Shown here piece after piece: positions 1 to 64,000 of a stretch of DNA of 64,000 bases; position 1 is the first letter of the stretch; every line of letters starts with the position of its first letter. The notes under the pieces were generated by a model. It was not told the DNA's origin, made no database searches, and saw nothing but the letters and a program-made list of their open reading frames with translations. Source of the DNA: a virus (lineage: Duplodnaviria; Caudoviricetes); the IMG/VR virus record IMGVR_UViG_3300026549_000051, positions 32,001 to 96,000 of that record; one strand, written 5' to 3'. Made by a program: the position numbers and the translations under genes.

Positions 1-13
1 GTATAATAGAAGT

Positions 14-688
14 ATGAAATATACAGTAAGCCAATTTGAGGAAATCTTCCGCACCCATATCGGTGACGGCACGATAGATATTCCTGAAGACTTTGTTATT
101 AAGGCGCTCAACTGGTCTTTTAATGCGCTTCCTATGGTGCCTAAGCTAGCAAAGCTCTTTTCTAAACACAAACAAGTCCAGCTAGATGCCGAAGGGCATT
201 ATCGCTGGAATCTGAACGGAGACTTTCGTCGTCTTCTTGACATTCCTATGATGAACTTTTGGACATCTACTGGCGGTGATATTTGCAAGCTTAAGATTTG
301 CCACCGCGACGTTAAAGAGTTTTACGACCATAACGGTATCGTCTCTTTGAAGCATGCTGGCAGACCATGTGAATACACGATTGAGCAGGAGGACGACAAT
401 ATCTGGCTCGTCTTCGATAGACCATTAGATGTGCCAGTAATCATTGACTACATCGCTTACGGCATCCCGAAACCAGTTAAAAGCAAGGATGATGTAATCG
501 AGATTTCTGGCATTGCGGAGAACCTTATCTTAGATGTCATGCGCACGGTCTATTACCACGAGGCGGATGACTTTGCCTTTGCTGCCGACATCAATTCTTA
601 TCTCGACAACAAGAAGGTGCTTGAGGCTATCCAGCAACTTAACCGTCGTTGGGGGGTTGAAGAAGCGACCATTGTAGGAGAAATCTAA
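14..688 (+). CDS. Putative head-tail adaptor / tail tubular protein A-like (copy A)
   Basis: 224 aa directly before an 851-aa tail gene (TAATG overlap); clear homolog at 59172-59855; TATAAT-N6-ATG start. Function inferred from size and position. Confidence 0.5.
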   Translation: MKYTVSQFEEIFRTHIGDGTIDIPEDFVIKALNWSFNALPMVPKLAKLFSKHKQVQLDAEGHYRWNLNGDFRRLLDIPMMNFWTSTGGDICKLKICHRDVKEFYDHNGIVSLKHAGRPCEYTIEQEDDNIWLVFDRPLDVPVIIDYIAYGIPKPVKSKDDVIEISGIAENLILDVMRTVYYHEADDFAFAADINSYLDNKKVLEAIQQLNRRWGVEEATIVGEI

Positions 689-3243
689 TGAGTGCTTGGC
701 GCAACCAGAACAACTCACACCCACACGGACGCACCCCCAGCTATTATGCCAACCACAGGCTTTACCCGGGGGCTTATGCTCAGCCAGAGGCGCAGACCCG
801 TACCAGCCGCCGCGTACACGATGGGTTCACGATTAATAACAACTACGGCCTTGATACTACCTCAGACGACATTAATTCCAGCCCGTATTCCAGCCCATAC
901 TATATTAATGGCCGCTATAACTCCGATAACCTGACCACCCAGCGAGGCAATTCAGCCTCAGTCCAGGGGTGTGAGTTCCTTCTCCTACCGGACAAGGTAA
1001 GGATAAATAAAAAGGGCGAAACCGTTAAACTCTCTACTACAGAAGATTTTTCATACGATGACATGCAGACCACGATTGAGATGTGGCAAGGCAAACAAAT
1101 TAAGTTTGAGATTCCGTACGATGGTAAGGTAGTCGGCAATACAATCATGCTTAAAAACACAGGTGAGTGCACCGGCATTCTCTCTATTTACTTCTCCACA
1201 AAGCCAGACGCTGTGCCAATCTATGAAACTGCCATTGACCTCTGTAAAGTATCTTCTGACCGCTTCGAGAAATACACACTACATTCGATGACGGTTATCC
1301 CGCAATTAGCTAATCCAAAGAAGAAGCTTTATGTGCGCATGGAGATTTGGGACGAAGTAGACCAGAAGCGCTCCGCCAACCCATTCAATCCTGGTCGCAA
1401 GATTGAAATTGCAGCCACTGGCCTCGGCAACCATGAGGCGTGCGTTTATCGTTTACAAGATAAGAATACGATGGTGGAGGAAAAGTACGAGTACAAACCG
1501 TACCCAAGCCGTCCGCTTATCGGCTTAGTCTACAGCGACTTTGTCTCTGTCCCGGTTGACCGCATAGACAACATGAAGACTGGTGGAACAGTCTCTTATA
1601 ATAAATACCGTTACGATATCTTTTGCGTTAAAAATGGGTCAGCTGCTAGAGTTCTTATCTACGATAAAGAAATGAACAGACTTATCTGGAACGAGATAAA
1701 GGTGGATGGTCGCGTTAAACAACTAAATATCGCACAGGTTACAGATACTAATAAAGAAACCTGGATTTATTATGTGGACGGCTATTCTCCTTTGCAAAGA
1801 TTTAGGCTCAGACAGTGGAACGACGACGACCTCGAAAACGAGCCGATAGAGAGCATGGCGTTCAACACCGGCTCGGCGGACAACGTCATAGCGGAAATTG
1901 ATAGCGCCACCTTCTTCGATACTGACCTTGGTCAGCAGTCTGGCTATTATGTCTTCACCTTCAATGATGGTACTTGGTGGTACAACGAACAAGAGATAGA
2001 TATCGCGACATATGGCATCACCTTAGTGGGCGGCTCACCAAGCGTCGGCGCAGTCATTAATATCTCTTACACGGTTACTTCTGGTGGTACTAAGACGGTC
2101 GAGAGCATTGAATATGTTGATGCTCGCCCGGTTGTAGGTGCAAGCCTGATTATGTTCCACAATAACCGTCTCTTCCTCTCTGGCTTCCGTAGTGACCCTA
2201 ACCTCGTTCAGATATCTTCTATCGAGGCCGCAGGACCAAACTTCACGCAGTTCCCATACCGCTTCTATACCCCTAACCGCAGTCCGTACGACACCTCTCT
2301 CACACCTATTACGGCTATGGTGGAATACGCCTCTGACCAGATTATGTTCCTCGGTAAAACCTTCTTTACTATTTTCCAGACTTACTCGAGCAGTTCAGCT
2401 TCTAGCTTAGAGGGCGGCATGCCAACGCAAGTCTCTACCTATGTAGACTCGGCTGGCGTACAGAGCCAAGGCGATGTAGTCAATTATAAGGGTGTCATCT
2501 ATTCATTCGATCAGAAAGAGGGTATCCGTCGTTACTCGGGTGCGACTTGGTCTCGCCTCCCAACCACAGTTGATAGCCACTATGACCGTGTCGATATGAC
2601 GAAGCCTCGCAAGATTTGGGGCTACGCCAACAAGCTTTACTTCAACTACACTGATAGCATAGACGGCAAGGCTAAGTGCCTTATCTGGGACATGCAGATG
2701 AATTACCAACAATACCCATGGTTCCAAGATGTGGACATCCCATTCTGCGATGCCCGCTTCGACGAAACAGAAGAGCTCGTAGGCATTCACCCAGACTATC
2801 CGTGCATTATGCGTCTATACGCAGAGGACACCTGGGCTCGCCTAGACACCCCAATCGTCTTTAGGCGCGATACGAAGTACCTCAATCTACCCGGAAACGC
2901 TGCCGACTTCATCGTCAAGCGTGTTCATGTGAAGATTATCAATAACGCTAACCGATGGTGGTGGTTGTCTATTAATGGCGACAAACAAAATATGACCCAG
3001 TTTAGGGGTCACGATAAGTGGTTCCGCCAGCCAGTTTGGGACACTATTACGGTAGAGGAACCAGCTGAAACGCCATTCCCGGTAGAGGACGTGTTCGAGG
3101 AGAATGCTATTTATAGGATGTCCCTCACGAACCTCCGTCTTACCTGTTCGGCAGTGCAAGTGCGCACGAGAGTAAAAACTTTCCGCTCACAAGCAAATCT
3201 TGTCAGCGTTGAGCTAGAGGTTGCTCCAAAGCAATATCTCTAG
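688..3243 (+). CDS. Putative tail nozzle / tail tubular protein B-like (copy A)
   Basis: 851 aa, rich in beta-strand and aromatic residues, HNNRLFLSG blade-like motif; homolog at 59857-62328. Confidence 0.55.
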   Translation: MSAWRNQNNSHPHGRTPSYYANHRLYPGAYAQPEAQTRTSRRVHDGFTINNNYGLDTTSDDINSSPYSSPYYINGRYNSDNLTTQRGNSASVQGCEFLLLPDKVRINKKGETVKLSTTEDFSYDDMQTTIEMWQGKQIKFEIPYDGKVVGNTIMLKNTGECTGILSIYFSTKPDAVPIYETAIDLCKVSSDRFEKYTLHSMTVIPQLANPKKKLYVRMEIWDEVDQKRSANPFNPGRKIEIAATGLGNHEACVYRLQDKNTMVEEKYEYKPYPSRPLIGLVYSDFVSVPVDRIDNMKTGGTVSYNKYRYDIFCVKNGSAARVLIYDKEMNRLIWNEIKVDGRVKQLNIAQVTDTNKETWIYYVDGYSPLQRFRLRQWNDDDLENEPIESMAFNTGSADNVIAEIDSATFFDTDLGQQSGYYVFTFNDGTWWYNEQEIDIATYGITLVGGSPSVGAVINISYTVTSGGTKTVESIEYVDARPVVGASLIMFHNNRLFLSGFRSDPNLVQISSIEAAGPNFTQFPYRFYTPNRSPYDTSLTPITAMVEYASDQIMFLGKTFFTIFQTYSSSSASSLEGGMPTQVSTYVDSAGVQSQGDVVNYKGVIYSFDQKEGIRRYSGATWSRLPTTVDSHYDRVDMTKPRKIWGYANKLYFNYTDSIDGKAKCLIWDMQMNYQQYPWFQDVDIPFCDARFDETEELVGIHPDYPCIMRLYAEDTWARLDTPIVFRRDTKYLNLPGNAADFIVKRVHVKIINNANRWWWLSINGDKQNMTQFRGHDKWFRQPVWDTITVEEPAETPFPVEDVFEENAIYRMSLTNLRLTCSAVQVRTRVKTFRSQANLVSVELEVAPKQYL

Positions 3244-3575
3244 TCGCCAAGGTCAATCTTGAGTTCTGCCGCAAAGCGACGAATCTCACGCCTTAGACGC
3301 TCAATATCAAGCTCGGAGTAATAGAACTCTCCGAGCTTTTTGAGATACACATTCTTCTTACGAATCATATCGTTCGAGATAATCTCTTGATCGATGCAGT
3401 CTAAAAACGCTCCGCCTACATCCATATTCTTTGCCTCATAGACGATGAGACTCTTAATATAAGAGGCATTAGTGAGCACTCTTTTAATGTTTGCGACAGA
3501 AAAAACGGACACAATATGTGCCGCCAGCACCCGATACGGGTCGTCATACTCTTTGTGTTTGCCTATACACCCCAT
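3240..3575 (-). CDS. Conserved hypothetical protein
   Basis: Homolog at 62323-62676 (YDDPYRVLAAH, GAFLDCIDQE, YLKKLGEFY shared). Confidence 0.75.
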   Translation of the reverse strand: MGCIGKHKEYDDPYRVLAAHIVSVFSVANIKRVLTNASYIKSLIVYEAKNMDVGGAFLDCIDQEIISNDMIRKKNVYLKKLGEFYYSELDIERLRREIRRFAAELKIDLGD

Positions 3576-4114
3576 GAGCTTCTACTCCTCCTATCTATCT
3601 CTGAGCCATACAACTGCTTTTCTAGTTCCTTTCTCTTTTTTATGGCGTCATCTACATTATTAAAATATCCAGTATACTGAAACTTTTCCTTGAGTTTTAT
3701 CGTTACCTCCCAAGTGTCGTACGTTCCACCTGTTTTTTTATTCCTCACCCTCCTAACTCCAGGGTATGGTCTATTTTCTTTTGCAGATTTTCGCCTACTA
3801 CGATTAGCGGAGTTTAGACTGTACGAGACCTCTCTAAGGTTTTCTCTGCGATTATCTAATTTATTTCTATTTATGTGGTCTATCACCATACCTTTATCTG
3901 GTTTCTTATAGACAACATGGTGTAGAGAGATATTTTTTGTTTTCCCGTTCTCTTTTACCGACTTTATAGCGTAACCGTGTGAGTCTAATCTCCAGCTATT
4001 CATTTCTACTTTGTACACATCATCAGCAGATACAAGAGCGTACCCTTGTTTTGCGTTTTCGCCTAGCGGGACAAACCCAACACCGTCTTTTATAATAATA
4101 GCCCTAGCCTTCAT
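3563..4114 (-). CDS. HNH homing endonuclease with AP2-like C-terminal domain
   Basis: VIDHINRNKLDNRRENLR HNH motif, then YPGVR..WEVTI..YTGYF AP2-like segment; AT-rich; absent from copy B; ATG overlaps the upstream TGA. Confidence 0.85.
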   Translation of the reverse strand: MKARAIIIKDGVGFVPLGENAKQGYALVSADDVYKVEMNSWRLDSHGYAIKSVKENGKTKNISLHHVVYKKPDKGMVIDHINRNKLDNRRENLREVSYSLNSANRSRRKSAKENRPYPGVRRVRNKKTGGTYDTWEVTIKLKEKFQYTGYFNNVDDAIKKRKELEKQLYGSEIDRRSRSSWGV

Positions 4115-4425
4115 AAACCCCAAGACCCCCTTCGCCGTCTACTCCCTCTCCTGCGAGAGTTCTCTTTTTTACCGCGGTTTGTTTTGCGGGAAACCACCCG
4201 AAGGTTACTTGAGACGTTGTGCCTAGGGTTACTATCTTTATGGTCGATATCTTTTCCGTCGCCCTTATGCACTCTGCCAGATTTGAGGGCTGAGCGTCGG
4301 GCGGAGTTGCGAGACGCACGCTCCGCCTTAGCTTTTGCCGAGCTTTGGAACTTCTCGTATTCGTGCTTAACGCCAGCAGCCGTGCGCTTGCGTTTGCCGT
4401 TTACTGTAACCCAAAGCCTGCCCAC
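4111..4425 (-). CDS. Small basic HNH-motif protein
   Basis: DIDHKDSNPRHN..NLRVVSRKTNR; homolog at 62669-62986. Confidence 0.7.
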   Translation of the reverse strand: MGRLWVTVNGKRKRTAAGVKHEYEKFQSSAKAKAERASRNSARRSALKSGRVHKGDGKDIDHKDSNPRHNVSSNLRVVSRKTNRGKKENSRRRGSRRRRGSWGL

Positions 4426-4427
4426 GA

Positions 4428-4889
4428 TTAAGCCTTTGCTGCAGCTTCGATTTGAGCTTGCATCTTAGCGTATTCTTCTTCGGCCTTCTCTTTTGACATG
4501 CCGTTTAAGATAGCCTTGAAGATGTCTGTCTTGTGTTGGGCGTCCATAAACTCTTTACGAGCAGCTTCGAGTTCGTTGGCTTTTGCGGCGTTAGCCTTTT
4601 CAAAGCCCTCAAAATCTTTAACAGCCTCTTCCGTTGAAGGCAGTGCACGGTATTCGTCTTCAAGCTCCTTGGTAAGTAGGCCTCTGCGCCATAGCAAGAA
4701 CATAATATTGTTGGCTTGAGAAACCATCCAACCCTTGAGCATAGCTTCGCAATACCCATCCCCGTTCACCATGCCAGAAGCGTTGTTGAAAATCTCTGGC
4801 ACATTAGAGAAGTGCGCGATGTCGTTCTCGTCCGTCAAAATATCTAAGGCTTTTTTAATTAACTGGTTTGCTTGTTTAGCAGTTTCCAT
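4428..4889 (-). CDS. Conserved hypothetical protein
   Basis: Homolog at 62986-63447; GAGGAG RBS. Confidence 0.8.
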   Translation of the reverse strand: METAKQANQLIKKALDILTDENDIAHFSNVPEIFNNASGMVNGDGYCEAMLKGWMVSQANNIMFLLWRRGLLTKELEDEYRALPSTEEAVKDFEGFEKANAAKANELEAARKEFMDAQHKTDIFKAILNGMSKEKAEEEYAKMQAQIEAAAKA

Positions 4890-4926
4890 GCTTTCTCTCC
4901 TCGTTTAGATTACTAATCTAAGTTTA

Positions 4927-5610
4927 TCATTCTACCAGCTTCAAGCCAAGTCGGTTAAGGAAAGCGGTGTCTTCTGGAGAGAGGCGCGTGCCGTAGTTCA
5001 TATCGACATAACTATCGCCCACATTGTATGCAAGGTTTGGAAGTTTAGTACCCTGGTTGCGAGTAACGATATTATAAAGCTGGTTGTACTCCTGCTCATT
5101 TAGTGCTCGTGCTGCTGCATCAAGAATCTGTTGGTTAGTAGTGAGACCAGCACGTTGTGCCACAGTGCCAAAGCGGATAGGAGACTTGTTGGCATTACGG
5201 AATTGTGAACCTCCACTAAGGTCCTTGTAGTAATAATCTCCAGCCTCGTTCAATACGGTCGCGCCGCTCGGCAATGAGGTGTTGGTGTTCGTCTCGTTGA
5301 GGTCATTGATGGCATCGTTAATACTAGCCAGTTGGTTTATATAGTTCGTTGTATTACTGCGTAACTTGTCGAGCCCGGTCTGATAAGACTGCTGAAGTTT
5401 TATCTGGGCGGGGAGATAGGTATTGGTATCATACTGCATCTTTGCACGCTCGGGGAAGTTAGAGTACATCATTCCAGCAGTGTTGGCAGCCCCCATAAGG
5501 TTCTGAAACTGGTTGCGCCTATTGTTCTCCAGGTTCTGCACGCCCAAATCACGCTGGCGATCCAACTCGTTTCGATAGTTAGCAATAAATGAATTTACTT
5601 CATCGTTCAT
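4927..5610 (-). CDS. Coiled-coil hypothetical protein (long allele)
   Basis: First ~105 aa homologous to 63492-63818, followed by a ~120-aa extension. Confidence 0.75.
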   Translation of the reverse strand: MNDEVNSFIANYRNELDRQRDLGVQNLENNRRNQFQNLMGAANTAGMMYSNFPERAKMQYDTNTYLPAQIKLQQSYQTGLDKLRSNTTNYINQLASINDAINDLNETNTNTSLPSGATVLNEAGDYYYKDLSGGSQFRNANKSPIRFGTVAQRAGLTTNQQILDAAARALNEQEYNQLYNIVTRNQGTKLPNLAYNVGDSYVDMNYGTRLSPEDTAFLNRLGLKLVE

Positions 5611-5632
5611 ATCTTTATTTTATAATAACTAT
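5611..5632. promoter_or_regulatory. Bidirectional leaderless promoter (back-to-back -10 boxes)
   Basis: 22 bp between divergent ATGs; TATAAT-N6-ATG on + and TAAAAT-N6-ATG on -; same geometry at 63819-63840. Confidence 0.7.
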
Positions 5633-6178
5633 ATGCCTAGACAACTTTTTCCACGCATAACGCCAGTGATGCTAGACCGCAATCCTGACCAGGTGTGTGA
5701 CATCTTAAACCGTGCCCTCGGCGAATTAAATACTCTCTACCAAAGCATAGACGAGATAAACAATGGGATGACCTCTATCAAGAACAGGCTCTCTGCTCTC
5801 GAAAACGCGCCCACGCCTTCTTATACGGAATTTGTACAGACTGTGCTCTTTAACTCTGCCAACATGGGCACCACCCCTGGTATGTGCTTGCGGAACTGCC
5901 GCCTCGGCTTCGGTATTCAGTCCGGGACTTATGCTAACGCAAGGGCTGACTGGGAGAGCCAGATTGCTAACGGTACGCTCCATACTGGGTATCCGCCGAG
6001 CTATCTTCAGGTGCCAGTATATGCTGATACGGGAACGACGAATGGCCACGTCGTGGTCTGGGATAGGGGCACAGTATGGGAAGATGGCTACGTTGTGCCA
6101 GATGGTCTCATTCATTATTCCAACATTATTGGCTGGGGTGAACTCTGCGACGGTGTCAGAGTGGTCCAGAGAGTCTAG
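5633..6178 (+). CDS. Small virion-region protein fused to a CHAP/NlpC-P60-like Cys peptidase domain
   Basis: N-terminus matches the 37-aa ORF at 63841; C-domain has GMCLRNCRLGFG..NARADW..NGHVVVW (Cys/His dyad pattern). Confidence 0.55.
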   Translation: MPRQLFPRITPVMLDRNPDQVCDILNRALGELNTLYQSIDEINNGMTSIKNRLSALENAPTPSYTEFVQTVLFNSANMGTTPGMCLRNCRLGFGIQSGTYANARADWESQIANGTLHTGYPPSYLQVPVYADTGTTNGHVVVWDRGTVWEDGYVVPDGLIHYSNIIGWGELCDGVRVVQRV

Positions 6179-6218
6179 TTTTTCTTAGTGTAGACTGCAC
6201 CTCATTTATAATATGGGT

Positions 6219-7364
6219 ATGAGTTGTAATTGTAATAAATGCGGTAACGACCCTTGCAGCTGCGGCGGCTGCCAGCCAGCTCGTTACTCTTGCGATTTCT
6301 CCATTGAGGTTGACCCATTCAACCCATATATTTGGCTACTAAATAACTGTGGCAAACTGAGCCGCATTAATATTCCTAAGATTCCAGAGACCTGTACTAG
6401 TCTGCAGTCCAATTTCTCGGCTGCGAGCCTTGTTTATAATGGCGAGTGTGGTCAAGACGTTATTACTGGGCGCCAGCTTGGTCAGCTTATTAATCTCGAC
6501 GACCTACGCGATGTCGATGTTGCCGATGCAGACTCCTGCGATTTAATGGTTTTCGACCCAGGCTGTACTGCTTGTGGCGATGGCTGTAAACCAAAGCCAG
6601 CCATGTGGCGCAAATATCATATCCCTGATGCTGGCGATTGCGAGGTTGAGCCTGATTCTGATGGGTATTACCATGTGCTTATTAAGGACGACTGTGGCTG
6701 TATCAAAGAGTGCCGTATCCCAGTAGTGCCTGATGGTAGCGCGATTATTAACTATGTGCGCGACTCGGTGCCTGATGACCCAGATTTCCCGTGGTATTAT
6801 GGCAACTACAATGACACCATCAATCTCTACTTGTCTCAGAACTTCGCTCAGTGGTTCGGCAAGTACGACCTTGAAGTGACGATTAACTACGGTGTACAGT
6901 GCGTCCGCCCAGTCGCTGGTAAGAACGTGAACTTCCGTTCTCTTATCGTCCCAGTGGTAGAAGGCACTGAGCCTAATGTGGAAATGATGTCGTCTATCCT
7001 ACAAGACGACTGTACTACCCGTAACCTAGCGAACCAGCGTGTTATTCCGTGGGGCACTAAGTCCCTGCGTGGCACTTTCGCCTTTATAGTTCCTAAGGGG
7101 AAAGAGGCCTATCTCCACCATGAGTTCCGTCTTCGCACAGTTGATTCCAGTGCTAACTACTGGATCGACCCTACCTATGACGGCAAAATCGTTCCAGCAG
7201 AGATTGCTGGCCAGATTAACACCATGCCGCATAATGCTTCTCGTCTTCACGCTTTACAGGTAATCGTTAAGCCTGCTCGTGGTGTCGTAAGCTACGACCC
7301 AGTTAAAGACGCTGACCGTACTCAGCTCGACGCTCCAGTTGATTTATACCCTAATATCGGATAG
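6219..7364 (+). CDS. Cys-rich putative virion protein
   Basis: MSCNCNKCGNDPCSCGGC start; LDDLRDVD motif shared with 47485 and 48180; start placed by TATAAT-N6-ATG. Confidence 0.7.
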   Translation: MSCNCNKCGNDPCSCGGCQPARYSCDFSIEVDPFNPYIWLLNNCGKLSRINIPKIPETCTSLQSNFSAASLVYNGECGQDVITGRQLGQLINLDDLRDVDVADADSCDLMVFDPGCTACGDGCKPKPAMWRKYHIPDAGDCEVEPDSDGYYHVLIKDDCGCIKECRIPVVPDGSAIINYVRDSVPDDPDFPWYYGNYNDTINLYLSQNFAQWFGKYDLEVTINYGVQCVRPVAGKNVNFRSLIVPVVEGTEPNVEMMSSILQDDCTTRNLANQRVIPWGTKSLRGTFAFIVPKGKEAYLHHEFRLRTVDSSANYWIDPTYDGKIVPAEIAGQINTMPHNASRLHALQVIVKPARGVVSYDPVKDADRTQLDAPVDLYPNIG

Positions 7365-7372
7365 GAGGGATT

Positions 7373-8128
7373 ATGGCCAAACAATATCAATGGCAAGTAA
7401 GCATGGATGCCGTAGGCCCAATCGCCGCTGGCGTCCTATCTGGCGATACTTCTTTGCACACCACAGACGTTCTCTCTGGTACATCGACTGCTCAATATTA
7501 CTATCTCGATAGTAACGTGGTCACTAGCGGAACTGCTAACACCTCTCGCGTCGTGATACAAGTGACAGATACTTGGACGGTATCTTTCGACTCTCGCAAT
7601 AACCTGACCGTTAGTGTGTCAAGCGTGCTAGACTCTATCGTTCGTGACAATGTGAACGGCAACCCTGCCGGCTCTTCCAACCTGGCTCGTGACATGAACG
7701 CCTATCAGTACGAGGGCGGTACGTCTCTCTGGTATTATCGTGATACAAATATTAGTGCGGCAAAGACGATCGCCACTAATATCAGCTTGGGCACACATGT
7801 GTTTACTCTAGCCCCTGGTCAAATGGCGTCACGCCACAGTATGTTCTTCTTTAACAAGACTGTTGGCGCTCAGACTGCCGGCGACCGCCTCAATATGGGT
7901 GTTAAGTTCGTGAACATTTTGCCACCTGACTATCGCCCCGGCGCGACACTCGATAGTGGCAGCCTATGGCAGTCTCATAACCGAGAGGGCGGCAAGGCAC
8001 ACATTCTAGGCTCAGGCGGTACATGGGCTGAGATGAGAACTATAGCAGGTCTAGAAGATTCAGACAATCCACCAAGTATCAGATTAAACGATAAATGGTT
8101 CAATCAGCGGAAGATTGGCAAAGAATGA
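7373..8128 (+). CDS. Putative virion/tail protein
   Basis: 251 aa, Ser/Thr- and beta-rich, AGGAGG RBS, in the structural cluster. Confidence 0.55.
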   Translation: MAKQYQWQVSMDAVGPIAAGVLSGDTSLHTTDVLSGTSTAQYYYLDSNVVTSGTANTSRVVIQVTDTWTVSFDSRNNLTVSVSSVLDSIVRDNVNGNPAGSSNLARDMNAYQYEGGTSLWYYRDTNISAAKTIATNISLGTHVFTLAPGQMASRHSMFFFNKTVGAQTAGDRLNMGVKFVNILPPDYRPGATLDSGSLWQSHNREGGKAHILGSGGTWAEMRTIAGLEDSDNPPSIRLNDKWFNQRKIGKE

Positions 8129-8139
8129 TATAATAAGCA

Positions 8140-8165
8140 AAAACCCCGGGCAAAACCGGGGTTTT
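8140..8165. terminator. Bidirectional intrinsic terminator
   Basis: AAAACCCCGG-GCAAAA-CCGGGGTTTT between convergent genes. Confidence 0.8.
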
Positions 8166-8168
8166 GAG

Positions 8169-8302
8169 ACAGCCATCCGCACACACTATTTTTAACAAAA
8201 GATCTTGAACAAATAAGGTGCAACTGTTTGTTTTTCGTGTTTGTTTTGCGATATAAAAGCGAGAGATGAATTACAAGAGATATAGTGTGTGCGAAAGGCC
8301 GC
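8169..8302 (-). ncRNA. Candidate long-stem RNA 3' of holin (copy A)
   Basis: ~21-bp closing stem (core CGCACACACTAT/ATAGTGTGTGCG) enclosing ~92 nt; analogous element at 51933-52088. Confidence 0.45.
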
Positions 8303-8321
8303 CCCAAGTGGGGCGACTTTT

Positions 8322-8564
8322 TTATTTCTTCGCAATGTTTTGCGCAATGGTGATGTAGCCCGAAGTCGCCAAGCCAAACACCATGCCGACCAAGAAATTG
8401 GCGCCGAATACGAGGCCGCCTAGCCCGCCGATAAGAGCAGCAACGATGATAGTGATTGCTGCACGCCAGTCTTTATCGAAGAGGCGCTTAATGAGCTCCA
8501 CTCCGCCAGCCACGAGGCCAGTTAAAACTGCTGTTGCTAAGGTTGATAGACCTAAGATTTCCAT
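8322..8564 (-). CDS. Holin
   Basis: 80 aa, about three hydrophobic segments, immediately after the endolysin; near-identical to 51687-51926. Confidence 0.75.
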   Translation of the reverse strand: MEILGLSTLATAVLTGLVAGGVELIKRLFDKDWRAAITIIVAALIGGLGGLVFGANFLVGMVFGLATSGYITIAQNIAKK

Positions 8565-8565
8565 C

Positions 8566-9735
8566 TTATTCTCCTTGTTTTTTAGTGATTAATTCGATTA
8601 TATGCTTAATGAAAGCAATAATCTTCTCAAGAATGCCCACCGTCGGGTCTGCCGGTTCTGGTTCAGGGGTCGGCTCCGGCTCTGGAGTTGGCTCTGGTTC
8701 CGGTTCTGGTGCAGGAATCTCATGCAAGTCCGAAAAAGCAAAGCCGTTATTGATGTTCTTAGAAGAACTGTATTTCGTGCGAAGATAAAGCACGCCATTA
8801 AACGTCGCCTTTTGGTCGAACTCCATGCGCACATCCGCGCCATAGGTTTTCACGACCTCTCCAGTCTCAACGTTGACCAGCTTTGCTCCGTCGTTAGTAA
8901 GCAGAATACGAGGTTCGTCCATCGGCACCCAGGTTAGCTTCTCTGGATATACTGGGTTAGGATAAGTAAAGCCGTTAGATTTAAGGCTGTTATAGGTTAT
9001 CGGGCCTACGTTGCCGTCGGCCTCGAGGCCATTAAGCTCTTGGTATCGTTTGACTGCACCAGCGATATTGTCACCGTAGTAATCGCCCAGGGCTGCCTCA
9101 GGAGTGAACTCTGGATACTTGGCGCGCATCCAGTTGGCGAGCACCGCAATGCGTTCATTTTGGTCGCCCTTCGTCCAGTATCCATTAGGGTATGGCAAGA
9201 AGCCGTCGCAGTATGACGGGTTAAATTGCTCACCACTATTAATGGCGTTAGCTCGGTTTGCTAGCTCCTGCATCTTGCCACGGAGATAATCTCCAGGGCA
9301 GGTCGTAGCGGCATACATCGAGTGCCAGGTTAAGTTCTTACCTGGGACTAATGTTCCTAGTCCGTTACGCTTAGCGATGTCTGCCACCAATTCCACCAGC
9401 TTATTGAAGGTGAGTTCTGATACTGGCCAGCTGCCGCCAGTAGAGCTATTAGACGTTTCGATCGAAACGGTAGTGCAGTTTGATTGCCAGTTGCTGTCTG
9501 ACCATGCACGGTCACTCTCGTTAACATATAGGCCAATCTTCCCATCAGAGCCGACACCGTAATGGGCGGAGCCATTCCGACCAGCTTTCGCAAAAATGCT
9601 ACCGCATTGTGCAGCGGTTAGTACGCCAGCCATATGATGGACAGTGATGTGGGTGATTTTATATCCCCCACGACCAGCCGTATAGTTACCGGAGTGTGCC
9701 TTTACAGTTACGTTCACAAGAGGGCTGTTGCTCAT
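8566..9735 (-). CDS. Endolysin: N-acetylmuramoyl-L-alanine amidase (Amidase_2) + PG-binding domain
   Basis: ITVHHMAG, SAHYGV, SIE, WHS..ATTCPG zinc-amidase motifs; AVKRYQELNGLEADGNVGPIT PG_binding_1 motif; Pro-Glu linker and amphipathic C-terminal helix. Confidence 0.92.
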   Translation of the reverse strand: MSNSPLVNVTVKAHSGNYTAGRGGYKITHITVHHMAGVLTAAQCGSIFAKAGRNGSAHYGVGSDGKIGLYVNESDRAWSDSNWQSNCTTVSIETSNSSTGGSWPVSELTFNKLVELVADIAKRNGLGTLVPGKNLTWHSMYAATTCPGDYLRGKMQELANRANAINSGEQFNPSYCDGFLPYPNGYWTKGDQNERIAVLANWMRAKYPEFTPEAALGDYYGDNIAGAVKRYQELNGLEADGNVGPITYNSLKSNGFTYPNPVYPEKLTWVPMDEPRILLTNDGAKLVNVETGEVVKTYGADVRMEFDQKATFNGVLYLRTKYSSSKNINNGFAFSDLHEIPAPEPEPEPTPEPEPTPEPEPADPTVGILEKIIAFIKHIIELITKKQGE

Positions 9736-9863
9736 TTCTTAGCCCCTTTCTTCTTACCAGGCTTTTTGCCTGGACCCATATCGGCAAGCTCGTTGTCGAT
9801 AAAGGACTTTTCCTCCTTATGAACGGTAATGGCTGAGAGAAGAGTTTTTAGCTTTCCCATCAT
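9732..9863 (-). CDS. Conserved 43-aa peptide upstream of endolysin
   Basis: AGGAGG RBS; MMGKLKTLLSAITVHKEEKSFIDNELADMGPGKKPGKKKGAKK; ATGA overlap with endolysin; core conserved at 50465-50548. Confidence 0.75.
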   Translation of the reverse strand: MMGKLKTLLSAITVHKEEKSFIDNELADMGPGKKPGKKKGAKK

Positions 9864-9892
9864 TTCCTCCTTTTCATATATACTTATTATAT

Positions 9893-10297
9893 ATGGAAGA
9901 ACCTAACACTAGCAAAACATTCGACCATGCTAAAGCTGGGATAGGGGACAGAATCGCGGCCATAGGAGAGATGGAACACGCTCGCCGTCATGCCATCAGG
10001 TCTGCTATTTCAGCCGAAGATGAGGGGACTTCGTTTAACTTCTTAGTGTGGGCTAAACAGTTACAAGATATGCGCCGTGCTTATATGAATAAACACTTCG
10101 GCGACATAGATGATAAGTATTGGTGTCTCTGCAAGAGCGCTGCATGCCTAAGGCAGATCGCCTATGAGGTGGACGGAGACGACCTAGAGTTTCTTAAAGA
10201 GGTGGATAACCTCGTGGATAATATTTGGGGCACCGCAGTGGACAAAGACCTGTCTGACTGTGAGGCATGCAGGGACGATAAAAACGCCCCAGAGTAG
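9893..10297 (+). CDS. Cys-motif hypothetical protein linked to the lysis cassette
   Basis: WCLCKSAACLRQ and DCEACRDD; homolog 50016-50429 is also divergent from its endolysin. Confidence 0.8.
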   Translation: MEEPNTSKTFDHAKAGIGDRIAAIGEMEHARRHAIRSAISAEDEGTSFNFLVWAKQLQDMRRAYMNKHFGDIDDKYWCLCKSAACLRQIAYEVDGDDLEFLKEVDNLVDNIWGTAVDKDLSDCEACRDDKNAPE

Positions 10298-10344
10298 AGC
10301 GTTGGTTATAATAAAACTATGAGTGATAATAAGGAAAATAAATA

Positions 10345-11268
10345 ATGGCATTTGTAGATACACTGCGGGAAACGCAAAGATATACCCAAGACGACGCTGA
10401 GCGTAGGGCTAACATTGTAAAAGATTGGGACAAGCTATCCCAGCAATTTACAGATTCTTATAATTCATACCTGAAGAATACAGGTCGGAAAGAAATATCT
10501 GAATTAACTGCTCGCCAGAAGCTACGCGACTTCATTGGAAAAGCCGGAACAGAAGACGGGAAATGGTCCAGCGATGATTACTCGAATTCCAATTACGACG
10601 AGTATGACTTCCAAAAGTATGGAACCCAGACAATCAAAGACTTGCTCGGCGAAAATGGAACTATGGACTTCGGCTCCTATGTAGCGAAATATGGAAATGC
10701 TGACCAGAAAAGAGCTTACGAAAAACAAAACAAAGAACAAAGCACTGGAGAGAAAGTAGCAAAGGGTGTGGGACTTGGGGCAGGACTTGGTGCCCTAGCA
10801 GCGACAGGCCCAATTGGTTGGGCGGCATTTTCGACTGGAGCTGGAATTGGGTCACTATTAAAGTCTGGTTCCGAGAAGTCGCTATCAGATTTAGAGAAAA
10901 AATATACAGAGGAACATAATAACGCACTTAATACTGCGTTTGATGCTTTTGAAAATGCAGACAAGTACCTATCTAATAGAGACAAGGTGGGAGCAGGAGC
11001 AGGAGCAGGAGCTAGCACCGGAGGCGATAGCTCGACCGCCGCAGCTTCTGGTGACGAAGTAACATTCCAACTCGATCGTGCCAACGACCCGAACTACAAA
11101 GGTTTTGGCCAGAAAATCGTTGACCTTGGTCTCGCTACGGATAAAGGTCTATGGGGAAGTAATGGAGATGTCGCCTTCTACACCAAACAGCTTTATGACC
11201 AGGGTGCACTTGACGCAAATGGCAATCTTAAGATTGGTGTACCGATTAAACTTAAAAGGCGTAAATAG
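10345..11268 (+). CDS. Hypothetical protein with Gly/Ala hydrophobic segment and possible divergent LysM-like C-terminus
   Basis: GVGLGAGLGALAATGPIGWAAF segment; ends NLKIGVPIKL; the LysM resemblance is weak. Confidence 0.5.
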   Translation: MAFVDTLRETQRYTQDDAERRANIVKDWDKLSQQFTDSYNSYLKNTGRKEISELTARQKLRDFIGKAGTEDGKWSSDDYSNSNYDEYDFQKYGTQTIKDLLGENGTMDFGSYVAKYGNADQKRAYEKQNKEQSTGEKVAKGVGLGAGLGALAATGPIGWAAFSTGAGIGSLLKSGSEKSLSDLEKKYTEEHNNALNTAFDAFENADKYLSNRDKVGAGAGAGASTGGDSSTAAASGDEVTFQLDRANDPNYKGFGQKIVDLGLATDKGLWGSNGDVAFYTKQLYDQGALDANGNLKIGVPIKLKRRK

Positions 11269-11297
11269 GCAAGCAAGAACATCGGACGCTAACACTA

Positions 11298-11327
11298 AAA
11301 AAGAAGCCCCATCTGGGGCTCTTTTTT
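11298..11327. terminator. Bidirectional terminator
   Basis: AAAAAGAAGCCCC-ATCT-GGGGCTCTTTTTT at the convergence of + and - blocks. Confidence 0.75.
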
Positions 11328-11409
11328 ATTTCTTCTTTTTAGTTTCGCCTTCCATCACAACGATGAAAGCTACGGCTAAGAAGAGTCCAAACAATATAAC
11401 ACCTAACAT
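11326..11409 (-). CDS. 27-aa membrane peptide
   Basis: MLGVILFGLFLAVAFIVVMEGETKKKK; TAATG-coupled to the upstream gene. Confidence 0.55.
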   Translation of the reverse strand: MLGVILFGLFLAVAFIVVMEGETKKKK

Positions 11410-11672
11410 TATTCTGTAAACCACTCGTCTTCAATATGCGGTTCTTTTTTGTTCTTAGCTGGACCTCGTCGCGAAATAACTCCGCCTTTAGCTCCTGCTA
11501 CCTTGGCTCGCTCTGGGCCAGTAAGCCCATCCTTGCCTGGTTCTTCAGAAGCGAACCCACCAGTGTGTCCGTTCTTTCCGCCTTTGCGACCAATGTTAAC
11601 GTAGAACTCTCTACCATATTTTGCTTTATTTGTTGCGGCGGCTTTAAGACCACCAGCTACCGTGCCTGGCAT
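11409..11672 (-). CDS. KGG-repeat general stress protein-like
   Basis: EFYVNIGRKGGKNG and AKVAGAKGG repeats; AGGAG RBS. Confidence 0.8.
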   Translation of the reverse strand: MPGTVAGGLKAAATNKAKYGREFYVNIGRKGGKNGHTGGFASEEPGKDGLTGPERAKVAGAKGGVISRRGPAKNKKEPHIEDEWFTE

Positions 11673-11709
11673 AGCTTTTTCTCCTTATATTAATTATGGT
11701 TATATTTTA

Positions 11710-12558
11710 TTACGCTTGTGTATCTTCGTCAAGCAGTTTGTCGATTTCGTCGAACACTCCTCCGCTAAATGGATTTTGGAGGTTACGGATATTATCCTTC
11801 TCGTTTGCCTTCTCCATTGCTTCCTGCCATTCCCCCTGACTCTTATATGGGGAATTGTAGGTATTTTCCCCCACAATAACCTTCCATCCCTTCCAGCGCT
11901 TGTGTCTAGGGACATCTTCCTCGTAGAATTTAATGTCATACTTCTTGATTAGCGACAGCATCTCGTCTCGGAGTTCTGGGACATCCACATACTCTAGGTA
12001 TGTGCCATAGACCCTGAGCGGCTCGTCCTTATGCTCGAGGTTATACTTATGCACAAGACTGAAGCAGTTTTCCACAACCCTTAACACATATGATTTTGGG
12101 TATAGTGGGTTCTTGTTCTTAAACATCGTGATAAGTCTGCCACTATGGATGCCGTCATGGCAGGTGCGACAGATAGCTACCACACGCTCGAACTTACCAG
12201 TCTGCTTATCGTAGTCATAACTGAACAGCTCATGAGCATGAAGGTCGCCCTTCTTTGGTTCACGACCACAAATCTCGCACTTATACCCAGCGTTGTAATA
12301 TGCGCTCTTTCGCATGAAGTCCCAAGTAGTCTTGCCGAAGATGGTGCGAGGCTGCATACCCTGACCATGAAGAGGACGAGGGACATTCGGCATTGTGATT
12401 AACGGGATACCAGTCCCCTCAGGACATCGCCATTGCTTGACCTTTTCCACATCGAATGGCTCCATCGGTTTAAGAAGATCTCTAGCCTCGGCTTCCCCCA
12501 TAGCCATCATAGAGTCGTCCACCATCTGCTCGGTCAATAACTTTTTAACCGCCCCCAT
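11710..12558 (-). CDS. HNH-like zinc-binding protein
   Basis: YKCEICG..LHAHE..ICRTCHDGIH. Confidence 0.6.
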   Translation of the reverse strand: MGAVKKLLTEQMVDDSMMAMGEAEARDLLKPMEPFDVEKVKQWRCPEGTGIPLITMPNVPRPLHGQGMQPRTIFGKTTWDFMRKSAYYNAGYKCEICGREPKKGDLHAHELFSYDYDKQTGKFERVVAICRTCHDGIHSGRLITMFKNKNPLYPKSYVLRVVENCFSLVHKYNLEHKDEPLRVYGTYLEYVDVPELRDEMLSLIKKYDIKFYEEDVPRHKRWKGWKVIVGENTYNSPYKSQGEWQEAMEKANEKDNIRNLQNPFSGGVFDEIDKLLDEDTQA

Positions 12559-12860
12559 TAGTCTTTCATCCTATTATTTTCAGTCACCGTAGCCTCTTCG
12601 CTACTCTCCAAGAGTGCATCAATAATTTTAAGCAGATGCCTATACTCATCTTCGCTAGCCTTAAAAGCTTTCTTAGAACGACGGATATCTATATCTGCAC
12701 CATTATCAAGCATCTCCTGCATATATTCCTCAAAGTCTTCAGCACGATACTTGAGGAATTTTTCCCCAGCCTCTTTTATCATTCTACGCACGGCTGTAAC
12801 GCTTACAAAGAAACCATCCGGCGTGAACACCGCCTCAGGTTTTTTATTTTTCTTAAACAT
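12558..12860 (-). CDS. Hypothetical protein
   Basis: Coupled within the - strand operon. Confidence 0.65.
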   Translation of the reverse strand: MFKKNKKPEAVFTPDGFFVSVTAVRRMIKEAGEKFLKYRAEDFEEYMQEMLDNGADIDIRRSKKAFKASEDEYRHLLKIIDALLESSEEATVTENNRMKD

Positions 12861-13065
12861 TCTCTTTCTCCTCTCTTGCTTTTATCTCGTCCAGTTTCTC
12901 CTTATTATGCTCACGCCAAGCCTTTTGTTTCACGGTAGCTTCGTCGTTGCCACACCATGCGCACCTTCCTTCCGCCACAAAGAAACCATGATTTTCTTTG
13001 CCACATTTTGGGCATCGGACCATATAAAACATATCGTCAGAGGCAAAATTTTCTCCCCAACTCAT
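12853..13065 (-). CDS. Small Zn-ribbon protein
   Basis: CPKC..CAWC; start moved to the ATG overlapping the upstream stop. Confidence 0.65.
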   Translation of the reverse strand: MSWGENFASDDMFYMVRCPKCGKENHGFFVAEGRCAWCGNDEATVKQKAWREHNKEKLDEIKAREEKENV

Positions 13066-13442
13066 TCTTCCTCCTCTCCGCATAGTTCGGCGATAGTATG
13101 TACCTCGCCGTCTTTAAGCGTTGGTATCCAACCGACGAGTTCGATGCTGAAGTCATCGTCGCTCATGTCCGTTAGAACATATATACTTCTGTCTGACTTC
13201 TCGGCATATAAGACGTTCTTAATCGAGTTGATTTCTGCCCACGCTCTGACTGCCTTGCGAATCTTCTCATCTTTGATGAGTGGCTCTTTTGGCGGGTTGT
13301 ATTCCTCGTATGCGGCGTAATCGCCCATTAAATCTTCCACAGTGTCGTAGCCATCTACCTGCATAACTCCGTCGGAGTCGAGGTACATCGCTATAACTCT
13401 GGCTTCCGCGCCAGTCTTCTTGTTTACAAACTTATGTTTCAT
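13062..13442 (-). CDS. Hypothetical protein
   Basis: Operon coupling, AGGAG RBS. Confidence 0.65.
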   Translation of the reverse strand: MKHKFVNKKTGAEARVIAMYLDSDGVMQVDGYDTVEDLMGDYAAYEEYNPPKEPLIKDEKIRKAVRAWAEINSIKNVLYAEKSDRSIYVLTDMSDDDFSIELVGWIPTLKDGEVHTIAELCGEEEE

Positions 13443-13852
13443 TACTCTCCTTTCAAGGTTTTCCTTAAAATATAACCAGTGGACTCTACGCCGTCAGGAA
13501 GTTTGCCATTAAGCTCAATGTATGACTTAACTTTTTTATTATTAATAGTCTTCTTGATATCACATAATGAGTCGTCTACGCTGTCGATATCTGCGGCTTT
13601 GTATTTGCCACTTGGTGTCAGCTTGAGCTTAATATAATCATTCTCGTGCTCGGACATCTTATGCTCAATCATATACTCTTTAACCATTGCCCATAGAGCT
13701 TCGAGAGCTTCGTCGTTATGTTTCTTCTCGGCAAGATAGTCGGCGAACTGTTTACTCTGTAACGCCAGTTCGTCTGCGCGAATTGCCAAGCTTTTCTCTT
13801 TATCTACTGCCTCGTCAATTAACTGATCGAGAGCCTCCAAATCATTGTTCAT
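13442..13852 (-). CDS. Gp157/Gam-like coiled-coil protein
   Basis: Coiled coil followed by INNKKVKSYIELNGKLPDGVE; lies in the recombination cluster. Confidence 0.45.
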   Translation of the reverse strand: MNNDLEALDQLIDEAVDKEKSLAIRADELALQSKQFADYLAEKKHNDEALEALWAMVKEYMIEHKMSEHENDYIKLKLTPSGKYKAADIDSVDDSLCDIKKTINNKKVKSYIELNGKLPDGVESTGYILRKTLKGE

Positions 13853-13863
13853 TGCTTTTCCCC

Positions 13864-14082
13864 CTATACGCTCAGCATAATCATCATTGCAAGGACGAAT
13901 ATTATACCTAATACAATTTCAAATACGCCTAACACCTTAGCCCAAGCGCTCCCCTTGAGTGCCAGCGCACCGAGTACAATGGACGCAATGCCCATAATGC
14001 CGCCCATCACAAAGATGCCAATAATAATAGTTACGATTCCTGCAATAGCGAAGCCGTTGCTTGTTTGTTCTTGATTGTTCAT
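13864..14082 (-). CDS. Small membrane protein (DUF4190-like)
   Basis: SNGFAIAGIV..ASIVLGALAL hydrophobic hairpins. Confidence 0.6.
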   Translation of the reverse strand: MNNQEQTSNGFAIAGIVTIIIGIFVMGGIMGIASIVLGALALKGSAWAKVLGVFEIVLGIIFVLAMMIMLSV

Positions 14083-14195
14083 TTCTTCTTCTCCAAATTC
14101 TTACTTAAAAATTCACATATATCGTAGGCAAGCGTGAGACTTTTTTCTTCTTCCCACTCTGCCACCATTGCTTTTAATTGTTCTAGTTTTGTCAT
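14079..14195 (-). CDS. 38-aa protein related to the N-terminal extension of the MazG-like gene
   Basis: GGAGG RBS; MTKLEQLKAMVAEWEEEKSLTLAYDICEFLSKNLEKKK; ATGA overlap. Confidence 0.65.
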   Translation of the reverse strand: MTKLEQLKAMVAEWEEEKSLTLAYDICEFLSKNLEKKK

Positions 14196-14251
14196 AGCTT
14201 ACCTCCAAATTTAGTTTTTAGTTGCCCCACTAGGCAGGGGCACGCCTTATA

Positions 14252-14773
14252 TTAAAACGGTAAATCAACGTCAGATAAGTCGACTTCTTCCGCACCAGCC
14301 ATTGGCTCTTCCTTCTTGTCGCTGTCACGACGCATGGCGACTGAGCGATCGGTAAACTCTGCGCGAGAGTATTTACCTTCAGTATAGACTTCGATTTCTA
14401 CCTCAGGCTTTTTAGCGAGTAAGGTCTCAAAGCCCTTAAGATATGCTTTAGCCGCATACTCGAAGTCATCCTTCGCTTCGGCTAGTTCGCAACACTTCTT
14501 GGCTTTCTCTTCAGTAGCACCGAGAGCTACGAACAAATCTTTCATATGCTTAATACGCCAGCCAGCTTTGTCTTTAACCATCCAGTGGTCGGCGGTTGGG
14601 AACTGGAAGTTGTCAGTGTCTTCAAAGTGGAACTTAACAACTTTGTTGCCCTTAGTACCAGCGTCTTTAATTTCTACGCCGTCACACTTTACTGTGTATG
14701 TGCCATCATCAGCGTAGTCTTTGTATTGTGAGCCATACTGCTCTTCAATATCATCCCAGTTAATACCTGCCAT
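14252..14773 (-). CDS. Phage ssDNA-binding protein (DUF669-like)
   Basis: DGTYTVKC..KFHF OB-like core, acidic tail ending DLPF, next to Sak4. Confidence 0.7.
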   Translation of the reverse strand: MAGINWDDIEEQYGSQYKDYADDGTYTVKCDGVEIKDAGTKGNKVVKFHFEDTDNFQFPTADHWMVKDKAGWRIKHMKDLFVALGATEEKAKKCCELAEAKDDFEYAAKAYLKGFETLLAKKPEVEIEVYTEGKYSRAEFTDRSVAMRRDSDKKEEPMAGAEEVDLSDVDLPF

Positions 14774-14775
14774 AA

Positions 14776-15483
14776 CTATTTCTCCTTTTTAGGTTTTAAG
14801 ATTTCATTAATATCTACCTCATCGATATCGACTTCACCAGTCTTACCGAGGCGGTTTTTAGCCAACGCAACGTTATCGCTTTCGAGCACCAACTTGCGTT
14901 TGCCTTCGGCATCCTTCTTAAGATAGAAGACGTTATCACACCACTCCACAAATACATTCATGGTGTTCACGTCGATCTTCGGACTAATCTGCTCAACATC
15001 CACACCATCAGCATCCATAATATGCTTCTTATCGGCATGGGCGATGAGGCAAATGCCGTAGCCCTTTTTATTTAATGCCACTAAAGTAGGCAACAACTTT
15101 GTGCGGATATGGTTCTCAAGCACCTGCTTGCCATTACCGTAGCCACCGTTAGAACGGTTAAGTGTTTCCTCGAGGTTGCGGGAGTCAATGCCAGCAGCCT
15201 GTTCTACCACCTTACGCACCATCCAGTCGGTCGAGTCGATAACTAGCGTATCGAACTGACGCTCCTTCGCATGGTACAAGTCGGCGAGGTCTTCGTAGAA
15301 CTTCTTTAAGTCTTGGTATTGCTTGGTGCGTTTGACGCCAAGGTAATTCAAGCCTCCCTCGAAGTCCATAAACAATGGATTCTTGAGCTTCGATGCCAGC
15401 GTAGATTTGCCTACGCCGCTGAGACCATAGATCATTACCTTTGGTGCGGTCAATGTGACACCTTCAATAATGTCTAAACTCAT
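14776..15483 (-). CDS. Sak4-like ATPase recombinase (AAA_24)
   Basis: MIYGLSGVGKST Walker A, MDFEGG, LVIDS, LIAH, AKNR. Confidence 0.85.
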   Translation of the reverse strand: MSLDIIEGVTLTAPKVMIYGLSGVGKSTLASKLKNPLFMDFEGGLNYLGVKRTKQYQDLKKFYEDLADLYHAKERQFDTLVIDSTDWMVRKVVEQAAGIDSRNLEETLNRSNGGYGNGKQVLENHIRTKLLPTLVALNKKGYGICLIAHADKKHIMDADGVDVEQISPKIDVNTMNVFVEWCDNVFYLKKDAEGKRKLVLESDNVALAKNRLGKTGEVDIDEVDINEILKPKKEK

Positions 15484-15519
15484 CCGAGTCCTTTCCAAAT
15501 TGTATTGTTATTATTTATA

Positions 15520-15765
15520 GTTTCCCCCTACCTTCATTTTACCATACATATTCGACCATGTGTATGGAGCAGATGGGCAATGGAACCAAGAACTTTTTGA
15601 CAAAAAGTTTATCAACTCACGAGGTACAAATGTGAATTTTTTGATGAAAAGTCTATGCGTAAAAGTGAAGGTAATACAACAAAGATTGTAAAAATACGCT
15701 ACCCATCTGCCTCTAGTTTGTGAAGAACCACCACGCTCTTTAACGCCTGACATGGCACGAAGGCA
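15520..15765 (-). ncRNA. Candidate pseudoknotted structured RNA
   Basis: Two crossing long helices plus several local hairpins (see findings). Confidence 0.5.
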
Positions 15766-15770
15766 TTTGT

Positions 15771-16139
15771 TTAGTGGAAGAAGCCTTTTGGCTTCGTATT
15801 GTCCGCGATAAGCGAGACCTTCTCGAGAATCTTGTTCAAGACCTCGATGACGATTTCAGCCTGAGCTTCCGTGAAATTGATTTCAAGTGGCGTGGTTACA
15901 GACTCGCTAATTGCCTCTGCAATTCTCTCCCCCTCGGTTTTACTAGAGGTGTTCTTTTGTAGGACAAAAGTTCGATATTCATCAAGGTCTTCTGCCTTCT
16001 TAATACGCCAGAATGTTGACTGGCTAATATTCATAGCTCGCTGGATCTCTCTGCCAGATAAGCCTGTGTCAATTAGTGTTTTGACTGCATTAAAACTATG
16101 CTCGTCAATTTTGCGATATTTACGAACCTTCTTGTTCAT
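15771..16139 (-). CDS. HTH transcriptional regulator
   Basis: GLSGREIQRAMNISQSTFWRIK helix-turn-helix. Confidence 0.75.
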   Translation of the reverse strand: MNKKVRKYRKIDEHSFNAVKTLIDTGLSGREIQRAMNISQSTFWRIKKAEDLDEYRTFVLQKNTSSKTEGERIAEAISESVTTPLEINFTEAQAEIVIEVLNKILEKVSLIADNTKPKGFFH

Positions 16140-16203
16140 TTGTTTTCTCCAATTAAATTAATATTACATTCACTTTTGTTTGTGTTGTTTTAAACATATC
16201 ACA

Positions 16204-16863
16204 CTATTTTCCTTCAGTCAATTCCTCCTCCAATTTCTTGCACCAGTTCTTCTCCGAGAAGTCTGACTTGCCTTTTAAACAGGCGTAGATGTCATCTTCG
16301 ATAGTTCCCACCGACTTTTGTCTTTTGTAGGCGTCTCGCTTCTGCTTGAGCCTAGCATTATGGCGGCACTCATCGCTACAATATTTTGTTGTACCACTTG
16401 GGACAAATTCTTCGCCACAGAAACTGCAACGCGGATAATCGCCAGCTTTTATACGCTTATATGTTTTGGTGTACTTATAGCCATTATTTTTAAGCGACCT
16501 CCTATTTACCTCCCTTCTCCCATTAAGTCTACACTCGCTACTGCAATATGTATTATGTTTCTCATATGGAACAAATTTTTTTCCACAGAAACAACAGTAA
16601 GCTGTTCTTTTGACATACGGTGCTCTAATAGGCTCGTTATTTGCATGCCATTTCTTATGGCACTTCACGCAAAGCCAGGAAACTTCCAGAGGTTTATTAT
16701 AATCGTTATGGTGTGCTTCCACTTTCTCAGTAGAGCCACAGCATTCACACGGCATCTTAGCCATTGTCCCAGACTTAATCGCCTTACGGACTAATGAGTG
16801 AGCCCTGTGCTCAGCCCTGAACTTCATATATTGATCATGCGTTTTCTCTTGTTCTGTCTTCAT
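16204..16863 (-). CDS. HNH homing endonuclease with Zn-finger repeats, fused to the displaced helicase C-terminus
   Basis: CECCG..EAHHNDY..WLCVKCHKKWH; two CxxCG..YCSxEC fingers; last ~35 aa duplicate the helicase end. Confidence 0.8.
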   Translation of the reverse strand: MKTEQEKTHDQYMKFRAEHRAHSLVRKAIKSGTMAKMPCECCGSTEKVEAHHNDYNKPLEVSWLCVKCHKKWHANNEPIRAPYVKRTAYCCFCGKKFVPYEKHNTYCSSECRLNGRREVNRRSLKNNGYKYTKTYKRIKAGDYPRCSFCGEEFVPSGTTKYCSDECRHNARLKQKRDAYKRQKSVGTIEDDIYACLKGKSDFSEKNWCKKLEEELTEGK

Positions 16864-18067
16864 TTTGACACCACACTTTCTCCGAAAAATCTTGCTTATT
16901 CTTTAAGCACCTCATAATATCCTTTTCTATTGTATCACAACAATAACAGTAGTAGAAGAACATCGGCTTAGTTTGCCCGATACGCTTAATGCGACCGCGT
17001 GCCTGTAATGATGTGCTATATGAGTAATTCGGCGATACCGAGCACCAGTAGTGCATGAACTGTAAGTTCAACGCTTCGCCACCACTAGCGTAGTGAGCGA
17101 CCACGATGTCATATTTGCCTATCGTATCAGGTGTAGGTATCTCATGGTGCTTACCATCAATTCGCCATATCTTCGTCCCCTTAGGCAGAGCCTTCTTGGC
17201 TATTTCGCAAACCACCTCTTCCTCTTCAATGTAATTACAGAAGAAGACGCAGTTATCGCCCAGCCCCTCGATGAACTCCGACAGCCACTCTTGCTTCTCC
17301 TTAGTGAAGCATATCTGCCTGAGGTAATGGCACAAGCCCATCGTGGTTTCGATGAACTCGCCATCCTCTTTGGTGCGGGTCTTCATAATCTTGCGATAGT
17401 TCTTTGGGGCTTTGAACTCAACCACCTTATGTGTTTCCTTTGGCAACTCCCTGAACATCTGAGAGGCATCAGGCGTGGTAACAATGTCATCCCACATCTT
17501 CTTCAACTCATCGACCCTTACATAGTGGTCTATCTCTGGGAAGCCTCGGTATGTATGGACTATGGCATAATTATTCATAAAGTCCGTCTTGTGCTTGACC
17601 TTCCCACACACTGTAAAGTATGTAATAAAGTCTTTCCAGTCGTCCCCAGGCGTGGCTGTGTAGCCAGTCCATACTGTGCAATGGTCGCAGATACGACGGA
17701 AGCCATACCCCATACCAGTCGTATATCCCTTGCACTTCTGCACCTCATCGAACGCGAAGGCATAATTGCCGAGTCGTAATAGAGGCAACTGCAATGAATA
17801 TTTATCCAGCTTGTGCCACGAGATTACCTCAAAACTTTCAAGACTGTCGAGCCATTCCTGACCGTTCCATAGCACGGCTTCCTTCTGCATATCACCTGAC
17901 CTAGCCTTAGTGGCTGTTGTAACGATTACAACACGCTTCCTGCCAGTATCTCTCAGCCAGTTAAACATCACGGCAGTCTTACCTGCACCAGTTGGCAGAA
18001 TGCAAATGCGACTCCCAGCGTCAAGATCGGCAACAGCCTGCTCTTGGAACTTATACAGGCTAGGCAT
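16835..18067 (-). CDS. SF2 (SNF2-like) helicase
   Basis: LPTGAGKT, FDEVQ, YTATP, GGEALNLQ, QARGRIKRIGQ. Confidence 0.9.
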   Translation of the reverse strand: MPSLYKFQEQAVADLDAGSRICILPTGAGKTAVMFNWLRDTGRKRVVIVTTATKARSGDMQKEAVLWNGQEWLDSLESFEVISWHKLDKYSLQLPLLRLGNYAFAFDEVQKCKGYTTGMGYGFRRICDHCTVWTGYTATPGDDWKDFITYFTVCGKVKHKTDFMNNYAIVHTYRGFPEIDHYVRVDELKKMWDDIVTTPDASQMFRELPKETHKVVEFKAPKNYRKIMKTRTKEDGEFIETTMGLCHYLRQICFTKEKQEWLSEFIEGLGDNCVFFCNYIEEEEVVCEIAKKALPKGTKIWRIDGKHHEIPTPDTIGKYDIVVAHYASGGEALNLQFMHYWCSVSPNYSYSTSLQARGRIKRIGQTKPMFFYYCYCCDTIEKDIMRCLKNKQDFSEKVWCQNEDRTRENA

Positions 18068-18386
18068 AGTATTCGCTCTTGATACGAGTTTTCTTCTCTA
18101 AGATAGCACGGACTTCGTCTGATGTATTCGCCTGCATTACCTCAAAGATGAGTTCCTGCATGGCTTGCTCACGGCGTGCCTCGCGTCGGCGTCGGTTGCC
18201 TGATGCATTAGAAGCAATACGCTTCTTACGAAACTCGTCATCAGTATGGTAGCGATTAGTAATGTTCTTTGTGGTCGTTTTTGTGTGTGCCTTACGGCGA
18301 CATTCTTCCGAGCAAACTTGTGGCACTCTGCCACGCTTCTTCTCCACTTCAAACTCTTTGCCACAGATTTTGCATTTAACTAACAT
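18060..18386 (-). CDS. Zn-finger basic protein
   Basis: CKICGKEF..CSEEC. Confidence 0.65.
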   Translation of the reverse strand: MLVKCKICGKEFEVEKKRGRVPQVCSEECRRKAHTKTTTKNITNRYHTDDEFRKKRIASNASGNRRRREARREQAMQELIFEVMQANTSDEVRAILEKKTRIKSEYYA

Positions 18387-18841
18387 CGTCCGTTCCTTTC
18401 TGCTAGTTCATCTAGCGTATATTTTTGGTCTGATACCATATCTTGGATACACTCTTCCTCAAAGTCGGCGAGTGCATCTGCCAACCAGTCCCTCGCGTAA
18501 TATAGTATATCGCTATACTCTTCATCGGTTAGGTCAAGGTGTTGGTCTTCAATATAGTCTATGAGGTTGCCCTCACAGGCTTGCTCGCAGAGGTCTTCAA
18601 AGTTTTCAAAGTAATATTCAGTATGTCCCTCATCGTCCTCGCCAGCCCCATACTCAGCGTTGGCACGCAACCAACTGCGTAGGTTTTCCATATGTAAAGT
18701 CTTCGCATAAACCTGCTCGCCGATACGCTTGATGTCTGCTTCTTGAACAGCATTATAAAATGCTTTGTCGTACTTATGTGGCTCAGGCATGAGGTCATCA
18801 ATGCCCTCTTTAATCGCCAACAAATCTTTAATCTTGCTCAT
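18380..18841 (-). CDS. Acidic hypothetical protein
   Basis: Start moved to MSKIKD (GGAGG RBS). Confidence 0.65.
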   Translation of the reverse strand: MSKIKDLLAIKEGIDDLMPEPHKYDKAFYNAVQEADIKRIGEQVYAKTLHMENLRSWLRANAEYGAGEDDEGHTEYYFENFEDLCEQACEGNLIDYIEDQHLDLTDEEYSDILYYARDWLADALADFEEECIQDMVSDQKYTLDELAERNGRC

Positions 18842-19256
18842 CTTCGTTGTCCTCCACCTTATCAATAAACTGCTGTGCTTTGTTATAAAAATCGTCAAAC
18901 ATATCTTGGCACAACTCCAAATGTTCCTGTAAATGTTTTGGCTCGGCTGGGGCAGGGGCAGAAGATGATGATAGTGAAGCCCTAGTCATATCGAAGAGGG
19001 CTTTGTGAATATCGCCCTGTCGCTTGCCGAACTTTGCCATGTGGTTTTCAAGGCTATCGAAACTCCAATGCTCTTCGCCATCTCCCCAACCATTCTCATC
19101 TAGGGGTTCATTGCCTACCTCAATGTCGCAATGCCACTCGCCTTGCCCATCTCGGTTCTGGTCGCTCGCATAGATATAATAATGGTCATAGCGTTTAATG
19201 TCGTTTAATAGTCGGTGCAAGTCTGACACCTTCATTACAATATTCTTATCTTCCAT
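18828..19256 (-). CDS. Hypothetical protein
   Basis: AGGAG RBS, operon coupling. Confidence 0.65.
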   Translation of the reverse strand: MEDKNIVMKVSDLHRLLNDIKRYDHYYIYASDQNRDGQGEWHCDIEVGNEPLDENGWGDGEEHWSFDSLENHMAKFGKRQGDIHKALFDMTRASLSSSSAPAPAEPKHLQEHLELCQDMFDDFYNKAQQFIDKVEDNEDEQD

Positions 19257-19266
19257 GGTCTTCTCC

Positions 19267-19752
19267 TTATAGGTCAGCAGTCATCATGCAATAACCTTTT
19301 TGTTTAAGTTCGTTATAGATATTCAAGCCTAACTGAACACGGCTCGCAGCCAACTCCTTCTCGCTACTAATAGGGTACATAACTGGCTTGTCATCCCCCA
19401 TGTGATAACCACATGCCTTATGCCCCATAGCGTCCTTAGTCTGTTCTTCGGTCAAGTAATACTTGGCTAAGTCTTCCCACACATAATTCCCCACATCGTC
19501 TAGTTCATACTTGCGTTCATCTTTTGGCACGCCCAGTATATCGTACTGTTTGTCTAATCGCTTCTTGATACGCTCGGCATCATAGCACTCGTAATCTACA
19601 TAGCATTCGCCGTAGCCATCATCCTCTCCCTGGTCGGCATCATCTGCTGGGACTTCGTTCATCCCATAAATATCTTTGGGGTCGGTGCTTGGTTGCACGG
19701 CAAACCAAAACTTACCTTCCCTGCCTGAATTAAAATAGTAATATCTTCCCAT
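19267..19752 (-). CDS. Hypothetical protein (MGRYY..GKFWFAVQPS)
   Basis: RBS and its own promoter. Confidence 0.7.
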   Translation of the reverse strand: MGRYYYFNSGREGKFWFAVQPSTDPKDIYGMNEVPADDADQGEDDGYGECYVDYECYDAERIKKRLDKQYDILGVPKDERKYELDDVGNYVWEDLAKYYLTEEQTKDAMGHKACGYHMGDDKPVMYPISSEKELAASRVQLGLNIYNELKQKGYCMMTADL

Positions 19753-19794
19753 AGTTTTTTCTCCAATTAGTTTTAATAGTTCCCCTCTGATTTA

Positions 19795-19823
19795 ATACTA
19801 GCACACTTGCTAACTATTGTCAA
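19795..19823 (-). promoter_or_regulatory. Sigma70-type early promoter
   Basis: TTGACA-17-TAGTAT with extended TG. Confidence 0.75.
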
Positions 19824-19825
19824 TA

Positions 19826-20065
19826 CTATTCTTCCATCTCCTTATATAATTCATTACGCAACTCGCTCAATGCATATGGCATGTGTCCATAGTTCATGTG
19901 CATTAGCCAAATCAACATGGCTGTTCGCATATGCTCTTCTCGTCCATCAATGATGGCTTCAATAACAGCACGCTCGCTGTGCCAGTTCTCATCGGTCAAT
20001 TTATCTAAGAATTGTTGCACGGTCATCTTATCTATTTCTGTGGCTGAGTTATTCCAGTATGCCAT
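19826..20065 (-). CDS. Early hypothetical protein
   Basis: RBS, TAATG coupling. Confidence 0.65.
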   Translation of the reverse strand: MAYWNNSATEIDKMTVQQFLDKLTDENWHSERAVIEAIIDGREEHMRTAMLIWLMHMNYGHMPYALSELRNELYKEMEE

Positions 20066-20391
20066 TACTTATTCTCCTTTCTTAATTGCTTAACGCACTC
20101 ATAACATAAGGCACAATAATCTTCATCTTCTGCCATGATGTTATCAATTAAATCTTGGTCGTATTCAGGGTCAAGATATTCAACCCAACACAACTCTTCG
20201 CTAGGGTACAACGCCCCACACTTGTCGCAGATATTGAACTCTATCGGCATTAACACATCATCTATTGCTTCTATCGGTTCATCTCCCTCGTACTCTGCAC
20301 AACTAATCTCCAAATTGAGGTCATCAAAATAGCCTATGCTGTTGTGCCTTACTCGGCTCTGCAACTCTTCTATCTTCTCTTGTCGTGTCAT
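20065..20391 (-). CDS. Early Zn-binding hypothetical protein
   Basis: CDKC..CYEC. Confidence 0.65.
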   Translation of the reverse strand: MTRQEKIEELQSRVRHNSIGYFDDLNLEISCAEYEGDEPIEAIDDVLMPIEFNICDKCGALYPSEELCWVEYLDPEYDQDLIDNIMAEDEDYCALCYECVKQLRKENK

Positions 20392-20597
20392 AGTTCAATA
20401 TAATCTCCATCTTCCGTTATTACATTATGCCCTTGAAACTCCAAACGATACCACTCTTCGCCCTCTTGCCCACACTCTTTACACTTGTATGGGAAGTAGC
20501 ACATATCGTCTGTGTATTTAATCGGTTGGTAGTCCAAACTAATCTCCCCACATCTCGGACACTCGCCTTGTCTGTTCATATAGTCTTCTTTATTCAT
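20388..20597 (-). CDS. Early Zn-ribbon protein
   Basis: CPRC..CKEC. Confidence 0.65.
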   Translation of the reverse strand: MNKEDYMNRQGECPRCGEISLDYQPIKYTDDMCYFPYKCKECGQEGEEWYRLEFQGHNVITEDGDYIEL

Positions 20598-20760
20598 CTT
20601 CTTCCTCTGCTTTCTTATTAGCGTTTAATACTATTTCCACATCTTTAATCATGTCGTTGATATCGCCATAGCGACAACTGCCACCATCATTAAAATCTTT
20701 GATGTCATCAGCAAACCATAGCGACTGCAACTCCCAGTCAATTACTAGATATCTGCTCAT
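20590..20760 (-). CDS. 56-aa early protein (not in ORF track)
   Basis: MSRYLVIDWELQSLWFADD..; fills the gap, overlapping both neighbours. Confidence 0.6.
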   Translation of the reverse strand: MSRYLVIDWELQSLWFADDIKDFNDGGSCRYGDINDMIKDVEIVLNANKKAEEEDE

Positions 20761-20966
20761 CTTCCACTCCCATCTGTGGCTAGGTTAGCACCTGCCATCA
20801 AGTCCATCATGATATTCACATAGCGTTCTTTCTCTGCCCCCTCACTACACATAGCACAGCCATAAAAATACTTAACGGCTTCGGCTCGGTCTTCCCACTT
20901 ATCAATATGCCCATAGCATATGGTCGTGATATCTTCTTTTCCCTTGATTTCTTTTTTGCTTGACAT
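20757..20966 (-). CDS. Early hypothetical protein
   Basis: AGGAG RBS; CSEGAEKERY. Confidence 0.65.
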   Translation of the reverse strand: MSSKKEIKGKEDITTICYGHIDKWEDRAEAVKYFYGCAMCSEGAEKERYVNIMMDLMAGANLATDGSGR

Positions 20967-20983
20967 TTTCTTCTCCTTTCTTA

Positions 20984-21259
20984 TTAATAGTCCAGCATTA
21001 CCCAGTCTAGGTCATCGTCTGTGTAGCCCCAAAAGTCCAACAACCTTTGTGCTACCTCTTCAAGTTCTAGGTCTTTGATATACTCAGATGTCATCATCTG
21101 CCCACCATCTTCTAGCACTACATCTTCCCCATCAACACCATATACTGATGTCATCATGTAGTCTTTCAAGCCTTCGGCTTCATCTTCTTTGGTCAAGTTA
21201 TCGCCAGTCCCCTCAACTGCCGTAATTAACTTGTTGATATCTCTAATAAAAAGTATCAT
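20984..21259 (-). CDS. Early acidic hypothetical protein
   Basis: RBS, coupling. Confidence 0.65.
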   Translation of the reverse strand: MILFIRDINKLITAVEGTGDNLTKEDEAEGLKDYMMTSVYGVDGEDVVLEDGGQMMTSEYIKDLELEEVAQRLLDFWGYTDDDLDWVMLDY

Positions 21260-21723
21260 TACTTTTCTCCTAACCAGTCTGCTACTGTTTTATTACCGTT
21301 GCTAATACCATCAGCATATTCTTGGGCTTTGTTCGTTCCCATCATGCCATCAAGTTCTTGTAGTTTCTTATAGGTGTTCAACTGCTCTTCGGTCATGGCT
21401 GGCTTCTCTTTCTCCTTTTCTCGTTGAATAAAGTACAAGATGTCTTCGGCGTGCATTTCACAATACGCTTCTGATAACATATACTCCTGTGCCACAGCAT
21501 ACGCTTGCTTGTCGGTCAGTTTAATATCGTGGTTCTCTGCCACATACTCTACATCTTCCTTAACCCACTCCAAGTCTTCACGCTCTTTAATCTTGATATA
21601 CTCTTCACGCAAATCATGGGCTAGGGCTTCAATGCTCCATGATGGGTCATCTGCTTCGCTTTCGCCAAAGTTCTTCTTAACCCACTCATACAAAAATGTC
21701 TTAAATGCTTCTTCTACATTCAT
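21259..21723 (-). CDS. Early hypothetical protein
   Basis: Start moved to MNVEEAF, just after the upstream stop. Confidence 0.65.
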   Translation of the reverse strand: MNVEEAFKTFLYEWVKKNFGESEADDPSWSIEALAHDLREEYIKIKEREDLEWVKEDVEYVAENHDIKLTDKQAYAVAQEYMLSEAYCEMHAEDILYFIQREKEKEKPAMTEEQLNTYKKLQELDGMMGTNKAQEYADGISNGNKTVADWLGEK

Positions 21724-21724
21724 C

Positions 21725-21985
21725 TTAAAAGTCCTTTCCGATATATACTCGTTTAAGTAATTTACTCTTGCCGTTGCCAAACAAATTGGCTTGGCATTTT
21801 GGGCATAGCCCAGTCTTGATGAACTCACGCTCCACAGCGTTCAGTTCTCCAAACAACTCTTGAATATACCCATGCCCATGCTCATACTCATAGAGTTTTT
21901 TCATCTGTTCTTCATCTAGTGGCAAGCCATAGTCATCACTACAACTCGGACATCGTATAATCAATTCGTCTTCGCCTACCATCAT
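21725..21985 (-). CDS. Early Zn-binding protein
   Basis: CPSC..EREFIKTGLCPKC. Confidence 0.7.
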   Translation of the reverse strand: MMVGEDELIIRCPSCSDDYGLPLDEEQMKKLYEYEHGHGYIQELFGELNAVEREFIKTGLCPKCQANLFGNGKSKLLKRVYIGKDF

Positions 21986-22200
21986 GCTTCTTCTCCAATT
22001 AACTCAAAATCTTCATTATATAGTTCCACCCCTAATGCGTGTGCCAGCTCATTTAGCACCCACTCTTTGCCACTATTAAAATAATATTCATCTCTATACT
22101 TACGCTTATCTCCTTTCTGCTTTTTAATCGTATCGTTCAAGGCTTCTAACTCTGCCTTGTATTTTCGGCGTATAATCTTAGCCAATTCACTCTGCTTCAT
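21982..22200 (-). CDS. Early hypothetical protein
   Basis: Start MKQSEL with GGGAG RBS. Confidence 0.6.
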   Translation of the reverse strand: MKQSELAKIIRRKYKAELEALNDTIKKQKGDKRKYRDEYYFNSGKEWVLNELAHALGVELYNEDFELIGEEA

Positions 22201-22405
22201 AAAACTCCCTTTCGCTTTTATCATTAGCCTTAATGCTTAGCACATACTCAACACCGTCAATAACTATCGCTATCTTCGGCTCACCATTATCTTGCCAGTC
22301 ATTAGCCACACACATATCTTTTGCCATGCTTGGCTCAAACTGTTCTTGCTCATCATTATCTGCTAACTTGTCGTATATCATGTCCATTAATTTATACTTG
22401 TCCAT
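22187..22405 (-). CDS. Early hypothetical protein
   Basis: Operon position. Confidence 0.6.
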   Translation of the reverse strand: MDKYKLMDMIYDKLADNDEQEQFEPSMAKDMCVANDWQDNGEPKIAIVIDGVEYVLSIKANDKSEREFYEAE

Positions 22406-22408
22406 ATC

Positions 22409-22948
22409 TTATAGCCTTTCTTCTCTTAAAATGCTTCGCAACTCATAGTGTGCCACGCCGTCCATAAGCCCATATGCTTCTTCACGCAATGCCACGATTT
22501 TGTTCGCTATCTCATCAAAATTACTCAGCACATCTTCTAACTCATTAGCAATATGCTTATAGTATTCAATACGCTTGCTAATCTCTGCTTCTATCTCATC
22601 TGGTGTCAATTCAATGCAAGGGTGTAAATACTGCCCACGATTTATTAGCCGTCCTTGCTTCTCATACTCTTTCGCTTCTTCCTTGTCAAACACAGTCTTA
22701 GTGATGTTAATGGTGTCATCAAAATAATGCCCATTGTCATCACGCTTGCACACACTAATCTCTTTTTCGCTTGCGTTGTATCTGTTATTGCGAATTGCCC
22801 CCTTAGTAAAGTTCTGTGCAAGGTTCTTGAAGTCCTTGCCGTCCTTAGTCTTATAGCGTTCAATATCTGCCCATGCTTCAATAAGCACATCACATTCATG
22901 CTTGCGTTGTTCTAGTTTTTTCTTCGCTTGTTCTGCGTAATAGTCCAT
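22409..22948 (-). CDS. Early hypothetical protein
   Basis: AAGGA RBS, own promoter. Confidence 0.7.
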   Translation of the reverse strand: MDYYAEQAKKKLEQRKHECDVLIEAWADIERYKTKDGKDFKNLAQNFTKGAIRNNRYNASEKEISVCKRDDNGHYFDDTINITKTVFDKEEAKEYEKQGRLINRGQYLHPCIELTPDEIEAEISKRIEYYKHIANELEDVLSNFDEIANKIVALREEAYGLMDGVAHYELRSILREERL

Positions 22949-22979
22949 AATATTCCTTTCACTTTTACTTTATAATCTT

Positions 22980-23008
22980 AGTATAGCAAACTATTCTTTA
23001 ATTGTCAA
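22980..23008 (-). promoter_or_regulatory. Sigma70-type early promoter
   Basis: TTGACA-17-TATACT with extended TG. Confidence 0.8.
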
Positions 23009-23267
23009 TACTATTTACTCCATAAGTTATAATAAACTTTACATTTTTAATTGTGTCGGTGTCATAGCCACCACCTGCCACTAGTGCTAAATCATGCTTA
23101 ATATAACTATCAATAGCATCCTTGCACCAAAAACTATCTGTATCTATGTGGTATATATCGCAAAACTCAAACTCGTTATTGCGTTCTGCTTCGTCAATAT
23201 ATTTTAAGTCAGGGTGGTTCTTCTTTACCTTATACTTAATTACACCCTTAACATTTATAATTGCCAT
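22998..23267 (-). CDS. Early hypothetical protein
   Basis: YIKHDLALVAGGGY; 89-aa ORF. Confidence 0.65.
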   Translation of the reverse strand: MAIINVKGVIKYKVKKNHPDLKYIDEAERNNEFEFCDIYHIDTDSFWCKDAIDSYIKHDLALVAGGGYDTDTIKNVKFIITYGVNSIDN

Positions 23268-23744
23268 AGTGTTTATACCCTTTTGCGATTATTAATAACA
23301 TTAAAGCCGTTTATAGTTATCGCATTACCATAAACGGCTTATTGTATTATCAATTTTCACATGAAATTATTTGGCTTATGCTATACGGCGTTTCTATGTC
23401 TATACTTTACCCATAAGCCCATTTTTCTCGTAAAATTATGGTATTAGTCGGTCATCTATTATATGCCTTAGTCTATACCCACTTAAAACGCTAGTGTTAT
23501 GGCTTGCTATTGCCCACTAGTCAAATTGTCAAAATACAGGACGCATAATTCTAGTTATGCTAGCCAGCCCCTTACCCTATACACGATTACATCATTCTTT
23601 TTGATGTTGATAATAGCATCAAAAACATTGTCTGCTTACGCTATCTGTCGGGGTGCTTTGAATAATAAAATCTCAGTTGCATAATTTATAGTTGTCATGC
23701 TTAACTATGTGCGATAAATTAATTAATTAACTTATCATAATTAC

Positions 23745-23773
23745 ATTATAAGCCATATGTGCTAAAAAGTCAA
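23745..23773 (-). promoter_or_regulatory. Sigma70-type early promoter
   Basis: TTGACT-17-TATAAT; a second TG-TATAAT at 23914-23922. Confidence 0.75.
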
Positions 23774-24092
23774 GCATATTTTTAAAAAATGTTATAGTTT
23801 TTTGTTTAAGCCTTGATTAAATTACTTATGCTAATCTAAAAAACTTAATACGCTAATTTAGTTTAACGGCTTTAATGTGCTTAGATAGTTATTTATTAAC
23901 TTATCTTGATTAAATTATAGCACACTTATTCAATGTTGCATAGACTTGATTTTTAAGATTTTTGATGTTCTAATATAGACTATATGCCAAAATTAGATTA
24001 AAACAGTAATAACACATAATATGCAATTTTGAGCCTACTTTTAAAAAAAACGGCTTTACTTACTTAATAATTTATTAATTTTGTCAAGTTTA

Positions 24093-24201
24093 GCATAATC
24101 ATCAATAGCAAAAGCAAAAGCATTAGCAATATAAACGCATGGACGCATACACACATACATGGGGAAGCCGACGCCACCTCCTCCTTTTAATCACTATCAT
24201 C
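24093..24201. repeat. Dispersed ~110-bp non-coding repeat, copy 1
   Basis: Shares GCATAA..CATCA, ACGCA..ACGCA, ATACATrGrGrmAGCCG, ACCTC and ATCACTATCATC with 25064-25174. Confidence 0.7.
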
Positions 24202-24359
24202 GCATTTATCCTACGGATAATTGCTTCTTAGCCTCCAGCTCTTGCTCCTCAGCCATCATAGAAGACACGAAGACGTGTTCTCTAGTTGCCTTGTGGGGTG
24301 CAGGGGGTTTTGACCATTAAAATCGCTCTGAGGGGCTCTGGTGAGCTCAGAGAGGCAAC

Positions 24360-24386
24360 AAAAAAGCCCCCTGGTTGGGGGCTGTT
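24360..24386 (-). terminator. Intrinsic terminator
   Basis: AGCCCCC-loop-GGGGGCT followed by a T-run on -. Confidence 0.75.
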
Positions 24387-24391
24387 CTTGC

Positions 24392-24649
24392 TTAGATGCC
24401 GAAGCGGATGCGGGCGTACTCTCGATCGAGAGGTGCTGGTTTCATATGGTTTGGCTCGACTGCTCTCCAGGTGTAGTAAGCTTCGACTTCCCATTCGTCA
24501 TCTCTGAGACCAGACTTGTTATAAGCGACATAAGAGACGGGTTCGTCTTTATACATATAACCAGTGTCGCCATATTCGCATTCAGTCAATCCGTGCTTCT
24601 CGGCGTACTCTTTAGCTTTGTAGTAGTCAGTAAAATAAATGGTTTCCAT
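24392..24649 (-). CDS. Early hypothetical protein
   Basis: AGGAG RBS, terminator downstream. Confidence 0.7.
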   Translation of the reverse strand: METIYFTDYYKAKEYAEKHGLTECEYGDTGYMYKDEPVSYVAYNKSGLRDDEWEVEAYYTWRAVEPNHMKPAPLDREYARIRFGI

Positions 24650-24696
24650 TGTAGTTTTTTCTCCTGTTGCCCCTCCGAAGAGGGGCGTTATTGTTA

Positions 24697-24939
24697 TTAT
24701 TTTGTGCTGTTTATAGCTTCAATTATCTGTTTTCTATCTTTATGCACGGCGTTCCAGAATTTTTCTGGAGAGTAGTTTTTGTTTTGTTTTCTTAGTTCGT
24801 TGTCTATTGCGTCGTGCAGTTCTTCGAGGAGGAGTCCGTCTTCAGCGTTGCCGTCACCAATGATGAAGCACCCGTCCTTAAGATGAAAACTTAAAATTGA
24901 TATGAGTTTTGCTATAACTTGGAAGTCTTTTCGAGTCAT
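24697..24939 (-). CDS. Early hypothetical protein (MTRKDFQVIA)
   Basis: AGGAG RBS, promoter upstream. Confidence 0.7.
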   Translation of the reverse strand: MTRKDFQVIAKLISILSFHLKDGCFIIGDGNAEDGLLLEELHDAIDNELRKQNKNYSPEKFWNAVHKDRKQIIEAINSTK

Positions 24940-25001
24940 AACTTTTTCTCCTGTTTAGTTGTTAACTTTCGAGATGTTTTTTCTTCACATCTCTTATTAT
25001 A

Positions 25002-25030
25002 AGGATATCAAATTATTTTAAAATTGTCAA
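25002..25030 (-). promoter_or_regulatory. Sigma70-type early promoter
   Basis: TTGACA-17-TATCCT with extended TG and A-tracts upstream. Confidence 0.65.
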
Positions 25031-25063
25031 TAACTTTTTTACACTTTTTTGCACTTTTTTTAT

Positions 25064-25174
25064 GCATAACATTCATCATCATGGCGTGCGTGTAACAAGC
25101 AACGCACCAACGCACCAACTCATATATACATAGAGGCAGCCGCGGACCTCTTTTCCTCTAATATCACTATCATC
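25064..25174. repeat. Dispersed ~110-bp non-coding repeat, copy 2
   Basis: See 24093-24201. Confidence 0.7.
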
Positions 25175-25207
25175 AGATTCCTCTCCCCGAAGGGAGAGGA
25201 TCGAGAG

Positions 25208-25381
25208 CTATTGCACTTCTGCTTCCTCCTTCACATCTTCGATGATGTGCCAATCTTCGTCGCAATGGTTGTGCTCGAAGATATCGAACTCGGTTAGAGT
25301 CATGCCCCAGCATTCTGTATCACAGTCTGGGAGGACATTTTTCTTCATGCGGTTGATTTCGCTTCTAGTAATAAATAACAT
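25208..25381 (-). CDS. 57-aa early protein (not in ORF track)
   Basis: AGGAG RBS; MLFITRSEINRMKKNVLPDCDTECWG.. Confidence 0.65.
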   Translation of the reverse strand: MLFITRSEINRMKKNVLPDCDTECWGMTLTEFDIFEHNHCDEDWHIIEDVKEEAEVQ

Positions 25382-25422
25382 AGTTTTTTCTCCTTACTGG
25401 GGCGGTTGCCCGCCCCTGTTAA

Positions 25423-25569
25423 TTAATATTCCCACCAGTGTTTATGTATGCCTCGTTTTTCGTCCTCGGCTTTTCGGGCTTTTATCTCCTTGGCGCAGGT
25501 GTAAATCGTCCAAAGGCAGAAGCCGAAGCAGATGCCGTTAATGAGGTCGATACTGTTAAGGTTTTGCAT
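25423..25569 (-). CDS. 48-aa early membrane peptide (not in ORF track)
   Basis: AGGAG RBS; MQNLNSIDLINGICFGFCLWTIYTCAKEIKARK.. Confidence 0.6.
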   Translation of the reverse strand: MQNLNSIDLINGICFGFCLWTIYTCAKEIKARKAEDEKRGIHKHWWEY

Positions 25570-25631
25570 TTTTCTCCTTATGCCACCCCCGTGGGGCGCT
25601 TGGGGGGTGGCTAGTTATTAAAATTTAGCAG

Positions 25632-25904
25632 TTACGCTTTGATGCCTTCGTGCATCTCCTTAGCCTTGCGTATGGCTTCTTCTTTATCGTCGGCTCGCCA
25701 GATGTGGTAAAACTCCATACCTTGGTCGAGATAGTAACGGTCAAGGCTTCCATATGTGAGGTCATAATCTCGCATATCTGTTTTACGCCAGCCTTGTATG
25801 AGTTGCGTAATTAGCGCATGGGGTAGCTCGCAAGGGCTTGCGATATACTCCCAGTTATCTGTTACAGCCTGTTTGATGGCTACTACGATGTAAGATGTGT
25901 TCAT
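25632..25904 (-). CDS. First leftward early protein
   Basis: AAGGAG RBS, promoter upstream. Confidence 0.7.
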   Translation of the reverse strand: MNTSYIVVAIKQAVTDNWEYIASPCELPHALITQLIQGWRKTDMRDYDLTYGSLDRYYLDQGMEFYHIWRADDKEEAIRKAKEMHEGIKA

Positions 25905-25949
25905 TTTAAACTCCTTGATATTAATTTACTTGGTCGCCCCACTAATTAC

Positions 25950-25978
25950 ATGGTAGCACACTTTTAAAATATTTGCAA
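25950..25978 (-). promoter_or_regulatory. Sigma70-type early promoter
   Basis: TTGCAA-17-TACCAT with extended TG. Confidence 0.55.
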
Positions 25979-26252
25979 GCCTAAAATAACAGGGGTGGAT
26001 GCTATGATTTTTAAAAATCTTTTACGATTTTACGAGCTAAAATGCTAAAAAATTTAGCGATATTTTACGCCCATAATTTAGACGGGGCAGAGACCCCCAG
26101 GAGTATAGATATAACCCCTCGCCCCAGCGAGGGGTGGTTTGGGGTGTCATACCCCTTTCCGCCTTCTTTTCGCCTTCTTTATACCTCTTTTTATTATTAA
26201 TGCCCCCCTCTATAACCTTGACAACCCCTGCCATAAATATGTTGTAATATGG

Positions 26253-26505
26253 AAAAATATATGTCTAAATTTAGCTTAAGCTCAATAAAAATGGCCGATT
26301 TTGGCAAAAATATATGTCAAAATGTGCGAAATATATGTCAAAAATGGAGCATAAGCATGATGTTTTGGCATATATATTACAAAAGCTTATTGACAAGTCT
26401 GAAATTCGGTGTTCTGGCTAAATCCAATTTAGACATATATTTTTAAATTTAGACATATATATTCCGCAAAAAAGCATATATTTTACTATATATTTGCATA
26501 TATTT
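26253..26505. repeat. Iteron-like AATATATGTC array (putative replication origin)
   Basis: Three direct copies (near 26256, 26309, 26330), then inverted copies; perfect 19-bp IR 26253-26271/26426-26444; AT-rich; just upstream of the SF3 helicase. Confidence 0.7.
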
Positions 26506-26555
26506 GTCAACCCCCTCTCGGCCGTCTAATTCCGTGCCATATTCACATTTATGTG

Positions 26556-26586
26556 TTGACACCACAACCATCGGCCATGGTATAGT
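26556..26586 (+). promoter_or_regulatory. Rightward promoter for the replication operon
   Basis: TTGACA and TG-TATAGT (19-bp spacer). Confidence 0.5.
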
Positions 26587-26629
26587 GGAAGTATCAACAA
26601 CAAATAACATGCAGCGAAAGGAGAGAGGC

Positions 26630-26893
26630 ATGAAAAGTGAACTTAGCCAACGTATCAGCACATTAGAGGAGCTGAACGCGACACCAGAGCTGAGCGCTCA
26701 GATGGCGAACTATGAGATCAACATTCTAGCCATCACGGACAGTTATATATTATATGAGTTCTCATATATTAACGATGAGACCAAAATGAAAAAATGGGCG
26801 AAGCGGCTGGCGCCGCTGCAGGGGGGCATCACGAGTACATACGAGTATCTTATAAAGACTGTTAAACGTGAGCGCGAGGCGATGGGGCAGTAA
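26630..26893 (+). CDS. Hypothetical protein upstream of helicase
   Basis: Start MKSELSQ after AAGGAGAGAGG. Confidence 0.65.
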   Translation: MKSELSQRISTLEELNATPELSAQMANYEINILAITDSYILYEFSYINDETKMKKWAKRLAPLQGGITSTYEYLIKTVKREREAMGQ

Positions 26894-26894
26894 T

Positions 26895-28649
26895 ATGGAT
26901 GGTGCGGAGGTAGCGGCGGTCCCGATGGCCACCGTGAATGACTTACTGAATGCGGCGCCGGACTTGAAGATGAGCGCGGCGGACTGGACTCGGAAGCGGA
27001 CACTGGAGGCGGTGCGCAAACAATACGAGTTTATATATGTGGACGCGGCGAGGGCGGTGTATTATCGGCCGATGCCAGACGAGATGAACCCGGAGGAGGC
27101 GTTTAAGAGGCTGACGGACATAAGGGCGAGTCAGCTCATCGTGAGTATTTGCCGGAAGCTGTATCCACACAAGGTGATGGCGCCGAGGACCGTGACGGAG
27201 CTGAGTGATACAATTAGCCTATACACAGACCGGCACTTGGACCGGCTGAACGACAATATAATAAAGGTAGGAGCGGACATGTATTGGGACGAGGAGAAGG
27301 CCGCCTTGACCGAATTTCCGGATGGGGTGTGCATGCGTGAGCTGTTTGACGCCAGTTCTCTGGACGAGATTAAGCTGAACATACACGACATATCAACAGC
27401 GTATATGAGAGGGGTGTATAAGAAGACCCTTGCGCACTTAGAGAAGAATAACGGGAATATTACGCCGTGGGAGCTGTTGGGCCCCAAACAGCAGACAGAG
27501 ATGGGGTGCAGTATGTTGTCGCTGGACTCGGCTGCACTAGCGCCGTTTTGGGTGTGGGCGAATGAAGACCTGGACACCTTTAATGATCTGTTGAAGGCGA
27601 CTGCGTCTATTTTTATGCTCCACAAGCCGAAGGGGGCGTTTATCTTAATTGGGCGTACGCGCAATGGCAAATCGAGTTTCATTAAGATGCTCCATACCCT
27701 CCTAGGGCGGAATAATACCTCAGCGGTGAAACTGGCTGACCTCGAGGACCCCCATTTTGTATATGACCTTACTACTACTATGCTGAATGCGCCGGATGAA
27801 GATGACGAGGGAAAAGGGGCGGAGTTGAAACGCAGCCAGAGCTATTTCAAGTCTATATCTGCGCATGAGCCGATTCCACTGAAGCTGCTCTTCTCTTCTG
27901 AGCCAGTGAAAGTCTCGACTCAGTTCATGAGCTTTTATCCGATGAATAAGTTGCCGGAGTGGACTGGCAGTGGGAAAGAGGCATGTATGCGTCGCTCGTT
28001 AATTCTGATGTTCAACAATGACCTCAGTAAATTCGACAACAACGGTCGGAATTTCGAGAAGGAGACTTATACCGAGGCCTTCTATAGTGAGCTGTTGGGG
28101 GTTGTGCTAGCGATTGCGCATTACTATCGTGACAGACCGCTGGAGTTCTCGACTACGATGCAGGCGAATCGCGAGAGCGTATCTGAGGCGATTGACTCGG
28201 CCACGACCTACCTCAATTTGTTTGTTAAATACTTTAGCGGCTATCAGGTCACGCCACTAGTGGATGACTATGAGCTGTGGTGCGTGGAGAACGGATATCA
28301 GTATAACCGCAAGGAGTTGAAGCAGAAGCTCTTGACCGCCAATTCGCAGAAGAGCACGGCGTATTCTGACGGTGCTGTGCTTACCGTATACAAGTTCCCT
28401 GGCACGAAGGACAGCAAGTTGCCGAACTTTATGCCACAGTATATGGTGCCGGAGTTCAAGCGCTATGTGTCAGACATTATTAATACGGCGACTGTGGGGG
28501 TCGGGCCGAATAAGCAGCCGGCTCGCAGTGTGGTGGCTATGCTCGAGGAGTATTATGCGACCCACGATAACCCAAACGAGTTGCCTGAGCAGATGCAGTT
28601 CGAGGGGCCAGTGGTGGACGGCGACATCGAGGACTTAATCAATGAGTAG
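26895..28649 (+). CDS. D5-like SF3 helicase (no primase domain recognised)
   Basis: FILIGRTRNGKSSF Walker A, NAPDED Walker B, FYPMNKLP motif C, MRRSLI arginine finger. Confidence 0.85.
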   Translation: MDGAEVAAVPMATVNDLLNAAPDLKMSAADWTRKRTLEAVRKQYEFIYVDAARAVYYRPMPDEMNPEEAFKRLTDIRASQLIVSICRKLYPHKVMAPRTVTELSDTISLYTDRHLDRLNDNIIKVGADMYWDEEKAALTEFPDGVCMRELFDASSLDEIKLNIHDISTAYMRGVYKKTLAHLEKNNGNITPWELLGPKQQTEMGCSMLSLDSAALAPFWVWANEDLDTFNDLLKATASIFMLHKPKGAFILIGRTRNGKSSFIKMLHTLLGRNNTSAVKLADLEDPHFVYDLTTTMLNAPDEDDEGKGAELKRSQSYFKSISAHEPIPLKLLFSSEPVKVSTQFMSFYPMNKLPEWTGSGKEACMRRSLILMFNNDLSKFDNNGRNFEKETYTEAFYSELLGVVLAIAHYYRDRPLEFSTTMQANRESVSEAIDSATTYLNLFVKYFSGYQVTPLVDDYELWCVENGYQYNRKELKQKLLTANSQKSTAYSDGAVLTVYKFPGTKDSKLPNFMPQYMVPEFKRYVSDIINTATVGVGPNKQPARSVVAMLEEYYATHDNPNELPEQMQFEGPVVDGDIEDLINE

Positions 28650-29082
28650 TCTAGCTGATGCGATTATCCAGCAAAATGAGCGCAAGGGCGCTTCCCCTGA
28701 GGGGAATACTCCCGAGGGGTATTATCGTGACGACATGGGGTATTTAGTAGAAGAAGACCTCGTGGAGGATAAGGAGAGGTATGCGGAGTATGTGCTGCTT
28801 CGCATACTGAGGCTGCACCATAATATATATATGCGCTATGGGCGGCTGTACTGTGGGCACCACCTACTGGAGTGCAATATGCAGGAGGCGCTGGAGCTGG
28901 CGGACTCACCGAGGGTGAGGCTGAACCCTGGGCAGGTGGCGTGGATTTTTAACCGCCTGAGGGAGCTGGCGCCAGAGATAGACGAGACCAAGATCCTGAT
29001 TGCTGATGGGGTATACTGGGACATGGATAAGGCCGAGCTGGTCGATTTAGATGAATCAATTAAGTTAACAACCATGAGGTAG
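28642..29082 (+). CDS. Protein resembling the helicase N-terminal domain
   Basis: KILIADGVYWDMDKAELV vs helicase IIKVGADMYWDEEKAALT. Confidence 0.65.
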   Translation: MSSLADAIIQQNERKGASPEGNTPEGYYRDDMGYLVEEDLVEDKERYAEYVLLRILRLHHNIYMRYGRLYCGHHLLECNMQEALELADSPRVRLNPGQVAWIFNRLRELAPEIDETKILIADGVYWDMDKAELVDLDESIKLTTMR

Positions 29083-29085
29083 GAA

Positions 29086-29379
29086 ATGTTGGAGAGAGAT
29101 TTTAAGAAGAATTTTCAGAAGAGACTAAAGAAAGAAGTGAAGCCGTTGGCGATTTTACAATATAAACAGGACGCCACGACAGTTGCTGGCTTTCCTGATA
29201 CCCTGGTGATACTTGAAGGTATAACGATTTTTATAGAGTACAAAAAGAGCAAGACGGCTAAATTCCGTCCCGGGCAGAAGGAGTGGAATGCGAAACTCAA
29301 TGAGAATGGTCACTTTGCCTTTATCTGTTACCCGGAGAACGCAGATAAGATTATCGAGGAGATAAAGAGGATAGCATGA
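29086..29379 (+). CDS. VRR-NUC nuclease (Holliday junction resolvase-like)
   Basis: MLERDF..AGFPD..FIEYK..RPGQKEW PD-(D/E)xK pattern. Confidence 0.85.
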   Translation: MLERDFKKNFQKRLKKEVKPLAILQYKQDATTVAGFPDTLVILEGITIFIEYKKSKTAKFRPGQKEWNAKLNENGHFAFICYPENADKIIEEIKRIA

Positions 29380-29648
29380 AATATATTATCAGATGCACAT
29401 GTGGGGGCGTGAAGACTAAGATGGAGGCAGCGATGCAGCTGATTGCCCCGGGGGAGCCACTCCCCCCGGAGGTGAAAGGCGGCGACGCCATGAGAAAACT
29501 GGCGGAGAAGTGGCCAAACACTAACTTCGGTAATCATCTATTGGTGCTTGCGAAGAAACATGGGCGCTACTGCTATTATGTTGAGATAACTGATAAGGGC
29601 GACATTAAGGATATGCGCGACCTGATGACTGGCAGGAGGATGTACTAA
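29376..29648 (+). CDS. Hypothetical protein (CxCG)
   Basis: ATGA overlap. Confidence 0.6.
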   Translation: MKYIIRCTCGGVKTKMEAAMQLIAPGEPLPPEVKGGDAMRKLAEKWPNTNFGNHLLVLAKKHGRYCYYVEITDKGDIKDMRDLMTGRRMY

Positions 29649-29956
29649 TGTTGAAGGCGGTGTCATGCCAGTGTGGCAGTAGCGACAATCTGATACGGGG
29701 GAAGCTGGCGAAGTTCCACTGTAGCCAGGCGCTGACCATTCCGATCATCAAGGGGAAAGAGAAATCTCTCTCGGCATTAAATACGCTTCCGCAATTCCCA
29801 GAAGTCTCAGGCTTACGGCTACATATCGAGGCTCACTCGAAGTGGGCTATTATTATTGGCTATGACGATGAGCGTCTGAAGTGGGTGGATTTAGCGAACG
29901 GGTCTTATCTTAAAAATGACGTGGACGCTGAACTCCTGCTAACACATTTTGCATAA
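29648..29956 (+). CDS. Hypothetical protein (CxCG)
   Basis: TAATG overlap, AGGAGG RBS. Confidence 0.6.
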   Translation: MLKAVSCQCGSSDNLIRGKLAKFHCSQALTIPIIKGKEKSLSALNTLPQFPEVSGLRLHIEAHSKWAIIIGYDDERLKWVDLANGSYLKNDVDAELLLTHFA

Positions 29957-30003
29957 AAAATTTAATTATTATACTATGTAATTAGCAATAAGGAGGGAAA
30001 TCC

Positions 30004-30438
30004 ATGCAACCAACTTTACCAAATGGCTTCATTACAATAGAAGAAGCAGTGAAGCTCATTCAGTCCGATACGCGCTCGGACGCAAAAGTAGATACCAGCT
30101 GGCTAGTCAGACATATTGACTGGGTGGAAGAGGCACATAATTTCCGTATTCCACTCATGAAAACTACTAGCGATAAGAAGGTCGTAGGCATCGGTTCTAA
30201 GTATGTCGCCGTCATGACTTCTTATGATAAAGAGGTCTTAAAGAAGGCTATTCGTGACCATTACCGTGATATGGTCGGTCATGAATATGACGCGCCTGTA
30301 ACGAAGGCTGTCTCAACCGTCGCTGATGAAGAGCAGACAGGTGGCAACGTTCGCCCACGCAAGAGCAAATCGATTGCGAAAGAGGGTGCCGTTATCGGTA
30401 CTGGTGAGACTATTAAGACTAATGGTGCTGACTTATAA
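30004..30438 (+). CDS. Hypothetical protein
   Basis: AAGGAGG RBS. Confidence 0.7.
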   Translation: MQPTLPNGFITIEEAVKLIQSDTRSDAKVDTSWLVRHIDWVEEAHNFRIPLMKTTSDKKVVGIGSKYVAVMTSYDKEVLKKAIRDHYRDMVGHEYDAPVTKAVSTVADEEQTGGNVRPRKSKSIAKEGAVIGTGETIKTNGADL

Positions 30439-30650
30439 TGGAAAACCTAGAGTATCTAAAGGGGCTGATTAAGCGCATAGAGGACTCGGTTAAAATTGTT
30501 AAAAAGGCAGAATCGCCAGACCAGATATCCGAGCAGGAGCGCTTAACCCACCCTGTATTAAAAGAAATGCAGATGGTCACGCCTAGGGTGTGGGATGACT
30601 ATATCCGTGTAACCCGTGACCGACGCAGAGAAATTGCGGAAGGTAAATAA
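30438..30650 (+). CDS. Hypothetical protein
   Basis: TAATG coupling. Confidence 0.65.
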   Translation: MENLEYLKGLIKRIEDSVKIVKKAESPDQISEQERLTHPVLKEMQMVTPRVWDDYIRVTRDRRREIAEGK

Positions 30651-30913
30651 TGGACGGAGAGGTGATTGAGGCCAAGGTCAGAGACCATGCCACTATAGAG
30701 GATGTTAACGTCCATCTCCTAGACAAGCTCGATGAGTTGATTGACGATATCAATCCGAAGGATGCTGATATGGTGCGCGCTTTAACTGAGAGCGTCGCGA
30801 AGCTCAACGCCTCTCTCAAGGGGAATAATATCTTTACCCCTCAAGAAACCGAAGAAGAGAGAAGGGAGCGTGAGGCTCAAGAGGCGATTCTCGGTGCAAT
30901 GAAAGGAGAATAG
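30650..30913 (+). CDS. Candidate terminase small subunit
   Basis: 87-aa helical protein coupled to the large subunit; positional inference only. Confidence 0.4.
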   Translation: MDGEVIEAKVRDHATIEDVNVHLLDKLDELIDDINPKDADMVRALTESVAKLNASLKGNNIFTPQETEEERREREAQEAILGAMKGE

Positions 30914-32625
30914 TGGGAAAGCTCCTACTTAATGACTATCAAGACGATAATATCTTAACTAATGACCAGATAAAGAAGGCTTTGTCTGGTGATTTTGATG
31001 GGTTTAAGTATTTCTTCGAGAACTGTATTCTCATCCAAGACCGCGATACCCGTCAGTTTATCCACCCGAAGATGAATAAGGGGCAGGAGATGATTGCCCG
31101 TACGATTCTGGGGTATGTGGATAAAAACAGTCGAGCTACTGTGCACAAGGAGTGCGTAATCTTGGGGCCCCGTCAGTTCGGTAAATCTACTCTGCTGACA
31201 GCGATCGCTAACTATATTGTGGCTTATGTGGCTGGGATGGAGAACCTTAACGTCGTGCATACGATGCACCAGGCGACTGCGGCAGCCAAATACTTCAAGC
31301 AGAAGATTGCCCCGATTGTGACGAGTGTTCATCCGTCTATTTTCCCGACAATCGAGCGCGATACTCTCGGCACCTCTACTCTATTGAAATATAAAGACGT
31401 CAAAGGGATTCGTCGTGGCGGATATTACGAGGTTACGTCGGCGGGCTCTAACTCTGTCCGTTCCGGCACTGTATCAGTCTGGCTTTGTGACGAGCCGTCT
31501 GAATACCGTAATCCGGGGGCAGTTGAGGACTCTGTGTCTGGTGCTATCTCTAGCTATGGCTGGTCGTTCACTGCATATATCGGTACTTTCTCTGACCGCT
31601 TGACGGAGTATTTCTTGAATAAAATCCAGACCGCACTTGATAACCCAGAAGAGATGGAGCTCGTGTTTATTCCGTGGTTTTTGGTGTATGGGCGCAAGGG
31701 AGATGGAGCTGGCCTAACAGAGGCTAGCTACACTGACTATGACAAAGAGGTCGTCATCCCAGAGATGCAGAAGTACGGGATACCGAGAGAAGAGTGGCAC
31801 GACAAGATTGGCTGGTACCATCGTCGTGCGCTTCGTACCTCGAAGATGAAGTTTGAGTTCCCGACGTCGATCGAGGATATCTTAGCTTTAACCGCCGATC
31901 GGTCGGTGTTCAATAAGGACTCTCTTGATAAACAGGAGAAGAACATCATCGCAGGTGGGACTTATAGAATCGTTACAGACAATCAGACTGGAAAGGTTGA
32001 GGCTCAGCTTACGGATGTCTCGCCGTTCATCATCTACAAGCCTCCAATTTATGGGCACAAATATCGTATTGCGATTGACCCGATTACAGCTCGTTCAGAA
32101 GAGAGCGATAATTTCGCGATGCACGTTATGGACCTAGCGACACATGAGCAGGTGGCAACCTTTACGGAGAGAGGTCTCCCCGATGAGGACTATGCTGACT
32201 GGGCGGTGAGTATCGGGACTATATACAACAAGGCCGACTTATGCCCAGAGATTAACGTGGCCAATGGGTTCATCGTGGCGGTAAATGCTAGGAAATATTA
32301 CCACTGGTATTACGAGGACAAGAAGGCGAGAGCCGAGCGTATTCCGGGGCTTCGTACCTCTGTGGCTACGAAGGAGAGGATGATTGATGCTCTTTCCTCC
32401 CTCTTAGACCGTGAGGCGATTATTATTCATGACGAGAATACCCTGAGTGAGCTTCGCACGATGGTGAAGCATGTCAAAACTCGTGCCGACGGGACGAAGT
32501 CTCTTCGTATGGCGGCCAAGGGCAAGTGCCACGACGATAGGGTGATGGCCTTGGTTATTTACGCCGGTAGCTTAAACCAGCGTGAGCTCGAGCGTGGCAA
32601 GCGCAGCGGTTGGGCAATTTTGTAG
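30913..32625 (+). CDS. terL: Terminase large subunit
   Basis: GPRQFGKST Walker A, WLCDE Walker B, IAIDP and HDDRVMA RNase H-like nuclease motifs. Confidence 0.92.
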   Translation: MGKLLLNDYQDDNILTNDQIKKALSGDFDGFKYFFENCILIQDRDTRQFIHPKMNKGQEMIARTILGYVDKNSRATVHKECVILGPRQFGKSTLLTAIANYIVAYVAGMENLNVVHTMHQATAAAKYFKQKIAPIVTSVHPSIFPTIERDTLGTSTLLKYKDVKGIRRGGYYEVTSAGSNSVRSGTVSVWLCDEPSEYRNPGAVEDSVSGAISSYGWSFTAYIGTFSDRLTEYFLNKIQTALDNPEEMELVFIPWFLVYGRKGDGAGLTEASYTDYDKEVVIPEMQKYGIPREEWHDKIGWYHRRALRTSKMKFEFPTSIEDILALTADRSVFNKDSLDKQEKNIIAGGTYRIVTDNQTGKVEAQLTDVSPFIIYKPPIYGHKYRIAIDPITARSEESDNFAMHVMDLATHEQVATFTERGLPDEDYADWAVSIGTIYNKADLCPEINVANGFIVAVNARKYYHWYYEDKKARAERIPGLRTSVATKERMIDALSSLLDREAIIIHDENTLSELRTMVKHVKTRADGTKSLRMAAKGKCHDDRVMALVIYAGSLNQRELERGKRSGWAIL

Positions 32626-32845
32626 ACATTATTTTTTCCGTTTTATCAACAGTAGTATGTTTTACTGAAATTAAGTCTGGCACCTTTAATAGACCAAGTT
32701 GTGCTGTGCCCGGTGAGCTGCAAACTCACAGAGCCAACGGTGCGAGGAGGCCGATTAACTGGAGCAACTAAGGATTAGACGGTTTGCACCCGCCGAATTG
32801 TAGTAGACGTAAACATATTAATTTTAATAAAAAAGGATTTTTTCT

Positions 32846-34012
32846 ATGGCTACCGAGTATACCACTTATACTCAAACCACCGTTGGTACTCCAACCCAGC
32901 CATCGACGACTTCCGTTTTCGATTACGATATTCAATTCCCTCTTTATCGTGAAATCGTAAAGCGCGACCTTATCGATGAGCCTGAGATCAACAAACAGCT
33001 TAACTCTGCTCGTTCTTTCTTCACCGGCCAAACCATGATTGACGCTGGTACTCTCCTTCAAAATCTTAAATACGGTCAAGAACTTATTGTAAACATTCGC
33101 AAAGACCAAAACCCATTCTCTCTCTTCCAAAAGAAAGAGTTGAAATATGCGGCAAATGGCGAAGACGAATGTCATGACCACATTGTTCTCGACTGTGAAG
33201 TTCCTTGCATCAACACATTGCCAACCTTTGAGCAACTTCGCTTCCGCTTTGACTGCGAATATGCTTACGGTGTCCGCATGTGCGACAAGAACAAAGACTT
33301 CTGGGATACTGCCTTCTTCACTCGTCAGTATGCCCTTTCAAAAGCTGCTTACCAGTTCGGCCGTGAAGTAGACCTCTGGAACAAGGTTATTGATGGTCTT
33401 ATTGCTGCTCCAGCAACGACTGTCGATGCTAAGATTGCTGCCGTCCACCCAACCCACTACTGGGAAAACCAGGGTACGGTTACTGCTAACGCTCGCTGCG
33501 TAGTTCCAGAAGCTCTCTACTACTTGAGCCACGCTTACATGAACATTAACCCAACCGTCTTCATCTCCGATGAATTCGCTACCGAGTTAATCAAGAGCGT
33601 TGAGACTATCTACAACCTCAACTTCCAACCAACTCGCGTTAACACCTACGAAGAGTGGCACTTGCCTGGCTTCCAGCTCGCTCCACGCGTCAAGGAAATC
33701 CTCGGCATTTCTGCTCCAGTAGTCGTCATCGAACGCAGCCCATGGTTGACTGTTGGTACCGCCGGCGAAGGTACAACTACCTTCACCACCCAGTATCCAC
33801 TCTGGAATTCTGACGCTACCAAGCAGTATGTTGCTATTCTCGACCCACGCGTCGGCTATAGCTTCGAGAAGGAAGGCTACCACCTAGACATCAAGCCATA
33901 CGATTGCGATAAGCTCTACGTTGGCATGATTGATACTGTCTATGTTGGTACTGGTATCACATTTCCTGTGTTTGGCTTGATCATCGAATTCGATCCATTC
34001 ACCTATTGCTAA
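32846..34012 (+). CDS. Putative major capsid protein
   Basis: 388 aa, strongly biased codon usage, long leader, strong terminator, follows terL. Confidence 0.6.
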   Translation: MATEYTTYTQTTVGTPTQPSTTSVFDYDIQFPLYREIVKRDLIDEPEINKQLNSARSFFTGQTMIDAGTLLQNLKYGQELIVNIRKDQNPFSLFQKKELKYAANGEDECHDHIVLDCEVPCINTLPTFEQLRFRFDCEYAYGVRMCDKNKDFWDTAFFTRQYALSKAAYQFGREVDLWNKVIDGLIAAPATTVDAKIAAVHPTHYWENQGTVTANARCVVPEALYYLSHAYMNINPTVFISDEFATELIKSVETIYNLNFQPTRVNTYEEWHLPGFQLAPRVKEILGISAPVVVIERSPWLTVGTAGEGTTTFTTQYPLWNSDATKQYVAILDPRVGYSFEKEGYHLDIKPYDCDKLYVGMIDTVYVGTGITFPVFGLIIEFDPFTYC

Positions 34013-34034
34013 TTCCGGGAAGTCTTAGCGCAAT

Positions 34035-34057
34035 AAACCTCCTTCGGGAGGTTTTTT
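34035..34057 (+). terminator. Intrinsic terminator
   Basis: AAACCTCC-TTCG-GGAGGTTTTTT. Confidence 0.9.
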
Positions 34058-34199
34058 GTTGTACAATACGAGAAGCTCTTACCCACTCAAGAGCTCAATT
34101 CCCGCCGCGGATTTCCCGTGCGCGGGTTTTTGTTTTTCTATAATTTAATTAGACGTAAGTCGCACATTCGAGTCGTTGCTCAGATAAGGGGGTGTTATT

Positions 34200-34574
34200 A
34201 TGAGCAAGAAAAGGAAGAGGAGAAATCGTGTAAGAATTCCGCCTGTCACTACGAGAGACCGTCACCATATCTGCTATCAGGGGAGATATTGGAGCTGTGG
34301 TTATGCCAAGGCTATCCGCAACGCCTTTGTCCGCCCCGTGCCAGTTGTGTGGCATCGTGAGCTTCATTCTAAGCTCAGCACTGTGCCCGTACCTGACGGC
34401 TCGCTTCTAAAGCAGGCTTGGTTCGAGTATCAGAAGAACGCCGAGATTATCGACTCTATGGGAGTCTGCCAGGCTATCGCTTGGCTGTATGTTCATATCC
34501 CCGACGTTGAGTTTAGAAAGGCTATGCAGTATCAGTTGGACTTTTTCGCATCGAAGTACGAGGAGACCGTCTAA
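34200..34574 (+). CDS. Hypothetical protein (His motifs)
   Basis: DRHHICY..WHRELH; terminator overlaps the stop. Confidence 0.65.
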   Translation: MSKKRKRRNRVRIPPVTTRDRHHICYQGRYWSCGYAKAIRNAFVRPVPVVWHRELHSKLSTVPVPDGSLLKQAWFEYQKNAEIIDSMGVCQAIAWLYVHIPDVEFRKAMQYQLDFFASKYEETV

Positions 34575-34647
34575 CTCAGGCGGTCTTTTTCCCCCTGCTA
34601 TATTTTCATGTCGCTAGCCGTGCTATAATAAAGAAAAAGGAGGAAAT

Positions 34648-35103
34648 ATGCCGGGAGGATACAGTGGGCTTTATCCAAGCTTAAACGGACAGAAGCCGCC
34701 GAAAACTTTTGAAGAGAAAGTAGTTGAATGGGGAGGAACAAAGAGCATATCTTTGGCTTATGAGATATGTGACGACCTATATTATGGTCTATTTGAAAAC
34801 GACTTAGATGCCGAAGAACTTATCGCAGATGTTATGCTGTGGGGCAGAGAGAAGAAGCTCAATGACCCGAAGGCTCAGCTTAATAAAGTCATTGAAGAGG
34901 TCGGAGAAATCGCCCATGAGATTACGCGCAATAACTACGATTCAGACGAACTAGAGGATGCAATTGGCGACTCGATGGTGACGCTCATTATCCTCGCAGA
35001 CATTCTCGGAATGAACCCCGTCGAGTGTTTAGATGAGGCTTATCGCGCTATTAGGCACCGCAAAGGTAGCACCAAGGAAGGTACTTTCGTAAAGGAGCAG
35101 TAG
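34648..35103 (+). CDS. MazG-like nucleotide pyrophosphohydrolase with N-terminal extension
   Basis: QLNKVIEEVGEIA..DAIGDSMVTLIILA..AY..I..RKG..GTFVKE. Confidence 0.85.
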   Translation: MPGGYSGLYPSLNGQKPPKTFEEKVVEWGGTKSISLAYEICDDLYYGLFENDLDAEELIADVMLWGREKKLNDPKAQLNKVIEEVGEIAHEITRNNYDSDELEDAIGDSMVTLIILADILGMNPVECLDEAYRAIRHRKGSTKEGTFVKEQ

Positions 35104-35379
35104 GTGAGTTTGTTTTATGAGAGCTTAGACAAGCAGACAGCCTTTAACTTTAAGGCTCGCAAAAAAGCTTTCAAGAAGAACAAGCCATGTGCTATCTGCG
35201 GGCGGAAGTTATCGAGCGATAAGATGATGGTTGCACATATCAACCCAGTGAAGAAGTTAAGCGATTTTGATGCGCTTTATGATATATCTAATTGGGAAGT
35301 GAGATGTTTAGACTGCGAGAGAAGAAAGAATATTGAAGAGAAGAATATGGAGAGAAAAAATGCCGTGGATTCAGATTGA
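35104..35379 (+). CDS. HNH endonuclease-like protein
   Basis: CAICG..VAHINP..NWEVRCLDC. Confidence 0.7.
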   Translation: MSLFYESLDKQTAFNFKARKKAFKKNKPCAICGRKLSSDKMMVAHINPVKKLSDFDALYDISNWEVRCLDCERRKNIEEKNMERKNAVDSD

Positions 35380-35408
35380 TGGCGAATGGTATGTAAAGAC
35401 GGAGGAAG

Positions 35409-35618
35409 ATGATGGCGAAGATTGATTTAGCCAACGAAGTTCTTAGACACACTGACGAGGAAATCATTGAGTATTTATATGGGCTGGCCTCGGCCATTTA
35501 CCGACAGTACAATAACGTCGAAAACCCGACAATGCTTCTGTCGGCGTGCGGAGATGTAGAGCAGATTTACGACGTGCTCCGGGCTCTAAATAGACGAAAT
35601 AAAGAAAAAAGTTTATAA
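35409..35618 (+). CDS. Hypothetical protein
   Basis: GGAGG RBS. Confidence 0.6.
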   Translation: MMAKIDLANEVLRHTDEEIIEYLYGLASAIYRQYNNVENPTMLLSACGDVEQIYDVLRALNRRNKEKSL

Positions 35619-35646
35619 TCGAATTATTAAATAATAAGGAGACTTC

Positions 35647-36339
35647 ATGGAAGAAAAACCAGAAGCACCCGCTGCACCAGCTGCAGAGAGTGAAGCAACA
35701 CCTACCAACCCTGAGACGCAGGCCCCTGCACAGCCTGACATGCACGGATTCACAAGCGAACAGCTTGCGGACATGCAAAAATTTTTCCAAGCAAATGGTG
35801 GATACGAAAAAGTAAAGAGTAAAATCAGCAATCCTGAACCAAAACCAGTGGAGCAACCAGCCGAGAAGCCGGTCGAGCAGCCAGTCAATCGACCACAAGA
35901 ACCAGCTTATGTCGCACCAGAAGGTTCGATTACTGCGCAAGAGTTCCTAGCTAAGCAATACTTCGGAGCGTTGGCTCAGGAAGAGAAATACGCTGGCATC
36001 GCTAAAGAGATTGCTAACGGTGATTTGCTAAAAGAGATGGCTAGCTTTAATATCCAGGCGCTTAATCGCGACGGCTCAATTAATGACCAGATGGTGCGTC
36101 GCTACCTAGACTTAAAGGCTCAGACGGTGCCAGCGAAACAAAGCTCTATGGAACCAGGCGCTAGCAGTGCCCCTACCGTGGAGTACGTTCAGGTCGGCGA
36201 GCAAATCAATAGCCTTAACGAAGCCTACGCGGTTATCCGCCAAGACACTCAGCTCAAGCAGAGCGGCATGGCTGGGCATCCAGCTGTGGCAAAGGCCGAG
36301 GAATACATTAAAACTCACTTGAACCCTGAGAAGAAATAA
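35647..36339 (+). CDS. Putative capsid scaffolding protein
   Basis: Pro/Glu-rich disordered N-terminus, helical core, head-gene cluster. Confidence 0.5.
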   Translation: MEEKPEAPAAPAAESEATPTNPETQAPAQPDMHGFTSEQLADMQKFFQANGGYEKVKSKISNPEPKPVEQPAEKPVEQPVNRPQEPAYVAPEGSITAQEFLAKQYFGALAQEEKYAGIAKEIANGDLLKEMASFNIQALNRDGSINDQMVRRYLDLKAQTVPAKQSSMEPGASSAPTVEYVQVGEQINSLNEAYAVIRQDTQLKQSGMAGHPAVAKAEEYIKTHLNPEKK

Positions 36340-36370
36340 CATATAATTAGTAAAACTTCTCCAAAGTTTT

Positions 36371-36405
36371 AAGAACCCCGTTCCTAGATATAGGGGTTCT
36401 TTTTT
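36371..36405 (+). terminator. Intrinsic terminator
   Basis: AAGAACCCC..GGGGTTCTTTTTT. Confidence 0.7.
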
Positions 36406-36441
36406 CTTGTTCGCGTTCCAAATAGTATAGAATATAGGTAT

Positions 36442-38655
36442 ATGGAATCGTTTGACTTTATAGACTGGAACCAGAAGTGGAATTATCCGATTCAGTGGCT
36501 CGAAGAGTCTGATTTCGCCAGGACTTCTTACCACTACTGGTTATGGAGAGCTAGTCTAGCAAAGCTTGGCAAGCCTTGCAAAAATTTGTACCAAGAAGAG
36601 TTGAAGACAAATCTGAAAAACGTAGACAAGGAGGACAGGAAGAAATACGAGTCCCACTGTCAGAGCGTTCCAGAGGGCTCTTCTTTTGCCCTTAAGAAAG
36701 CTGTTGATAACCGCGCCAACCAGATGGCTAGTGGCGTCGATGCGTATGAGTATCAGATTAATGACCCGTACATGATTATCGAGCCAGACACAGAGGACCT
36801 GTTAGCAGCGAAGTGCCAACAAGACTATGTTCAGAACAGGTTGAACATCCTCTCTGCTACTTTCTCCCGCGACCTATCATGGGCTGGCGTAGCGGCCGTC
36901 ATAGTCAAATATGACCCAGTGTCAGACAAGAACTGCGTGCTTCGCGTTAATCCGAAGAATATCTGGTTTGATACTAAATATTCCTCCCTCGGCCTCGAGC
37001 GCTTCCGTGGTTACTCAACGATGATTAGCTGGCGCAAGCTCAAGAAGATGATTGCCGACAATAAAGACGAAGAGGTCAATTTAGACATCAAAGCCCCTGA
37101 CCGCTCTATCTTCAGAGAGGAAGACGACAAGGACGGCAAAAAGAAATACCTCATCGACGAAAAGGCAAAGTATAATAATCGCAAAATCCGCACCCTCAAT
37201 GGTCTGGACATCTATGTTGAGGACTTAAACCGCCTCGCCACATCTACCCAGTTATCTGGCGCGATGAATATGTTTGATGAATATGACCACGACCTTCGCA
37301 CGTGCTATAACCTTAACTGGTACCGCACCTATGCTTCTGACCCGAAGGCTCGAACGAAGTCTCATTACAATGGCGATGACGTCGAGCTCACCGTATTGTA
37401 TGACCTTGACCGCAAGATTGAGTTCAAAATTATTAACCGTCGCTTTGTAATTGCCGCAAATCAGAGAGCATTCCGCCGTAAGATTGCCTTCACGATTACG
37501 AATCCTGTAACCGGCGAACAGAAGACTCGTCTAGACGACTTTTGTCTCGATTGTCCTCTCAAGTTCCAATTTGAAGAGCAGGAGAACATGGACAAGTTCC
37601 CGCATCCATGGGCCCCTGTGTTCTCTCTCCTTGACACCCATGATGAGCTTTGTGCGTGGCGTGCGAAACGTGAGCATGTGAGCAAGATTCTCTCTATTCT
37701 CCGCATCGAAACTAATGGCGCAGATGCCGCTTCTCTCCGTGGTGTGCTTAATATTATGGGCGTTGTGCTTGACGATATTCAGGGCGACATCAACTCTATC
37801 AACTTCCAATATTCCTATGACCCAATCGACAGCGAGATTGCCTTCCGCGAGAACCGTATCCAACAACTTCTTCATGCTTATGATCAGTTTGATGCATTGC
37901 AGGCTATGGGCGACCGCGCGAGCGCTGCCGAGTCTGGTATGGCTTTAGGTGCCGTTGCGCAAGGTCTCTCGACTCATCAGAACGCAATTATGCAACTTTA
38001 CGCAGACATTGCTCGTCAGTGTATTGCCAACCGTGTGGCTTATTCTCCACGCCAAGAGTTCCCAGTTTCCAATTATGGCGACAACTCTTCTATCTCGATT
38101 CAAGAAATGGCGCTTGACGCTATCGTCAACGTAAAACCAGCATTGGCAAAGAAAGTTCAAGAGAAGACGCTCGCCGCTAACGCGATGCAGATTATCGGTA
38201 CGCTTGGCCCGCAACTTAACGAGGAAGGCTTAGCCTACTTAATGGAGCAAGCAATGATGGGCACAATGCCACGCAAGGTCGCCGAACACTTTATTCGTGA
38301 GAAGGGCCCAAGCGAGCAAGAGATGGCGCTAGCGCAACAGCAGGCACAGAATGACGCTCAGATTCTTCAGCAGAACCAACAGATGTATGAACAGAATCCA
38401 ACGCAATACGAGACAGATAATGTACTAGCTACACAAGATCCAGATTCAATTGACGCTATTATAGCGGGTCTTGGACAGGGACAAGAAGCCGCGGTCGACT
38501 CTGGGGATGTTAGTTCTGATATGACGTTCTCCCCGGGCGGACCTGAAGGCTTAGACATGATGTCTCAAGAAGGCGCTATGACTACAGGCGGAGTTCAGGG
38601 GATGACACCTGAATCTGGCGGGGCTTACGCAAATCCTAACGGGTTGGTTGGATAA
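36442..38655 (+). CDS. Putative portal protein
   Basis: 737 aa; RVNPKNIWFD motif, SAAESG segment and Gln-rich tail typical of podovirus portals. Confidence 0.65.
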   Translation: MESFDFIDWNQKWNYPIQWLEESDFARTSYHYWLWRASLAKLGKPCKNLYQEELKTNLKNVDKEDRKKYESHCQSVPEGSSFALKKAVDNRANQMASGVDAYEYQINDPYMIIEPDTEDLLAAKCQQDYVQNRLNILSATFSRDLSWAGVAAVIVKYDPVSDKNCVLRVNPKNIWFDTKYSSLGLERFRGYSTMISWRKLKKMIADNKDEEVNLDIKAPDRSIFREEDDKDGKKKYLIDEKAKYNNRKIRTLNGLDIYVEDLNRLATSTQLSGAMNMFDEYDHDLRTCYNLNWYRTYASDPKARTKSHYNGDDVELTVLYDLDRKIEFKIINRRFVIAANQRAFRRKIAFTITNPVTGEQKTRLDDFCLDCPLKFQFEEQENMDKFPHPWAPVFSLLDTHDELCAWRAKREHVSKILSILRIETNGADAASLRGVLNIMGVVLDDIQGDINSINFQYSYDPIDSEIAFRENRIQQLLHAYDQFDALQAMGDRASAAESGMALGAVAQGLSTHQNAIMQLYADIARQCIANRVAYSPRQEFPVSNYGDNSSISIQEMALDAIVNVKPALAKKVQEKTLAANAMQIIGTLGPQLNEEGLAYLMEQAMMGTMPRKVAEHFIREKGPSEQEMALAQQQAQNDAQILQQNQQMYEQNPTQYETDNVLATQDPDSIDAIIAGLGQGQEAAVDSGDVSSDMTFSPGGPEGLDMMSQEGAMTTGGVQGMTPESGGAYANPNGLVG

Positions 38656-38656
38656 A

Positions 38657-39121
38657 ATGGAGATACTTTTCCCAGACGAAGAAAAGAGAGTAAAAATACT
38701 CTCGTCGATAGACCAGTATAGCAAGTTTATCGCCACTTATGAGCGTGGCGGTTGGACCCCAATCGAGTTTGACCACCTAGACTATATTGAGTGTATTGAT
38801 TGCCAAGGCGGTGATAAGTACAAGGTGGTCACGCACCCTATTATTATTGAGTTCGATGATGTCATTGGGTATCATTTCCCGATTGGTGAGTGCCATATTA
38901 CGGAAGACGAATATCCGCTCTTTGACCAGCATCGAGTGGAATACGAAGAGCTGCCAGAATGTATGGGTGATGGTTTTTATCGTGCCTATAAGGGCGATAA
39001 AGAAATCGTCAATTTTGATGACGCTGGGCTCGGAACGAGAAACAATTATAGGCTAAAGATTGGCCAGGACTATTATTTGGCTAAGGAGTTTTTACCTGCC
39101 GACGATAGGGAAGATTTATAA
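38657..39121 (+). CDS. Hypothetical protein
   Basis: Directly follows the portal. Confidence 0.65.
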   Translation: MEILFPDEEKRVKILSSIDQYSKFIATYERGGWTPIEFDHLDYIECIDCQGGDKYKVVTHPIIIEFDDVIGYHFPIGECHITEDEYPLFDQHRVEYEELPECMGDGFYRAYKGDKEIVNFDDAGLGTRNNYRLKIGQDYYLAKEFLPADDREDL

Positions 39122-39123
39122 TA

Positions 39124-39366
39124 ATGTCAGATATGCCCGCTAATGATCAAATTACTTTAGTCGAAATTCGTGAGCGCCTTGTCCGCATTGAGACTATTCT
39201 GGAAGAACAAGACTATAAGGCAGTCGAGAAAACAGCTGACGATGCCCTGACTCTTGCTAAAAAAAACGACAAGGCAATCGCAGACCTGCAGAGCTATGTT
39301 AAGTGGTTTGTGATGGCGGTGCTCGGCGCGTTTATTGCGGCCGTTTGTGCCCTTGTGCTAAAATAA
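39124..39366 (+). CDS. XhlA-like coiled-coil + single TM protein
   Basis: EIRERLVRIET..KWFVMAVLGAFIAAVCALV. Confidence 0.65.
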   Translation: MSDMPANDQITLVEIRERLVRIETILEEQDYKAVEKTADDALTLAKKNDKAIADLQSYVKWFVMAVLGAFIAAVCALVLK

Positions 39367-39373
39367 AAACGTA

Positions 39374-39447
39374 GCCGGGAGAATCCGAATAAGTATTGGA
39401 GCCTAGACGTAGGAAAGTAGCGAGTGCAAATCTCGTCGCCCGGCCCC
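39374..39447 (+). ncRNA. tRNA-like RNA with truncated anticodon arm
   Basis: Acceptor GCCGGGAG/CGCCCGGC, D-like TCCG/TGGA, CCTA-GACG-TAGG, T-arm GCGAG-TGCAAAT-CTCGT. Confidence 0.6.
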
Positions 39448-39561
39448 CTGTGATATAATCTAGTTATGCCGCCGATGAAGCTCATCGCCCCAGATAATGG
39501 GAGAGGTAAAGAGTACGGCGGTTTTTTTGATGCCGTGAGATAGATATACTATAATGAGATT

Positions 39562-40218
39562 ATGAATCTTGATGACTTTTCTACTGTTGTCGACGACCGC
39601 AGATATATCAATCCGCAGGTCTCTCTCGATGAGCAGAATGCCTTTATCAATAATCTTCGCTCAACCCAGCAAGCAAGGAACGAAGAGATAGCTACCGATA
39701 CATACAATCTCGGTACGGCAGTTCCTAGCAACCTAGGGGGCCTAGGAGGCTCTGGCAGCTATTTCAATGCTCGCTACCAAACCCCGCAGACTAACGCCGT
39801 GGTGGCAGATTTGCGAGCGGCAGCTCAGGCTCAGGCCCTCAACGATGCCATGAATAACGAACTAGCCCAAGCCCAGCAACGATATAATAATGCTTATAAG
39901 GCCTATCAAAAAAGACACGGCGGCAACAACCCGGCTAATCCGACCAATCCAGACGACCCAGGCAAAGAGGGTGGCACCAAATACGAAGGGAAGGACATCC
40001 CAGACATGGACAGGCCCGATATATCGGACTACATATCGGATGGCTACAATTTTAGCAACATGGGCAATCTATTTGGAGAGTCAAAACAATATCCATTGAC
40101 GGTGGACACCCCTACGACCTCGACATCATATTATGACTACACTAGAGACATCAAAGACCCGCAGCAGAGGTCTAGAGCATGGTTAGATTATCTAGATAGC
40201 ATAGGATATGGAGGTTAA
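39562..40218 (+). CDS. Putative internal virion (ejection) protein
   Basis: Precedes the giant protein; Ala/Gln helical and GGLGGSG segments; leaderless start. Confidence 0.55.
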   Translation: MNLDDFSTVVDDRRYINPQVSLDEQNAFINNLRSTQQARNEEIATDTYNLGTAVPSNLGGLGGSGSYFNARYQTPQTNAVVADLRAAAQAQALNDAMNNELAQAQQRYNNAYKAYQKRHGGNNPANPTNPDDPGKEGGTKYEGKDIPDMDRPDISDYISDGYNFSNMGNLFGESKQYPLTVDTPTTSTSYYDYTRDIKDPQQRSRAWLDYLDSIGYGG

Positions 40219-40220
40219 AA

Positions 40221-43200
40221 ATGGCACTCGTGAATAGTCGATCGACGCTTGAGGGCCCTACTTTAGGCACGAACATAGGAGAGGATGTCCGCAGGCAGAA
40301 CGAGGATAGAAAAAATACTGCATTAGTGAATGAGGGCTTGGTAAAAAGCGGAGCGTCGTTCGACCCAACGACACAAGTCGTCGATAAGGCGGGATATGCA
40401 GAGGCTGTGTCGGAATATAACGCGTGGGAGGCTTCCCGGGGCGATTTGATGAAAGCGGCAACTACCGTGCGGCTTAACCCAGACACGGGCGACGTAGAAG
40501 TGAGTGCCCCTAAAAAGGCTCTCAAGAGTCCACTACTAAAACAGAATTATGACGAAGCACTTAAGGCAATTTCCCTCAATTATAAACTGAATCCAGATTA
40601 CAAGTATGCTTTAATGAAGGACTCTTCGGAAACTAAAACGTCAGAAGAATGGGCTGCCGACATTGAAAGACAGCTAAAGGAAGATGTCCCACGTTTTATT
40701 GCTCGAGAAGAGCAGAAGGACGCGCTTAAAGAGCAAACTGGTCTTGATTTCAGCGACGAAGACTTGACGAAAATGGCCACTGTCGCTCTTGAGTACAATA
40801 ACGAAAACGGAGAGACCGTATTAGTAAAAGACGATACGCGGCAGTCAGTGCCTAAGCAGATCGTCGAAATGGAGGCTTTTGAGCCTATCCGAGAGAGTTA
40901 TGATGAAGAATCTGGCACGTTTGAATGGAAAGACCTAAAGGAAGTATGGGACCGCGATAAAACTTCGGATGAGGCCATCCTAGACGTTTACAAGATTGTC
41001 GATGAATACTTCTCTAAAGGAGAGTTCACGGACCCGACCGAGTACGCCCAGATGTCGGCGTTCTACCAGTTCGCCGAAGGTAAAGACCCGTCAATAAAAT
41101 GGTACAGGGGCGCGGTGCTTACGGCCGGGGAAGTTCTTATGGGGGCGTGGGAAGGGACAGCGAATTTTACGCAGAGCATATTGTCAGCGGCTGACACGGT
41201 GGGCACTCTGGCCGGCAATGCCATTGAAGCGGCGTCCTATGCTATGTCATCGGGGGAGAGCATAGGGGAAGCTTGGCAGGCGGCAAAGGCTACAGACACG
41301 AAGAGCTTTGTCGAACAGTGTAACGAAGATTTAGATAGGTTTATTGCTGACAGACAAAAAGAGCAGAGGGTTCTGAGCGATCAGGCCGCAGCCGCGAACG
41401 CAATAAGCTCGACGCTGACAGCCGTAGGCGCACAGATAGTAGCGTCCATTGTAGTTGGCAACGTGGCGGCGGATGTGGCGAAAGGGGCCGTAGGTGGCGC
41501 TGTTGCAAGGGCGGCGTCCGGCTTTGGCAAAACGGCTAATAGTTTAGCCACTATTACTGCATCTAATATCGCAAGTGGCGCTTTAACCGCAGAGGAATTA
41601 ACTAGTACCGTATATTCTGGCACGGCCGTCTTACTTACTCTTGCAGATGCGGCAACTGCTGCAAAAGCTTTTGCTACTGCGGCATCGGCGGTAAGGGGCA
41701 TAACAATAGCCTCTAAAATCGTAGTAAGCGCAGCTGATGTCATGGGGCAAGCCATCGTGGATGTTACATTAAGTGACAAAAAGCTATTTCGCCAATTGAT
41801 GTTGTCTGGGGACCAGGAGGCAAAAGAATATGCAATTCAGCAGTTAAGCCAGAATGTCATAGGTGAGGTTTCTGGGGTGGCTCTTGGTCGCGCAGTGAAA
41901 GGCCTTGCAAAAACCGAAGTGGGGCGCGTTGTAAACGCCAAGGCATCCACAAGGATTGCGGCGCTAAAGGCATCCATTGGCCAGACTGCCGACAATTTGA
42001 AGATTAGTTGGTTCCATAAAGGGAATGAAGAATGGCTACTAGAAAAAGCCAAACGGCTAGGGGATGAAGCCAAGAAGTCTGAGGGGCAATGGTATGGAAT
42101 ATGGGCGAGCAACCGCGCTGCTAGGGCCGAGCGTCAATTGCGGGCTTATGGCGCAAATCTAATATCGCGACAGGCAAACAGGAAGGTTGGCGAGCTCGCC
42201 GGAACGATTACTGCCGATTCTTGGGACGATTTAGTGGTCACTGCAGACGACGTTTTAAGCAAGTCGAAAATAACTCTTGCTAGAGCAAACAACCTGATAG
42301 ATAGCATTTATAAGGGTGATATTGCGGCCACAGAAGCAGCTATTATGATGGATAATCCAAAGTTAGAGGCTGCGAGAAAGGCCGTAGTAGACGAAATCAC
42401 CAACGTCGTAAAAGCGGAACAGGCGGCGGGCATTGCATCGAAGGCAAAGAAGATTAAGATTGCCGATTCCGGTAACGTTGTGACTGTGATGAGCGAAGAG
42501 ACCAACAGATATGCCAATGCTATGGTCCGCGCCCGTTATGCAGAGGCTTATATCGGTTTGGCTTCAGATGGAAACGAAATCGCGAAAGCAAAGAAAGAAT
42601 TAGAAAGCTTACGCCCAATTATTGAAAAATTTGAGACAGAACAGCCACAGGAATTGATTGACGCCGTTAATAGCTATGAGCGCTCTGTAGCTCGTGCATA
42701 TGAAGAGATTGGCAACACCAGGAAGTCTCTTGGGCTAATTTCCGAAGATGAACTTACTGCCATGAGGGAATCTGGGTTCTTTGCCGAGGGATATATAAGA
42801 CAGCAGCGAATCAAGGGCTGGGAAGAGTACCGTTCGCTCGGTGGGCGCTTACACATCCATGAAGTGCGCGGCACCCAACATTGGAAATGGGGGTCGACCG
42901 ACACTGATTGGCAAGATATGTCCTTGGTGCTCTTTGACGACATAGAAGAAATAGCTCGCCAATATCAGCGGAAGAAGAACATAGAGACTCTGAAATATCT
43001 TGGCATCGAAATAAAGACTGTTGTCGGCGAAGATGGTGTCCGGATTGTAGATGAAGTAAATCCGGTTCGTAAGAAAGCCGCCGCTACTCTTTCTCGGAGT
43101 ACAAAGAATGCGGTCAGAGACTTTGGCGATAAGGTCGAAACGGCTGTTAGTGATAGTTTCGTGGCCCAGAAGACACACACTGTAGTAAACCAAGCAGAAA

Positions 43201-46200
43201 CGAATGCAATTCTGTCAGGGGCGTCATTAGGAGCAGCAGAAACCAAGCCACTGCGCAAGATTACTAGTAGAGAGAGGACGGCTTTTGTAAAGCAGCTTTA
43301 TCCTGAGACCGGGCTAGATGAGCTTGTCCTGCTTAATCAGGCCTCCCCGTTCTCAATAGCAGTCACCGACGATAAGAGTTTTTCTTCGTTCATGGAAGCC
43401 CTAGACTCTAGGACGCGACGATACCTTGAACGGAGCATGGACGAGCAGGCAGGGTACTTATATGAAGCTAGGAAGAAAACGACAATACCGGAAGTTAAGG
43501 CATCGCCATCAGTCGTCGACGGCCAGGCTGCGGCGTTGCCGTCTTCAGGCAAGGCTAACTACACGTTCAGCAATTTAGAACTGCTCATGGCGAACGATCC
43601 AGATTTCTCCACGAAATTGAAACAGCAATATGTCTTAAATAATAAGGAGCTAGCTGAAAGTGCCAGCTTGGAGCGTGCCATCGAGTCCCAGAAGCGCGGC
43701 AAGGCGATGTTTGATGCAAACACTAAATATCAATCTGATATGTTGCGGTTGAACAAGCTTCGCGCGAAATACAACCTTGAAGCTCTCGACGATAAATACA
43801 TCGAATCAATGGACAGTATTATAGATGATATTATTGATGCGAATATTGAGGACAAAAACGTCAACCAGGCATTTTGGGCTTTAGGGGACGCTACGGCTGG
43901 CGGTGATGACCTAATTGAGTATGCGACGTTGCGTTCGCTGAATGCACAGAAGAGAAAAGTAGTAGGGGCGTATCAGGAAGCGGCTGAAAAGACTATGAAC
44001 TCTGCGATTACTGGTGACGTCTTAAAGAAATATGCCAACGACAAAGAAGCTTTAGCGAAGGCGAAACTCAGAATCAAGAAACACGCAAGAGAATACGCAA
44101 AAAATGCCGCGGAGCTTTTTGAAACACGGCTCGTGGACAGATACGGCGAGGTGGCCAGTCGGTTGGCGGCCCAGGGGAGCGACGTAGTTAATCGAAAAGA
44201 CTATTGGAGCATAGTAGACGAGTTAAATAAAGAAATTGCCGGAGCTTCAAAGACGTCTAACGTAATAAAAACTTATGGGGCACACGGGTATGAAGAGTAT
44301 GTCGAGCTTTCTCCTACAATTGCAAGTATGTTCACTATGCGTCCTCGGCCAATCCGTCGCGGTCCATTCGGGGCTATACAACAGGCATTCGTGCGTACTT
44401 TTCGCGCCGGTACAACAGGTGGTTTTATTCCCGGATCTCTCGTTAACCAGGGGTTCCGAGATTTTGGCAATGCAATAGTTGCGGGAAATGCGTGGCACAC
44501 CAGCAGCACAGTCAAAAGAGTATTAACTGAGAACTTTGGCGAAGACTTAGCGGAAAGACTGCAAAATGAATTGCCAGACGTTTTCGAGAGCCTATTAAAA
44601 AAGTCGGATGAAACTGGCAAAAGCGTCGGCGAGCTAGCCGTGCAGATGGAACTGGATAGAGGCGCGGCGAATGTTAGCTCCGAGCTTGAAACACAGATAT
44701 ATCAGTTTGGGCGCGAGGCTAGGATTGCTCGCAATAGCCGAGGCGTATATGACCAAACCGCGTTGGAGAAGATCACGGATGCCGTAGATAACGTGCAAAG
44801 AAAAAGAGAGGCACTTAATACTATGCGCGAGACCTACCTGCGTAACCGAGTGTACAACAATAACCTGCTCGAAGCCCTTAATAGTGGCATGGCGTTAGAC
44901 GATGCTCGCGAAGTAGCGAAGTTCATGCAGGCGGAGGCCACCACGAACTTCGCACGTCGTTCGTATCATTTAGCTAATCTGTCTGAAACAGTCCCATATC
45001 TCGGTGCAGCTATCAATGGCCAAAAATCATTTTGGCGGCTCTTCTCGATTGACCCGGTTGGGATGTCGACCAGAATTGTCGGCGGGTTCGTAGTACCAAT
45101 CATCGCACTCACAGCACATTCTTTATCTACAGAAGAGAACAGAAGAATTTACAAGCAAATTCCAGAATATGCCAAATCGGATTCTTTGACATTCGTGACT
45201 GAGGGACAGGTTTTCTCTATTCCTATCCCGCAGGAGTTAGGCGCCTTTGTGTCGGCGACGCAGCACATGGTTGAGAGTATGGCGGACGCCAGTGACTCTT
45301 CGTTTGCCGAACTGATGGCTAACGACCTTCTTGGGGCATTTCCTATTGACCTAAGTGGTTTTATGGGGCTAGATAGCGATAAAATTACTGAGGGCAATCT
45401 TGCGACAGACCATCTTGTCCCAGGGTTTGTGAAGATGTCTTCGCAATTAATGCCGCCATTAGTCAAATCCGGTTTTATGCTTGCTACTGGCATAGACCCG
45501 TTCACGATGAAGCAGATTGATACTGCACACACGACAACAGACCCGGAGACTGGGGAAAGAGTTGTGATGGATTATACTTCTGGATACGCGGCCAAGGCCA
45601 TAAGCAAGATTTTAGGAGATAAAATATCAGCACAGATGGCGCAGAAGATTTTGTCAAATATCTTTGGCACGGGCGGAATGCTTTATGTCGACGGGTTGGC
45701 TGACTTAGCCACAGCTGCATTTGATAATGAAAAAAGTTTCCTCGAAGATGGAGTTGGCGGTTTCGCGCAGGACTTGCTCGAGAACGGCTTGAACCGGTTA
45801 ACGGTCCCACGCTACGGAGAAGAGAGCAATCTTGCATGGAATCGCGCAGTAGCCCAGCTTTACAAAGAGAAAGCCGCGTTGCTGTCTGACCCTGAATACC
45901 AGGATGACCTGAAGGCGCTCAGTGATAAGACTATCTCTGATAGTGCAAGGAAGAAGATTGAAAGTCGGCTGAAAACTCGCCAACACGAGTACATGCAAAA
46001 AGTGCTCGACGCGGCGAATAATCTCGTCGACAACTATGGCGGAACCTTTGACCGCTACAAGTTTGGAGCTGTCCTTTCGCTAATGAACCTTGATACTGAT
46101 TCCGTTAATGAGAACCCGTATGATGCGTATGCGACCTATCTTACGAAGCAAGAATGGAATCTGAATAAAGCCGCGGCTATTGAGACTATGCAAGAAATGG

Positions 46201-46727
46201 GCTTCCCGTCTACCAATGACCAGTCCCTCTTCGGCTATTACAGTGAGGACCAGGATGGAAATGTCTCGATCCAATATAACTCTCCATTAGCGATTCTGAA
46301 CTATCAGCAGACCGAGCGGCAACAAGATAAGATTATGCTGGCGCTAGTGCAGGGTGTTGGGACAGATAAGAACTTCTATGAACGGCATCAGAGCGTACAG
46401 GAGCAGGTCAACAAAATCCGTGAAGGCAAGACGAAACTCACGAACGACGATTACAACGCAATTGACGCAATTTACGTTAACTGGAACGCTGAAGTCGCGG
46501 CTGATCTTGCGGACATCGTAAGCACTTATGGGGCTGAAGCCGCCATAAATAATAAAGCGGTTCGCGATTATCTTTATTCTTACATTGAAGTCCCTAACTA
46601 CTGGGAGAGGAATAATAAGAACAGATATGTAAGCTTAGGCGACAGAGGCGTAAAGAAGGCAGCATATTATACAAGCTGGCTAAGGTCGATGTTCAAAGTA
46701 AATGACCGGTATAAAGGTCAGTATTAG
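40221..46727 (+). CDS. Giant internal virion / ejection protein with LPD38-like C-terminal region
   Basis: 2168 aa, helical, Ala-rich hydrophobic stretch; PYLGAAING..YKQIPEY..SIPIPQELG pattern. Confidence 0.6.
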   Translation: MALVNSRSTLEGPTLGTNIGEDVRRQNEDRKNTALVNEGLVKSGASFDPTTQVVDKAGYAEAVSEYNAWEASRGDLMKAATTVRLNPDTGDVEVSAPKKALKSPLLKQNYDEALKAISLNYKLNPDYKYALMKDSSETKTSEEWAADIERQLKEDVPRFIAREEQKDALKEQTGLDFSDEDLTKMATVALEYNNENGETVLVKDDTRQSVPKQIVEMEAFEPIRESYDEESGTFEWKDLKEVWDRDKTSDEAILDVYKIVDEYFSKGEFTDPTEYAQMSAFYQFAEGKDPSIKWYRGAVLTAGEVLMGAWEGTANFTQSILSAADTVGTLAGNAIEAASYAMSSGESIGEAWQAAKATDTKSFVEQCNEDLDRFIADRQKEQRVLSDQAAAANAISSTLTAVGAQIVASIVVGNVAADVAKGAVGGAVARAASGFGKTANSLATITASNIASGALTAEELTSTVYSGTAVLLTLADAATAAKAFATAASAVRGITIASKIVVSAADVMGQAIVDVTLSDKKLFRQLMLSGDQEAKEYAIQQLSQNVIGEVSGVALGRAVKGLAKTEVGRVVNAKASTRIAALKASIGQTADNLKISWFHKGNEEWLLEKAKRLGDEAKKSEGQWYGIWASNRAARAERQLRAYGANLISRQANRKVGELAGTITADSWDDLVVTADDVLSKSKITLARANNLIDSIYKGDIAATEAAIMMDNPKLEAARKAVVDEITNVVKAEQAAGIASKAKKIKIADSGNVVTVMSEETNRYANAMVRARYAEAYIGLASDGNEIAKAKKELESLRPIIEKFETEQPQELIDAVNSYERSVARAYEEIGNTRKSLGLISEDELTAMRESGFFAEGYIRQQRIKGWEEYRSLGGRLHIHEVRGTQHWKWGSTDTDWQDMSLVLFDDIEEIARQYQRKKNIETLKYLGIEIKTVVGEDGVRIVDEVNPVRKKAAATLSRSTKNAVRDFGDKVETAVSDSFVAQKTHTVVNQAETNAILSGASLGAAETKPLRKITSRERTAFVKQLYPETGLDELVLLNQASPFSIAVTDDKSFSSFMEALDSRTRRYLERSMDEQAGYLYEARKKTTIPEVKASPSVVDGQAAALPSSGKANYTFSNLELLMANDPDFSTKLKQQYVLNNKELAESASLERAIESQKRGKAMFDANTKYQSDMLRLNKLRAKYNLEALDDKYIESMDSIIDDIIDANIEDKNVNQAFWALGDATAGGDDLIEYATLRSLNAQKRKVVGAYQEAAEKTMNSAITGDVLKKYANDKEALAKAKLRIKKHAREYAKNAAELFETRLVDRYGEVASRLAAQGSDVVNRKDYWSIVDELNKEIAGASKTSNVIKTYGAHGYEEYVELSPTIASMFTMRPRPIRRGPFGAIQQAFVRTFRAGTTGGFIPGSLVNQGFRDFGNAIVAGNAWHTSSTVKRVLTENFGEDLAERLQNELPDVFESLLKKSDETGKSVGELAVQMELDRGAANVSSELETQIYQFGREARIARNSRGVYDQTALEKITDAVDNVQRKREALNTMRETYLRNRVYNNNLLEALNSGMALDDAREVAKFMQAEATTNFARRSYHLANLSETVPYLGAAINGQKSFWRLFSIDPVGMSTRIVGGFVVPIIALTAHSLSTEENRRIYKQIPEYAKSDSLTFVTEGQVFSIPIPQELGAFVSATQHMVESMADASDSSFAELMANDLLGAFPIDLSGFMGLDSDKITEGNLATDHLVPGFVKMSSQLMPPLVKSGFMLATGIDPFTMKQIDTAHTTTDPETGERVVMDYTSGYAAKAISKILGDKISAQMAQKILSNIFGTGGMLYVDGLADLATAAFDNEKSFLEDGVGGFAQDLLENGLNRLTVPRYGEESNLAWNRAVAQLYKEKAALLSDPEYQDDLKALSDKTISDSARKKIESRLKTRQHEYMQKVLDAANNLVDNYGGTFDRYKFGAVLSLMNLDTDSVNENPYDAYATYLTKQEWNLNKAAAIETMQEMGFPSTNDQSLFGYYSEDQDGNVSIQYNSPLAILNYQQTERQQDKIMLALVQGVGTDKNFYERHQSVQEQVNKIREGKTKLTNDDYNAIDAIYVNWNAEVAADLADIVSTYGAEAAINNKAVRDYLYSYIEVPNYWERNNKNRYVSLGDRGVKKAAYYTSWLRSMFKVNDRYKGQY

Positions 46728-46734
46728 GAGCAAC

Positions 46735-47445
46735 ATGGATAGAGAGTCTATTTTGGAGAATATCGAAAAAGCTAAGAACGCTTCACTCGAAGAGGGGGCG
46801 GCATACTACGACAGTCTGCCGCCTGAATTGGCGACTCCGGGTGAGCCGACTGATATTTATAAAAACAACCAATCTATTAGGCGCGAAGAATCGAGAAAGA
46901 CGCGGCCAAATGGCAGCTCTGCGCTCGTCATGGCCGCCACGCAGGCCGTGGTGGACGGCGACGGGGCCGAGGGCCTAGCCCACGCCCACAAGAGAGCAGA
47001 AGATGATAGTGAACTCTACAGAAAGAGAGGCGAGCACGATAGGGCGGAAATCGCTAAGCATCAATATATGGAAGAGCATTTCCTCCCCGCAGTTGAGACA
47101 GTCATTAACTATACGAGCCCAGATGAACTGCTTAACTGCAAAGATGCTCTCTCGAAGCTAGACAAATATGTGTTCGGCTCCGGCAACTCAACTGGTTACA
47201 CCGCGGCCTATATCCGCTCGGCCTATGGCGATTTACTCGGACAAGACATAAACCACAGATTTGGCGAGAGCGACCCGACCGTGGTGGAAGTTGTACGCCG
47301 TATCAAGTTTTTGGCAGATAGTGACGACATCAGAACAGCTGTAGGGTTGGCAAAACAGCTCAAGCGACAGATAGACGATGGCCAGCACTTAGCCTCTGAT
47401 GACGACTATGCCCTTATCGGTAGAGTGGCTGCCTATGCGAGTTAA
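46735..47445 (+). CDS. Hypothetical protein
   Basis: Start MDRESIL after AGGAG. Confidence 0.7.
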   Translation: MDRESILENIEKAKNASLEEGAAYYDSLPPELATPGEPTDIYKNNQSIRREESRKTRPNGSSALVMAATQAVVDGDGAEGLAHAHKRAEDDSELYRKRGEHDRAEIAKHQYMEEHFLPAVETVINYTSPDELLNCKDALSKLDKYVFGSGNSTGYTAAYIRSAYGDLLGQDINHRFGESDPTVVEVVRRIKFLADSDDIRTAVGLAKQLKRQIDDGQHLASDDDYALIGRVAAYAS

Positions 47446-47484
47446 TTTTAAGATGTATATATTAAGGTCTATTATAATTGAGTT

Positions 47485-48180
47485 ATGAGTTTATGTAATA
47501 CCTGTGGCGGCCCATTAGGCACATGTGGACATTGCGGACAATGCCAGCCTAAATGCGGCTGCGAGAAAAAATGTCCTACGCCTTGCGGTTGCCCAGAGTC
47601 GATTCTTTCTATCGAGGCGGATAGCACGAACCCTACGAATCTCCGCTTCAATCTCGGCGGTCGTTCGGTATGGTACGATTTCGATTCTACTATAAAAGCT
47701 GGCGAGACCTGCACTACGCTTTACGCGGATTTGACCGCCCGTAATCTTGTCTATAACGCTGAGTGTCAGACCATCACTATTTCGGCGGCAAGCCTAGGTG
47801 GTATTTTGCACCTAGCAGACATCGGAGACGTGGATGCTACAACAATCAAAGATAACGCTATTCTTGTTTACAAGAAAGATGCTGACTGCGGTGAGAACTG
47901 CGACGGCGGGAACGGATGGATTGGTGTAGACCCGAGTGAAGCTGGCGACAGCTCACTTGACTACATTATGGGGTCAGATGCGGACGGCGAAGTAAAAAGC
48001 TTGATGCCACCAGCCAACGCTAGCCAATTCTATTACCTGTCGTGGGCGGCTCAGGATAAGGCTTCATGGAAGCAACCGACTATTGCGACTTCCGCACCGC
48101 AAGACAGCGATGGCAAGGTTTGGCGCGTGTATATGGATCCGACGACCAAGGAGCTTATTGTGGTTAAGGAGGACGCATAA
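47485..48180 (+). CDS. Cys-rich putative virion protein
   Basis: Eleven Cys in the first 37 aa; LADIGDVD; related to 6219 and 48180. Confidence 0.7.
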   Translation: MSLCNTCGGPLGTCGHCGQCQPKCGCEKKCPTPCGCPESILSIEADSTNPTNLRFNLGGRSVWYDFDSTIKAGETCTTLYADLTARNLVYNAECQTITISAASLGGILHLADIGDVDATTIKDNAILVYKKDADCGENCDGGNGWIGVDPSEAGDSSLDYIMGSDADGEVKSLMPPANASQFYYLSWAAQDKASWKQPTIATSAPQDSDGKVWRVYMDPTTKELIVVKEDA

Positions 48181-48818
48181 TGACTAACATTGATGAATTT
48201 AACCGCCGTGAGTGTGGCAAAATCGACAGTAATTGCGTGAATGCCTACACGGAATTTAAGCTAGACCCAGATAGCGCGACAGGGCTATGCCTAGATACTT
48301 CTTGGGGCGGAGATTGCTTAGACCTTACGAGCATCGTTAAAGCGGCCGAAACCGTGACGACGCTTTATCTCTCTCCAGAGGACAACCCAAATTGCTTGGT
48401 GTTCGAGCGCGAAGATGGACAATCTGACTGCATTAACGGCGACGACCTGTCACGCATTATCTCAATGACTAAGCTGAAGGACGTCGACCAAAAGACGGCG
48501 CCTGTGAACGGCGACGTTTATATGTACAATAACGGCAAGTTCTATACGTTTAACTTGCAACAATATATGGACGATACAGCCCAAACAATCGCCAACATGC
48601 AGGCGGCCATCCGTCAGCTACAAGTGCTATTGAATTACTGGCAGGTTCCAGAAGATTTGCCAGCGAACGCTAAGATTATGCTCGGCAATATCAACCTGTA
48701 TTCGGATACGAATGCCGTTATTAATAGCGATGGCACAGTCCAGTCGCTTGATAAGACCAGTGGCATTTACGGGCATGACCTAGACGTAGATAGAACGGAA
48801 GATGAGATTTTCGGGTAA
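48180..48818 (+). CDS. Putative virion protein, paralog of 47485
   Basis: LTSIVKAAETVTTL vs FDSTIKAGETCTTL; TKLKDVD. Confidence 0.7.
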   Translation: MTNIDEFNRRECGKIDSNCVNAYTEFKLDPDSATGLCLDTSWGGDCLDLTSIVKAAETVTTLYLSPEDNPNCLVFEREDGQSDCINGDDLSRIISMTKLKDVDQKTAPVNGDVYMYNNGKFYTFNLQQYMDDTAQTIANMQAAIRQLQVLLNYWQVPEDLPANAKIMLGNINLYSDTNAVINSDGTVQSLDKTSGIYGHDLDVDRTEDEIFG

Positions 48819-48836
48819 TAATAAAAGGAGAACAAA

Positions 48837-49346
48837 ATGAGTTGCGACAATAAAGTAGAGACCGTGAATATCGCAGATGTAGCGATTGACACGCTTGCGA
48901 GCCTGCCAGATTACATCTTGGCTGAGCGCGACATCACGGATGAATCAACGGGAAACATCAAGCGTACCCCAGTGCGTGTGCCGAGTGCAGCGCTTTTCCC
49001 AAATGCCAACAATGATAACGTGATTGGTCTAGCTGTTAATAACACCGCCATTGCAGTGCCAGAGAACCAAGTACGCGCAGGATATATTGCGAATGAGCCA
49101 GGTGCTCTCGTAATGAATTATGCAGACGCTTCACATCCAGCAATGTTCCTAATGCTCGGTCTGCACGTAGACAATGTTATGCGCATCCAGAATACTGGCT
49201 TTGTGAATATTCCTGAGGGACACTCTTATATCCCAGGCGCACAATACTATGTAGGCGAAAATGGCGAGCCTGTCACGGATGCCTCGATTACTGGCCAAAA
49301 GTTGTTTATCCCGATTAGTAGCACAAAATTAGCAGTCAACATGTAA
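48837..49346 (+). CDS. Putative head decoration/fibre protein
   Basis: GFVNIP..IPGAQYYVGENG pattern; AAGGAG RBS. Confidence 0.45.
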   Translation: MSCDNKVETVNIADVAIDTLASLPDYILAERDITDESTGNIKRTPVRVPSAALFPNANNDNVIGLAVNNTAIAVPENQVRAGYIANEPGALVMNYADASHPAMFLMLGLHVDNVMRIQNTGFVNIPEGHSYIPGAQYYVGENGEPVTDASITGQKLFIPISSTKLAVNM

Positions 49347-49347
49347 T

Positions 49348-49938
49348 ATGGCTATTCAAGATAACTTTATCGGGAATTTGAGGGGAAGTAGGAATGTCGC
49401 TAGTGGCTTGTCATTGAACACCGACCAGAAGATCACGACACAAGATGGTGCGAAAAATGAGGCAGGCAGTGTGCGATCTCTTGGTCCGATATATACTGAT
49501 GCGCCCCGCGGTGGAGAGCCGTCTGCGCCCCCTCGTGCGCAGCGGAGAATATTGTCCGCTGATGGAGCGGCGCTCGATGCGGCGAACCGTGGAACGGTAA
49601 GACCCATCAAGTTTGGCCCAATTTCGGCCATACAATACGAGGACTTCATGGCCAAGAAGGGACCATTTGCGGAAATGATGGGCAAGTGGACCATGGAAGA
49701 TACCCCAGAAAAACGAATTAATATCGTCAACCAGTATTCGCGAAAATTTAAGTTCAATGACAACCCGATTCTCTCCGATATGCTTCGGTCGTTGAGTAAG
49801 TATGACGACGGGAACATTAATGACCCCAATGCTCCGGAAGATGCCTTCACTATAGTGCGCAGGCAAGACTGGTATGATGCGTTCATTGAGAACCTAAAAG
49901 CCGCTCAGGATATATTCAACCCATCCCGTAGAGCTTAA
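49348..49938 (+). CDS. Hypothetical protein
   Basis: 196-aa ORF ending at a terminator. Confidence 0.65.
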   Translation: MAIQDNFIGNLRGSRNVASGLSLNTDQKITTQDGAKNEAGSVRSLGPIYTDAPRGGEPSAPPRAQRRILSADGAALDAANRGTVRPIKFGPISAIQYEDFMAKKGPFAEMMGKWTMEDTPEKRINIVNQYSRKFKFNDNPILSDMLRSLSKYDDGNINDPNAPEDAFTIVRRQDWYDAFIENLKAAQDIFNPSRRA

Positions 49939-49974
49939 AAAATATCCCCAAGAGGTACAGAGGGGATATTTTTT
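49937..49974. terminator. Bidirectional terminator
   Basis: AAAAAATATCCCC..GGGGATATTTTTT. Confidence 0.85.
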
Positions 49975-50015
49975 ATGGTGTTTCCACACTCACCACATAG
50001 AACTACGGGAGGCTA

Positions 50016-50429
50016 CTACCCCTCCTGTTCTAATTCTAACTCACCACGGTCGTCCCGGCAAGCCTCGCATTCGCTGAGGTCTTTGTTTGTAGCCTTCCCC
50101 CAAATATCATCGACCAGGTTGTCGATTTCTTTTAGCTGTTCAGCTTTCTCTCCCCAGATTTCGTAGGCTACTTGCCTGAGGCATGCCGCGCTTTTGCATA
50201 GACACCAAAGCTTACTGTCTATGTCTGGGTAGTGCTCTTGCATATACTCTCGGCGAATCTCTTTAGCCCGTTGAGCGGTGACAAGGTAAAACATCTCGTC
50301 ATCTGTGCCTTCGGCTACGACAGCCGAGCGTAGCGCATGCGCCCTAATATGCTCGAGCTCCGAGATGAGACGGATGCTATCAGATACGGCGGCAGTATCA
50401 TGGTTGAATATTGGCTTTTCTTCGTTCAT
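50016..50429 (-). CDS. Cys-motif hypothetical protein linked to the lysis cassette (copy B)
   Basis: Homolog of 9893-10297. Confidence 0.8.
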   Translation of the reverse strand: MNEEKPIFNHDTAAVSDSIRLISELEHIRAHALRSAVVAEGTDDEMFYLVTAQRAKEIRREYMQEHYPDIDSKLWCLCKSAACLRQVAYEIWGEKAEQLKEIDNLVDDIWGKATNKDLSECEACRDDRGELELEQEG

Positions 50430-50464
50430 ACTTAGTATAATAATAACATAACGAAGGAGGATAA

Positions 50465-50548
50465 ATGGGCGTACGAGAAGAGAAGAAGTCCTTTATTGAA
50501 AACGAACTTGCCGACATGGGGCCAGGAGAAGGCTATGAGCAACAGTAG
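50465..50548 (+). CDS. Conserved 27-aa peptide upstream of endolysin
   Basis: AAGGAGG RBS; MGVREEKKSFIENELADMGPGEGYEQQ. Confidence 0.75.
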   Translation: MGVREEKKSFIENELADMGPGEGYEQQ

Positions 50549-51686
50549 TTTAGTTAATGTAGTAGTAAAAGCGCACAGCGGTAACTATACGGCTGGGCGT
50601 GGCGGATATAAAATTAATCACATCACAGTTCACCACATGGCTGGCGTTTTGACGGCGGCGCAATGTGGTTCTATTTTTGCCAAGGCTGGTCGGAATGGCT
50701 CCGCCCATTACGGTGTCGGCTCTGATGGAAAGATTGGCCTATATGTTAACGAGAGTGACCGTGCATGGTCTGACAGCAACTGGCAATCTAACTGCACCAC
50801 CGTTTCGATTGAAACGTCTAATAGTTCCACTGGCGGTAACTGGCCAGTATCAGACCTTACCTTTAATAAACTAGTAGAATTAGTAGCAGACATCGCTAAG
50901 CGTAACGGGTTAGGAACATTGGCCCCAGGCAAGAACTTGACTTGGCACTCGATGTACGCCGCTACGACCTGTCCGGGCGATTACTTAAGGGGAAAGATGC
51001 AAGAGCTCGCTAATAGAGCAAACGCTATCAATAATGGCGAACAATTCAACCCATCATATTGCGACGGTTTCCTGCCATACCCTAACGGGTATTGGACGAA
51101 GGGCGACCAGAATGAGCGCATTGCGGTGCTCGCCAACTGGATGCGAGCGAAGTATCCTGACTTTACCCCTGAGGCAGCCTTGGGTGACTACTACGGCGAC
51201 AATATCGCTGGTGCAGTCAAGCGCTATCAAGAACTTAATGGCCTCGAAGCCGACGGCAACGTAGGTCCGATAACCTATAGCAGCCTTAAGGCGAATGGTT
51301 TTACTTATCCGAACCCAATTTACCCACCGACCAAGCCTACCTGGACAGACATCAGCCCATTAGTGCTTGAAACGGCTGGAGCTGTGGACTTGTATGACGT
51401 CACCAGCGGAGCAGTAGTATCGTCATACAGAGAGGGCGTAGAGGTCACAGTAGTGCAGGAGACGACCTGGAATGGTGTAAAATATTATCGCACTCAATGG
51501 TCGAAGGATAAGAACCTGGACAATGGTTTTAAGGCGACTGACTTGCGTGAGCCAGCCGAACCTGAGCCAGGACCAGAGCCAGAGCCAACCCCGGAACCAG
51601 AAGACCCGACTGTCGGTATTCTGGAGAAGATTATTGCGTTTATCAAACATATCATCGAACTAATAACAAAAAAGAAAGAGGACTAA
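50535..51686 (+). CDS. Endolysin: Amidase_2 + PG-binding domain (copy B)
   Basis: Same motifs as 8566-9735; start MSNSS by homology and AGGAG RBS. Confidence 0.92.
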   Translation: MSNSSLVNVVVKAHSGNYTAGRGGYKINHITVHHMAGVLTAAQCGSIFAKAGRNGSAHYGVGSDGKIGLYVNESDRAWSDSNWQSNCTTVSIETSNSSTGGNWPVSDLTFNKLVELVADIAKRNGLGTLAPGKNLTWHSMYAATTCPGDYLRGKMQELANRANAINNGEQFNPSYCDGFLPYPNGYWTKGDQNERIAVLANWMRAKYPDFTPEAALGDYYGDNIAGAVKRYQELNGLEADGNVGPITYSSLKANGFTYPNPIYPPTKPTWTDISPLVLETAGAVDLYDVTSGAVVSSYREGVEVTVVQETTWNGVKYYRTQWSKDKNLDNGFKATDLREPAEPEPGPEPEPTPEPEDPTVGILEKIIAFIKHIIELITKKKED

Positions 51687-51926
51687 ATGGAAATCCTAGG
51701 TCTATCAACATTAGCAACAGTAGTGCTCACCGGCCTCGTAGCGGGCGGCACAGAGCTGATTAAGCGTTTATTCGACAAAGACTGGCGAGCAGCCGTAACC
51801 ATCGTTGTGGCGGCCATTATTGGCGGTTTAGGCGGGCTTGTGTTCGGTGCTAACTTCTTAGTCGGCATGGTCTTTGGATTAGCCGCTTCAGGCTACGTCA
51901 CGATTGCTCAGAACATCGGCAAATAG
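51687..51926 (+). CDS. Holin (copy B)
   Basis: Near-identical to 8322-8564. Confidence 0.75.
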   Translation: MEILGLSTLATVVLTGLVAGGTELIKRLFDKDWRAAVTIVVAAIIGGLGGLVFGANFLVGMVFGLAASGYVTIAQNIGK

Positions 51927-51932
51927 CATATT

Positions 51933-52088
51933 AGCAACTAGGTTACAGGTGGGGCGCGCTATATTACTCTTTTTCTCCGGTAGAAAAAAACACACTCCCA
52001 TCGCTTGATAATTCCTCGCTAAGATTTCTCAAGCAAACAAAAACAAAAAGCTTCTTCGGTAGCGCACCCCATCCGTAATCTAGTTGCT
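51933..52088 (+). ncRNA. Candidate long-stem RNA 3' of holin (copy B)
   Basis: 29-bp imperfect IR (51933-51961/52060-52088) around 98 nt, followed by a T-run. Confidence 0.5.
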
Positions 52089-52128
52089 TTTTTGATAGTT
52101 GCGAGTGGGGATGGGTATAATTATAAGT

Positions 52129-53058
52129 ATGAACGATAAAGAAACCTACTATAAAACATGCGAATCCTGTGGCAGACCGATGGCTTACTGCAAAGGTCAA
52201 TGCTGTGGCCAGCCTAAGGGCTGCAGTTGCCAAGAATATGGCCCGATGAAGGCCGGTTGCCTTCGTGAGATTGAGCCAAGCTGCCCATATCAGGCGGTCA
52301 TTCCTACGCTTACAGTTGAAGATAAAAGCAATCTTAAGGACTTGGCTGACTGCTTTGTCCACGTCTCCAACATTAATACCACCTTTTATATCGACGACAA
52401 GCATCGCACGATTGTTACCTGGGCAGGCCCGGTTGAGTACGATAACTATGACCTAGACGCAAACACGCTTGGTCTGCGCAGCCAGTTCTTAATCGACAAA
52501 ACTGGTGGCTATGTTGCTTACTATGACAAGACTGGAACGTATGAAAAGTTCGTTTCCGCAGAAGGTGTGAATGAGCCAGTCGTGTTAACTATGTCGTATT
52601 CGGAGAGTGGCTCTGATTGGACTGAGGCAGAGATAAATGGTGCAGCCATGAGCGGAGCATACGCTAGCGGAATTAAAGTGAGCGTCGCTACCTTTAGTCC
52701 CACATCAGCCAGCTCTATCAGCTTCACGAATGAAACAACGCACGAGCAATTTTCCATAAGCGATGTTTATGGGATGCTCGAAAGCGGGACGAAGATTATT
52801 GTCAATAATGCACCTATCGGCATTGTCATCGAAAACGGCGGAGAAGTGCCAGCGCTTACGAACACAGCGGATGGGGTTGAGCTGAAAAAACAGCGAGCGC
52901 GAGTATCGGCAGAAGAAAGCGTCGATATATATACCGGGACAGCCTTCCTAATGGTTGATGGAGATGGTTTTGGCGGCAATGCGACTATGTTAGGTATGGC
53001 CATCGGGCCTAATTCTGAGTTGTTCGTCCAGGGAATCCGCAAGAATATGTTAGCTTAG
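52129..53058 (+). CDS. Cys-rich-leader tail/receptor-binding protein
   Basis: CESC..CKGQCC..CSC N-terminus; C-domain shared with 57934. Confidence 0.6.
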   Translation: MNDKETYYKTCESCGRPMAYCKGQCCGQPKGCSCQEYGPMKAGCLREIEPSCPYQAVIPTLTVEDKSNLKDLADCFVHVSNINTTFYIDDKHRTIVTWAGPVEYDNYDLDANTLGLRSQFLIDKTGGYVAYYDKTGTYEKFVSAEGVNEPVVLTMSYSESGSDWTEAEINGAAMSGAYASGIKVSVATFSPTSASSISFTNETTHEQFSISDVYGMLESGTKIIVNNAPIGIVIENGGEVPALTNTADGVELKKQRARVSAEESVDIYTGTAFLMVDGDGFGGNATMLGMAIGPNSELFVQGIRKNMLA

Positions 53059-53068
53059 GAGACGTTAG

Positions 53069-56000
53069 ATGCCTAAATGTCCAAAAGATTGTCATAAACC
53101 GAACCCTCTGATTTTCCGCAGGGTGATTATTCCGTCGGCTCTGGGGGACGATAAAGAGAATCCACCAGAGAACGGAGCATATTGCAATGCTCTTGTGATT
53201 TACGAGGCTAATAATGCAATGTACCTCTATTCATCTGACGGTATTCCGACGAAAATCCCAACCTCAATTACTAGCTACAATGACTTGACTCATAAGCCTT
53301 CCATCAACGGGGTAGAGCTGGAAGGCGACATCAGCCTTGAAGAGTTGGGTATCAGCGACCTAATCGAAGAGAGCGTTGCTTCCGAGGCGACAGCGAGAGC
53401 GGAGGCGGACGAATCCCTACAAGACGCTATCGACGCAGAAGAGGCCGCCCGCATCGCTGCTGACCGGGATATTATTAACTCAATTCCAACCGTCAACGAC
53501 GCTACACTTACTATCCAAAGGAATGGTACCAGTGTAGGCACGTTCACCGCTAACTCCGCCTCTGATACCACCATAAACGTAGATGTGCCCATTTATACTT
53601 CTGGGCTCATCAACGATAGCGGATATGTTACCGAGGCGGCACTGTCTGGATATGCGACAGACCAGGACATAGAAGATGCCGTGTCGGCAGAAGCGTCTAT
53701 TCGCGCGAATGCTGACCAAGACCTACAGTCTCAGATAGACGCTATCTCATCAGCGTCTGACGTCGTAGATGTTGTGGGCACTTATGCTGAGCTTCAAAAT
53801 TATGACACCTCAAAGTTAGGCGACAACGACATTGTCAAAGTTTTGACAGACTCCACTCACGACAATGCTATCTCGTACTACCGCTGGGATGATGCCAACG
53901 ATACTTTTGTGTACATTGGTAGCCAGGGTCCGTTCTACACTAAGAGCGAGACTGACGCAACGTTCGTCCCGCAGACCAGAACCGTTAACGGTAAGGCCCT
54001 GTCTATGGATATTGTCCTTACGGCTTCAGACGTAAGCGCTCTCCCTGCTTCCACGGTTATCCCTACGGTTAATAATGCCACCCTTACAATAAAGAGAAAC
54101 GGCAACAATATTGCGTCCTTCACAGCGAACTCTGCATCTGATGTGTCCGCTGACATAGCGGTTCCTACCAAGACCTCAGACATTACCAACGATAGCGACT
54201 TTGTGTCCGATGCGAATTATGTGCATACAGATAACAATTTCACCACGACTCTTAAGGATAAGTTGGATGGTATCGCCGCTGGAGCCGAAGTCAATGTCCA
54301 GAGCGACTGGAGCCAGACAAATGCCTCGGCGGACGACTACATAAAAAATAAACCCACTATTCCTACCAAGACTTCTGACCTCACTAATGATTCTGGATAT
54401 ATCTCTACGCTTCCTATTGCTGGCTCCAATACACTAGGCGCAATTAAGGTGGGTACTAACCTATCTATCGCCGCTGATGGCACGCTTTCTGCAGACGCTC
54501 AGAGCATTACCGTAGATTCGGCGCTCAGTTCGACAAGCACGAATCCGGTCGAGAACCGCGTTATTAATACGGCATTAGGCGCTAAAGCAAACACGGCCGA
54601 CCTTGCTGATGTGGCTACTTCAGGTGATTATGACGACTTACTCAACAAACCGACAATCCCTACCGTTAATAATGCAACCCTGACTATCCAGCGAAACGGC
54701 ACAACTGTGGATACCTTTACGGCGAATGCCTCTCAGGACAAGTCCGTCAACATTGTAGTGCCTACGGCCACCAGCGATCTAACAAACGATTCAGGTTTTC
54801 TTACTTCCATTCCGACAGCCTCGGCTAACACGCTAGGCGGCATCAAGGTGGGCGTAGGTCTCTCAATCACTGATGGGGTGCTATCGACCACTGGTGGTGG
54901 CGTAGCAGATGCGGTAGAGTGGACGAACGTCTTGAACAGACCTACGAATGTATCTTACTGGACAAACGATGCTGGCTATATCACAAGCGCGGCATTGCCC
55001 ACTAAAACATCTGACCTTACGAATGACGGCTCAGACGGTACGAGCACCTATGTAGAGGCAGATGACCTCGCAACAGTAGCTACGAGCGGAAGCTACAACG
55101 ACTTGTCTAATAAACCTACTATCCCAACGGTAAACGATGCCACAATCACCATCCAGCGCAACTCGACCAACGTTGATTCATTTACTGTGAACGCCTCGCA
55201 GAATAAGTCAATTAATATAGTAGTTCCAACTAAGACCTCTGACCTTACTAATGACAGCAACTTCGCTACCACGTCTCAGATCCCGACTAAGACCTCCGAC
55301 CTCACCAACGATGGTTCGGACGGCACGTCTACCTATGTAGAATCAGACGACCTGGCAACCGTGGCCACATCGGGAAGCTATAACGACCTTTCTGACAAGC
55401 CAGATATTATGACCGGGCTAGTTGAGATGTCTTATGGCGAGAGCAATGCCTGGGCAAAGTTCCTCGACGCCTACCAGAACAAGAAGATAGTTTATTGCCG
55501 CGCGTCCTCGAACGCCAACCCAGCTACAGGTACGCAGGGCCGCAAAGCCTTCATGGCCTACGTGAATAACGCCGAAAACCCAACCGAGGTAGAGTTCCAG
55601 TATGTCCGTTCGGTCGGCAATAAGACCGCCTCTCAGCCAGTAGACCAGGTGTTTGTCTACAAGCTTACCAGCGCTAACGGTGGCACCTGGACTGTAACGA
55701 CAAGAGATATGGGGCCAAAGCTCGCGCAGGGCACGAACACGACTGTGAGCTACTCTAATGGCACATACACAATCAGCGCGACACAATCTACGGTCCCTAC
55801 AAAAACTTCAGACTTAACTAATGACGGCTCAGACGGGGCATCCACTTACGTGGAGGCAGACGAGTTAGCGACTGTCGCCACGACAGGCTCATATGCCGAC
55901 CTTACGAACAAACCGACGATTCCGACTGTGAATAATGCTACCCTCACGATTCAGCGCAACAGCACCAGCGTAGGCACATTCACGGCCAATGCCTCATCGA

Positions 56001-56830
56001 ATAAGACAATCAACATTACTGTCCCTACCACGGCCGCAGATGTTTCCGCCCTACCGGCCTCCACGAAATATGGTGCAAGCATCACGGTCTCTCTTAACAC
56101 GACAGACTACAAGATGACCACTACCTTGAAGGACCAGGACGGCAACACCCTTGGCACGGCCCAGACCATTGACCTTCCACTTGAATCAGTAGTCGTAAAC
56201 GGTAGCTATGACAGCACGAATAAGAAGATTGTCCTCACCCTCCAGAGTGGTTCTACGATTGATATTCCTGTCGGGGATTTGATTGCCGGACTCCAAACAG
56301 AGATTACCAGTACGAACAAACTAAGTTCTGACCTCGTAGACGACACGAACCATACGCACAAGTTCGTCACGGCCGCCCAAATCACCAAGCTCAACGGTAT
56401 CGCTACTGGTGCAGAGGTAAACGTTCAGTCTGACTGGAACGTCTCTGACAATACGTCCGATGCGTTCATCAAGAATAAGCCTACTATTCCAACAGTGAAC
56501 AATGGTACCCTTACTATCCAGAAGAACGGCACAACGGTCCAGACCTTTACCGCTAACTCAAGCTCAAATAAAACTGCGAATATCACTGTTCCGACTCAAA
56601 CCTCTGAGCTCACCAACAACTCAGGCTTTCTTACTAGCTCAACTGGCGTGACAAGCGTCAACGGTGCTCACGGTGCAGTCACTGGCATTCAGACGACTAG
56701 TAATCTTGTTACGAGCGTGTCATCTAGCTCGACGAATTCGCAATATCCAAGCGCCAAGCTATTTTATGATACTGTCGGCAACGTTGAGAGTGTATTACAA
56801 ACATTAAATAGTGGGAGCGGAGCATCATGA
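53069..56830 (+). CDS. Long tail fibre protein
   Basis: 1253 aa; repeated NKPTIPTVNNATLTIQRNG..TFTANAS..VPTKTSDLTND, LATVATSGSYNDL and KLDGIAAGAEVNVQSDW modules. Confidence 0.85.
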   Translation: MPKCPKDCHKPNPLIFRRVIIPSALGDDKENPPENGAYCNALVIYEANNAMYLYSSDGIPTKIPTSITSYNDLTHKPSINGVELEGDISLEELGISDLIEESVASEATARAEADESLQDAIDAEEAARIAADRDIINSIPTVNDATLTIQRNGTSVGTFTANSASDTTINVDVPIYTSGLINDSGYVTEAALSGYATDQDIEDAVSAEASIRANADQDLQSQIDAISSASDVVDVVGTYAELQNYDTSKLGDNDIVKVLTDSTHDNAISYYRWDDANDTFVYIGSQGPFYTKSETDATFVPQTRTVNGKALSMDIVLTASDVSALPASTVIPTVNNATLTIKRNGNNIASFTANSASDVSADIAVPTKTSDITNDSDFVSDANYVHTDNNFTTTLKDKLDGIAAGAEVNVQSDWSQTNASADDYIKNKPTIPTKTSDLTNDSGYISTLPIAGSNTLGAIKVGTNLSIAADGTLSADAQSITVDSALSSTSTNPVENRVINTALGAKANTADLADVATSGDYDDLLNKPTIPTVNNATLTIQRNGTTVDTFTANASQDKSVNIVVPTATSDLTNDSGFLTSIPTASANTLGGIKVGVGLSITDGVLSTTGGGVADAVEWTNVLNRPTNVSYWTNDAGYITSAALPTKTSDLTNDGSDGTSTYVEADDLATVATSGSYNDLSNKPTIPTVNDATITIQRNSTNVDSFTVNASQNKSINIVVPTKTSDLTNDSNFATTSQIPTKTSDLTNDGSDGTSTYVESDDLATVATSGSYNDLSDKPDIMTGLVEMSYGESNAWAKFLDAYQNKKIVYCRASSNANPATGTQGRKAFMAYVNNAENPTEVEFQYVRSVGNKTASQPVDQVFVYKLTSANGGTWTVTTRDMGPKLAQGTNTTVSYSNGTYTISATQSTVPTKTSDLTNDGSDGASTYVEADELATVATTGSYADLTNKPTIPTVNNATLTIQRNSTSVGTFTANASSNKTINITVPTTAADVSALPASTKYGASITVSLNTTDYKMTTTLKDQDGNTLGTAQTIDLPLESVVVNGSYDSTNKKIVLTLQSGSTIDIPVGDLIAGLQTEITSTNKLSSDLVDDTNHTHKFVTAAQITKLNGIATGAEVNVQSDWNVSDNTSDAFIKNKPTIPTVNNGTLTIQKNGTTVQTFTANSSSNKTANITVPTQTSELTNNSGFLTSSTGVTSVNGAHGAVTGIQTTSNLVTSVSSSSTNSQYPSAKLFYDTVGNVESVLQTLNSGSGAS

Positions 56831-57810
56831 GCATAGCAAGCGAACTATCAGCCCTGAATGGCTACATTCTCGGCGCATATGACGAAATCAACACTAAAGG
56901 CGGCACAGTGCCAGCCAATAAGAATATGGCAAATCTAGCTCCTGCGATCAGCACCATTAGTTCTGGCAGCAGTGTTACCGTCAGCCCTTTGTCTGTCACG
57001 GCAAATGGCACATATACAGCACCAGCTGGCACAGCATACAGCCCAGTGACGGTCAATGTAAGTGGTGGCGGAAGTGTTGGTATACCTAGAGAAGTGTCGA
57101 GTGAGGGCAAATATCAAATGCCGACGAATAACTTTACCCTCAGTCTGCCAGCCAACGCGACGAGTATAGGCCCATATGCTTTGGCCTATGCTTTTTACAA
57201 TTGTGCCAGTCTTACCTCAGTTGACCTAAGCTCTTTAACGACGTTGACCGGCCCAAGTGCTTTGTACTATGCTTTCCAGTCTTGTCGAGCTCTTACCTCA
57301 GTTGACCTAAGCTCTTTAACGACGTTGACCGGCTCATATGCTTTGGCCTACGCTTTCCAGTCTTGCTCCAGTCTTTCCTCAGTTGACTTAAGCTCTTTAA
57401 CGACGTTGACCGGCTCAAATGGTTTGTCCTATGCTTTTTACGGCTGTACCAGTCTTACCTCAGTTGACTTAAGCTCTTTAACGACGGTGACCGACTCAAA
57501 TGGTTTGGCCTACGCTTTCCAGTCTTGCTCCAGTCTTTCCTCAGTTGACTTAAGCTCTTTAACGACGTTGACCGGCTCAAGTGCTTTGGCCAATGCTTTT
57601 CGCTATTGTGGCAGTCTTACGAGCCTCTCATTCCCAGCTCTTACGACCTCCAGCTTTGGGTCTAAGACAAACCAATTCAACAATATGCTTTATGGTGTCA
57701 GGGGGTGTACTGTCCATTTTCCGGCCGCCATCCAGTCAACTATTGGAGGATGGTCGAGTGTTAAGAGCGGCTTCGGCGGCACAAATACGACGGTGTTATT
57801 TGACTTGTAG
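56827..57810 (+). CDS. BspA-like leucine-rich-repeat receptor-binding protein
   Basis: AFxxCxSLTSVDLSSLTTL 27-aa repeats behind an N-terminal trimer-type module; ATGA-coupled to the fibre. Confidence 0.8.
   Translation: MSIASELSALNGYILGAYDEINTKGGTVPANKNMANLAPAISTISSGSSVTVSPLSVTANGTYTAPAGTAYSPVTVNVSGGGSVGIPREVSSEGKYQMPTNNFTLSLPANATSIGPYALAYAFYNCASLTSVDLSSLTTLTGPSALYYAFQSCRALTSVDLSSLTTLTGSYALAYAFQSCSSLSSVDLSSLTTLTGSNGLSYAFYGCTSLTSVDLSSLTTVTDSNGLAYAFQSCSSLSSVDLSSLTTLTGSSALANAFRYCGSLTSLSFPALTTSSFGSKTNQFNNMLYGVRGCTVHFPAAIQSTIGGWSSVKSGFGGTNTTVLFDL
57169..57620 (+). repeat. 81-bp tandem repeat, ~5.6 copies (LRR units)
   Basis: Units start at 57169, 57250, 57331, 57412, 57493 and 57574. Confidence 0.9.
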
Positions 57811-57933
57811 CATAATGTAGCCACAGTTATCTTTATTATGCCAATTGAAACACAGAGATGGCCAATAAAACCCCCATTAGCAGCTACGATGCTATAATTC
57901 TAAGTATGAACATCTATTACTTAGGAGACAACT

Positions 57934-58881
57934 ATGGCTTGTAAAGAATGCGGTGGCAACGGCGGCCACCATAAACCAGGCTGCGGCATGAGCCCGGCTG
58001 TGCTTCAGATAAATAACAAGGACTGCACGCTGTTCCATAGCGTGACTATCCCGGCTATCATGGGCGACGAGACTGAGAACCCTCCGGCAAACGGTTTGTA
58101 CAAGAACGTATTGCTCTACTATGAAGCAAGCGGAAATGCGTATTTTTACTCATCTGACGGCATCCCAACAAAGCTGACCTATGCGACGACTGATTATAAT
58201 GCGCTAACGAATAAGCCGACGATTAATGGCGTGACACTCGAAGGTGCCCTCACCCCAGCGAATCTTGGTATCAACATTAACGATGCTACGCTCACGATTA
58301 AGCAAGGCGACACAACTCTCGGCACATTCTCGGCCAATGCTAGCGAAAATGTAGAAATCAATATCTCAAATGACGAAGCCGTCAGGCTGCGCGTAGGGTG
58401 GACCGGTGGTTCCACTCCGTCGGGCTGGGAATTGCAAGATGAAGATGGAGTAATGTATCGTTATCGCCCAGATACGGCGACGTCCGGGCATGCTAGTATC
58501 GTTGAGTTCGAAATAATGGATGTGTCATTCACTAACGAAGAAACTGAAGAAAGTTTAACCGCGGATCAGGTTTTTAGCCTGTTAGAGGCCGGCAACAAAG
58601 TCATTTTCGACAACGTTCCGCTAGGGGCCTATTATCCGTATGCCTCTAGTGACACCATTTTCTTGCCTACTACGATAGACAATATTGAGTTGTCCGCAAA
58701 GGAGACCGATCGGTTCCAGGACGGTGATGCTCCAGATATAAGCTACACCGGCGGTGTTTATGTTAATGGTATAGACTCTGGGGTAGCGACATACCTTGGC
58801 GCTCGACTGATGTCAGACGGGGACAACACACACTTCTATGTACAAGGACGTGGGCATTATCACAACGATACTCCCGCCTAA
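57934..58881 (+). CDS. Short tail fibre / receptor-binding protein (mosaic)
   Basis: N-domain homologous to 53069, C-domain homologous to 52129. Confidence 0.7.
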   Translation: MACKECGGNGGHHKPGCGMSPAVLQINNKDCTLFHSVTIPAIMGDETENPPANGLYKNVLLYYEASGNAYFYSSDGIPTKLTYATTDYNALTNKPTINGVTLEGALTPANLGININDATLTIKQGDTTLGTFSANASENVEINISNDEAVRLRVGWTGGSTPSGWELQDEDGVMYRYRPDTATSGHASIVEFEIMDVSFTNEETEESLTADQVFSLLEAGNKVIFDNVPLGAYYPYASSDTIFLPTTIDNIELSAKETDRFQDGDAPDISYTGGVYVNGIDSGVATYLGARLMSDGDNTHFYVQGRGHYHNDTPA

Positions 58882-58967
58882 AAAATTCTTTGGTGATTGA
58901 GCCGCTGCTTCTTGGAAGGGTCGGCGGCTTTTTCTTGGGTCGATAAGTCCCGTCGTATAATAGAGGT

Positions 58968-59134
58968 ATGATTTAAATACGTCGAGGATAGCCAAATACG
59001 ACATAAGGGCACGCTCCGGTAGCTCCGTGATGAAAGCGAACAAAGCTGGGCTTCACCCCAGCCCTCGGCATGAACTAACCACCATGTGTGGTAAAGATTA
59101 TAAACGGCCCCGTATCCTACCGGGGCGGTTTTTT
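58968..59134 (+). ncRNA. Candidate structured small RNA
   Basis: TATAAT at 58956; multibranch fold; ends in GCCCCG/CGGGGC plus a T-run. Confidence 0.5.
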
Positions 59135-59171
59135 GATAGCGCCATTTAATCATTGGTATAATAGACGTATA

Positions 59172-59855
59172 ATGATTTACAAGGCTTCTGACATAGCGGA
59201 TAAGTTTCAAACCCATATCGGAGATGGTACGCTGGACATCCCGAATAAGTTTGTGATTGACGCGTTAAACTGGGCGCTTAATGAGTTGCCACGCGTCCCA
59301 AAACTCGCTAAGATTTTCTCAAAACATTTCACTCTCCAGCTCGACGCAAAAGGCCATTATCGCTGGAACCTTAACGGCAAAGTTTTTCGCCGTTTGCTCG
59401 ACATTCCTATCATGAACTTCTATACCACGACTGGCGGCAAGCCATGTAAACTGGAGCTCTGCAACCGTGATAATGTTGAATTTTACAAGACTAACGGCAT
59501 TATTGAACTAAAAGAGGCTGGGCGCCCATGCGAATACACGATAGAGCAAGAAGGCGACAATATCTGGCTCGTGTTAGACCGCCCGTCCGATGTGCCAATT
59601 ATGCTTGATTATATAGCTTACGGTATTCCTAACCAAGTCAAAGATATTGATGATACTATCAGCGTCGACATTTCGGCAATCGCTGAGAACCTCATCCTCG
59701 ACGTCATGCGCGTTGTCTACTTCCACGAAGCCGATGACTTTGCGTTCGCCGCTGACATCAGCGCGTACCTCGATAATAAGAAGGTGGTCGAGGCTATCCA
59801 GATTCTCAATCGCCGATGGGGGAACGAAGAAAGCATAATCTTAGGAGAGCAATAG
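59172..59855 (+). CDS. Putative head-tail adaptor / tubular protein A-like (copy B)
   Basis: Homolog of 14-688; start MIYKAS by homology. Confidence 0.5.
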   Translation: MIYKASDIADKFQTHIGDGTLDIPNKFVIDALNWALNELPRVPKLAKIFSKHFTLQLDAKGHYRWNLNGKVFRRLLDIPIMNFYTTTGGKPCKLELCNRDNVEFYKTNGIIELKEAGRPCEYTIEQEGDNIWLVLDRPSDVPIMLDYIAYGIPNQVKDIDDTISVDISAIAENLILDVMRVVYFHEADDFAFAADISAYLDNKKVVEAIQILNRRWGNEESIILGEQ

Positions 59856-59856
59856 T

Positions 59857-62328
59857 ATGTCCACTCGATGGCAAAACAACCCTCATCCGCATGGAAGAGT
59901 GCCGATTTATTATGCGAATAACCGCCTCTATAACGGGTCCTACGCCCCGACAGAGGCTCCAACGCGTACCAGTCGTCGCATCCACGATGGTTTCGTCCTG
60001 AGTAACAATTACGGCCTCGACACGACATCTGACGACATTAATTCGTCGCTCTATTCCAGCCCATACTACATTAACGGGCGTTATAACTCGGACAATCTTA
60101 CTACTCAGCGAGCCAACTCAGCCTCTGTCCAGGGAACAGAGTTCCTGCTGTCACCACTTGAAACCACGGCAGACTTCACCGATGATGACATTCAGACCAC
60201 TATTGAGATGTGGCAAGGAAAGCAACTTAAGTTCGTTATCCCATATGACGGCAAGGTGGTAGGCAACACTATTACTCTTAAGAACACCGACGAATGCACT
60301 GGCATTCTCTCTATCTACTTCTCGACTAAAGAGGGCGGTGAGCCAGTTTACGAGACAGCAATCGACTTATGCAAGGTGTCGCCTGACCGTTTTGAACACT
60401 TTATTCTCCATTCAATGACTGTCGTGCCACAGCAGGCCAACCCAAAGAAGAAACTCTATGTGCGCATGGAGATTTGGGACGAGGTAGACCAGAAACGCTC
60501 TGCTAACCCATTCAACACTGGGCGAAAAATAGAGATAGCGGCTACCGGCTTAGGCAATCATCAGGCGTGCGTCTATAAGCTCCAAGATAAGAACGTCATG
60601 GTAGATGAGCATTATGACTACAAGGACTATCCTAGCCGACCGCTCATTGGTTTAATTTATAGTGACTACGAGTCTGTTCCGACTGACCGCATCGACAATA
60701 TGAAGACCGGCGCCACGGTATCACTCAATGGTTATCGCTACGACATCTTCTGCGTCAAGAATGGCAGTGGGGCGCAGGTGCTTATCTATGATAAAGAGAT
60801 GAACAAGCTCGTCGAGGGCACCGATATTAGCGTGGACGGACGCATCAAACAGCTCAACATTGCTCAGGCCACTGACACTAATAAAAACACTTGGGTTTAT
60901 TATGTCGATGGTTATTCGCCACTTCAACGTTTCAAGATTGGCGAGTGGCGCAGCGAGGCGTTCCCTACGGGCTCCGCCGACTCCGTGAAAGCAGAGATAG
61001 ATGATAGTGTTTTCTTCGATTCCGATTTAGGGGGAGCATCTGGCACCTATGTGTTCACTTATACGGGTGGACACTGGGAATATAACGAGACAGAGGTCTC
61101 ACTCAGTACCTATGGCATATCATTGATTGGCGGTGGTCCAAGCGAAGGCTCGACTATCACGGTCGTTTATACTGTCACCGACGGTGGCACTAAGACTATC
61201 GAGAGTATCGAGTTCGTGGATGCTCGCCCGGTCGTGGGAGCTAGCCTGATTGTCCACCATAATAACCGCCTGTATTTAGCAGGTTTTCGCAACGATCCAA
61301 ACCTTGTCCAGATTTCATCCATCGAAAAAGACGGTCCGAATTACACGCTGTTCCCATACCGCATCTATGTTCCTAACCGTAGCCCTTACGACACGTCACT
61401 TAACCCAATTACGGCTATCGTAGAGTATTCGACCGATGAGATTATGATTCTCGGCAAGAGTTTCTATGCTCGCTTCCAGTCTAATGTGAATATTGAAGAC
61501 GGCACACCTAGCCAGGTTTCTTCATATATGGATTCTGCGGGCGTACAGGGCCAAGGGGATGTAGTCAACTACAAGGGGGTATTGTACTCATTTGACCAGA
61601 AAGAAGGCATTAGGCGCTATTCTGGGGCCGTCTGGAGCAAATTACCGACGACCGTCGACAGTCATTATGACCGTGTGGATATGACGAAACCACGCAAGAT
61701 TTGGGGCTATGCCAACAAGCTTTACTTCAATTACACTGACAGCATTGATGGCAAAGCGAAATGTCTTATCTGGGATATGCAGATGAACTACCAGCAATAC
61801 CCGTGGTTCCAAGATGTGGACATTCCATTCTGCGACGCTCGCTTTGACGAAACAGAAGACCTGATTGGCATCCATCCTGACTACCCGTGCATTATGCGCC
61901 TATACGCAGAGGACATCTGGGCTCGCCTAGACACACCTATCGTGTTCCGCCGAGATACTAAGTACCTCTCCCTTCCAGGCAATGCCGCGGATATTATTGT
62001 CAAGCGCGTCCACGCCAAGATTATTAACAACGCCAACCGATGGTGGTATCTATCAATCAACGGCGATAAACAAAATATGACCCAGTTTAGGGGTCATGAT
62101 AAATATTATCGTCAGCCAGTCTGGGACACCATTACGGTCCAGGAGCCTGCCGAGACGCCATTCCCATTTGAGGATGTGTTCGAGGAAAATGCTATTTACC
62201 AGATGTCACTCACGAACATTCGCTTGCAATGTTCGGCCGTTCAGGTAAGAGCAAAAACAAAGACCTTCCGCAACCAAGCTAACCTGGTTAGCATTGCACT
62301 AGAAGTTCAACCGCATCAGTTCTTATGA
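59857..62328 (+). CDS. Putative tail nozzle / tubular protein B-like (copy B)
   Basis: Homolog of 688-3243. Confidence 0.55.
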   Translation: MSTRWQNNPHPHGRVPIYYANNRLYNGSYAPTEAPTRTSRRIHDGFVLSNNYGLDTTSDDINSSLYSSPYYINGRYNSDNLTTQRANSASVQGTEFLLSPLETTADFTDDDIQTTIEMWQGKQLKFVIPYDGKVVGNTITLKNTDECTGILSIYFSTKEGGEPVYETAIDLCKVSPDRFEHFILHSMTVVPQQANPKKKLYVRMEIWDEVDQKRSANPFNTGRKIEIAATGLGNHQACVYKLQDKNVMVDEHYDYKDYPSRPLIGLIYSDYESVPTDRIDNMKTGATVSLNGYRYDIFCVKNGSGAQVLIYDKEMNKLVEGTDISVDGRIKQLNIAQATDTNKNTWVYYVDGYSPLQRFKIGEWRSEAFPTGSADSVKAEIDDSVFFDSDLGGASGTYVFTYTGGHWEYNETEVSLSTYGISLIGGGPSEGSTITVVYTVTDGGTKTIESIEFVDARPVVGASLIVHHNNRLYLAGFRNDPNLVQISSIEKDGPNYTLFPYRIYVPNRSPYDTSLNPITAIVEYSTDEIMILGKSFYARFQSNVNIEDGTPSQVSSYMDSAGVQGQGDVVNYKGVLYSFDQKEGIRRYSGAVWSKLPTTVDSHYDRVDMTKPRKIWGYANKLYFNYTDSIDGKAKCLIWDMQMNYQQYPWFQDVDIPFCDARFDETEDLIGIHPDYPCIMRLYAEDIWARLDTPIVFRRDTKYLSLPGNAADIIVKRVHAKIINNANRWWYLSINGDKQNMTQFRGHDKYYRQPVWDTITVQEPAETPFPFEDVFEENAIYQMSLTNIRLQCSAVQVRAKTKTFRNQANLVSIALEVQPHQFL

Positions 62329-62676
62329 TTTAGGTATTTCTACATGCAGCTCGTTGGCAAATATTCTTATTTGCCTTCTGAGCCGTATAAGGTCTAGTTG
62401 GCTAAAATAAAACTCGCCTAGCTTCTTAAGGTAGGCGTTTTTTTGACGCAGATGGTCGTTAGAGATAACCTCTTGGTCGATGCAATCTAAGAAGGCGCCA
62501 CTAATGTCCATTTGTTTAGCCTCTTTGACGATGATACTCTTAACGAAACTGCTGTTCGTGAGTATTCTAGCGAGCGTCTTAGGTGGGTATACCGATACCA
62601 GATGCGCCGCTAAAACACGATACGGGTCGTCGTAGGCCCGATTGAAGACGATTCTTTTCCCATCCATTTTATACAC
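62323..62676 (-). CDS. Conserved hypothetical protein (copy B)
   Basis: Homolog of 3240-3575. Confidence 0.75.
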   Translation of the reverse strand: MYKMDGKRIVFNRAYDDPYRVLAAHLVSVYPPKTLARILTNSSFVKSIIVKEAKQMDISGAFLDCIDQEVISNDHLRQKNAYLKKLGEFYFSQLDLIRLRRQIRIFANELHVEIPKS

Positions 62677-62986
62677 CCCATGAACTTTTATTTCGACGAC
62701 TGCCCCGGCGACGAGAGTTCTCTTTCTTGCTACGGTTAGTGGTACGGGAAACCACTCTCAGATTGCTAGCTGAGTTATCTCTCGGGTTGCTGTTCTTGTG
62801 GTCAATCTCTCTGCCATCGCCAACCTTAGCTCGCCCGGAGCGAATAGCCGAGCGACGCGCGTTGTTGCGTGCCGCCCGGTCTTTCTTTGCCTTATCAGAA
62901 CTCTGGAACTTACTGTACTCATGGGCAATACCAGCAGCTGTACGCTTCTGTTTGCCGTTTGAGTCAGTATACCAAAATCTCCCCAT
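62669..62986 (-). CDS. Small basic HNH-motif protein (copy B, uninterrupted locus)
   Basis: Homolog of 4111-4425; ends SSWGV. Confidence 0.7.
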   Translation of the reverse strand: MGRFWYTDSNGKQKRTAAGIAHEYSKFQSSDKAKKDRAARNNARRSAIRSGRAKVGDGREIDHKNSNPRDNSASNLRVVSRTTNRSKKENSRRRGSRRNKSSWGV

Positions 62987-63447
62987 TAGGCTCCTGCTGC
63001 CTGTGCCAATCTCTGTTGGTATTCTTTATATTGGCGTTCGGCATCTTCCTTCGAGGTGCCATTTAAGACAGCCTTGAAGATGTCTAGTTCATGTTGCTTG
63101 TTCATATATGCACGACGGCGTTCTTCAAGCTCGTCGGCTTCTTTCTTATCTTCTGCGATAAGCGCGTTATATGCTCCGGCTAGTTCATCAGTAGTCGGAA
63201 GGGCACGCCATTCAGCTTCGATGTCGGCATGCTCAATACCACGGCGCCACAACAAAAACACGGCGTTAGTGGCCTCTGACGCAATCCAGGTTTTCAACAA
63301 TGCTTCGTTGATTGGATTACCATTAACCATACCTGCGGCGTCATTAAAAATAGTTGGGATATTAGAGAAACGGGCAATGTCGTTCTCGTCCGTCAAACGC
63401 TCTAATACCTTCTTAACGATTTGGTTTGCTTGCTTAGCTTCTTCCAC
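62986..63447 (-). CDS. Conserved hypothetical protein (copy B)
   Basis: Homolog of 4428-4889; GTG start, AAGGAGG RBS. Confidence 0.8.
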   Translation of the reverse strand: MEEAKQANQIVKKVLERLTDENDIARFSNIPTIFNDAAGMVNGNPINEALLKTWIASEATNAVFLLWRRGIEHADIEAEWRALPTTDELAGAYNALIAEDKKEADELEERRRAYMNKQHELDIFKAVLNGTSKEDAERQYKEYQQRLAQAAGA

Positions 63448-63491
63448 AGCTTTGCCTCCTTTATGTTACTAATATAAATATAACACAAAGC

Positions 63492-63818
63492 CTAGGCGGC
63501 GTTCAATTCGGCGATAGCCTCGTTGATAGTCTTTAGCTGGTTGGCTGTGCTAATAATGTTGCTGCGCAGTTTGTCGAGACCAGTCTGGTAAGATTGCTGA
63601 ATCTTTATCTGGTTTGGTTGATAAGTCTGGGTATCGTACTTAATCTTATCCCGTTGTGGAAAGTTCGAGTAGAGTGCCCCGGCCGTGTTCGCATTCGACA
63701 TGATAGACGCATAGTCATTGCGACGCGTGTTATCAAGATTCTGCATAGCCAAGTCCCGTTGCTGTTGCAGACTATCCCTATACGCATTAATGAAGGGATC
63801 TATTGTGTCATTAATCAT
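63492..63818 (-). CDS. Coiled-coil hypothetical protein (short allele)
   Basis: Homolog of the 4927-5610 N-terminus. Confidence 0.75.
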   Translation of the reverse strand: MINDTIDPFINAYRDSLQQQRDLAMQNLDNTRRNDYASIMSNANTAGALYSNFPQRDKIKYDTQTYQPNQIKIQQSYQTGLDKLRSNIISTANQLKTINEAIAELNAA

Positions 63819-63840
63819 ACCCTTATTTTATAATATAAAT
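63819..63840. promoter_or_regulatory. Bidirectional leaderless promoter (copy B)
   Basis: 22 bp, TTATTTTATAAT core, six nt to each ATG. Confidence 0.7.
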
Positions 63841-63954
63841 ATGACAAAGCAATTAATTCCACGCGTCACACCTGATATGCTGAAAAATCAGCCGGATCAA
63901 TTTTGCGACATCCTAAATAAGGTGATTGACGCAATCAATAAGCAGAGCTCCTAG
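63841..63954 (+). CDS. 37-aa protein (short allele of 5633)
   Basis: MTKQLIPRVTPDMLKNQPDQFCDILNKVIDAINKQSS vs MPRQLFPRITPVMLDRNPDQVCDILNRAL. Confidence 0.75.
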   Translation: MTKQLIPRVTPDMLKNQPDQFCDILNKVIDAINKQSS

Positions 63955-64000
63955 TTTTTCCTAGTTCACCTCGGTGAGTAGGTATAATCATAGTATGAGC

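What the first reader, a model, noticed from the sequence alone, without database searches (positions are those of the whole stretch)
39374..39447. tRNA-shaped RNA lacking a functional anticodon loop
Seen: a cloverleaf with an acceptor stem (one A-G mismatch and an extra G-C pair at the discriminator position), a D-like arm, and a canonical 5-bp/7-nt T-arm (loop TGCAAAT). The anticodon arm is only CCTA-GACG-TAGG and there is no encoded CCA. It cannot decode. Inference: a tRNA mimic, such as a decoy for tRNA-targeting defence toxins or an RNase P/Z processing signal at the end of the portal operon. A decayed tRNA is possible, but the stems are intact.
Basis: partly seen in the sequence, partly recalled or inferred. 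Interest (0 to 1): 0.7.

Follow-up and report, generated by a model that had tools for sequence, protein, structure and literature searches.

The report
Conserved anticodon-less tRNA-like phage RNA
A 71-base tRNA-shaped RNA with only a four-base stub where the anticodon loop should be is kept by selection in uncultivated cattle-gut phages, twice in the same apparent transcription unit as real tRNA genes. It is therefore a genuine new tRNA look-alike rather than a decayed tRNA, but what it does is still unproven.

Summary
The cloverleaf at 39374-39444 (+) is real. ARAGORN and Rfam do not recognise it. On thermodynamics alone it is unremarkable (z = -2.2).

Comparison with other sequences sets it apart. 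I found 14 distinct versions in phage contigs from independent assemblies (those with sample labels are cattle gut, manure or dung), in three genomic settings:
- after an XhlA-type holin gene, as here;
- at the 3' end of a ~190-nt conserved non-coding RNA in an unrelated 32-kb phage;
- in a tRNA gene row, before an odd 100-nt tRNA-like RNA and tRNA-Cys. One further contig has it 15 nt before tRNA-Met.

Six base pairs show compensatory changes, and 91% of cells pair against about 40% when the partners are slid. Every version keeps the 4-bp/GACG stub and the UGCAAAU loop, so this is not a recent deletion. The D-like helix is lost in the commonest variant. Five near-complete relatives lack the element, so it is accessory and mobile.

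Best reading (about 0.45): a tRNA-like handle for RNase P, RNase Z and the CCA-adding enzyme that punctuates phage transcripts, like plant mitochondrial t-elements. A trans-acting mimic or decoy remains open (0.25). No RNA-end data were obtainable. This scan has noted analogous anticodon-less mimics in other phages.

The parts
39374..39444 (+). Anticodon-less tRNA-like element (whole four-way junction); covariance model R1 match is 39374-39448
   Evidence: MFE fold; CM R1 79.6 bits, E 7.5e-22; only copy in the 111-kb record
39374..39379 (+). 5' strand of the closing (acceptor-like) stem, GCCGGG, followed by the conserved AGAA junction
   Evidence: Pairs with 39439-39444. Five pairs are invariant and the sixth is broken in 7 of 13 distinct sequences
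39384..39400 (+). D-like arm, 5 bp with 7-nt loop ATAAGTA (no GG)
   Evidence: Two pairs have compensatory changes, but only 75% of cells pair: the commonest variant keeps 3 of 5 pairs. Not recovered by RNAalifold
39402..39413 (+). Stub in place of the anticodon arm: 4 bp with the invariant 4-nt loop GACG
   Evidence: 100% of cells paired, 2 of 4 pairs with compensatory changes (A-U/G-C and C-G/U-A)
39420..39436 (+). T-like arm: 5 bp with 7-nt loop TGCAAAT (U54, C56, A58 and G53-C61 equivalents present; G at position 55)
   Evidence: 98.6% of cells paired, 2 pairs with compensatory changes, 1 pair G-U/G-C, loop invariant
39439..39444 (+). 3' strand of the closing stem, CCCGGC; followed by CCCC, with no encoded CCA
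39124..39366 (+). XhlA-type holin gene; its stop codon lies 8 nt before the element. Holin plus element travel together in relatives
   Evidence: Pfam XhlA 1.5e-10, PHROG 689 holin; same 8-nt spacing in L014, L017-19, L043, L044, L057
39451..39459 (+). Extended -10 promoter-like motif TGATATAAT, 6 nt after the element
   Evidence: Sequence. The same TGnTATAAT motif heads each small-RNA unit in L031, L043 and L057. Inferred, not tested
39466..39529 (+). Small-RNA-like unit: branched hairpin closed by gccgccg/cggcgg plus a T7 run (terminator). The 25-codon ORF inside it is not conserved
   Evidence: The module recurs with variation in L015, L043 and other contigs. L057 has a different sRNA at the same place
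39527..39564 (+). Promoter of the next gene (TTGATG-17-TATAAT), 6 nt before ATG 39562 of the 218-aa protein (leaderless-type layout)
   Evidence: Consensus scan 10 of 12. Relatives that lack the element keep this promoter directly after the holin gene

Best explanation
The element is a gene-like module for a small, structured, anticodon-less tRNA-like RNA, a family not in Rfam. It is carried as an accessory, mobile part by uncultivated phages found mostly in cattle-gut and manure samples. Shown: it is conserved with compensatory base changes. It always lies on the strand of its neighbouring genes. It occurs in three unrelated settings, twice in the same apparent transcription unit as genuine tRNA genes. 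Inferred mechanism: the RNA keeps what tRNA-maturation enzymes read. That is an acceptor-like stem stacked on a 5-bp T-stem, and a 7-nt T-loop that can form the elbow with the single conserved G of the D-like loop. It dispenses with the anticodon arm, which those enzymes do not need. RNase P would cut at its 5' G and RNase Z or 3' trimming behind the closing stem. The element would thus be excised from read-through transcripts. That would separate the holin mRNA (or, elsewhere, an upstream non-coding RNA) from what follows, and release a stable ~72-nt RNA. Functionally this matches plant mitochondrial t-elements or MALAT1/mascRNA. Whether the excised RNA has a further job is open.
For: (1) The cloverleaf is the MFE and centroid structure.
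(2) The family has 18 matches and 14 distinct sequences, with CM scores of 80-102 bits.
(3) Covariation: 91.1% of cells pair against 37-48% when partners are slid by 1-3 columns. Six pairs have changes on both sides. 0 of 500 shuffles reach the observed covariation score. RNAalifold independently recovers the closing stem, the stub and the T-like arm.
(4) G-U pairs (e.g. pair 49-65 is G-U in 8 sequences and G-C in 6) make the fold specific to the sense strand. In all three settings the element is co-oriented with the flanking genes or tRNAs.
(5) tRNA context. In L031, L026 and L041 one apparent TGCTATAAT-promoted unit reads: 85-nt hairpin RNA, element, 100-nt tRNA-like RNA, tRNA-Cys (57.7 bits). 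In L015 tRNA-Met starts 15 nt after the element. The leader motif TGTGCCATGTT precedes the element in one setting and tRNA-Met in the other.
(6) It abuts the upstream RNA by 4-8 nt with no terminator between, in all settings.
(7) It is not coding: the variants differ by three 1-nt indels within 75 nt.
(8) Precedent: non-canonical tRNA-like t-elements direct RNase P and RNase Z cuts that make mRNA ends (PMC1920247, read).
Against: No RNA evidence exists for transcription, ends or CCA addition. Only assembled contigs were available, and these cannot show ends. The Rfam tRNA model gives no hit even at E<=10 on 301 nt. The T-loop has G at position 55, and the D-like helix is degenerate in the commonest variant. 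The closing stem has only 5-6 pairs, with mismatches at the inner positions. The loops GACG and UGCAAAU and the AGAA junction are invariant, which a mere cutting signal would not require. Part of that invariance, however, is ascertainment, because my search patterns fixed those motifs. The family is shallow (88% mean column identity), so some conservation may reflect recent spread. The gene after the element already has its own promoter, so a processing site is not obviously needed.
Confidence: 0.45

Rival explanations
1. Trans-acting tRNA mimic. The excised RNA itself is the product. It would bind a host or phage protein that recognises the tRNA body, elbow or acceptor end. Candidates are a toxin of a tRNA-targeting defence system, a modification or CCA-adding enzyme, or an elongation factor. 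It would titrate or redirect that protein. Having no anticodon loop, it cannot be cut by anticodon nucleases.
For: Loops GACG and UGCAAAU and the junction AGAA are invariant while stems change with compensation. Distribution is sporadic and accessory: five near-complete relatives lack it, and an unrelated 32-kb phage has it. This resembles phage tRNA and counter-defence genes. It lies in islands of other small accessory RNA genes.
Against: No partner is identified and no defence or enzyme gene is linked. Invariance is partly imposed by the search patterns. Variable columns are not significantly rarer in unpaired than in paired positions (14 of 40 against 5 of 33, p = 0.07, for the sequences found through neighbouring proteins). 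Expression is unproven.
Confidence: 0.25
2. A structured RNA whose tRNA shape is incidental. Possibilities include a cis-acting polymerase-modifying (antitermination-type) element, an RNA-stability element, or a 3' domain of larger RNAs such as the ~190-nt RNA of the 32-kb phage.
For: In the second setting it is the 3' domain of a conserved composite RNA with covarying hairpins and a 20-nt invariant single strand, just upstream of a gene. Here it lies upstream of a terminator. There is no tRNA-model score.
Against: The flanking partners differ completely among the three settings, so only the 71-nt module is shared. Its T-arm geometry (5 bp/7 nt, U..A at loop positions 1 and 5, closing G-C) and the 7-nt strand after the T-stem match tRNA. 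It sits where tRNA genes sit.
Confidence: 0.15
3. A DNA-level site (attachment or recombination site, origin, packaging signal) whose hairpins form in single-stranded DNA.
For: It is mobile between genome positions and phage types. The GC-rich closing stem is invariant.
Against: G-U (G-T) pairs make the fold strand-specific and always on the transcribed strand. It lies inside a tRNA gene row. No integrase or transposase lies next to it in the loci annotated. No real match was found in 185,579 representative bacterial genomes: the 3 hits are chance matches in coding sequence. It is therefore not a copy of a host tRNA or tmRNA gene end.
Confidence: 0.05
4. A decayed tRNA pseudogene or a chance fold.
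For: Weak single-sequence statistics (z -2.16). ARAGORN finds it only among hundreds of noise calls.
Against: The same 4-bp/4-nt stub occurs in all 14 distinct versions from independent samples, with compensatory changes in it. CM E-values run from 1e-22 to 1e-29 in three settings.
Confidence: 0.03

Closest known systems
t-elements of plant mitochondria (Forner et al. 2007, PMC1920247; read)
   Same: Non-canonical tRNA-like cloverleaves embedded between genes in long transcripts. They are thought, and partly shown, to direct RNase P and RNase Z cuts that form mRNA 5' and 3' ends and to release a small stable RNA that can receive non-encoded C/A. The position here, 8 nt after a stop codon, fits that role.
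   Different: t-elements keep the canonical GGTTCRANYCC T-arm motif; this element has TGCAAAT (G at 55). It is in phages, not organelles. It is a mobile, sequence-conserved family rather than scattered tRNA relics. Cleavage is untested here.
mascRNA / MEN-beta tRNA-like elements of vertebrate MALAT1 and NEAT1 (from my own knowledge)
   Same: A tRNA-like module at the 3' end of a non-coding RNA, cut off by RNase P to make the upstream RNA's 3' end. In two settings here the element directly follows a conserved structured non-coding RNA.
   Different: Eukaryotic nuclear system. No sequence relation: an Rfam scan of the whole library, which should include those families, gave no hit.
YrlA (bacterial and mycobacteriophage Y RNA-like A; PMC4201824 listed, not read; details from my own knowledge)
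   Same: A non-decoding tRNA mimic, also found in phages, that keeps the D/T elbow.
   Different: As I recall, in YrlA the acceptor-like stem is closed and the RNA ends leave through the anticodon-like stem into a Ro60-binding helix. Here the ends leave through the acceptor-like stem and the anticodon arm is a stub. No Rfam hit of any family. No Ro60/Rsr gene was looked for.
Canonical phage-encoded tRNA genes (Rfam RF00005)
   Same: Same genomic niche (tRNA rows, accessory and sporadic), same overall four-arm layout, same T-arm geometry, and 7 nt after the T-stem in most variants.
   Different: No anticodon loop, no D-loop GG, G55, no encoded CCA although the neighbouring phage tRNAs encode CCA. 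Not detected by ARAGORN or RF00005.
Phage non-tRNA substrates of RNase P (P1/P7 C4 antisense RNA, phi80 M3 RNA; from my own knowledge, not checked here)
   Same: Phage small RNAs matured by host RNase P through a tRNA-like acceptor/T-stem stack.
   Different: Unrelated sequences and shapes; those are not full cloverleaves.

Membership tests
Canonical tRNA (Rfam RF00005 / ARAGORN definition) | Anticodon arm of 5 bp with a 7-nt loop carrying an anticodon | tested here: not met
   4 bp with the 4-nt loop GACG in all 14 distinct family members
Canonical tRNA (Rfam RF00005 / ARAGORN definition) | Recognition by tRNA detectors or the covariance model | tested here: not met
   ARAGORN default and -ps80 find nothing; the locus appears only at -ps60 among 515 calls. 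No RF00005 hit at E<=10 on 301 nt, while neighbouring real tRNAs score 33-58 bits
Canonical tRNA (Rfam RF00005 / ARAGORN definition) | T-arm: 5-bp stem closed by G53-C61, 7-nt loop T54-Psi55-C56-R57-A58 | tested here: inconclusive
   Stem, loop length, and U54, C56, A57, A58 and G53-C61 equivalents are present and conserved, but position 55 is G in every member
Canonical tRNA (Rfam RF00005 / ARAGORN definition) | D-arm with the G18-G19 loop motif; 7-bp acceptor stem plus discriminator and CCA | tested here: not met
   The D-like loop has a single G. The helix keeps only 3 of 5 pairs in the commonest variant. The closing stem has 5-6 pairs. The 3' tail is CCCC, TCCC or GCAA
tRNA-like processing signals (t-elements, mascRNA type) | tRNA-like fold embedded in a longer transcript, directly abutting another RNA's end | tested here: met
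   8 nt after the holin stop codon; 4-5 nt after upstream structured RNAs; no terminator between. That a continuous transcript exists is inferred from sequence only
tRNA-like processing signals (t-elements, mascRNA type) | Cleavage by RNase P at the 5' border and RNase Z at the 3' border; non-encoded C/A addition | not testable with these tools
   Only assembled contigs of public runs could be laid, and these cannot show ends
YrlA / bacterial Y RNA | Match to the Rfam YrlA model; ends exiting through a Ro60-binding helix | tested here: not met
   No Rfam match of any family at the element in four settings. The ends exit through the acceptor-like stem
tmRNA tRNA-like domain | Detection as tmRNA; tag reading frame | tested here: not met
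   ARAGORN tmRNA search negative in the window and in all loci
Intrinsic terminator | GC-rich hairpin followed directly by a U-run | tested here: not met
   The closing stem is followed by CCCCTGTG. The first T-run is 78 nt downstream, at 39522-39528

The most novel reading that the evidence does not exclude
Phages carry a mobile family of anticodon-less tRNA mimics. These would be made on purpose as small RNAs and act in trans. For example, they could soak up or redirect host factors that read the tRNA body or acceptor end, such as toxins of tRNA-directed defence systems or tRNA-maturation enzymes. Together with the odd 100-nt tRNA-like RNA and the rows of small RNA genes beside it, they would form an 'RNA arsenal' island in an uncultivated phage lineage.
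Probability: 0.22. Interest if true: 0.85.

Novelty: new variant of a known kind. Interest (0 to 1): 0.62.

Why it matters
tRNA mimicry is known from plant RNA viruses, tmRNA, Y RNAs and mascRNA. My two full-text searches turned up no report of phage RNAs that keep the tRNA body but lack the anticodon. If host tRNA-trimming enzymes cut this element out, phages would be using tRNA punctuation, as organelles do, to shape their messages. If it acts in trans, it bears on the current contest between phage tRNAs and tRNA-targeting bacterial defences. In either case the family gives a short, well-defined RNA with clear, cheap tests: in vitro RNase P/Z cleavage and end mapping. It also shows that tRNA detectors miss a class of conserved phage RNA genes.

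Tried and rejected
1. BLAST of the region against 50,697 phage records found no match. The 737-aa neighbour gave no match and TerL only 22% identity to isolates, so there is no cultured relative or host.
2. The search for related loci with the 218-aa and 2168-aa neighbours in viral contigs found nothing. The 737-aa protein gave 11 relatives, none with the element at this site.
3. An exact 28-nt pattern in viral contigs found nothing.
4. The pattern scan of bacterial genomes gave only three chance hits in coding DNA. Four of the 15 metagenome hits (L025, L030, L033, L035) were also chance.
5. Public runs: 20 hold part of the stretch, but all are served as assembled contigs. The two RNA-Seq runs carry a related variant at about 90-95% likeness and give no ends, strand or level, so expression is neither shown nor excluded.
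6. A test that unpaired core positions vary less than paired ones was not significant (p = 0.07-0.22), so I do not claim it.
7. I looked by eye for a pseudoknot between the GACG loop and a CGUC elsewhere, and for an alternative D-region/variable-region helix. Each was seen in one variant only and was dropped.
8. A tRNA-His-like G-1:C73 reading of the acceptor holds only for this variant (8 nt after the T-stem); the others have 7 nt.
9. The minus-strand ORF 39294-39485 and the 25-codon ORF at 39467 are rejected as genes: 1-nt indels in the first, and no conserved ATG in the second.

Full report
WHAT IS IN THE SEQUENCE

The stretch 39374-39444 on the + strand lies in a 195-nt gap. Upstream is an 80-aa XhlA-type holin gene (39124-39366; Pfam XhlA 1.5e-10, PHROG holin 1.1e-11). 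Downstream is a 218-aa gene of unknown family (ATG at 39562).

It has:
- a 6-bp GC closing stem;
- a 5-bp/7-nt D-like arm;
- a 4-bp arm capped by GACG;
- a 5-bp/7-nt T-like arm with loop UGCAAAU.

The tail is CCCC, not CCA.

Taken alone the fold is not remarkable. The z-score is -2.16, and 8 of 200 shuffles fold as well. ARAGORN finds no tRNA in the window or in the whole 111-kb record. It reports this locus only at -ps60, together with 515 noise calls. Rfam gives nothing at gathering thresholds, and not even a weak tRNA hit at E<=10 on 301 nt.

IS IT CONSERVED?

The closest relatives in IMG/VR were found through the 737-aa neighbour. They go straight from the holin stop to the promoter of the 218-aa gene in about 35 nt. 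The other half of this record also lacks the element. The 195 nt are therefore an insertion relative to those relatives.

Closer relatives came from the 218-aa protein and the contigs that encode its homologues. These do carry the insertion (L014, L017-L020, L043, L044, L057). They include a second sequence variant.

I derived a pattern from the two variants. It found more copies in viral and metagenome contigs. The three hits in 185,579 bacterial genomes are chance matches in coding DNA, and so are four of the metagenome hits.

A covariance model (R1) matches 18 stretches at 80-102 bits, plus five later ones. These give 14 distinct sequences.

COVARIATION

On the model alignment, 91.1% of cells form standard pairs. 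When partners are slid by 1-3 columns, only 37-48% do. Six pairs have changes on both sides, and 0 of 500 shuffles reach the observed covariation score.

Helix by helix:
- The stub is 100% paired, with two compensatory pairs.
- The T-like stem is 98.6% paired, with two compensatory pairs and one G-U/G-C alternation.
- The closing stem has five invariant pairs.
- The D-like helix has two compensatory pairs but keeps only 3 of 5 pairs in the commonest variant. RNAalifold omits it while recovering the other three helices on its own.

The loops GACG and UGCAAAU and the junction AGAA never vary. Some of that invariance was imposed by my search patterns. The formal comparison of variability in unpaired against paired columns is not significant.

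Variants differ by three single-base indels within 75 nt, so nothing is encoded on either strand.

It comes out in favour of a selected, anticodon-less RNA.

THREE GENOMIC SETTINGS

Setting 1 is the one in this window. The element sits 8 nt after the holin stop. It is followed after 6 nt by an extended -10 motif (TGATATAAT), then a small hairpin RNA with a terminator, then the next gene's promoter. The block holin-element-promoter stays together even where the downstream small RNA or genes differ (L043, L044, L057).

Setting 2 is in an unrelated, complete 32-kb phage with an Erf-type recombinase, and in similar contigs. There the element is the 3' domain of a ~190-nt conserved non-coding RNA. 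That RNA has covarying hairpins and a 20-nt invariant single strand, and lies just upstream of a gene.

Setting 3 is in a relative of this phage (the same UViG as L005) and three other contigs. There, by sequence (no RNA data), a TGCTATAAT promoter appears to drive one unit: an 85-nt hairpin RNA, the element, an odd 100-nt tRNA-like RNA, and a bona fide tRNA-Cys.

In contig L015 the element is followed 15 nt later by tRNA-Met. The leader motif TGTGCCATGTT precedes the element in setting 3 and precedes tRNA-Met in L015.

In every setting the element is on the strand of its neighbours. Its G-U pairs would be C-A on the other strand. This argues for RNA rather than a DNA site.

Five near-complete relatives have no copy. 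The element is therefore dispensable and moves as a module, as phage tRNA genes do.

HOW IT PROBABLY WORKS

What is kept is the part of a tRNA that RNase P, RNase Z and the CCA-adding enzyme read. This is established knowledge of those enzymes, not tested here:
- a stem carrying the two ends, stacked on a 5-bp T-stem;
- a 7-nt T-loop with the U...A pair at loop positions 1 and 5, and C56;
- one conserved G in the D-like loop that could make the elbow pair.

What is lost is the anticodon arm, which those enzymes do not need.

The element always abuts the preceding RNA by 4-8 nt, with no terminator between. My best reading is that it is cut out of read-through transcripts by the host tRNA-maturation machinery. 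That would define the 3' end of the holin mRNA (or of the upstream non-coding RNA) and the 5' end of what follows, and would leave a stable ~72-nt RNA.

This is the logic of plant mitochondrial t-elements, where non-canonical cloverleaves direct RNase P and RNase Z cuts at mRNA ends (PMC1920247). It is also the logic of MALAT1/mascRNA. I give this reading about 0.45. That a conserved structured RNA exists at all, I put at about 0.9.

WHY NOT HIGHER

No RNA ends could be examined. The 20 public runs holding part of the stretch are served as assembled contigs. The two RNA-Seq runs carry only a 90-95% similar variant.

The invariant loops suggest sequence-specific recognition beyond a cutting signal. 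The sporadic, accessory distribution in islands of small RNA genes fits a trans-acting mimic or decoy equally well (0.25).

Less likely readings:
- a shape-coincident cis element or domain of larger RNAs (0.15);
- a DNA-level site (0.05);
- a pseudogene or chance fold (0.03).

COMPARISON WITH WHAT IS KNOWN

The element is not a tRNA. Three defining features were tested and not met: the anticodon arm, detection by tRNA models, and the D-loop GG with an encoded CCA. It is not YrlA or tmRNA (no model hit, different topology), and it is not a terminator.

It works most like a t-element, but it differs in several ways. It is a sequence-conserved mobile family. It has G at T-loop position 55. It is in phages.

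The phage lineage itself has no cultured relative: TerL is 22% identical to isolates at best.

Notes of this scan describe analogous anticodon-less tRNA mimics between genes of other phages. I used them only as a lead to the t-element paper, which I then read. They are unchecked AI notes and do not count as support.

I rate the element a new variant of a known kind (tRNA-like mimics and processing signals), with interest 0.62.

Noticed in passing
whole record G000 (window = 32001-96000 of it); junction near window 23500-24100: The 111,102-bp 'complete' virus record is two related ~55.5-kb phage genomes joined head to tail. They are colinear at an offset of about 56 kb, with 65-91% nucleotide identity. 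The true relatives are 55-60 kb, and two of them have terminal repeats. This is probably an assembly chimera or a concatenation, so 'one genome' statistics on this record are unsafe.
   Followed up: partly
L031 4032-4131 (also L026, L032, L041): A second non-canonical tRNA-like RNA of about 100 nt lies right after the element. It has a 7-bp acceptor stem, a canonical TTCGATT T-arm and a small D-arm with GG. Its 'anticodon' arm has about 10 bp with an 8-nt loop, and it has an extra arm. ARAGORN and Rfam do not call it. tRNA-Cys follows.
   Followed up: partly
window 39451-39529; L031 3400-4330; L043 1320-1470; L057 1325-1470: Rows of small-RNA-like units, each with an extended -10 (TGnTATAAT) directly after the previous terminator's T-run, 60-130 nt of structured RNA, and a terminator. 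One recurring type begins ..GCGCTAGGGG / GGCCTAGGGG. No Rfam match. A first-reader note on this genome (e1-5929470) proposes that a similar unit is antisense to ribosome-binding sites; I did not test that.
   Followed up: no
window 39550-39564 and about 10 other gene starts (e.g. window 14, 5633, 6219, 47485, 52129, 63995): Many genes have TATAAT exactly 6 nt before the ATG, with the spacer usually ending in GT. A T-run often lies about 35 nt upstream. This layout predicts leaderless or near-leaderless mRNAs. Relatives L002-L005 share it.
   Followed up: partly
L021 2812-2925 (minus strand), L028, L029, L034, L036, L042: About 110 nt upstream of the element in the 32-kb phage type is a conserved structured RNA. 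It has a covarying hairpin, an invariant 20-nt single strand (TTCACGCATAGAACACGCTC) and a long covarying hairpin. Function unknown.
   Followed up: partly
L015 88-163: The tRNA-Met(CAT) next to the element scores only 32.8 bits. It has an A1.C72 mismatch at the top of the acceptor stem, a feature reminiscent of bacterial initiator tRNA. It lacks the three G-C pairs of the initiator anticodon stem.
   Followed up: no
window 40221-46727: A 2168-aa protein with an LPD38 domain (Pfam 1.1e-14) follows the 218-aa gene. It is conserved in relatives, and its size and position suggest a virion or ejected polyvalent protein.
   Followed up: no
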